Shown piece by piece: positions 1 to 32,000 of a stretch of 32,000 bases of DNA (its first letter is position 1; each line of letters starts with the position of its first letter). Origin of the DNA: Raphidiopsis brookii D9 (GTDB taxonomy: Bacteria > Cyanobacteriota > Cyanobacteriia > Cyanobacteriales > Nostocaceae). The notes under the pieces are model-generated. The model made no database searches. It saw only the letters and a program-made list of their open reading frames with translations, and was not told where the DNA came from. The stretch is taken from NCBI GenBank assembly GCA_000175855.1, contig ACYB01000037.1, forward strand, positions 100,451 to 132,450, read 5' to 3'. The position numbers and the translations under genes are program-made.

Positions 1-573
1 TTCTAGTTTTTCTGACAAGCTCTGATTACGCCAAATATTAATATGTGCTAAATCAACTACGATTTTTATCTCAGGTAGATCTTCACAAAATTCGGTCAAC
101 TCCCAACTGTTATCCAACAGATAATAATTCCAACTATTAGGAGGTGTGGGATACATGGTTTCTACTCCCAGGACAATTCCCCGCTTCTCACAGATTTGCT
201 GTAAATGTTGAACATTTTCTTTAAACTGATTATAGGCTTTTTCTCTCTCTTGACCTCTATGAAAATCTCCTCCATGAACAGAATAGGCTGTTACTTTTAA
301 ATCTCCTAACCAGTCTATCATGCACTCAAAATACCTCCATTCCTGGGGTTCTGCTAGGTTGAAGCTTTTATGAGTTTCTCCCCAAACAAAGGCGTGATGA
401 GCTCTATAAGTCATGCCTTTTTGCTGAAATTCTTTAATCGCTTTCACTGCATCCCGATCACAACGCGGACCAATTGCTAGTTCTACCTGCTTGATTCCTA
501 ATCCCCAGAACATGGTCAAAATTTGACGAGTTGATACTCCACCATAGGCAGAGGTGCTAAAGTATAATTCCAT
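1..573 (-). CDS. Sugar phosphate isomerase/epimerase (xylose isomerase-like TIM barrel); C-terminal end runs off the window
   Basis: Hand translation of the minus strand from the ATG at 573-571 gives MELYFSTSAYGGVSTRQILTMFWGLGIKQVELAIGPRCDRD...YSVHGGDFH...LGVETM...VVDLAHINIW. The HGG, GVE and DxAH motifs are typical of this TIM-barrel family. The frame stays open to position 1. Confidence 0.7.
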   Translation of the reverse strand, partial: MELYFSTSAYGGVSTRQILTMFWGLGIKQVELAIGPRCDRDAVKAIKEFQQKGMTYRAHHAFVWGETHKSFNLAEPQEWRYFECMIDWLGDLKVTAYSVHGGDFHRGQEREKAYNQFKENVQHLQQICEKRGIVLGVETMYPTPPNSWNYYLLDNSWELTEFCEDLPEIKIVVDLAHINIWRNQSLSEKLE

Positions 574-635
574 TTGTTTCCTAATAAATTCTATTTATTA
601 AATTGTATTCAAACACTGACACTGTGGGTTTTAAC

Positions 636-839
636 TTAAAAAGTTTGGACACATAAAAAACTAATATGCCCATCTCTCCCCCTAGCTGGTCTATTTCTTA
701 TTCTGAGTGATTCATACTTCTTAATAGGTCCTTGATGGGAGATAAAATGTAGTAGGCAATTTGCTTGAGGACGAAATTGATTAGCATGTCTTTCAACTAA
801 TACTTTATATTTGAACAATATGTCATCTATACTAGTCAT
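636..839 (-). pseudogene. Truncated, degenerate copy of the neighbouring 244 aa gene (891..1625)
   Basis: N-terminus MTSIDDILFKYKVLVERHANQ parallels MTNIDSLLSSYQALSEEHAKQ. The 3' DNA (about 606-700) matches 957-1050, including the shared string ACTGACACTGTGGGTTTTA. The central ~170 codons are missing and the tail is out of frame. Confidence 0.5.
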
Positions 840-890
840 AACTTCGCTTGTGTGGACATAGTTAAAAAATGGTAACCGTCAATCTATGGC

Positions 891-1625
891 TTAACAATCA
901 TCAGATATCTTGGGAGGTGCAAACCAGGATAAGTATTTTTCCGGAATTAATGAATTATATTCAAATACTGACACTGTGGGTTTTAGTGTAAATAAACTGA
1001 TTGAATATACTACCAGTATGGCAATCTCCCGACCTAGCTGTTGAATTTCTTCCTCTTTTTCAGTAATACTTTCCAAGATGCTCTCAAAATCCCATTCTTC
1101 GCATTCTTGTATGATTTCTGCTAAAGAACATTCTTCGATATACTGATCATCGTAGGGAGTGTGGTTTATTAATAAAGGACTTTTTTCCCCTTCTATCTCT
1201 AATGAGACTACATGCTCATATCCGGTATAAAATTTTTCATCATCATAAGCATTCGTACACTCTATAACCTTGTAATCCATTAAACCTATGGACAACTTAA
1301 AGGTTGCCAACATCCAATTACTTGGCTGTGTTCTAATTATATCTATATAATCCATTTCCCAACTATATTTTCTGTGATCCAGTTTGCCTAGAAACTTTTG
1401 AAATCCCTCTGTAAATAATATGCATCCAGCATCAGTCCGTAAAGTATCAACTATCCTATTTAACGCGACACACTGGTCCTCTAGTAAATGATCGAACGCA
1501 TCATAAATTTCCTTTACTCGCTCATCTAAAATTTGGCGTATAGTTACAAATTGGTGTTCAGTCTGTTTAGCATGTTCTTCTGATAATGCTTGATAACTAG
1601 ATAATAGTGAATCAATATTTGTCAT
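891..1625 (-). CDS. Hypothetical protein, acidic, no motif recognised
   Basis: Long uninterrupted ORF (244 aa) with no better ORF overlapping it. A truncated paralog lies next to it. Confidence 0.65.
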   Translation of the reverse strand: MTNIDSLLSSYQALSEEHAKQTEHQFVTIRQILDERVKEIYDAFDHLLEDQCVALNRIVDTLRTDAGCILFTEGFQKFLGKLDHRKYSWEMDYIDIIRTQPSNWMLATFKLSIGLMDYKVIECTNAYDDEKFYTGYEHVVSLEIEGEKSPLLINHTPYDDQYIEECSLAEIIQECEEWDFESILESITEKEEEIQQLGREIAILVVYSISLFTLKPTVSVFEYNSLIPEKYLSWFAPPKISDDC

Positions 1626-1834
1626 AATTTGCCTCCTACTTAATTGATCAACACAGTGAACTGGGTAACCAATTCCACCTTAAAGCTGGAAGGTTCCACC
1701 TTTTATTAGTATATTTGTTCTACAAAAAATTGGCAACCACCTAATGTTAAGAATTATTAACAGGGGAAACAATGAGGATTGGGAATATGGAAAGAGCCAA
1801 TTCGTGATATTGTGTAGTCAGTTGTAAATGCTTA

Positions 1835-2107
1835 GTGAATATGCCTTGGTTTGTCAAAATAGAAGCAGGACTAGTGGATAAAGCCACCTTTGATCAGTAT
1901 GTCCCAGCTCATAAAGAATACGTAAAAGAACTAATAGACAAAGGACATAAAGCTAAAACTGGTTATTGGGCGAGAAAAGGTGGAGGAATGATGTTATTTG
2001 AGGCAGATTCTATGGAAGAAGCCCAGGCAATTGTTAGTGCTGATCCCTTGGTAATTAACGGTTGTGTGAGTTATGAACTACACGAGTGGAAAATTGTTTT
2101 AGAATAG
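1835..2107 (+). CDS. YciI-like family protein
   Basis: A 90 aa ORF with the size and pattern typical of YciI/DGPF-like proteins (...FDQYVPAHKEYVKELIDKGH...EADSMEEAQAIVSADPLV...YELHEW). The start may be the ATG at 1841 rather than the GTG at 1835. Confidence 0.7.
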   Translation: MNMPWFVKIEAGLVDKATFDQYVPAHKEYVKELIDKGHKAKTGYWARKGGGMMLFEADSMEEAQAIVSADPLVINGCVSYELHEWKIVLE

Positions 2108-2140
2108 TTGACCATTTTAGAAATTTTGTGTTATTATAAA

Positions 2141-2245
2141 TTCAGACCTGGATCTATGCGATCTCAACGCCTAAACCTTGTCAGGACCGGAAGGTAGCAG
2201 CAATACGGGATGCTTGTGGTAGGCGTAGTCTCCGGGTTCCCCCAT
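2141..2245 (+). ncRNA. ffs: Signal recognition particle RNA (4.5S-type)
   Basis: Positions 2180-2201 read GTCAGGACCGGAAGGTAGCAGC, which matches the conserved domain IV core of bacterial SRP RNA (E. coli GTCAGGTCCGGAAGGAAGCAGC). The flanks pair: ACGCCTA 2167-2173 with TAGGCGT 2220-2226, and ACCTGG 2146-2151 with CCGGGT 2232-2237. A T-run follows. The ends are approximate. Confidence 0.75.
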
Positions 2246-2266
2246 TTTTAGGAGTGCTTTACGGCA

Positions 2267-2569
2267 ATGCCCGCTTTTGGAAAACTTGTAGAAAAAGCTT
2301 TTTACCTAGGTGTAGGTCTAGCAGCTTATGCCAGCGAAAGAGGTGGTGAAACCCTTAACCAAATGCGATCGCAAATTGAAAAATTAGCGGAGGAAATGGA
2401 AGCGAAGGGACAAATGACCACAGAGGAAGCTCGTCGTTTTGTAGAGGAGATGATCCAACAGGCTCAGCAGTCCCAGGGTACAGCACCGGACTCAGATAAA
2501 ACTACCCCTGCAGAACCTCGTTTGATAGAAATAGTGGATGTGGAAGAGGTGGAAGAGAAAGACAAGTGA
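2267..2569 (+). CDS. Hypothetical helical protein (phasin-like/COG3937-like N-terminus; weak assignment)
   Basis: A 100 aa ORF, MPAFGKLVEKAFYLGVGLAAYASERGGETL..., with an acidic tail. The minus-strand ORFs overlapping its 3' end (2502..2828) and the adjacent gene (2609..2797) look like shadow ORFs. Confidence 0.55.
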   Translation: MPAFGKLVEKAFYLGVGLAAYASERGGETLNQMRSQIEKLAEEMEAKGQMTTEEARRFVEEMIQQAQQSQGTAPDSDKTTPAEPRLIEIVDVEEVEEKDK

Positions 2570-2610
2570 TAATAAAAATGCAATTTGTTTTAGCTATTGC
2601 ATAAAAATCT

Positions 2611-3000
2611 ATGACATCGTGGCAAGAAGAATTACTTGATATTGTTGTAACCGTATCTGCTGAAGCAGAAAAGCTATTCGAAGAAATCGATGAGATGGTA
2701 GATGCTCTTTTCGATTTAACCGAAGAAATTGGTGAACAGGTTGGGAGAGACCTGGTATCAGGTGCGGGTGTGTGTTTAAGTGAGTTATTAGACCCACTAG
2801 TGGATTTCTGTTCGGAGCTGGAGGTCATAGGATTAGAGGATCCTAGCTTTCCATATAGGGTAGAAGCTGGGTCACTGAGAAATCCTGCATGCGTGGGTTG
2901 TAGTAACTATCACGGAGAAGTATATGGTGGAAACTTACTAGTTTGCGCCATGCACCCTTATGGTTGGGATGGGGAAAAATGTCCCGACTGGGGGGAATAG
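2611..3000 (+). CDS. Hypothetical protein with a Cys/His-rich C-terminus
   Basis: A 129 aa ORF with an acidic helical N-terminal half and a C-terminal CVGCSNYHG...CAMHPYGWDGEKCPDW, a possible metal-binding knuckle. Confidence 0.55.
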   Translation: MTSWQEELLDIVVTVSAEAEKLFEEIDEMVDALFDLTEEIGEQVGRDLVSGAGVCLSELLDPLVDFCSELEVIGLEDPSFPYRVEAGSLRNPACVGCSNYHGEVYGGNLLVCAMHPYGWDGEKCPDWGE

Positions 3001-3062
3001 AAATTTTTTTGTGTGATATGTGATAATAGATAATATATGCTTTTTAGTGAGTCCCAATAATT

Positions 3063-3491
3063 ATGAGTCATTCCGTTAGTAACATTCTACCAAGTGAAAA
3101 CCCCGTTAAAGAAGTGAAATATGGTGAGCGAGAAATCGAAGAAGGCAAACTAATTACCTTTCCCAATCCTCGCGTAGGTAGGGAATACACAATTGATATT
3201 ACCTTACCTGAATTCACCTGTAAATGTCCTTTTTCAGGTTATCCTGACTTTGCCACAATTCATATTATTTACATACCAGATCAAAGAGTAGTAGAGTTAA
3301 AAGCCTTAAAGTTATATATTAACAGCTACCGGGACAAATACATTTCCCACGAAGAAGTGGCCAATCAAGTACTAGATGATATGGTTGTTGCCTGTGCCCC
3401 ATTAGAAATGACTGTAAAAGCTGATTTTAGTCCTCGTGGTAACGTACATATGGTAGTAGAAGTAAAGCATAAAAAGGGAGTAGCATTATAA
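3063..3491 (+). CDS. queF: NADPH-dependent 7-cyano-7-deazaguanine (preQ0) reductase, type I
   Basis: Contains the QueF motifs EFTCKCPFSGYPDFATI and VELKALKLYINSYRD...SHEEV. The 142 aa length fits unimodular QueF. Confidence 0.9.
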   Translation: MSHSVSNILPSENPVKEVKYGEREIEEGKLITFPNPRVGREYTIDITLPEFTCKCPFSGYPDFATIHIIYIPDQRVVELKALKLYINSYRDKYISHEEVANQVLDDMVVACAPLEMTVKADFSPRGNVHMVVEVKHKKGVAL

Positions 3492-3693
3492 TCCTCATAC
3501 CAATCTTATGCTGCATTAGGTTCCTGGACAGAGACGGAGATGTTCTGGTATCTGATTGCGATCGCCATGTCGTAGCAGATATTATAAGTTTAAGTTGAGT
3601 GCCATAGTGTCCAATAGATGAAGATAAAGCGGTTTGTACAAAACCAGATTATCATTGGTGAAAGTAGCGAACTGCTTGAGGTGAACCAGGATC

Positions 3694-5238
3694 ATGAATA
3701 TTACAGATCTCTCAAGTCCACACGTCTTATTAGATAGCTTGCTCAACCTCCGACAAGCAGTAGAAAGAGATGGGAAAACTATTTTTGACCAATGGCGATC
3801 GCACATCCAGCGTTCCCAATTTCTCCCTAGCGCCCTCAACTTAGCCCAGTATTTAGCCTTGCGGAGACATGACCTGCGTCCTTTGCAAGCTGCCCTTATG
3901 CCTTGGGGCTTGTCTTCTTTGGGTCGTATAGAAGCAAGAGTAATGGCCAATTTAGATGCGGTTATTGCTACTCTAGCATTAATTTGCGAAGTTCCCATTC
4001 CCACATCTGTTACCCGTCCTGTTATCACATCTTTTTTTGAGGGAGAGAATAGGTTAAGGGAACAGACAGAGTGCTTATTTGGTCCAGCTTTACCCCATCG
4101 TCGGGTGCGAATTATGGTCACCTTACCCACAGAAGCTGCTAGTGAATATGAAATGGTGCGGGAGATAATTGAGCGAGGTGCAACTTGTTTAAGAATAAAC
4201 TGTGCTCATGACAATCCTAGTATTTGGGAAAAGATGATTCAGAACATTCGTCAAGCTGAACAAGAACTTTCATGTCAATGTACAGTGATGATGGATTTAG
4301 GTGGTCCCAAAATTCGCACCGAAATGGTTTTATCCCCTGTAGGTAAAAATCGTGTCTTCCGAGGAGATTTAATTGTTTTGTGTCGTAGTTTGTCTAACCA
4401 AGCGATCGCAGATCCTATAGATAATATTCAGATTAGTTGTACAGTACCAGAAATTCTGGACTTACTAAAAGTGGGCACCTTAGTTTATATTGACGATGGT
4501 AAATTACGTACTCGGGTGGTTGATCAAGATTATCCTTTACCAGATGGTGGTTCTGGGTTTTTATTGGAGGTGACCCATGCTAAACCCAAGGGGGTGAAGC
4601 TGTCTCCGGAAAAGGGACTAAATTTTCCCAACATAGTATTACCCCTAATTCCACTGACACCAAAGGATCTAACTGATTTAGACTTCCTAGCTACCCATGC
4701 GGATATTATTGGCTATTCCTTTGTCCAACAAACAACAGATATCCAACTATTACAAAGCGAACTAGCACGACGATGTTTACACGGGGAACATCCAGCGATT
4801 ATTGCCAAGATTGAAACCGCTGTAGCAGTTACTAACTTACCTGAACTAATTGTTCATGCAGCGGGGAAACACCCCTTTGGAGTAATGATTGCTAGGGGAG
4901 ATCTAGCGGTAGAAATTGGCTATCAAAGATTAGCAGAGATCCAAGAAGAAATTCTCTGGTTGTGTGAAGCTGCGCACGTTCCAGTGATTTGGGCAACTCA
5001 GGTATTAGAGAGTTTAGTCAAGGAAGGTGCTCCATCGCGCGGGGAAATGACAGATGCAGCTATGGCCGAGAGAGCTGAATGTGTTATGTTGAACAAGGGA
5101 CCATTTATTACCCAAGCTGTCACCATCTTAGATGATGTGCTGACTAGGATGGAAGCTCATCAATTAAAGAAAACCCCCAATTGCGGGCCCTGCGTTCCTG
5201 GGAGAACTTTTCTGCTTCGGGGGGCGACATTTAATTGA
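3694..5238 (+). CDS. Pyruvate kinase family protein: N-terminal extension, A/B barrel only, no canonical C-terminal domain
   Basis: Pyruvate kinase barrel motifs are present: RIMVTLP, LRINCAHDN, DLGGPKIRT, IIAKIET, VMIARGDLAVEIG and ATQVLESL. About 135 aa precede the barrel. The last ~20 codons look out of frame (see findings). Confidence 0.8.
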   Translation: MNITDLSSPHVLLDSLLNLRQAVERDGKTIFDQWRSHIQRSQFLPSALNLAQYLALRRHDLRPLQAALMPWGLSSLGRIEARVMANLDAVIATLALICEVPIPTSVTRPVITSFFEGENRLREQTECLFGPALPHRRVRIMVTLPTEAASEYEMVREIIERGATCLRINCAHDNPSIWEKMIQNIRQAEQELSCQCTVMMDLGGPKIRTEMVLSPVGKNRVFRGDLIVLCRSLSNQAIADPIDNIQISCTVPEILDLLKVGTLVYIDDGKLRTRVVDQDYPLPDGGSGFLLEVTHAKPKGVKLSPEKGLNFPNIVLPLIPLTPKDLTDLDFLATHADIIGYSFVQQTTDIQLLQSELARRCLHGEHPAIIAKIETAVAVTNLPELIVHAAGKHPFGVMIARGDLAVEIGYQRLAEIQEEILWLCEAAHVPVIWATQVLESLVKEGAPSRGEMTDAAMAERAECVMLNKGPFITQAVTILDDVLTRMEAHQLKKTPNCGPCVPGRTFLLRGATFN

Positions 5239-5691
5239 TATGAAATAGGTCGTGTCTGCTTTCGTTCCTAGGAGCTGTTAACAGCTTGAGACTTGACGCT
5301 TAAATATTGGCGCACCCAGTTAGTAACATATTTGTCCATAAATGGGTGTAACCTTTTTATCCCTTCATAAGCTCTTAATCCAACTATTGCTAACCATTAG
5401 ATAATCAGCGATCATGAAGGCTTGATCCTGTTTATCTGCTCTTAATTTAGCTGTTAATTCTCGGTTATTTATCATGCATCGGAGGTAAAAAAAAACCAGG
5501 TTTTATCACTCTTTAGATATAGTTTAGATATCTATTGTGCATAGCTAATCTAATATACTGATCATTGATTTAATAATTGACTGTTCTCAATCAATTTATA
5601 TATAAAAAATTACAAAAATATACAGATAAAACCAGCCAAAATAGTCTTATCCAGGATATATATTAACTAGTATATATTAGGGAGAAAAAAT

Positions 5692-7290
5692 ATGACTGGG
5701 AAAGAGATATTACCAGAAATTGAACAATTTCGTATTTTACAATCAACCCTAGGGGAGCGCTGGAAACCCAGTGAGATATTTGACAATAGTGAGACTGATA
5801 TTTTAATTATTCCTTCCTTGAGTATTGATCAGCGAGAACTAGAAAAAGTTCCGGGTTGTGAGCATTATGAGGAAAGATTACTATTTTCTCTCATTCGTTT
5901 GCGCAACCCCCGAAATAGATTAATTTATGTCACATCCATGCCCATACATCCTAGCATTATTGACTATTATTTACAATTGCTACCGGGAATTCCGTTTTCC
6001 CATGCTCGCCATCGTCTATTAATGCTTTCTACCTACGATTCTTCTTTAAAACCGCTCAGTCAAAAAATCTTAGAACGCCCCCGATTAATAGAGAGAATAC
6101 GCCAAGCATTACAGATAGATAAAGCTTTTATAAGTTGTTACAACTCAACATTTTGGGAAGCAGAATTATCCCTAAAATTGAATATACCTCTGTATGCTGC
6201 TGCGCCAGATTTACAAATTTGGGGAACAAAAAGTGGTAGTCGAGAAATTTTTGCTCAAACTGGTGTACATCATCCAGATGGTAGTAAGTTGGTCTGGAAT
6301 GCAAAAGAGCTGGCCAGGGAAGTGGCTAAGTTGTGGGAACGTCAACCACATCTAAAAAAAATAGTTGTCAAACTAAATCAGGGTATATCTGGAAAGGGAA
6401 ATGCCATCTTAAATTTGCTTCCTTTAACAGATTTTGCTCCCGGTAAAACCAACCATGTTAAAAGAGCAGAGTCCATTGAAAAAAGCTTTGTGAATCTACG
6501 TTTTCAAGCCCAACAAGAAAATTGGATAAACTTCTCTCAACTCATTTTAGAAATGGGAGCGATCGCCGAATCATTTATAGAAGGTGAAATCAAATATTCC
6601 CCCAGTGTACAGGGAAGAATTACCCCCGATGGGACGGTAGAAATACTTTCCACCCACGATCAAATTCTCGGTGGTCCGGATGGACAAATTTATCTAGGGT
6701 GTCGGTTTCCAGCCAATGAGAATTATAGAGTAGAATTACAAGATATTGGTTTAGCTGTAGGCAAAAAACTGTCAGAAAAAGGAGCATTGGAAAGATTTGG
6801 TGTGGATTTTGTAGTAGTGGATAAAGGTAATGGCCAATGGGATATCCAAGCTATTGAAATTAATTTACGTAAAGGCGGTACTACTCACCCTTTTATGACT
6901 TTAAAGTTATTAACCAATGGAAGCTATGATTTATCCACCGGGTTATTTTACAGTCAACAAGGAAAACCTAAATATTATGTTGCTACGGACAATTTACAAA
7001 AAGACTCCTACCGTGGGCTATTACCCAGTGACTTAATGGATATTATTGCCCATCACCGATTACATTTTGACAGCGGAACAGAAACGGGAACTGTATTTCA
7101 TCTCATGGGTTGTATTTCTCAGTTTGGCAAACTAGGTTTAACTAGTATTGGCAATTCCCCTGAACAAGCAGAAGAAATTCATAATCGGGTTATTCATGTG
7201 CTTGACCAAGAAACCAATAATCAAATTAATCATTACTCCCTATTCTCTAACTATGCTTTTCCCATAGTTGAGGATACTTTTGGTTATTAA
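5692..7290 (+). CDS. ATP-grasp superfamily protein (PGM1-like peptide ligase-related)
   Basis: A 532 aa ORF. The C-terminal half has an ATP-grasp-like pattern (VVKLNQGISGKGN..., FGVDFVV...IEINLRKGGTTHP). The family assignment is from memory of similar cyanobacterial annotations. Confidence 0.6.
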   Translation: MTGKEILPEIEQFRILQSTLGERWKPSEIFDNSETDILIIPSLSIDQRELEKVPGCEHYEERLLFSLIRLRNPRNRLIYVTSMPIHPSIIDYYLQLLPGIPFSHARHRLLMLSTYDSSLKPLSQKILERPRLIERIRQALQIDKAFISCYNSTFWEAELSLKLNIPLYAAAPDLQIWGTKSGSREIFAQTGVHHPDGSKLVWNAKELAREVAKLWERQPHLKKIVVKLNQGISGKGNAILNLLPLTDFAPGKTNHVKRAESIEKSFVNLRFQAQQENWINFSQLILEMGAIAESFIEGEIKYSPSVQGRITPDGTVEILSTHDQILGGPDGQIYLGCRFPANENYRVELQDIGLAVGKKLSEKGALERFGVDFVVVDKGNGQWDIQAIEINLRKGGTTHPFMTLKLLTNGSYDLSTGLFYSQQGKPKYYVATDNLQKDSYRGLLPSDLMDIIAHHRLHFDSGTETGTVFHLMGCISQFGKLGLTSIGNSPEQAEEIHNRVIHVLDQETNNQINHYSLFSNYAFPIVEDTFGY

Positions 7291-7556
7291 TAACTGTTCT
7301 CCTTATAATATCTGATTTCATCAGATTCCGTTGCTCGCCATAACAGAGCATTATCATTTATTAATATACATTTGTCTAGTAAAGCAATGATGAGAGATCA
7401 CATGACCTCTATGTCGTTTGATTACATAATAATCGGAATAAATAAGAATAATATGATATGTCTCAACTCTTGCCTTTTGACGATGATTCTGTTATGATTA
7501 ACACTTAGTTGCCACAAAAAGCGAAAGTTGGCCTTCCCTAGTTGAGTTAAGATAAC

Positions 7557-8531
7557 ATGAAAAAATTTTTTTGCTCGGACTACTCACGAAAAATAGGAGA
7601 AGAAATAATTGGTAGTGCAACCAACTACCAAACTTATGTTTTAGTGGAATGTCCACCTCCTTGGATATCGGAAGCATTTGGCTCCAAATGGGTGCCTAGT
7701 AACCTGCAATTGCTACACGGGGAGTTAAAAAGTAAGAAAATACCAATTAGATTGTTATTGATTGCCAAGGAAGATTCCCATAAAAATCAAGAAACCACAC
7801 TGCTGATCTATCATAAACCCCAGGGTTTAACAAAAAGTTATATTAAGCGAGAATTTAAGTTGCCAAATATTGATTTAGCAGAGGGCGAAATAAGAAAATG
7901 GTTGGCAGGTAAAAATAGTAATTACGAAACACAAAATAAATTTACTAGGGATATTCTTATTTGTACCCATGGCGGTCATGATCAATGTTGTGCTAGGTAT
8001 GGCAACCCCTTTTATTTTCACGCCCAGAAGACAATTGTGGAGTTGCAATTAGAGGAAGTGAGAATTTGGAGATCTAGTCATATTGGTGGACATCGTTTCG
8101 CCCCCACAGCTATAGATTTACCGGAAGCTAGATACTATGGACTATTGGATCAACACTCCTTACAAGCGATTTTATGTCGTGCTGGAGACATTAAAATTCT
8201 AGATAGGGTTTATCGTGGGTGGGGTGTTTTACCACCAGCATTGCAGGTTTTAGAGAGGGAAATAATTTACAATCAGGGATGGGATTGGTTTAATAACAAG
8301 GCATCAGGAAGAGTGTTAGAGCAAAGCATGGACAATAATACAATATTAGCAGAGCTAAGTTATGAAAATTCTTCTGGTTGTTTATATACTCTTCAAGCCA
8401 AACTTATCAAAGATACGGTCAAAACCCAAATCTTAAAGACTTCTTGTCATGCAACAGAACAATCACTAGTTGTTAAATATGCTATTGATAACCTGTATGC
8501 TGAATCCACAGCGGTTGTATCTGTAACCTAA
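7557..8531 (+). CDS. Sucrase/ferredoxin-like family protein
   Basis: Shows the thioredoxin-like [2Fe-2S] pattern of this family: ILICTHGGHDQCCARYG ... SHIGGHRFAPT. Confidence 0.7.
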   Translation: MKKFFCSDYSRKIGEEIIGSATNYQTYVLVECPPPWISEAFGSKWVPSNLQLLHGELKSKKIPIRLLLIAKEDSHKNQETTLLIYHKPQGLTKSYIKREFKLPNIDLAEGEIRKWLAGKNSNYETQNKFTRDILICTHGGHDQCCARYGNPFYFHAQKTIVELQLEEVRIWRSSHIGGHRFAPTAIDLPEARYYGLLDQHSLQAILCRAGDIKILDRVYRGWGVLPPALQVLEREIIYNQGWDWFNNKASGRVLEQSMDNNTILAELSYENSSGCLYTLQAKLIKDTVKTQILKTSCHATEQSLVVKYAIDNLYAESTAVVSVT

Positions 8532-8542
8532 TTCAGAATGCT

Positions 8543-8938
8543 ATGTTACAAAACCTTACTCTCCGTCAATTATTAGCCATTGGTTTAGGTGCGATCGCCG
8601 GTGCTTTAGTTCGTTACTACTTAACGTTTTGGTTCACGTTGAACCTGGGGACAAGTTTTCCTTATGGGACATTTTTTATTAATCTTACTGGTTGCGTAGC
8701 AATGGGGTTTTTTACCGGTTGGATGGGACAAAAAACCATAATTTCACAGGAAGTAAGGTTAATGATTTCTACAGGATTCTTAGGCGCATATACAACTTTT
8801 TCTACATATAGTTTAGAGTCCTTAGCCTTGATTCAGGGGGGATATTTTTTCAAGGCTATTTTTTATTGGTTAGGTAGCGCAGTTTTAGGAGTTACTGGTT
8901 TATACTTGGGTGTGGTGTTTGCTCGTTATTTATTGTAG
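8543..8938 (+). CDS. crcB: Fluoride ion channel CrcB/FluC
   Basis: A 131 aa protein with four TM segments and the signature GFLGAYTTFSTYSLE. It starts 11 nt after the upstream stop codon. Confidence 0.9.
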   Translation: MLQNLTLRQLLAIGLGAIAGALVRYYLTFWFTLNLGTSFPYGTFFINLTGCVAMGFFTGWMGQKTIISQEVRLMISTGFLGAYTTFSTYSLESLALIQGGYFFKAIFYWLGSAVLGVTGLYLGVVFARYLL

Positions 8939-9008
8939 TTTTAAATCAAATTTACCGTATTTAGTGGAGACATTAATAATATAAATAATACAAATAATAT
9001 AAATCATC

Positions 9009-9656
9009 ATGAGCGAACTGGAGCGTTATTACAGACTATTAGATTTAGAGCCTGGTGCAACAATGGAAGAGATTAACCAAGCTTACAAAGATTTAGTTTT
9101 TGTTTGGCATCCCGATCGCCTACCTAAGGATAATCACCGCTTACAGAAAAAAGCCCATGATAAGATCAAAGCGTTAAATCAAGCACGGGAAAAATTACGT
9201 TCCTTTCAAGACCAGTCTCAACCTGGACATAATTCTGAGCCATCTACATCTAAAAAGTCCCCTTACCGACCAAATCAACCGCCTCCCCAAAATCCGGATC
9301 TAAGTGGTAGAGATTTTAGCCATGCCAACCTCAGCAATAAGGATCTATCAGGTAGAAATCTTAGTTATGCTAATTTAAGTGGATCCAATCTTAGTGATAC
9401 TTTTATGCACAAAGTTAATCTTAGAGGTGCAAATCTATCAGGAGCTAATTTATTTCGAGCTAACTTACTATTAGCAGATTTAAGAGAGGCAAACTTACGT
9501 TCAGCCAATTTAATAGGTGCAGATCTCAGCGGTGCAGATCTGCGAGGTGCTGACCTAACTGGTGCTAGAATGCGCTCAGGGGAGCGTCTCCTGGTCAAGC
9601 TAGTGGGCGCAAACCTTACAGGGGCCATTATGCCTGATGGTGCAATTTATGGTTAA
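9009..9656 (+). CDS. J-domain (DnaJ) protein with C-terminal pentapeptide repeats
   Basis: N-terminal J domain (YYRLLDLEPGATMEEINQAYKDLVFVWHPDR, HPD motif), a Pro/Gln linker, then A(N/D)LSG-type pentapeptide repeats from about aa 100 to 210. Confidence 0.85.
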   Translation: MSELERYYRLLDLEPGATMEEINQAYKDLVFVWHPDRLPKDNHRLQKKAHDKIKALNQAREKLRSFQDQSQPGHNSEPSTSKKSPYRPNQPPPQNPDLSGRDFSHANLSNKDLSGRNLSYANLSGSNLSDTFMHKVNLRGANLSGANLFRANLLLADLREANLRSANLIGADLSGADLRGADLTGARMRSGERLLVKLVGANLTGAIMPDGAIYG

Positions 9657-9770
9657 AAAAGTCTCAACCCTAAAAGAAGTAGCAGATGCAATACCTGGGT
9701 TTCTAACCAAAAACCCCGGGATGCGGGTTATCAATTTATTCATCCCCATATTGTTTTATAAAACACGACT

Positions 9771-11129
9771 ATGATATTAGAACCCATACAAGAACCAATA
9801 CAAGTAATAGGCGGTGGACTTGCAGGTACAGAAGCAGCATGGCAAATAGCTCAAGCAGGAGTACCCGTGATTCTACACGAGATGCGTCCCCAACGCTTTA
9901 GTCCCGCCCATCATACTGAAAACTTAGCTGAACTAGTGTGTAGTAACTCCTTTGGAGCTATGGCAAGCGATCGCGCAGCTGGGTTACTGCATGAAGAACT
10001 GCGACAACTTGACTCTATAGTTATTAGTAAAGCGGATGAACATGCAGTGCCAGCAGGTGGTGCTTTGGCGGTAGATAGGGGAAAATTTGGAGAGGATCTT
10101 ACCCAAACTCTAGCCAATCACCCTTTGATTGATTTACGACGAGGGGAGGTAAAGGAAATTCCCGGGGGGATAGTGGTTTTAGCCTCAGGACCACTAACCA
10201 GTCCCCAATTGTCCGCTGATATTCAACAATTCACAGGATTAGAATATCTCAACTTCTTTGATGCTGCTAGTCCCATAATAGTAGGGGATTCCATTAATAG
10301 GGATATTGCCTTTATGGCTTCCCGTTATGACAAAGGTGAGGCGGCCTATTTAAATTGTCCCATGAGTAAACAGCAGTATTTAGAATTTCGGGAAGCACTT
10401 TGCCAAGCGGAACAAACTGAATTAAAGGACTTTGAAAGAGAAACAGCGAAGTTTTTTGAAGCCTGTTTACCCATAGAAGAAATGGCACAAAGAGGGGAAG
10501 ACACCATGCGATATGGTCCCCTGAAACCGGTAGGTTTAACAGATGGCAGAACAGGAGAGCGTAACTACGCAGTAGTGCAGTTACGACAAGAAGATAAAGC
10601 GGGGCAACTATGGAATATGGTAGGGTTTCAAACCAATTTACGTTGGGGGGAGCAAAAACGGGTGTTTAGAATGATTCCCGGTTTGGAAAATGCCGAGTTT
10701 ATTAGATTGGGAGTAATGCACCGAAACACTTTTTTAAACGCGCCCCAGTTAATTTTGCCGACCCTGCAATTTAAACAACGACATACCCTACTAGCAGCAG
10801 GACAATTAATTGGTACAGAGGGTTATACCGCTGCATCTGCTGGTGGTTGGTTAGCAGGGACTAACGCGGCGAGAATTGCCCTGGGGAGGGAACCTCTCAC
10901 CCTACCGAACACCACAATGATGGGATCTTTATTTGAGTTTATTAGTGGTGCAGTACCCAAGCATTTTCAACCCATGCCACCCAATTTTGGCATAGTTCCA
11001 GATTTGGGCGTTAAAATCAAGAGCAAACCGGAAAAATACGGGCGTTATCGAGATAGATCATTAGCGGATTTAGATGAGTGGAAATCCCAATATTTTTCTT
11101 CTTTGAGTAGGAATCTTAACAATTCTTAA
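9771..11129 (+). CDS. trmFO: Methylenetetrahydrofolate--tRNA-(uracil54-C5)-methyltransferase TrmFO
   Basis: FAD-binding [14 protein letters not shown], then CSNSFG, QLRQED, FQTNLRW and [10 protein letters not shown], which match the TrmFO/Gid family. Length is 452 aa. Confidence 0.9.
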
Positions 11130-11188
11130 TAAATTATTGGTGAAATAATTCCAGCTAACCAGCAAAACCGTGTTATATTAGAGCATGA

Positions 11189-11261
11189 GGGCGCGTGGCT
11201 CAGTGGATAGAGCAACAGATTCCGGTTCTGTGGGTCGGGGGTTCAAATCCCTCCGCGCTCG
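11189..11261 (+). tRNA. tRNA-Arg (anticodon CCG)
   Basis: Hand-folded cloverleaf. Acceptor GGGCGCG/CGCGCTC has one G-U pair. D arm GCTCAGTGGATAGAGC. Anticodon stem ACAGA/TCTGT with loop TTCCGGT. T arm GGGGG-TTCAAAT-CCCTC. Discriminator G. CCA is not encoded. Confidence 0.9.
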
Positions 11262-11358
11262 CCTAGTTAACGCTGGATGTTATTTGTCAGCAAAGGATCA
11301 GCCACTTGAAATTCAGCTACGAGCCCCAGGTTTTGGAAGCATACTTGGGATAACCGGT

Positions 11359-12396
11359 CTAGATTTCCAACTCACGTGCAATCAGGGACATAGAATAACA
11401 AAATACCCAGTAAATTACCCCAATAAATATATAAACCTCCATGTATCTACCCAGAAATTGTGGTTGTGCTAGAATGGAACGGGCAATTCCGGTTAATTCC
11501 ACTAAACCCACAAGGGACAATAATGAGGTATCCTTGAATAAACCAATAAACTGCCCTACAATTGTGGGGATTACCGCTCGCAAAGCTTGAGGTAATATAA
11601 CCAATATCAGGAGCAAGAAGGTATTTAAACCCAACGCTCTTGCTGCTTCAAATTGTCCTCTGGGTATGGATTGCAGTCCCCCACGCACATTTTCTGCCAT
11701 ATAAGCGGCACTAAATAAAACCAGCCCCGCAACACCCCTAACTAATCTGTCTAAACGCCAATTGTCAGGTAGAAACAGAGGTAACATCACCTGGGCAATA
11801 AACAAAATCCCTATGAGCGGTAAACCTCTAACTAGCTCAATGTAGAGAATAGAAAACCAGCGAATTACAGGCAATTCACTGTTTCTTCCTAATGCTAATA
11901 GTACACCGAGAGGAAAGGAAAGTACTATACTAACGAATGCCATTAACAAGGTTAGTAAAAGTCCATTCCATAAATTTGTAGGAACAGATTGTAACCCCAA
12001 ACCACCACCAAGTAACCAAATAGTAATGATAAAAGTTAAGAACCATATAGGTGCTAACAGAGGTACAATTAATTGATAGGCTTTTTGAAGCAATTGGTTT
12101 TCAGGCAAATGGTATTTTGCATCAACCCATACCAAGTTATCAACCCTATAATAGAATTGATTGCCAAAGCTAGCCAGATTCGCCAATATAAAGCCTGGGG
12201 GAATCTGCCAACTAAAAATAAAATGGATATTTGCCGTAACAACTTCCCACTTGGCTTGATTAAATATCCAAAATAATATGCCTTTACCTAGGGAAAATAA
12301 AACAATTACACAAACTATAGTTAATACCCCGTTATACCAGTTATTAAATAGATTTTTTCTAAGCCAAATTAGCTGATCCATAATTAGCATTACCAA
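11359..12396 (-). CDS. Amino acid ABC transporter permease (AapM/NatH-type)
   Basis: Polytopic membrane ORF with the His/Glu/Gln-type permease EAA region (GGLQSIPRGQFEAARALGL). It is the last gene of a binding-protein/permease/permease set. Confidence 0.85.
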   Translation of the reverse strand: MVMLIMDQLIWLRKNLFNNWYNGVLTIVCVIVLFSLGKGILFWIFNQAKWEVVTANIHFIFSWQIPPGFILANLASFGNQFYYRVDNLVWVDAKYHLPENQLLQKAYQLIVPLLAPIWFLTFIITIWLLGGGLGLQSVPTNLWNGLLLTLLMAFVSIVLSFPLGVLLALGRNSELPVIRWFSILYIELVRGLPLIGILFIAQVMLPLFLPDNWRLDRLVRGVAGLVLFSAAYMAENVRGGLQSIPRGQFEAARALGLNTFLLLILVILPQALRAVIPTIVGQFIGLFKDTSLLSLVGLVELTGIARSILAQPQFLGRYMEVYIFIGVIYWVFCYSMSLIARELEI

Positions 12397-12404
12397 CGTG
12401 ATTA

Positions 12405-13346
12405 TTATCTTTCTTTAATTTGGACAGTGCGATTGATTAAATTCATTACTATAGAAATAGTTAAGCTTAAAGTTAAATAGGTGATCATCAATAAAACCAT
12501 GACTTCCACAGCTTTTCCTGTTTGGTTAAAGGTGGTAGAAGCGACAAAATACATATCTGGATAACCAATAGCGATCGCTAAACTAGAATTTTTCATCAAA
12601 TTCAAATATTGACTGGTAAGTGGGGGGACAATCAGCTTTAAAGCCTGGGGAAATATTATCAACCTCATTAACAAACCAGATCTTAACCCTAAAGATAATC
12701 CTGCGTCCCACTGTCCCTGGGAGACTGACTTTATACCCGCTCTGACAATTTCTGCTACAAAAGCACCGGTGTAAAATGTCAGACCTAATAACAGGGTACA
12801 AAATTCTGGAGTTAGATTAACTCCCTGATAGGTGAGGGTGGGTAAATCTATGCCATTTTGACTCAGGTAACCTAAACCAAAAAGAGAAATTTTATTTTCT
12901 GGTTTTGGTAAAGATAGAAAAACTCCAAAATACCAAAATAACAACTGCAATAATAAAGGAGTGTTTCTAAAAATCTCCACGTAAACTAAACTGATATTTC
13001 TTACTAACCAATTATCAGATAAACGCCCTATACCAGCAGTTATTCCCACAACCGTAGCCAACAAAATTCCTAAAGTTGCTACTCGCAAGGAATTAACTAG
13101 TCCCACAGCTAAAGCGCGCCCATAGGATTCAGTAGCATCATATTTAACTAGGCTTTCACCAATGTCAAAAGATGCTTGTTGTCCAAGAAAATCCCACCCA
13201 AAACTAATACCCAACTGACGTAAGTTATGGTTAGCATTATTCCATAGGATATTCACTATACCCAAGGCCATAAGTATGGCTACAACCTGTATGGCAATTT
13301 GCCAGAAACGATAATTACGCCATATTGGTGGTTGGGAATTAGTCAT
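12405..13346 (-). CDS. Amino acid ABC transporter permease (AapQ/NatG-type)
   Basis: Polytopic membrane ORF with the EAA-like region IVRAGIKSVSQGQWDAGLSLGL. It lies 8 nt upstream of the second permease. Confidence 0.85.
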   Translation of the reverse strand: MTNSQPPIWRNYRFWQIAIQVVAILMALGIVNILWNNANHNLRQLGISFGWDFLGQQASFDIGESLVKYDATESYGRALAVGLVNSLRVATLGILLATVVGITAGIGRLSDNWLVRNISLVYVEIFRNTPLLLQLLFWYFGVFLSLPKPENKISLFGLGYLSQNGIDLPTLTYQGVNLTPEFCTLLLGLTFYTGAFVAEIVRAGIKSVSQGQWDAGLSLGLRSGLLMRLIIFPQALKLIVPPLTSQYLNLMKNSSLAIAIGYPDMYFVASTTFNQTGKAVEVMVLLMITYLTLSLTISIVMNLINRTVQIKER

Positions 13347-13379
13347 TGGTTATCTTCTCCAAATATTACCGGTTGGGAA

Positions 13380-14435
13380 CTAACGAAATGGTGGAGAATA
13401 GAGTAGACCACCCTTACTATAAAGTTCATTTTGTCCACGGGGGAGATTCAGTTTGGTTTTAGACCCTAAATTGCGATCATAAATTTCCCCGTAGTTACCA
13501 ACATGCTTAATTATTCGAGCAGCAAAATCATTGGTTAAACCTATACCTTTACCTAGGTTACCTTCTGTGCCTAAAAAACGTTTAATTTCCGGATCCTTAC
13601 TATTGGCAAATTGGGATATGTTTTGAGAGTTAATGCCTAACTCTTCAGCCTTGATTAGGGCGTAAACACTCCATTTAACAATATTATTCCATTGAGGGTC
13701 CCCCTGAGCAACTGCGGGAGCCAAAGGTTCTGAAGAAAGCAATTCATTCAGAATAATATTATCTTCAGGTTTGGGTAAGGTAGTACGTCGGGAAATTAAG
13801 GCTGAACGATCAGCAGTTACCGCATCACAACGACCTTCCGAATAGGTGGCAAAGGTAACGTTAATGTCTTCAAAAACTACGGGTTTATAACTAATGCCCC
13901 GCTTCCGCATTTGGTCAGCTAAATTTTGTTCCGTGGTTGTACCCGTTTGCGTGCAGATGGCTTTGTTTTTTAAATCAGCTAAGGAATTAATACCACTATT
14001 TTTACGGATCATGATTCCTTGACCATCATATAGTACCACGGGTGAAAAATATAGACCCATAGAAGTGTCACGACTAAAAGTCCATGTGGTATTACGACTA
14101 AGTAAATCTATCTCACCAGTTTGCAAAGCTGTGAATCTTTCTTTAGCACTAAGATTACGAAACTCTACTTTGTCCGGATTGTCAAATAAGGCAGCTGCAA
14201 CAGCGCGACAAACATCCACATCAATACCGGCATATTTACCATCAGTTTGCACAAAGCTAAATCCAGGTAACTCACCACTCACACCACAAACTAAACGGAG
14301 ATTGGTTTTAACTTTATCAGTAGTATTGCGTGGTTGTGCTGTTGATGTAGATGTGCTGCTACTAGGACTGCTATTGCAACCCAAAAGGGCAAAAATAAGA
14401 GGACCAACTACTAAAAACAAAAATGATTTTGCCAT
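13380..14435 (-). CDS. Amino acid ABC transporter substrate-binding lipoprotein (AapJ/NatF-type)
   Basis: Periplasmic binding protein pattern for general L-amino-acid systems. I prefer the ATG at 14435 (MAKSFLFLVVGPLIFALLGC, lipobox LLGC plus a Ser/Thr linker) over the longest ORF start at 14516. Confidence 0.8.
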   Translation of the reverse strand: MAKSFLFLVVGPLIFALLGCNSSPSSSTSTSTAQPRNTTDKVKTNLRLVCGVSGELPGFSFVQTDGKYAGIDVDVCRAVAAALFDNPDKVEFRNLSAKERFTALQTGEIDLLSRNTTWTFSRDTSMGLYFSPVVLYDGQGIMIRKNSGINSLADLKNKAICTQTGTTTEQNLADQMRKRGISYKPVVFEDINVTFATYSEGRCDAVTADRSALISRRTTLPKPEDNIILNELLSSEPLAPAVAQGDPQWNNIVKWSVYALIKAEELGINSQNISQFANSKDPEIKRFLGTEGNLGKGIGLTNDFAARIIKHVGNYGEIYDRNLGSKTKLNLPRGQNELYSKGGLLYSPPFR

Positions 14436-14752
14436 AACTCTGCTACAATGGTAAATATCAGGATAAACCCGGGGGTAATTATAGTAAATTTTCTTAAGTA
14501 CTGTCAATGGTTTCAACTATATAACTCATACCCTATAATACGATGGAACCTGGGGTTTTAAACAGCAATTGTAGCCATTCTCACATTCCTTAAACCAATG
14601 GTTAATGCTGCTTCACTTCCTCTCAAAAATATCCATAGCAAGTTAAGATGGTTGTGGTGGAGTTCTCAAACTTCCCGGTCATGATACCACCATGACTATC
14701 CATATAGTCGTTTTTTAGTAAATATTAACAAACTGATATCGCTTGAATTTTT

Positions 14753-15403
14753 ATGACATCATACACAACTTCCTCTGCTAAAGCAGAAATGAGCGAACTT
14801 AGAAGATTAAAGAGTCTACTCCCACCAGAATTACAAAGTTGGGTAATTGTGGAAGGAACAACAGAAGTCAGTCCTCCTTTGATTCGTTCTGAAGAAATTG
14901 GTAAAGACCAAGTGGAGATTCAAATTGATTTAATTAAGTGGGATGCCTTAGCTATGGACCAGCGTAACCTTCTATTTTGGCATGAGGTGGGACGTATTCA
15001 AAATGATACTATCCCTAAAGATGGGTGGGAAATGGCTGCGTTGGCTATTGGTTTAGGTGGTGCTGTAGGTGAATTGTGGGTGCAGGATGGATTATTATTA
15101 GTTTTGGCTTTAGCTCTTTGTGGAGTTTCTGGCTGGCGACTATATCAAAAAAACAATGGCACAAAGCAAACAAAAGAGTTAATTGATGCTGATGAAAAGG
15201 CTATTACCTTGGCTACGCGATTTGGTTACACTTTACCTAATGCCTATAAAAGCTTAGGAAGTGCTCTTAAAACTTTAATTGATACTACCCCGGGTAAGCG
15301 TCAGCGTTCTCGTTACGAAGCTAGGCTTTCTGCTCTTAAACGTAGTGCTAATAAGGCTAAATCTAGGTCTAACAATTCTAACAATGTAGATGAAAACTAC
15401 TAA
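14753..15403 (+). CDS. Conserved hypothetical membrane protein
   Basis: A 216 aa ORF with two adjacent hydrophobic helices (AALAIGLGGAVGELW / LLLVLALALCGVSGW) and a basic C-terminal tail. It resembles a cyanobacteria-restricted DUF, but I cannot name the family with confidence. Confidence 0.6.
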   Translation: MTSYTTSSAKAEMSELRRLKSLLPPELQSWVIVEGTTEVSPPLIRSEEIGKDQVEIQIDLIKWDALAMDQRNLLFWHEVGRIQNDTIPKDGWEMAALAIGLGGAVGELWVQDGLLLVLALALCGVSGWRLYQKNNGTKQTKELIDADEKAITLATRFGYTLPNAYKSLGSALKTLIDTTPGKRQRSRYEARLSALKRSANKAKSRSNNSNNVDENY

Positions 15404-15747
15404 TTCAACTACTTATTTCTAAATATAAAGTTTGTGTTGTTCTAGTGGAAAAAATGAAAGTTTATTGGCATTTCCCAAAAAGGTAAGCATGATACTTTTC
15501 GTCAATATAGGGAAATTTATCATAGGATTAAACAGTCTAAACTGTTTTCTATTCGTAAAGTAGCCACTAGCATCTATCCCAGGAAAGACAATTATTAGTT
15601 GAAACTAGTTGAGAACCTCTACCCCTTGGGTAGGGGATAAACAGGGGGAAAGATTTACCCTAGAGATGTTTATTTTCACCCAAAACCAAACATTCCGGGT
15701 GGGTAAGCGTGGCGGAATCTTAGATAGTAACCCAAGTTGATAGCTTC

Positions 15748-16770
15748 ATGACTGGAAAATTCGTAGAAATAGATCTTCCGGTTCATTATCTGGAAGGTAC
15801 GATGGTAGTGCAGGTTTCAAATCGTCTTAGCGTAAATGAAGCCATTTGCTTTAAAGAGACTTGCCGGGATCTAATTGAGTCTAACCTGGATTCTAAAGTT
15901 CTATTGATAGACTTTAATAACACAACTTTTATGGATAGTAGTGGGTTAGGGGCTTTAGTAAGTATTTTTAGGTCCGCTCAACAGAAGGGAATAGAATTGA
16001 CACTGGATAACGTAACCCCACAAGTGATGGCAGTCCTTAATTTAACGGGATTGGATCAGGTATTTATAATTAAATCTTCTGTAACCAATAAAACTTCAGA
16101 ATTGACTAACTCCGCAAACAGTTGTGTCAGTAATTGTAGACCAGAAGATCTACCATCAACTCATCCTTGTGTAAAGTCTAGGATGAAAAGAATTATTGAT
16201 ATAGTTGGGTCTTTAGTAGGGTTAGTAATTACAGTATGTTTATTGATTCCCATTGGGATTGCCATCAGCATCAATGATCCAGGTCCGATTTTTTTTAGAC
16301 AGATCCGTTGTGGGTGGATGGGTAAACGTTTTTATATTTGGAAGTTCCGTTCCATGTGTGTAGATGCGGAAGCCAAAAAGTCCCAGGTAAAAAATCAAGT
16401 AGCTGGGGCATTTTTTAAAAACGATCATGACCCTAGGATTACCAAAGTAGGACGTTTTTTGCGTCGCACCAGTCTGGATGAACTGCCACAATTTTGGAAC
16501 GTGTTAAAAGGGGAAATGAGTTTAGTTGGTACTCGTCCACCCACCCCTGATGAGGTGGAACTATACGAAGTGCCAGAATGGCAACGCTTAGACGTGAAAC
16601 CAGGGATGACTGGGGAATGGCAAGTAAATGGTCGCTCCAAAGTACGGAATTTTGAGGATGTTATTCGTCTGGACCTACAGTATCAGAAAAATTGGAGTTT
16701 AGTTTACGATTTGCAATTAATTGTTAAAACTATATCCATTTTATTTAATAAAAACAGTGGTGCTGTTTAA
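15748..16770 (+). CDS. STAS (anti-sigma antagonist-like) domain fused to a bacterial sugar transferase (polyprenyl-phosphate glycosyl-1-phosphate transferase)
   Basis: The N-terminal ~110 aa form a SpoIIAA-like STAS domain including [11 protein letters not shown]. Then come one TM helix ([22 protein letters not shown]) and the Bac_transf core: [11 protein letters not shown]..., [44 protein letters not shown]. Confidence 0.8.
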
Positions 16771-16873
16771 ATTCTCGGATAAATCCGGAAAATAGTCTGT
16801 TGTGGTTCATGACTCCCGTGGGATATAATGTTTTTAAAGACGCTCCGATGAACGTCTTTAAAATTGAGGGAAC

Positions 16874-17665
16874 ATGAGAACCACTAACCAAAAAATTATC
16901 CAGGTTGACGCTTTTACCAACAAACCATTTCAAGGTAACCCTGCTGGGGTTTGCGTGTTGACCAATTCCGAATCTGACGAGTGGATGCAGCAAGTAGCTC
17001 AAGAAATGAATTTATCAGAAACAGCCTTTTTGCTACCAGAAAATGACGGTTTCAATTTACGGTGGTTCACGCCAACCACAGAAGTTCCCCTGTGCGGTCA
17101 TGCTACCTTAGCTAGTGCCCACGTCCTCTGGTCAGAAGGATATTTATCACCAGAACAAAAAGCCCGATTTTATACTAAAAGTGGTCTATTGATTGCGAAA
17201 AAGCAAGATGATTGGATTGAATTAGATTTTCCCGTTAATCATTCCCAAATTGTGGAACCACCACCTTTATTAAATGAGGTTTTAGGAGTTGGTTACAAAT
17301 CAGTTTCTTTGAACTCCCTTGGTTATTTAGTGGAATTAGCCTCTCCACAATTAGTGCGACAAATACAGCCAGATTTCCAACAAATGAGACTGCTACCAGT
17401 CAAGAGTATGATTGTTACTAGCACCGGTGATCTGGAATATGATTTTATATCTCGTTTTTTTGCCCCCGGTTTTGGTATTGACGAAGACCCAGTAACTGGT
17501 GCTGCACATTGTTGTTTGGCTCCCTTTTGGCGATATAAACTGCAAAAAGATACTTTTTTAGCCTATCAAGCTTCTCAACGGGGCGGAATACTCAGAGTAA
17601 CCTATTCGGGAGGAAATCGGGTTTTTTTAAGCGGACAGGCTATTACCGTTGAGAACATTACCTAG
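16874..17665 (+). CDS. PhzF family isomerase-like protein
   Basis: VDAFTNKPFQGNPAGV, SETAFL, FTPTTEVPLCGHATLA and EDPVTGAAHCCLAPFW are typical PhzF/YddE family blocks. Confidence 0.85.
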   Translation: MRTTNQKIIQVDAFTNKPFQGNPAGVCVLTNSESDEWMQQVAQEMNLSETAFLLPENDGFNLRWFTPTTEVPLCGHATLASAHVLWSEGYLSPEQKARFYTKSGLLIAKKQDDWIELDFPVNHSQIVEPPPLLNEVLGVGYKSVSLNSLGYLVELASPQLVRQIQPDFQQMRLLPVKSMIVTSTGDLEYDFISRFFAPGFGIDEDPVTGAAHCCLAPFWRYKLQKDTFLAYQASQRGGILRVTYSGGNRVFLSGQAITVENIT

Positions 17666-17861
17666 AAAGCTTATTGGCTTTAACAGTCTCTAGGTCTGGG
17701 TTAATTCAAACAATCACGGTTAATTTCCTGGCGATCGCACTGAACTAACTCTCATGCGATCGCCCTTGAGGTTCCCGCACCACTGCATCCTCAAAACTAG
17801 TATAATGGGGGAGTCCTATGAGATTTAAATCATTTTGACGCTTCTTTAGTCTAAACTCCAG

Positions 17862-18350
17862 TTATTCAGCACTCAGTCCCTGTTTTTGCAATAAATCTGC
17901 TGCTTTTTGTAAGTCAGCAATGGCACCCTGATTATCTCCTAACCTACTGCGTACAACACCCCGATTGTAGTAAAAATCAGCGTGAGGGCTGAGCTTGATA
18001 GCTTGGTCTATTGCATCTATGGCTTCTTGATATCTTTTTAAATTAGATAATACTACCAATTTCTCATTATATAGATTGGGATTATTAGGCTGTAGTTTTA
18101 TAGCTTGATTAATAGCTAGTAATGCTTGATCAGATCTACCTAATTTTGTATTTGCTAAACTTAAAATAGTCCATGCTAGAACAGAATCAGATTTAGCTTT
18201 GACAGCTTCCTCTAAAGCTATTACTGCCTCCATAACTTTCCCACTCCTACTTAATGCTAAACCCTTGCCATAATAGGCTAGATGAATAAATTCTGGTTTC
18301 TGTTTAATTGCATTATCAAATGCTGTTATTGCCTCTGGATAACGACCCAA
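17862..18350 (-). CDS. Tetratricopeptide repeat protein (probably the surviving C-terminal part of a longer gene)
   Basis: Four to five TPR units (..EAI.AFD.AIK..P......Y.G.AL...G). The only start is a TTG, and the frame continues upstream with TPR-like sequence up to an in-frame TGA (see findings). Confidence 0.65.
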   Translation of the reverse strand: MGRYPEAITAFDNAIKQKPEFIHLAYYGKGLALSRSGKVMEAVIALEEAVKAKSDSVLAWTILSLANTKLGRSDQALLAINQAIKLQPNNPNLYNEKLVVLSNLKRYQEAIDAIDQAIKLSPHADFYYNRGVVRSRLGDNQGAIADLQKAADLLQKQGLSAE

Positions 18351-18405
18351 CCTCCATAGTTGATTTCCCGTTTCTAACCAATTAAATAGGTCAGTTCAAC
18401 CGGAT

Positions 18406-18435
18406 CACTATGGCGATTAACACTATGGCGATTAA
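18406..18435. repeat. Perfect 15-nt tandem duplication CACTATGGCGATTAA x2
   Basis: Direct reading: copy 1 at 18406-18420 and copy 2 at 18421-18435. On the minus strand it encodes LIAIV-LIAIV in a hydrophobic segment upstream of the TPR ORF. Confidence 0.95.
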
Positions 18436-18570
18436 GTAGTACATACCATAATTAATACCTTTGCCAATTTTCCAAATATAGGGCTGAAACCCAATAAAGA
18501 AACCCAATAAAATCGTCACGATATCAATACGGTTTCATAATTTTGGCAGCAGTATTAATAATTACTAACT

Positions 18571-20294
18571 TTACACTGAGTAGTGTCTTGATGTGTAAAC
18601 CCAGATGTTTCCCCCAAGAGATTGTATTTTCCTAGTATGGGAAGAGCCAACGATAATTAAAGTCCGCATATCCGCATCCTCGGGATTCAATTCCTCTAGA
18701 TTTGTAACTTTTAATCTTTGTCCAGGTCGACCAATATTGCTTCCTAATATTACAGGAGTATCAGGTTTTCTGTACTCCAATAATATATTCTTGGCTGCGG
18801 TTAATTGCCAAGTTCTTGACTGAGAAATTGGATTATAAAATACAATCACAAAATCCCCTTGCGCAGCATTAGTAATTCTTTGGACAATAACTTCCCAGGG
18901 TTTTAAAATATCAGAGAGAGAAATTACACAGAAATCATGTCCTAGGGGAGCACCTATGGTAGCAGCAGTGGCCTGCATGGCAGAAATACCGGGGGCTACT
19001 TGAATATCAATTGTCTGCCATTCTGGTTGATTATATTGACCTTTTTCTAGAACTTCAAAAACTGCTGTGGCCATGGCATAAATACCTGGATCTCCGGAAG
19101 AAACTACTGCTACATATTTGCCTTGCACAGCTAAATCTAGGGCTTTTTTGGCCCGGGATTCTTCTTCTCGATTGTCAGATTCATGTATGTTCTTGCCATC
19201 AGCTAATTCACCAATTAGGTTAATATATGTTTTGTAACCAACCAAATCAGTGGCATTCCGTAAAATTTCCTGAACTTCAGGAGACATCCATTGTACACCG
19301 CCTGGTCCTGTACCAATAATCGCTAGTTTTCCCCTCCCTTTGCCAATAGTTTCCGGATCGATAATGTCTGTGGCAATGCTCAGGGTGATGGGAGAAAATG
19401 GCGATTCAAATGATGTATGATATGTATTATTTCCCGTCATACCAGCAGCAACCACGGCTTCGTGAAAACTGTATCCTTTGTCAGTCAGTTCTTGTATTTG
19501 ATTTGTGGTTAAGAATCTGGCTGGTATGGAAAATGTTTTGCTAATTTCCTGCAAAATCGAATTATTAGCTAGGGAAAGAGGTGCAATTATCACTGCCAAT
19601 GCTTGAGAGGAAATTTCCGCTTGTGCTAATAGTTCATAAATATGGTTGATTGTTTCAACTTCAAGAGAAGATAGGGTAATCGCCACCCTTTGTGGATGAT
19701 AAACTAAACAATCAGGTGGGGGAATCAGGTGTTTTTCTGTAACTTGAATAGTTAATTCTCCCCTATCATCTATGGGCAAATTACTGGCACTCAACCAGGG
19801 AGCTGTTCCTTCTAATTTAACTTTTGCTCCTGCTAATAAATCAGCTATAAATTTTTTCCCATCCTCCACATTAGCTAAATAATACCCCCTGGGTGGAGAT
19901 AATAAAGCTGTGCGAAATCTTAAATCTCCCGTGGTTGTAATGGAGGGTTTGACATTTAAACCAGCTCCTATTTGCCGTGCTAGTTCGTTTACTCCAGTTA
20001 ACCCACCTAACAGGGGAACTACTGCACTACTATCTTCCGCTACAGCTAATAGGGGTGGTTCTTGATTTTTATTGGTAATCAGATGTGCTACTGTTCTAAT
20101 TAAAATCCCCGCAGCACATATACCAATTATGGGGTTCCCGTCACAAATAATTGTCTCAGGGTATCTCCAAAATCGGTAAAGCTCACATCCACATCACAGG
20201 TACGATTGGCTAAACCATATATTTTGGCACCCGGTATAACGCCAACAATTTTTTTTGCCACTGTGAGACTATTCTGACTGAGAATTATAACCAC
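18571..20294 (-). pseudogene. cobJ: CbiG / precorrin-3B C17-methyltransferase (CobJ/CbiH) fusion, interrupted by a 1-nt frameshift or sequencing error
   Basis: The C-terminal ~245 aa are a tetrapyrrole methylase (KLAIIGTGPGG...VSSGDPGIYAMA). Upstream is CbiG-like sequence (ICAAGILIRTVAHL...LLAVAEDSSAVVPLLGG..GVNELARQIG). CbiG homology continues from a GTG at 20294 in another frame (VVIILSQNSLTVAKKIVG...FVTGTP), which stops at 20129-20127. The frames join at the run 20131-20134. Confidence 0.75.
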
Positions 20295-20385
20295 CGGTTT
20301 TGTTGTGTTTTTTCTAATCTATCCATAATATTATTGTCACAATGTAGTTTGATGTAGTTAGCCTAAACTAGATTTAATTTGTAAA

Positions 20386-21090
20386 CTACAGTCTTTGTTT
20401 AGTAGGTATGACAATCATCGAAAAATAAGGTACTTCGTCAGGGTCTACCTCATCCAGTGGCACAATTCTCTGTTGTGTAGTAGTTGCGCGTTCAATATAC
20501 TTGGCTCGGGAATTTAATCCTAACTGATGCAGCACATCCCGGATTTTGACAAAATGACGACCGATCTTCATAATGGCAGCAGCATCAGCGGAAATAAGTT
20601 GACTAATTAGCATTTCCCTAGGAAGAGTACCCGGTAAAACCTTCAAAATATCATTATAATAAGTGAAAGGTACACCCAAAGAAATAGGACAAGCCATTAA
20701 AGAAGAAATCCCGGGCACCACCTCCGTCTCATACTTATCCGCAAGACGAGTAAATATATACATAAAAGATCCATAAAAAAACGGGTCTCCCTCGCATAAT
20801 ACCACCACATCCCGACCAGCTGCCAAATGTGACCCAATAGGTTCAACCTCGCGATCATAGATATCTTTAGCCTTTTCCGGTTCCAGAGCCCGGGGAAGAT
20901 GATATAAAACTTCTATTTGATTCCCAGGTAAGTAAGGAGAGACAATTTTTCTAGCAATACTTTCTCGATCTATGGCTGACTGATAGGCAATAACAGAAGC
21001 AGAACGTATTAAACGCAATGCTTTTAATGTTAACAGTTCCGGATCTCCAGGACCAACACCAACTCCATACAAACGACCTTTTAAATTCAT
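20386..21090 (-). CDS. cobI: Precorrin-2 C20-methyltransferase (CobI/CbiL)
   Basis: GRLYGVGVGPGDPELLTLKA, VVVLCEGDPFFYGS and VVPGISS are methylase blocks typical of CobI/CbiL. The start overlaps the cobH stop by 4 nt. Confidence 0.9.
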   Translation of the reverse strand: MNLKGRLYGVGVGPGDPELLTLKALRLIRSASVIAYQSAIDRESIARKIVSPYLPGNQIEVLYHLPRALEPEKAKDIYDREVEPIGSHLAAGRDVVVLCEGDPFFYGSFMYIFTRLADKYETEVVPGISSLMACPISLGVPFTYYNDILKVLPGTLPREMLISQLISADAAAIMKIGRHFVKIRDVLHQLGLNSRAKYIERATTTQQRIVPLDEVDPDEVPYFSMIVIPTKQRL

Positions 21091-21716
21091 GTTTCTTCCT
21101 CGGATGCTAGCGCATTAATAGCAGAAGCAGCGATCGCACTTCCACCCCGTCTACCATGTAAAGTTAAAAATGGCACACCACGACTATTCTCCGCCAGGGC
21201 GGCCTTAGATTCAGCAGCGCCGACAAAACCTACAGGAAAGCCTAAAATCAGAGCTGGACGTGGTACTCCTTCATCCAACATTTCCAGCAATCTAAATAAT
21301 GCCGTAGGGGCATTACCAATAGCTACAACCGCACCATCAAGATGAAATCGCCATAGTTCTAGAGCTGCTGCTGAACGGGTATTGCCTAATCGTTTAGCTA
21401 TTGTGGGCACTTCTGGATCATTCAAAGAACAAATAATAGCATTCGTAGTAGGTAATCTTTTTTTAGTGATTCCCTGTGCAACCATCTGACAATCACATAA
21501 AATAGGCGCACCAGAAGCCAGGGCGTTTTTGCCTAAATTTACCGCATCTAGTGAATATGCTAAGTCTTTTACTATATCCGTCATACCACAGGCATGAATT
21601 AAGCGTACAGCTATCTTTGCTACATCCTCCGGGAGACTATCTAATTCTGCTTCCGAGCGGATAATATCAAAAGACTTTTTGTATATTTCTCCAGCATCTC
21701 GTATATAATTATACAT
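21087..21716 (-). CDS. cobH: Precorrin-8X methylmutase (CobH/CbiC)
   Basis: RLIHACGM, AIGNAPTALF, LILGFPVGFVGAAESK and GGSAIAAS are typical CobH/CbiC blocks. Length is 209 aa. Confidence 0.9.
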   Translation of the reverse strand: MYNYIRDAGEIYKKSFDIIRSEAELDSLPEDVAKIAVRLIHACGMTDIVKDLAYSLDAVNLGKNALASGAPILCDCQMVAQGITKKRLPTTNAIICSLNDPEVPTIAKRLGNTRSAAALELWRFHLDGAVVAIGNAPTALFRLLEMLDEGVPRPALILGFPVGFVGAAESKAALAENSRGVPFLTLHGRRGGSAIAASAINALASEEET

Positions 21717-21756
21717 AAACTATACATAAAATAGAAAAATTGCAAGACTAAAAAGA

Positions 21757-23313
21757 CTAAACTGAGAGTTGAGATATATCATAACGATTGGCAAACTCGG
21801 TAAAAGATTCTTGAGGGCTCAGACGATTAAGTATATATACTTTGAATATGTTTTCCATAAGCTGAGGTAATTGGGCAAAGGGGAAATTTTCATAAATTGG
21901 GCGGTGAATATTATTACCAATATACACTTGATATCCTGGGACAGATTGATCTTCTTGCTCAATATTGACCCCAAGCAATGTAATATCACTTTCAGTGTGT
22001 TGGGCGCAAGACTTAGGACACCCAGTGAAATGAATATTAATATGGGAGTCCAGATTTATATGGGTTTGTAAATATTCGCTTAATATCAGGGCATGGGTTT
22101 TTGTGTCCGTAGCAGAAGCGGAGCAACCACTGGTTCCGGAACAGGAGACTAACCCACTTTTTATGTTTGTAGGTGAGTAGTCAAGCTCCAAATCATGAAT
22201 TTCTGAAGTTACCGAAGAAAGGTGTTGTTGAGGAATATCACTGAGCAGTAAATTTTGCCAAGGGGTTAGTCTCAGTTGACCAGAGCCATATTGGCTTGCC
22301 ATATTAGCCAATCGACGAACTTGCCAAGTTTGTAATCGCCCCAGGGGTAAAACTAGACCAACATAAAACATTCCTGATTGTTTTTGGGGATGAATACCCA
22401 GATGGAAAACCTGGTCATGTTTTTGCGAGTTAAATTTGTGATTAGGCAAAAGGTTTAGAGAGGGAGCATGGGAGGCTTGAAATTCCAGATCCCTTATCTG
22501 TTCCAAATCAAGTAACCTATTTTTATGTAAAAGCACTAAAATTTTATGTAAGAAACATTGCCATCCCAAATCGTCAATTACTTCTCGTAATCGGGGTTTA
22601 CGTTTAGAAAAGCACTCTTTAGAAAGCAAAGTGTATTCTAGATAAACTTGTGCCACAGATGCCAACATGGGTATAGATTGTTCAGGAGTCAAACAAAGAG
22701 AGAAATGCGGGGAAAAATTTTCCTTTCCAGTGGCACAAAAATAAAAAATGGGATATATTAATTTATGTCCCCATTTCCCCGTAGGAAAGAACTTCGGTTC
22801 TTTCCTACCCCCCCCAGGAAGTAAAGGAGTAGCATCCAGAGCAGTAAGGGATATATCATTGGGGAACTTGGCGATAGAGACTTTACCACCACCATCAAAA
22901 CCCACACTAAACTTGGCTGAAAGCTCTGCAAGTTGGGGTTGACCACTAACATATTGCTCCCAATCTTGAACAAGCGGGCGAACATCTATTAACTCTCCTG
23001 GGTCTATACCGGCGGTAGGGCTGGTCATGATGTTGCGGAGATGGTCTATAGCGGGATTAACAGCAGCCATACCAGAGGTTTGTAAGGTGTGCAGGTCACC
23101 CGTACTTACTTCCCGCTGAATTTCTCGAATTTGTAAATTAGCGCGATTAGTAATATCAACATAGCCACCCCCATAATTATCAGCCATATTAGCGATGAGG
23201 TGAAATTGTTGGCTATTTAAAATACCACTAGGAGTGCGGATGCGACAGAGAATGCCATCTTGGGCAAGAGTGTTATAAAACAGACCCGGACAAGCTGTAA
23301 ATGGACTTAACAA
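21757..23313 (-). CDS. cobG: CobG-like precorrin-3B synthase (nitrite/sulfite reductase ferredoxin-like half-domains)
   Basis: The N-terminus CPGLFYNTLAQDGILCRIRTPSG...ITNRANLQIREI is CobG-like. A C-terminal cysteine cluster (VSCSGTSGCSASATDT...FTGCPKSCAQH) resembles the sirohaem/Fe-S site. TTG start at 23313, 7 nt after AAGGAG. Confidence 0.75.
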   Translation of the reverse strand: MLSPFTACPGLFYNTLAQDGILCRIRTPSGILNSQQFHLIANMADNYGGGYVDITNRANLQIREIQREVSTGDLHTLQTSGMAAVNPAIDHLRNIMTSPTAGIDPGELIDVRPLVQDWEQYVSGQPQLAELSAKFSVGFDGGGKVSIAKFPNDISLTALDATPLLPGGGRKEPKFFPTGKWGHKLIYPIFYFCATGKENFSPHFSLCLTPEQSIPMLASVAQVYLEYTLLSKECFSKRKPRLREVIDDLGWQCFLHKILVLLHKNRLLDLEQIRDLEFQASHAPSLNLLPNHKFNSQKHDQVFHLGIHPQKQSGMFYVGLVLPLGRLQTWQVRRLANMASQYGSGQLRLTPWQNLLLSDIPQQHLSSVTSEIHDLELDYSPTNIKSGLVSCSGTSGCSASATDTKTHALILSEYLQTHINLDSHINIHFTGCPKSCAQHTESDITLLGVNIEQEDQSVPGYQVYIGNNIHRPIYENFPFAQLPQLMENIFKVYILNRLSPQESFTEFANRYDISQLSV

Positions 23314-23364
23314 AGCGATTCTCCTTCCCCGTGCGACGCGGGGACAGAATAGGTGTAGGCTCAG

Positions 23365-23497
23365 TTCTTAGAAGTGGCATTCTGACTTGTGCAACTTCAG
23401 ATTTTAGACATTCCCCAATTGGGAGTCCAAAACCCGAGATTGCCTTACAGCTGCGGCACAGTCCCGGTATTGCACCGGAGTTTCCCAAACCTAAGAA
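23365..23497 (-). promoter_or_regulatory. Cobalamin (B12) riboswitch aptamer leading the cobG-cobH-cobI-cbiG/cobJ operon
   Basis: The minus strand reads GGGAAACTCCGGTGCAATACCGGGACTGTGCCGCAGCTGTAAGG (conserved core, from 23486 downward). A B12-box-like AAGTCAGAATGCCACTTC lies at 23388-23371. P1 can form between TTCTTAG (23497-23491) and CTAAGAA (23371-23365). A GC hairpin CCCCG-N7-CGGGG abuts the AAGGAG Shine-Dalgarno sequence. Confidence 0.8.
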
Positions 23498-23606
23498 TTT
23501 GGCAAATCATCAGAAATCCTATTGTATCACAATGACGTCACTTGAAAGTTTTTGAGGTCCCCAAATACTCTTGGTCATTGTATAATAAAATTAGAATGTA
23601 CATCCT

Positions 23607-24368
23607 TTGACAAATCTTATCTCTGTGGGAGTAATATACATAGGCGATCGCGCAACAGGTAAAACTCATTTAGCTCTGGAGTTAGCCAACCCCAAACATG
23701 AATATGTGAAAGTTAACAGTCTAGACTATGACGAGCTTAGTTCATTGTTACTAGATGAGAACTTGCAGACCAGGCCTACTGAAAACTTTTTATACAACCG
23801 GTATTTAGATATGAATATTCAATTACCGTCTGGTAAAAAGCAGGTTACGGTCGATTGGGTTGATATAGGAGGGGAAGTATGGAGGAAAAGTTGGCAAAGG
23901 GACAATTCTAACCAATGGCATGAGTTCTTAAAAGCGATTCGCGATAGTGAGGGAATTCTACTAATTCTTCCACCCCATCGGGGAATGACATTCAAACCAG
24001 GGGTAGATGCAGAGGAGTTTCCCACCCAAAAACAATGGTGTAATCGTTTTGAACGCTGGGTAACATTTTTCTGTGACCAGTGTCCTAAAATCAGACACTT
24101 GGCCCTTTGCCTTAACAAAGCCGATTTATTTTGTGATTTATCCGCAGAAGGTCAAAAACTGGCCTATAAGCCCTACAATAGTCCCTATAATTGGCAACAA
24201 CGACATGAACATGTACTAAGAAAATACTTTCGTCCCGTGTATGCCCAAATCGAGAGATTAGGTCAAGGCGTGGGCAGTCCATCTGTAAAGTGTTTTATCA
24301 CATCAATTTACCATCGAGGCTTATTAGAACTACCTTGGATTTACCTAGGCAGTTTTTTGGGTAAGTGA
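23607..24368 (+). CDS. P-loop GTPase-like protein, paralog 1 (most divergent) of the candidate system
   Basis: G1 GDRATGKT, G3 DIGGE (VDWVDIGGEVW), strand ILLILPP, G4 NKAD, then ITSIY. The start is uncertain: TTG at 23607 or GTG at 23625. Confidence 0.75.
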   Translation: MTNLISVGVIYIGDRATGKTHLALELANPKHEYVKVNSLDYDELSSLLLDENLQTRPTENFLYNRYLDMNIQLPSGKKQVTVDWVDIGGEVWRKSWQRDNSNQWHEFLKAIRDSEGILLILPPHRGMTFKPGVDAEEFPTQKQWCNRFERWVTFFCDQCPKIRHLALCLNKADLFCDLSAEGQKLAYKPYNSPYNWQQRHEHVLRKYFRPVYAQIERLGQGVGSPSVKCFITSIYHRGLLELPWIYLGSFLGK

Positions 24369-24452
24369 GATCAATATGTTAACCTTGGAGAAATTATACT
24401 ACAGGACTCTGGAAAAGTTACTACACTTAAACAATCATAAAAGAGGGGAGAA

Positions 24453-25289
24453 ATGGGTAATATCCACATAATCGGACCACGGGCTGCGGGTAAGACCACT
24501 TATTTAGCAGCTTTAGCCTACCAACCAAACATATCAAGACGACGCTATAAACAAGCAAATTTTAAGGTGCAGGCATTAAATGACGAAACCAGAGAACTAG
24601 CGGAAAAAGCGGAAAACATAATTTTGGAAGGAGCTTCTTTAGAGCCCACCACCAAATATATAAAAACCATTGAGGACGTGAAAGTGTACTCATTTTTAAT
24701 TGAAATCAAGCGGAAATGGCAACCAACCCAAAAACTTAATTTAGCAGTGCGGGACTACCCAGGACTAGTTTTTGATGAGCTGGAGTCTGCTTCTTCCGAC
24801 TCTATACATGAAGAGTTTATGAATGAGTGCTTCAGTCAAGATACTCAAGGGTGTTTGATCTTATTGACCGAGTGGCAACAGGGAACAGACAAATTTTATA
24901 GACGAGTATTCAGAAGATTTATAGACTTGATGGATCAACAAGGAAGATTGCAAGATTTGCGATTGGCCCTTGCCATTAGTAAATGTGAAAGAGGGGAATT
25001 ATGGCCTGGTCGGTTAGATCCAGAAAATGACCTATTTGCTATTCACTTCCCCGACACACTGCATTTATTAAAAGATAATATCCCCCAGAAAAACTTAGGA
25101 TTTTATGCCATGTCCACCTTTGGGGTGTTAGGTAGCAAAGATCCCCGACCTAACCGTAAATTAGAAGGAGAACACGACATGTACTCTGTTTTGAGAGATC
25201 CTGACGAATGGTCGCCATACTGCATGATTTCCCCCCTTTATTGGTTGAGTACAGGTAAGAGGATGCAGGAAAATGCTCAACATATTTAA
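24453..25289 (+). CDS. P-loop GTPase-like protein, paralog 2
   Basis: ATG preceded by AGAGGGGAG. G1 GPRAAGKT, DxxG-position DYPGL, strand CLILLTE, G4-position SKCE, G5-like MSTFG. C-terminal motif WSPY...SPLYWL. Confidence 0.8.
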   Translation: MGNIHIIGPRAAGKTTYLAALAYQPNISRRRYKQANFKVQALNDETRELAEKAENIILEGASLEPTTKYIKTIEDVKVYSFLIEIKRKWQPTQKLNLAVRDYPGLVFDELESASSDSIHEEFMNECFSQDTQGCLILLTEWQQGTDKFYRRVFRRFIDLMDQQGRLQDLRLALAISKCERGELWPGRLDPENDLFAIHFPDTLHLLKDNIPQKNLGFYAMSTFGVLGSKDPRPNRKLEGEHDMYSVLRDPDEWSPYCMISPLYWLSTGKRMQENAQHI

Positions 25290-26147
25290 AAATAAAGATC
25301 AATCCTCGTCACAAAGTAGTATAGTTCTGAGAGTAATAGGCGATCGCTTTGCAGGAAAAACCGCCTATATGGCATCCCTAGCCAGGTGGCCTAATGCTAG
25401 TCCTGACAGTCCAGTCCAGACAGTGGTCCCCGTAGACGAAGGAGGAGAAGACCTAGTCAACAAAGCTCAAAACATCCTAGAGCAAGGATTGCAACTAGAA
25501 TTCACAACTCTAGAGAACCCAGATCAGATCAGAGACTGTACCCTACAAATCACCATAAAACAGAAAAATTGGGTTCCCAACTACTGAACCTAAACATTAG
25601 CCACAAAGACTACTCAGGTGAGTTTTTCCGTGACCTTCTGCATCGGAATCAAGATCCCCTATTGCAGGAATATTTAGAAGACTGTGTACAAGCTAATGGT
25701 ATTATGTTCCTAGTTGATGGTAACAGTAGGCGCAAAGACCCGGAGTATGCCAATGGCTTAGACAAATTGTTAATAGCATTAGACCGACATGATATAGGAG
25801 GGATGAAGCGAAGAATAGCTCTAGTTTTGAACAAATGTGAACAATCTGACCTATGGGTAAATCGGGATAAACCGGCATTTTTAGCATCAGCTAGATTTCC
25901 CCAAGTTTCCCAGAAATTAAAAGTCTGGCAACAAATGGGGGGAGGGGAAGTAGAGTTTTTTACAGCATCTGCTTTTGGCATGTTAGGTACCAAATATCCA
26001 GAGCCCAACGTTAACCTAGTACAAAAAGATAGGGGAGGAGTGAGTGCGGTGATCAAAAACCCCAAATTGTGGCGACCATTTGGTTTGGTTGCACCCATTT
26101 ATTGGCTTTGTAAAGGTTCACGTCATCCAGATCTAGATAAAAGTTAA
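25273..26147 (+). pseudogene. P-loop GTPase-like protein, paralog 3, split into ORFs 25273..25587 and 25569..26147 by a 1-nt frame change
   Basis: ORF 1 carries G1 GDRFAGKT. ORF 2 carries DYSGE, IMFLVDG, NKCE, ASAFG and WRPF...APIYWL. Alignment to paralog 2 (IEIKRKWQPTQKLNLAVRDYPG versus ITIKQKNW / GSQLLNLNISHKDYSG) places the junction at the GGG run 25571-25573. The start overlaps the paralog 2 stop by 17 nt. Confidence 0.7.
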
Positions 26148-26206
26148 GAAATTAGCGATTGTAAAACTGGTGAGAGGATCAATATTTAAACATCAGGTTG
26201 GAAAAA

Positions 26207-26234
26207 TTAACTTAGCAACATTAACTTAGCAACA
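26207..26234. repeat. Perfect 14-nt tandem duplication TTAACTTAGCAACA x2 ending on the A of the 26234 start codon
   Basis: Direct reading: copy 1 at 26207-26220 and copy 2 at 26221-26234. Confidence 0.95.
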
Positions 26235-28507
26235 TGAATTCCCAATATCTTGAGATTCACGAATTTAGTACAGGTATTCACGTTCAAAGACGGGATAACG
26301 GTTGGGTTTCCGTGGGATTTACAGGAAAATATATGAACTCAACCATAGATCCAATTCCTACGGTCGTAGAGAGGTCAATTGCTAATGAAGAATTTGCCCT
26401 AACAGAAGGTTCGTCAGCAGAGAAACCTGCGATTGTTGGGAGGGTATTGAAGGATGGGGATGATATATGGTCAGTAATAGCAGTAGTCAGCAGAGGAAAA
26501 GACGAAGTAGGAAGAAGTGCGGGATTTTATCGTTATTTTTTATGTCGCGGAGACAACAACCTAAGGTTGATATTAGCTTGGTGGGAAGAAAAGGGTCAAC
26601 CGAGATTTAACCCTCTAGAAGCTGTACAAAAGTTCCATATTTTTACGGGAGAAGCACCTCGTCCCTTACGTAAGACAGAAGACATGTCTTTACCATTTGA
26701 GGAATCAGACCCTATAGTTTTAGCACCTGAGACCCAACAAGACTTATATACCCTCAACTCTCTAGCGATTAGAAAAGCCAATTCTTCCAACAACAAGTTA
26801 CCAGTATCTTGGGCTTTTAATGTGGAAGGACTGGCAAAACCCGGACGTTTTCAAATCATTCAACCTTCATCACAAAAGGCTTACAAACAAATAAAAGAAC
26901 AAATTAGCAACTATCGTCAAAATGAAGCTCTTATTGATGAAGCTGCCCTAAAATCTGCCCTTCGTGGTTTAATAAATAGTTCTCAAGTCAAACCCGAAGC
27001 AGTAGGGGTAATTGTGAATGGCGTAACCAATAAGGAAATTACCCCTGAATATTGGGAGAATTTGTTTAATAGCCAAGGTGCGAACCAAGGGATTAGGCAG
27101 AAAATTTATAGTCCACAAATGGTGAAATTAGTTACGCTTAGAGCATTAGTTCTTCCAAAAACCTTGCCAGAATTTCTGGGTTGGTTGAACATTCAAGCAA
27201 GTAAAAAGGTCAACCAAAACCAGATGGTATCTTTACAGTTTCAACAAGCCATTAAGGAATTATTTCCCAAGGAGAAGGTAGCAGAAGGTATTGGATATTT
27301 ATTGCCCAGTTTACTTGATGGTAATATATCACCAGATGGCTTATCTTGGTTATTGGCGAAAAATGGCAGTAATAGTATTTGGTCCTATGCTCAAAAACAG
27401 TTTGTGAATGATGTTAGAAATGATTTACAACTAATTTTTGACCAGTATAAAAACTCAAAATCTCTGAATTTTGATGGGGGTAACCTTAAATGCGAAATAG
27501 GGGTTTGGAATCAATTAATTAGAGGTTGGCAGGGTATTCAGAGGAGATATTATAAATGTGAGGAATATCGACCCTTAGCAGAGCTATTTGAGGAATTTAG
27601 AGAAGATGATTTAGCTGCATATTTTTATCAAGTCAGTGATGGATTAGTCAATAAAAAACTATTTGGGCGACTAGCTGATTCACAAAGAAGTGGGTATCCG
27701 GTTGTTTTTGGCTTACCGATTAAGCGCAAAGAAACTTTGATTGATGTTTTGATTAAGTTTATTAACCAGTTTGTTAACCAGGATATAGATATGAAGATTT
27801 TGTATGTTGCTCCCATATCACTATTAATTTTAGGTAGTGGTTGGTTTGTTGGATCGAAAACTTGGCATGCTTATGTTAGTCAAAATGATATTAACAATCA
27901 CCTGTGTAAAGAGTCACAGAAACCTGAGAATTGCTCCGTCATAGTTTTGGATGATACAAAGCATTATTCCTTCAAAGACATTCAGAGAATTATTCCCCAA
28001 GTTGTAGATGATTTGTTAAAAAAGAGGGAAGCGGAAGAAAAAAAGAAATATGAGGAGGCCAATAGTAGTGGTGTGAACCAAACACCACCATCAAGAAAAA
28101 GCAACTTTGATATCAAAGCAGAATTGATAAACAAGGTAAATCAAACTTTGCCAAAAATTTTGGCAGATCCTACATTGAAGTATGATGAAATAGATTCTAA
28201 GAATGCACAGAATGTAGATACAAACATTCAAAAAAAATGGTTGATAGCAGTATATAATTATCAAATTAAACGAAAAGCAGGAAAGAAAATAAAAAAAGTC
28301 CAGGTCGAGGAGTGTAAATTCCCTCTGTTTTGGAGATGTTTTCCAGGACAGGAGGTGACAGTTACCAAGGATGAAATAGATGATTATCCATTGAGGAAGA
28401 AATTAGCAGAAGACATAAATTATGCTATGCGATTATCAAAATCGAAAAACAGAGTCAGAGTAAGTAAAATTAGCAATTTGCAAATTAATTTACAGCTCCC
28501 AAATTAA
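26234..28507 (+). CDS. Large single-pass membrane protein A of the candidate system (757 aa): unique N-terminal domain, shared helical core, TM helix, shared C-terminal module
   Basis: Long ORF with one strongly hydrophobic segment, ILYVAPISLLILGSGWFVGS (about 27797-27858). Residues from about 238 onward are paralogous to the next gene. I recognise no catalytic motif. Confidence 0.8.
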   Translation: MNSQYLEIHEFSTGIHVQRRDNGWVSVGFTGKYMNSTIDPIPTVVERSIANEEFALTEGSSAEKPAIVGRVLKDGDDIWSVIAVVSRGKDEVGRSAGFYRYFLCRGDNNLRLILAWWEEKGQPRFNPLEAVQKFHIFTGEAPRPLRKTEDMSLPFEESDPIVLAPETQQDLYTLNSLAIRKANSSNNKLPVSWAFNVEGLAKPGRFQIIQPSSQKAYKQIKEQISNYRQNEALIDEAALKSALRGLINSSQVKPEAVGVIVNGVTNKEITPEYWENLFNSQGANQGIRQKIYSPQMVKLVTLRALVLPKTLPEFLGWLNIQASKKVNQNQMVSLQFQQAIKELFPKEKVAEGIGYLLPSLLDGNISPDGLSWLLAKNGSNSIWSYAQKQFVNDVRNDLQLIFDQYKNSKSLNFDGGNLKCEIGVWNQLIRGWQGIQRRYYKCEEYRPLAELFEEFREDDLAAYFYQVSDGLVNKKLFGRLADSQRSGYPVVFGLPIKRKETLIDVLIKFINQFVNQDIDMKILYVAPISLLILGSGWFVGSKTWHAYVSQNDINNHLCKESQKPENCSVIVLDDTKHYSFKDIQRIIPQVVDDLLKKREAEEKKKYEEANSSGVNQTPPSRKSNFDIKAELINKVNQTLPKILADPTLKYDEIDSKNAQNVDTNIQKKWLIAVYNYQIKRKAGKKIKKVQVEECKFPLFWRCFPGQEVTVTKDEIDDYPLRKKLAEDINYAMRLSKSKNRVRVSKISNLQINLQLPN

Positions 28508-28641
28508 AACCCAGGCTGTGAATCTCAAGAGGGACTACCCAATAAAGGAATCACTATTTCTTGAAGTAGTCCAATTACAAAACAGGCGATCGCTCGTTGT
28601 CTTTATTACATAAGTATGGATATGTAGAGGTTGAACTCAAT

Positions 28642-30255
28642 ATGAATATACTTGATCAGATCACTAATGGTATCCATATAGGAAATAACCTCATGAATCC
28701 AGAAACCCAAACTTCTCTAAAAGTAGCCATGCGCAAAATAATCCATAGCTCCCAAATAAAACCGGAAGCAGTGGAGGTAATTGTAAGCGGACTGCAAAAT
28801 AGTGAAATTAGCGCTGAAGATTGGGAAGACCTTTTCAACAGAGAGGGGGCTAATATTGCCATTAAACAAAAAGTTTATAGCCCCCAACTAATACGACTAA
28901 TAACACTTAGAGCATTAGTTCTTCCAAAAACCTTGCCAGAATTTCTCGGTTGGTTGGAAATTCAACCAGGTAAGAAGGTCAACCAAAACCAGATAGTGTG
29001 TTTACAGTTTCAACAAACCATTAAGGAATTATTTCCTAGGGAGAAGGTACTAGAAAGCATTGGATATTTATTGCCCAGTTTACTTGATGGTAAGATATCA
29101 CCAGATGGCTTATCTTGGTTATTGCAAAAAGGTGATAATAGTATATGGAGTTACGCTCAAGAACAGTTTATTCATAATATTAAATATGATCTATTGTTAA
29201 TTGGTGATCACCACCCTAAATCAAAAGAAAACATTTCTCATCAGACATCCTTTAAATTTGGATCACAAGTCTGGAATCAATTAATTACAAGTTGGCAAGA
29301 TATTAAAAAAGGTAATTATAAATGTCAACAATATCGACCTTTAGCTCAATTCTGTGAGCAATTGCAAGAATACGACTTAGCTGCATATTTTTATCAGATC
29401 AGTAACAGCAAAGTTGGCAAAAAACTATTCGTCCAGTTATGCCTTTTAAAAAATTGCCAGTCACCAGTTGTTTTTGGTTTAACCATTGAAAAAAGAAAAC
29501 CCCCAATTGATGTCATAATTAATGTTATTAACCAGGATGTAGATATGAAAATTTTGTATGTTGCTCCCATATCACTACTAATATTAGGTAGTGGTTGGTT
29601 TGTTGGTTCCAGAACTTGGCATTCTTACATCAACACCAGTGAAGCTAAGGAATATTTGTGCAAGCAATCAGTTAATGGTCGGGACTGTTCAGTAATAGTT
29701 TTTGACGGCAAAGATCACTATTCCTTTCAGGATATTCAAACAGCAATTACTAAAGTGGTGGATGAAGTTTGGCAAGGGAAGCAAAAATCGAAACTAAAAA
29801 ATTCTAATATGCAAGAAAAAATTACAAGAACACTGCCACTAATTTTGGCAGACAAAACACTCAAATATAAGGATTTGCAGCTGAGTACAGGTAAAATAGA
29901 GCCAAAGATTGAAAGACAATGGATAATTGCCGTGTATAATTATCAACTTAAACACAAGCTACAGAAAAAAATAACTCCACAAAAAGGTGAGGAGTGTAAG
30001 GGAAGTAATATATTTGGGTTATGTTTATTAGGAGAGAAAGTTAAAAAAATTAGTATAGATTATTCTCCATTGGAAAAACGATTAAAAGCTGATATCAATA
30101 AGGTGATGACACTGACAGCTATAAATGAAGCTATGGGAAAAAGATATTGGAGTGCAACTAAGTATGCGATTAACACAATTATATTAACGACAATCAAAAA
30201 CAATAATTTGGATAATAATCCAGAAAAAAACAAAATCGGCAATTTCAGATCCTAA
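28642..30255 (+). CDS. Large single-pass membrane protein B (paralog of A, lacking the N-terminal domain)
   Basis: Collinear with A from SSQIKPEAVEVIV onward, with the same TM helix (about 29551-29612) and post-TM module. ATG at 28642 is preferred; the longest ORF begins at a TTG at 28597. Confidence 0.8.
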   Translation: MNILDQITNGIHIGNNLMNPETQTSLKVAMRKIIHSSQIKPEAVEVIVSGLQNSEISAEDWEDLFNREGANIAIKQKVYSPQLIRLITLRALVLPKTLPEFLGWLEIQPGKKVNQNQIVCLQFQQTIKELFPREKVLESIGYLLPSLLDGKISPDGLSWLLQKGDNSIWSYAQEQFIHNIKYDLLLIGDHHPKSKENISHQTSFKFGSQVWNQLITSWQDIKKGNYKCQQYRPLAQFCEQLQEYDLAAYFYQISNSKVGKKLFVQLCLLKNCQSPVVFGLTIEKRKPPIDVIINVINQDVDMKILYVAPISLLILGSGWFVGSRTWHSYINTSEAKEYLCKQSVNGRDCSVIVFDGKDHYSFQDIQTAITKVVDEVWQGKQKSKLKNSNMQEKITRTLPLILADKTLKYKDLQLSTGKIEPKIERQWIIAVYNYQLKHKLQKKITPQKGEECKGSNIFGLCLLGEKVKKISIDYSPLEKRLKADINKVMTLTAINEAMGKRYWSATKYAINTIILTTIKNNNLDNNPEKNKIGNFRS

Positions 30256-30313
30256 ACCATCTGCTGAAGGAGAGTCCATAAAATTACCGGAAGAACAGAC
30301 ATTAACAAAGGAT

Positions 30314-30559
30314 TTGATATTTGAGCTAATACTTAAAAACTTGGATGTAAACCAGTACAAAAGTATTAAATATGGTGACTTTAATACAGATAAAATTCAA
30401 CAGACTCACAAAAGAAGGATTGCTCAGTCTATCTATAAGTTCCAAGAGTCACAAAAAAACCCTCAACCAACAGGATACTTAGACTATAAATCAGCAGAGT
30501 TCGGCGAATTGAAACGTAAAATATCTGAACAACTACCAATATCGAATACTCCTCTCTAG
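30314..30559 (+). CDS. Small ORF trailing the cluster; may be a detached C-terminal extension of protein B
   Basis: An 81-codon ORF with only a TTG start. Its frame is open upstream to 30188, overlapping the end of protein B. It contains RRIAQSIYKFQESQKNPQPTGYLDYKSAEFGEL. Confidence 0.35.
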   Translation: MIFELILKNLDVNQYKSIKYGDFNTDKIQQTHKRRIAQSIYKFQESQKNPQPTGYLDYKSAEFGELKRKISEQLPISNTPL

Positions 30560-30726
30560 ACCACCAAGATATTAACTGAAGTTTAGACTAAAGACAGGAG
30601 CGATCGCTTGTCTAATAGATAATGATGGATGATGTTGGCTTTCGTTTTGGCAGAGGCTAAAAAACAATATTCTTCATGTTATTTCTGGTAATATGCTTCA
30701 GGGACAGTTTTTAAAAACCTTAATCA

Positions 30727-31596
30727 ATGGAATCCAATATCTTTACATCCCTGATATTACCTATCGCCTTAGGAGCAATGATGCTTGGTATGGGTTTATC
30801 CCTTGTGCCAGAAGACTTTCAGCGAGTGGGTAAATATCCAAAAGCTGTGGCAATTGGGTTAATCAGCCAGTTACTCATACTACCCCTCATTGGGTTAGCG
30901 ATCGCAAAGTTTTTACCCATGCAACCTGCGATCGCTACAGGTTTGATGATTTTGGCCTTATGTCCAGGGGGGGTCTCCTCAAATTTGGTGACATTTTTAG
31001 CAATGGGTGATGTAGCTTTAAGCGTTACACTGACAGCCTTGAGTAGTTTAATTACCGTATTTACGATTCCCATTTTTGCAAATCTGGCTAGTCAACATTT
31101 TTTTTGGGCAAGGTGCAGTAGTGGAGTTGCCAATTGGAACGACTATTGGGCAAATTTTTGCAATTACCTTCTTACCAATAGCGATTGGTATGAGTATTCG
31201 GCAATTTGTGCCAAAACTGTCTACAAAACTAGAAAGGTGACTAGTATCTCTGCTACCATACTATTAGCAGTAATTATTTTGTTGCTGATCATTAAAGAAT
31301 GGAGCCGCCTACCGAATTTTATTGTTCAAGTTGGGATCGGTGTTTTGCTGTTAAATACTCTTTCAATGGGGGCGGGATTCTATTTGAGCAAACTTTTTAA
31401 TCTTAATTACAAGCAACAAATTTGTATCAGCATTGAGGTGGGTATGCAAAACGGAACTCTGGCGATCGCCATTACTGCAGGATTGCTTAATAATCCAGAC
31501 ATGGCAATTCCTGGAGCAATTTATAGCTTGCTGATGTATTTGACGGGATGTATGGTGATCATCTATGGGCGTAATTTGTCTGCATCCAGAGTATAA
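30727..31596 (+). CDS. Bile acid:Na+ symporter (BASS) family transporter; open frame with an internally frame-swapped ~44-codon segment
   Basis: The N-terminal part (LGMGLSL...LILALCPGGVSSNLVTFLAMGDVALSVTLTA) and the C-terminal part (ISIEVGMQNGTLAIAIT) are BASS-like. Codons covering 31105-31239 read WARCSSGVANWNDYW..., while the adjacent frame reads GQGAVVELPIGTTIGQIFAITFLPIAIGMSIRQF, which is BASS-like. Confidence 0.75.
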   Translation: MESNIFTSLILPIALGAMMLGMGLSLVPEDFQRVGKYPKAVAIGLISQLLILPLIGLAIAKFLPMQPAIATGLMILALCPGGVSSNLVTFLAMGDVALSVTLTALSSLITVFTIPIFANLASQHFFWARCSSGVANWNDYWANFCNYLLTNSDWYEYSAICAKTVYKTRKVTSISATILLAVIILLLIIKEWSRLPNFIVQVGIGVLLLNTLSMGAGFYLSKLFNLNYKQQICISIEVGMQNGTLAIAITAGLLNNPDMAIPGAIYSLLMYLTGCMVIIYGRNLSASRV

Positions 31597-31646
31597 GAGA
31601 TAGCTATTATTCTATAGAAAATCTCCACACCGGGTGAGTAGCTTAA

Positions 31647-31784
31647 TATTTGTTATTAACCGTTATTCATCACCAAGAAAGTTCCAGTCGTCAAAACACA
31701 GTTGATGCTCTAGAACAAATAATTGTCAAACTAAAGAGTAGGGGATTTGAGTTCGCTACTCTTAGTGAAACTATTTTGGGTTAA
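31647..31784 (+). pseudogene. C-terminal remnant of a polysaccharide deacetylase (NodB-type) gene
   Basis: An open frame without a start reads ILLLTVIHHQESSSRQNTVDALEQIIVKLKSRGFEFATLSETILG*. This resembles the usual C-terminal end of NodB-homology deacetylases (..HD....T..AL..II..LK..GY.F.TL.E). No upstream part is present. Confidence 0.35.
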
Positions 31785-32000
31785 ACTTTTTTGTGCAAGA
31801 TTCTCCTTCATCTAAAAACCTGTCCATATTGTCCGGATCACCATGCACTGCCCAATATGCTACTGTTGTATATGCATGGTTTTTTGCTGGCATAATTCAC
31901 GGGGCGATCGCTTGATTACTTAATTTTCTATTATAATTATACAATCTAGCTGCATGACAGCTTATCTAATAGTTTTAGATATTATATAATTGGGTAATTG

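Follow-up and report, generated by a model that had tools for sequence, protein, structure and literature searches.

What kind of system is encoded by the run of GTPase-like and large membrane-protein genes that lies between a cobalamin riboswitch and an SBF/BASS-family gene in Raphidiopsis brookii D9? An earlier note on the same 32,000-nt stretch of DNA (hereafter the window) had described a six-gene unit—three tandem GTPases, two large paralogous membrane proteins and a small trailing ORF—and had suggested a link to predicted GTPase-centric conflict systems. Our analysis reveals that the region is a four-gene core, G1-G2-G3-A, followed by a second, truncated copy of A (protein B), and that it resembles the predicted "double-GTPase" conflict systems, of which it would be an uncharacterised branch in cyanobacteria. 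The gene system spans cyanobacteria and carries neither a name nor an assigned family.

Gene content of the locus

An ORF scan of the window placed every ORF of the cluster on the + strand, as had been claimed, and reproduced all of the spacings previously given: 84 nt between the end of G1 (24368) and G2 (24453), a 17-nt overlap between G2 and G3, 86 nt between the end of G3 (26147) and A (26234), 134 nt between the end of A (28507) and the ATG of B (28642), and 58 nt between the end of B (30255) and the small ORF at 30314. The flanks were likewise correctly described, with the SBF/BASS-family gene downstream and, on the other side, the cobalamin riboswitch of a divergent cob operon (23358..23523, - strand; Rfam RF00174, 36 bits vs. 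a cut-off of 31.5), which we annotate for context only. This riboswitch marks the left edge of a strain-variable region, with nucleotide identity to strain L006 falling from 89% to 77% between 23501 and 23558.

Two of the reading frames needed correction. The trailing ORF (30314..30559, + strand, 81 aa) is not a separate gene; it is the C-terminus of B, displaced by an 11-nt deletion at 30225 that cuts B short. The B protein of sister strain L005 is 646 aa long, and its final 81 residues are identical to the trailing ORF, which bears a second AQSIYKFQ...TGYLD...LKRKI motif. The third GTPase gene, taken to be intact, is represented in the window by two ORFs (25273-25587, 104 aa, and 25569-26147, 192 aa), with the break at an A5 run (25564-25568) where L005, at 98% identity, has A6 and an intact 291-aa gene to which the repaired G3 is 100% identical. 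This split is most likely a 1-nt homopolymer sequencing error, because all six 1-nt indels between the window and the L005 assembly fall in homopolymers (6/6), also breaking a cob gene and the BASS gene.

Three paralogous DO-GTPases

As the earlier note had recognised, all three proteins contain the TRAFAC P-loop core, consisting of a Walker A motif (GxxxxGK[ST]), a Walker B motif (DxxG) and an NKxD-position motif. G1 (23625..24368, + strand, 247 aa) carries GDRATGKT, DIGGE and NKAD; its ORF is open from a TTG at 23607, and translation probably begins instead at GTG 23625 (MGVIYIGDR), judging by orthologue N-termini of the form MGV(V/I)YIGDR. G2 (24453..25289, + strand, 278 aa) carries GPRAAGKT and SKCE, with a Walker B motif that reads DYPGL in the window vs. 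DYPGE in orthologues, a Glu-to-Leu change common to L005 and absent from L006. The repaired G3 (25273..26147, + strand, 291 aa) carries GDRFAGKT, DYSGE and NKCE; in both G2 and G3 the Asp of NKxD is replaced by Glu. G2 and G3 are paralogues with 31% identity (E=1e-37), and G1 orthologues correspond one-to-one across cyanobacteria.

Against the Pfam DO-GTPase models the window proteins score 25.5, 18.8 and 18.9 bits, below the gathering cut-off of 27 bits, with G1 matching DO-GTPase1 at E=9.8e-6. Orthologues from T. variabilis pass this cut-off (29.7 bits for G2 against DO-GTPase1, 27.2 bits for G3), and DO-GTPase1 is matched by 17 of the 21 GTPase family members (best E=1.3e-10). The Walker-B Glu (DxxGE), a defining DO-GTPase feature (Kaur et al. 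2020, eLife 9:e52696), is kept in the orthologue groups of G1, G2 and G3 (five further genomes) as well as in G1 and G3 of the window. N-terminal zinc ribbons, found in ~60% of DO-GTPase members (eLife 9:e52696), were detected in none of G1-G3, which begin at the P-loop strand and lack Cys clusters. Taken together, these comparisons identify G1-G3 as three paralogues within the DO-GTPase family (Pfam PF19975 / PF19993) that diverged long ago, and the suggested family link holds for the GTPases, given orthologues that pass the Pfam cut-offs and the conserved Walker-B Glu.

Domain architecture of proteins A and B

Protein A (757 aa) is bitopic, crossing the membrane with one transmembrane (TM) helix that joins a conserved part in the cytoplasm to a hypervariable C-terminal part. 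Its cytoplasmic N-module (aa 1-232; 26234..26929, + strand) has an alpha+beta fold and is, by alignment, the best-conserved part of the A family, with motifs IHEFSTGI, GRS..YRYF and WAFNVE. No PDB match was found for it by sequence. Its AF2 model (pLDDT 86, pTM 0.86) gave no Foldseek match reaching E<=1e-3; the best were to TagF (E ~3e-3, best 2.8e-3; probability 0.75-0.82; TM 0.2-0.26), with FNIP2/FLCN, GATOR1 and an archaeal longin among the other weak matches. The N-module may thus be longin/TagF-like, a similarity that is weak and not significant; the signal nonetheless casts doubt on the earlier statement that no roadblock-like partner is present. Identity with TagF itself is not supported, with no T6SS genes in any neighbourhood examined and the Foldseek values as given.

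The N-module is followed by a conserved, all-helical cytoplasmic domain common to A and B (aa 233-515; 26930..27778, + strand), modelled as helices H236-H515 with pLDDT mostly 85-95 and without any family or PDB match. A hydropathy scan then places the single TM helix at aa 522-540 (ILYVAPISLLILGSGWFVG; 27797..27853, + strand). The hypervariable post-TM domain (27869..28507, + strand), which is probably periplasmic, contains Cys pairs and, at its C-terminus, a degenerate motif resembling PG_binding_1; PG_binding_1 matches are sub-threshold and come from other A-family members, with none detected among the proteins of Cylindrospermopsis raciborskii (C. raciborskii), the species to which we assign the window. 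Relative to the sister strain, the last ~28 residues of A are altered through a tandem duplication of 5 nt (TATGC) at 28421.

Protein B (28642..30255, + strand, 537 aa from ATG) is an N-terminally truncated paralogue of A, made up of the helical domain, a TM helix (29551-29607, + strand, hydropathy scan) and a variable post-TM domain, and lacking the 235-aa N-terminal module. The proposed paralogy is well founded (53% identity over ~500 aa, E=4e-176), as is the assignment of one hydrophobic helix to each protein. A 103-nt stretch around the TM helix of A is 91% identical to B, compared with 72-74% elsewhere. A copies lie in tandem at 16 of 82 loci, and those of strain L006 have a full-length second A, N-module included. 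Neither A nor B matched any family in Pfam, NCBIfam, PADLOC or PDB, in agreement with the earlier view that these large proteins belong to no described family.

A conserved core within a larger cluster

The co-conservation of GTPase and membrane-protein genes on which the earlier note had staked its proposal was borne out in both directions: in 60/68 cyanobacterial genome loci A is immediately preceded by G1+G2+G3, and in metagenome loci A lies downstream of G3 in 58/58 and G1+G2 upstream in 47/48. The real unit is this core of four genes, essentially always found together, and not a unit of six. Overall, the first description stands for the layout and spacing of the ORFs, the P-loop motifs, the paralogy of A and B and their single TM helices, but not for the intact third GTPase and the trailing gene.

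Across cyanobacteria the core is usually followed by ~10 more genes, giving in most a ~14-gene cluster in the order G1-G2-G3-A-X1-X2-X3-ARC6_IMS-(serine hydrolase)-vWA-p127-vWA-FHA-PP2C-(kinase), which is kept from Nostocales to Trichodesmium, Spirulina and Pleurocapsales; 49/57 loci have both X1 and X2. The extended cluster encodes 5TM-FHA, membrane vWA, FHA, PP2C and Ser/Thr kinase proteins and periplasmic lipoproteins, including ARC6_IMS-domain lipoproteins, together with a membrane-anchored class-A beta-lactamase-like serine hydrolase.

In C. raciborskii the whole X1-to-kinase module is absent, which raises the question of whether the cluster in the window genome is a decaying, non-functional remnant of a larger system. 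Besides the missing module, this explanation draws on the B protein without N-module and truncated by the 11-nt deletion, on the C-terminus of A altered by the 5-nt duplication, and on the Leu at the Walker-B Glu position of G2. We nevertheless regard it as quite unlikely: the G3 "frameshift" is best explained by a homopolymer sequencing error, G1, G2, G3 and A are intact ORFs, and the cytoplasmic 545 residues of A carry a single change vs. the sister strain. In addition, other lineages, e.g., Anabaenopsis and Okeania, show the same reduction to G1-3+A(+A'), suggesting that it is a viable minimal form. Activity in the window strain itself is uncertain, because B is truncated and G2 lacks the Walker-B Glu.

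Polymorphism and distribution

Strains of the species differ greatly at this locus. In a comparison of two from C. raciborskii, amino-acid identity is 92-99% in the cob flank, 73-78% in the GTPases, 51% in A and 46-49% in B, an intraspecific divergence as great as that against another genus, and all other C. raciborskii alleles share 51-57% identity with that of the window. Within A, same-species alleles share 32-33% identity in the post-TM domain vs. 72% in the N-module. Even relative to the 98%-identical strain, 28 of the 30 changed A codons fall in codons 595-726, most of them non-synonymous. The locus occupies the same chromosomal site in the three C. raciborskii strains examined, a finding that fits allelic polymorphism and a defence island equally well. 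Homologues are carried on 8 cyanobacterial plasmids, some of them conjugative, and no phage-encoded homologue was found; the full system is present, for example, on the 35.8-kb plasmid of T. variabilis ATCC 29413. To state, as before, that the cluster is not a mobile island is misleading for an intraspecific hypervariable site with plasmid-borne homologues. The system is patchily distributed, with several copies in some genomes (two each in Trichodesmium, Dulcicalothrix and Anabaenopsis), and most carriers are filamentous. Neighbours at homologous loci include a MoxR/GUN4/SUMF1 system, an R-M pair, TraG and a DEAD/MZB helicase.

These patterns bear on a possible role in envelope or cell-wall homeostasis and morphogenesis signalling, in which A and the lipoproteins would monitor peptidoglycan or the septum, and the GTPases with FHA, PP2C and kinase would regulate wall synthesis or filament integrity. 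The ARC6_IMS lipoproteins, serine hydrolase and PG_binding_1-like motifs of the full cluster, the mostly filamentous carriers and the fixed chromosomal site all point this way, and a cell-wall function is equally compatible with the periplasmic lipoproteins, serine hydrolase and ARC6_IMS proteins. A housekeeping wall machine would, however, be expected to be single-copy and conserved, whereas this system is patchy, multi-copy and in part plasmid-carried, diverges by ~50% within a species whose flanks are 92-99% identical, and has lost its entire downstream module in C. raciborskii; we therefore place a wall-signalling role on the unlikely side.

The same polymorphism could instead mark an allorecognition (kin or self/non-self) locus, with the periplasmic domains of A and A' as polymorphic determinants and the GTPases transducing match or mismatch. 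Consistent with this are the allele classes at one fixed locus within the species, the enrichment of the system in filamentous or colonial cyanobacteria, and the tandem full and truncated A copies with differing outer domains and a near-identical TM-coding segment, a possible recombination handle. The variable domain, however, appears to be periplasmic and would lie behind the outer membrane, so that it would be hard to expose to another cell; secretion and adhesion domains are lacking, and no toxin/immunity pair was recognised. Allorecognition in this specific form is, in our estimate, very unlikely.

A proposed transmembrane GTPase switch

We consider biological conflict (defence or self/non-self discrimination) the most likely role, over housekeeping, and give about an even chance to a model in which a sensor/adaptor spanning the membrane works with a GTPase switch, as a new cyanobacterial variant of the GTPase-centric conflict systems. 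Speaking for a conflict role are the strong divergence of the locus within the species, with its peak after the TM helix, the frequent tandem A copies, the plasmid-borne copies and the neighbours named above; speaking against it are the absence of a recognisable effector domain in the window, of a PADLOC match for the window proteins and of any phage-encoded homologue. In this model A would be the sensor/adaptor: its variable periplasmic domain, probably cell-wall-associated, would sense a cue at the level of the envelope, for instance an attacking phage, a foreign cell or a damaged wall, and its conserved cytoplasmic platform would bind a hetero-oligomeric GTPase trio and shift its nucleotide state, an interaction suggested by synteny. 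The GTPases would act as a threshold switch, which in most cyanobacteria would drive the linked output/regulatory module (5TM-FHA, vWA, lipoproteins, FHA, PP2C, Ser/Thr kinase), with C. raciborskii retaining the sensor-switch core alone. A bolder version, which we think improbable, is that G1-G2-G3-A forms a transmembrane GTPase switch that is complete in itself and of a type as yet undescribed—an allele-specific periplasmic recognition domain, one TM helix, a longin/TagF-like platform and a hetero-trimeric DO-GTPase—for envelope-level immune or self/non-self sensing in filamentous cyanobacteria.

Both known platforms suggested by the N-module models differ from the system described here. Longin/roadblock platforms (MglA-MglB; Rag-Ragulator/FLCN-FNIP/GATOR1) use an alpha+beta sandwich partner to set the nucleotide state of a GTPase, and FNIP2/FLCN, GATOR1 and an archaeal longin do appear among the weak Foldseek matches; these matches are far from significant, however, with no sequence relationship, the strand order of the N-module is 3+3 vs. 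2+3 in longins, and the GTPases are DO-type rather than Ras/Arf/Rag-like. Were the N-module truly a GTPase regulator of the longin type, bacterial conflict systems would be connected through it to the eukaryotic longin-GTPase regulators DENN, FLCN/FNIP and GATOR1. The T6SS threonine-phosphorylation pathway comprises the PpkA kinase, PppA PP2C, Fha1, TagF and periplasmic/lipoprotein TagQRST. Like this pathway, the full cyanobacterial cluster unites FHA, PP2C, Ser/Thr kinase, vWA and periplasmic lipoproteins, and TagF, which works via binding an FHA protein (PMC5995506), is the best, though weak, structural match of the N-module. In contrast, GTPases play no part in T6SS regulation, genes for FHA, PP2C or kinase proteins are missing from the window itself, and no T6SS structural genes were found in any neighbourhood examined.

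The closest parallel is with the DO-GTPase/GAP1 "GTPase-centric" conflict systems, themselves a computational prediction only (Kaur, Burroughs, Iyer, Aravind 2020, eLife 9:e52696), and especially with the GAP1-N2 type, for which the descriptions include a location close to the membrane, GTPase partners with C-terminal TMs, domains that bind the wall, and a kinase/PP2C/vWA theme said to be actinobacteria-only (eLife 9:e52696). Shared features include adjacent paralogous TRAFAC GTPases with the Walker-B Glu, Pfam DO-GTPase1/2 matches, a large multi-domain partner gene directly downstream, the frequent presence in that partner of a C-terminal TM and of domains that are extracytoplasmic or bind the wall, a theme linking kinase, PP2C and vWA, a bias to multicellular bacteria, and a constant core combined with a component that varies even among close relatives (here GTPases 73-78%, A post-TM 32-33%). 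The cyanobacterial cluster differs in its number of GTPase paralogues (three, not one or two), in the missing zinc ribbons, and in its specific 5TM-FHA, lipoprotein/ARC6_IMS and multi-TM vWA genes; for neither type does the text list cyanobacteria among the phyla (eLife 9:e52696). No support was found for reading the large proteins as GAP1 proteins: A occupies the GAP1-protein position downstream of the GTPase genes, yet GAP1-N1/N2/M/C models matched none of 45 A/B-family members (E<=1 for 36, E<=0.01 for 9 more). No GAP1 domain could be detected in A, so the analogy is one of gene position and architecture.

Among window proteins and T. variabilis cluster proteins, no Pfam match to a GASH or FNIII-repeat protein was found, and no effector domain (nuclease, protease, TIR, pore) was recognisable anywhere in the window. 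Against PADLOC-DB v2 the window proteins gave only noise (E>=0.0025), and within the full cluster the PP2C protein alone matched, to the candidate model PDC-M21C.

A strictly conserved four-gene core

In the window, three DO-type GTPase genes (G1, G2 and G3) form a strictly linked set, followed by the gene for a 757-aa bitopic partner, protein A. The earlier note had staked its reading on GTPase genes and membrane paralogues travelling together, and they do so in both directions: G1+G2+G3 lie directly 5' of A in 60/68 genome loci, and, on metagenome contigs examined outward from G3, 58/58 loci carry an A gene after it and 47/48 carry G1+G2 before it. Because this co-conservation holds both ways, the G1-G2-G3-A core is the functional unit. 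On the 3' side of A, X1+X2 follow in 49/57 loci.

One gene order, G1-G2-G3-A-X1-X2-X3-ARC6_IMS-(serine hydrolase)-vWA-127aa-vWA-FHA-PP2C-kinase, is common to Anabaena sp. 90, Dulcicalothrix and the 35.8-kb plasmid of T. variabilis; we found it again in 78 loci of a GTDB species genome scan, such pattern-based locus scans giving lower bounds. By sequence inspection, X1 has five TM helices and an FHA-like C-terminus, X2 has a TM helix besides its vWA domain, X3 is a lipoprotein, as is the ARC6_IMS protein, and the 592-aa vWA protein has about eight TM helices. Carriers are cyanobacterial throughout (Nostocales, Microcoleus, Trichodesmium, Okeania, Hormoscilla, Spirulina, Pleurocapsales/Xenococcaceae, Gloeothece and others), the lone 2-kb contig binned as 'Actinomycetales' being probably mis-binned; in the hit lists, too, each of the top 120-150 entries was a cyanobacterial orthologue. 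These loci define a cyanobacterial branch of DO-GTPase systems, with a strictly conserved four-gene core that usually sits inside a conserved envelope-associated cluster of ~14 genes; a rival reading of such a cluster is a signalling machine for the cell wall or morphogenesis. The best protein homologues point to Cylindrospermopsis raciborskii as the source of the window. C. raciborskii (the window, its sister strain L005 and the divergent strain L006) and a few other lineages have just the core and additional A copies; no X1-to-PP2C homologue lies within the window, and none of the best 120 of 407 X1 relatives is from Cylindrospermopsis. Separately, the C-terminal part (residues 370-576) of the Dulcicalothrix PP2C protein (L004 18936-20762) matches PDC-M21C, a PADLOC model for a candidate system (E=5e-11), the sole PADLOC link found for the extended cluster.

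Gene layout and differences from a sister assembly

The ORF map reproduced the order, plus-strand orientation and every spacing read earlier from the sequence: G1 (23607/23625-24368, probably starting at GTG 23625), G2 (24453-25289), G3 (25273-26147, overlapping G2 by 17 nt), A (26234-28507), its N-terminally truncated paralogue B (28597/28642-30255, 537 aa counted from the ATG) and an 81-aa trailing ORF (30314-30559). Also borne out were the single hydrophobic helix in A and likewise in B, the A/B paralogy (53% identity over A236-735, E=4e-176, with an extra 235-residue N-terminus in A), and the flanks, namely a cobalamin riboswitch (23358-23523, minus strand) and a downstream SBF-family (BASS) transporter gene. 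G2 and G3 are paralogues (31% identity, E=1e-37), and G1 gives no BLAST match to G2 yet aligns with it motif for motif. The window's bacterial small SRP RNA (58.8 bits, 2145-2241) and tRNA-Arg(CCG) gene (11189-11263) lie away from the cluster, which thus has no tRNA-linked integration site.

Two gene calls changed on comparison with the sister assembly C. raciborskii LUBZ01000031 (L005; 98% identity over window 18569-31999). G3, previously taken as a single intact ORF, reads in the window as two ORFs, of 104 and 192 aa, since the A-run at 25564 is A5 and not A6. All six 1-nt differences between the window and L005 fall in homopolymers (20131, 20308, 25564, 31098, 31233 and 31787); those at 20131 and 20308 disrupt a cobJ/cbiG-like gene (432-aa ORF in the window, 585 aa in L005), and the +1/-1 pair at 31098/31233 scrambles the middle of the BASS gene. 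Since every 1-nt difference is homopolymeric and other genes are broken too, the G3 split is most likely a sequencing artefact, and homopolymer sequencing errors seem to be present in the window assembly; after repair, G3 is 100% identical to the intact L005 gene. We rejected a programmed -1 frameshift in G3, given a plain A-run site and identical homopolymer indels in unrelated genes. The trailing ORF, earlier counted as a gene of its own, is an exact match to the final 81 residues of the 646-aa B of L005; at 30225, a deletion of 11 nt between TAATCCAGA repeats parts it from B. In A, the extreme C-terminus is altered by a tandem duplication of 5 nt (TATGC) at 28421.

GTPases with a DO-type Walker B

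The link to DO-GTPase/GAP1 systems proposed in the earlier note stood for the GTPases, in their Pfam matches and DxxGE motif. Window G1, G2 and G3 score 25.5, 18.8 and 18.9 bits against Pfam DO-GTPase1/2, just missing the cut-off of 27, and the T. variabilis orthologues of G2 (29.7 bits) and G3 (27.2 bits) lie above it; DO-GTPase1 is matched by 17/21 family members (best E=1.3e-10) and DO-GTPase2 by 16/21. DxxGE with the Walker-B glutamate, a DO-GTPase family signature (Kaur et al. 2020), is kept in all three orthologue groups. NKAD is retained in G1, with (S/N/T)KCE in G2 and G3; a zinc ribbon is absent from all three, and we found no solved structure related to them by sequence.

The Walker B of G2 reads DYPGL (24753-24767), with Leu in the window and L005 and Glu in all other orthologues. 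This glutamate sits at the position of Ras Gln61; by analogy with Ras Q61L, the leucine may abolish hydrolysis, and in the window strain G2 may serve as a pseudo-GTPase subunit, or as one that is locked or hydrolysis-dead. A rival reading of the locus, in a strain that also carries the truncated B, is a decaying remnant. The P-loop codons for I-G-D-R in G1 (23640-23665) and G3 (25336-25361) are ATAGGCGATCGC, and include the cyanobacterial HIP1 octamer GCGATCGC.

Protein A defines a new partner family

For the large proteins, this link found no support: GAP1, GASH and FNIII models matched 0/45 A-family members in a Pfam scan. A, B and the small ORF gave nothing beyond noise against Pfam, NCBIfam and PADLOC, and RefSeq labels A-family proteins 'hypothetical'. 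With 537 cluster representatives reaching E<=1e-3, 298 of them E<=1e-30, in an exhaustive profile search, A represents a new partner-protein family of about 300-540 clusters at 50% identity, without a Pfam, NCBIfam or PADLOC model.

Five regions stand out in its alignment: the N-module, very conserved over aa 1-130 and 161-232, a linker that varies, the conserved helical domain of aa 233-515, the TM helix and a hypervariable tail closed by a short motif, W..AIYxYQ...DGII...TYxxLKxDI. In some members this motif gives sub-threshold PG_binding_1 matches (best 21.6 bits vs a cut-off of 23), with none in C. raciborskii A-family proteins. Cys pairs and the wall-binding-like motif suggest that the post-TM part is periplasmic.

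AF2 models of A were usable (full length pLDDT 79; N-module pLDDT 86, pTM 0.86), from shallow alignments of 36 and 20 sequences. Foldseek against PDB ranked TagF first for the full-length model and N-module alike (N-module E 2.8e-3, probability 0.75-0.82, TM 0.2-0.26), followed at lower ranks by FNIP2/FLCN, GATOR1, an archaeal longin and PAS/LOV domains, with no match to either at E<=1e-3. Neither Foldseek of A against viral structures nor profile searches of full-length A and the N-module against PDB sequences gave a match, and a literature search found no statement on the fold class of TagF (longin/DENN). We treat a longin/TagF-like alpha+beta platform in A as a model-based lead, not a result.

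Variability within the species

The locus is polymorphic between strains. Compared with L006, at the same site beside the cob genes, the amino-acid identities of window cobI, cbiC and the sirohaem-type reductase are 97%, 99% and 92% (no Dolichospermum values). Those of the cluster are far lower: 77% for G1 (66% vs Dolichospermum), 78% for G2 (76%), 73% for G3 (79%), 51% for A (50%) and 46-49% for B (39-42%), so that divergence within the species about equals divergence from another genus. Nucleotide identity drops stepwise between 23501 and 23558, precisely the riboswitch/G1 intergenic region. Window-type A shares 51-57% identity with 14 other Cylindrospermopsis/Raphidiopsis A-family proteins, which share 65-97% among themselves.

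Protein A is constant inside and variable outside: against L006, identity is 72% in the N-module, 59% in the helical domain, 73% in the TM helix and 32-33% after it, and against the 98%-identical sister strain 28/30 changed codons fall within codons 595-726, mostly non-synonymous. Such extreme within-species polymorphism, focused on one probably periplasmic domain, makes this a candidate immune or recognition locus; an allorecognition locus is one of the rival readings. DGR-type mutagenesis of the variable patch was rejected, as substitutions are not adenine-specific and family scans of cluster ORFs gave no reverse-transcriptase match.

Tandem A copies occur in 16/82 loci, often N-terminally truncated as B. 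The 103 nt coding for the TM helix region are 91% identical between A (27771-27873) and B (29525-29627), compared with 72-74% elsewhere, which could reflect gene conversion or provide a recombination handle to swap outer domains.

A probable variant of GTPase-centric systems

Among known kinds, GTPase-centric systems of the GAP1-N2 type come closest; the papers searched included none on the cyanobacterial G1-G2-G3-A cluster. The GAP1-N2 type and the cluster both have Walker-B-Glu GTPase paralogues side by side, a big downstream partner that often bears a C-terminal TM and wall-binding domains, a core that stays constant beside a variable component, a bias toward multicellular bacteria and a kinase/PP2C/vWA theme. 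Unlike the GAP1-N2 type, the cyanobacterial cluster has three GTPases without zinc ribbons, a partner in which no GAP1 domain is detectable, neither a GASH nor an FNIII protein, and an envelope-gene set of its own, and given these differences we do not file A as GAP1. We are confident that the cluster forms the core of a system of the DO-GTPase type, which we would describe as a new variant, in cyanobacteria, of GTPase-centric systems; these are themselves a computational prediction only, and the text of Kaur et al. 2020 names cyanobacteria for neither the GAP1-N1 nor the GAP1-N2 type.

In the proposed mechanism, A would work as a sensor/adaptor across the membrane: its periplasmic domain, variable and probably wall-associated, would sense an envelope-level cue, and its cytoplasmic platform would hold and regulate a GTPase hetero-oligomer in the role of threshold switch. 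For most cyanobacteria, the linked FHA/PP2C/kinase proteins and membrane vWA proteins would receive the signal or gate it; C. raciborskii would keep the sensor-switch core only, with truncated B and G2 lacking the Walker-B Glu in the window strain. We regard a conflict or recognition role with this flow from A through the GTPase switch to an output as an evenly balanced proposition, and each step taken singly as more tentative. The hosts include bloom-forming, toxin-producing cyanobacteria (Cylindrospermopsis, Dolichospermum, Aphanizomenon, Trichodesmium), in which, to our knowledge, phage defence is poorly charted, and the GTPase-centric class as a whole could be tested at tractable loci such as the 35.8-kb T. 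variabilis plasmid.

Cluster homologues lie on eight cyanobacterial plasmids, and we found no phage-borne homologue. Neighbours in other genomes include a MoxR/GUN4/SUMF1 system, an R-M pair, TraG and a DEAD/ResIII/MZB helicase. In L006 (C. raciborskii VHLJ01000001, 15620-22322), the place of the BASS gene downstream of the cluster is taken by a fragment of an N6_N4 methyltransferase together with a 1786-aa DEAD/ResIII/Helicase_C/MZB protein; strain variability thus extends to the right flank, which looks like a defence island. On the Tolypothrix sp. PCC 7712 plasmid (L085 1-8500), the stretch ~3-11 kb upstream of the GTPase genes encodes a MoxR ATPase, GUN4-domain proteins, a WD40 protein and a SUMF1/FGS enzyme. 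This set resembles the VMAP/MoxR-vWA ternary systems that Kaur et al. described, so that two predicted conflict systems adjoin. About 1.3 kb upstream of G1 on the T. variabilis plasmid (L001 5675-6235) is a DUF6232 protein with a weak match to CyanoTRADDas_TM, another domain linked to predicted conflict systems.
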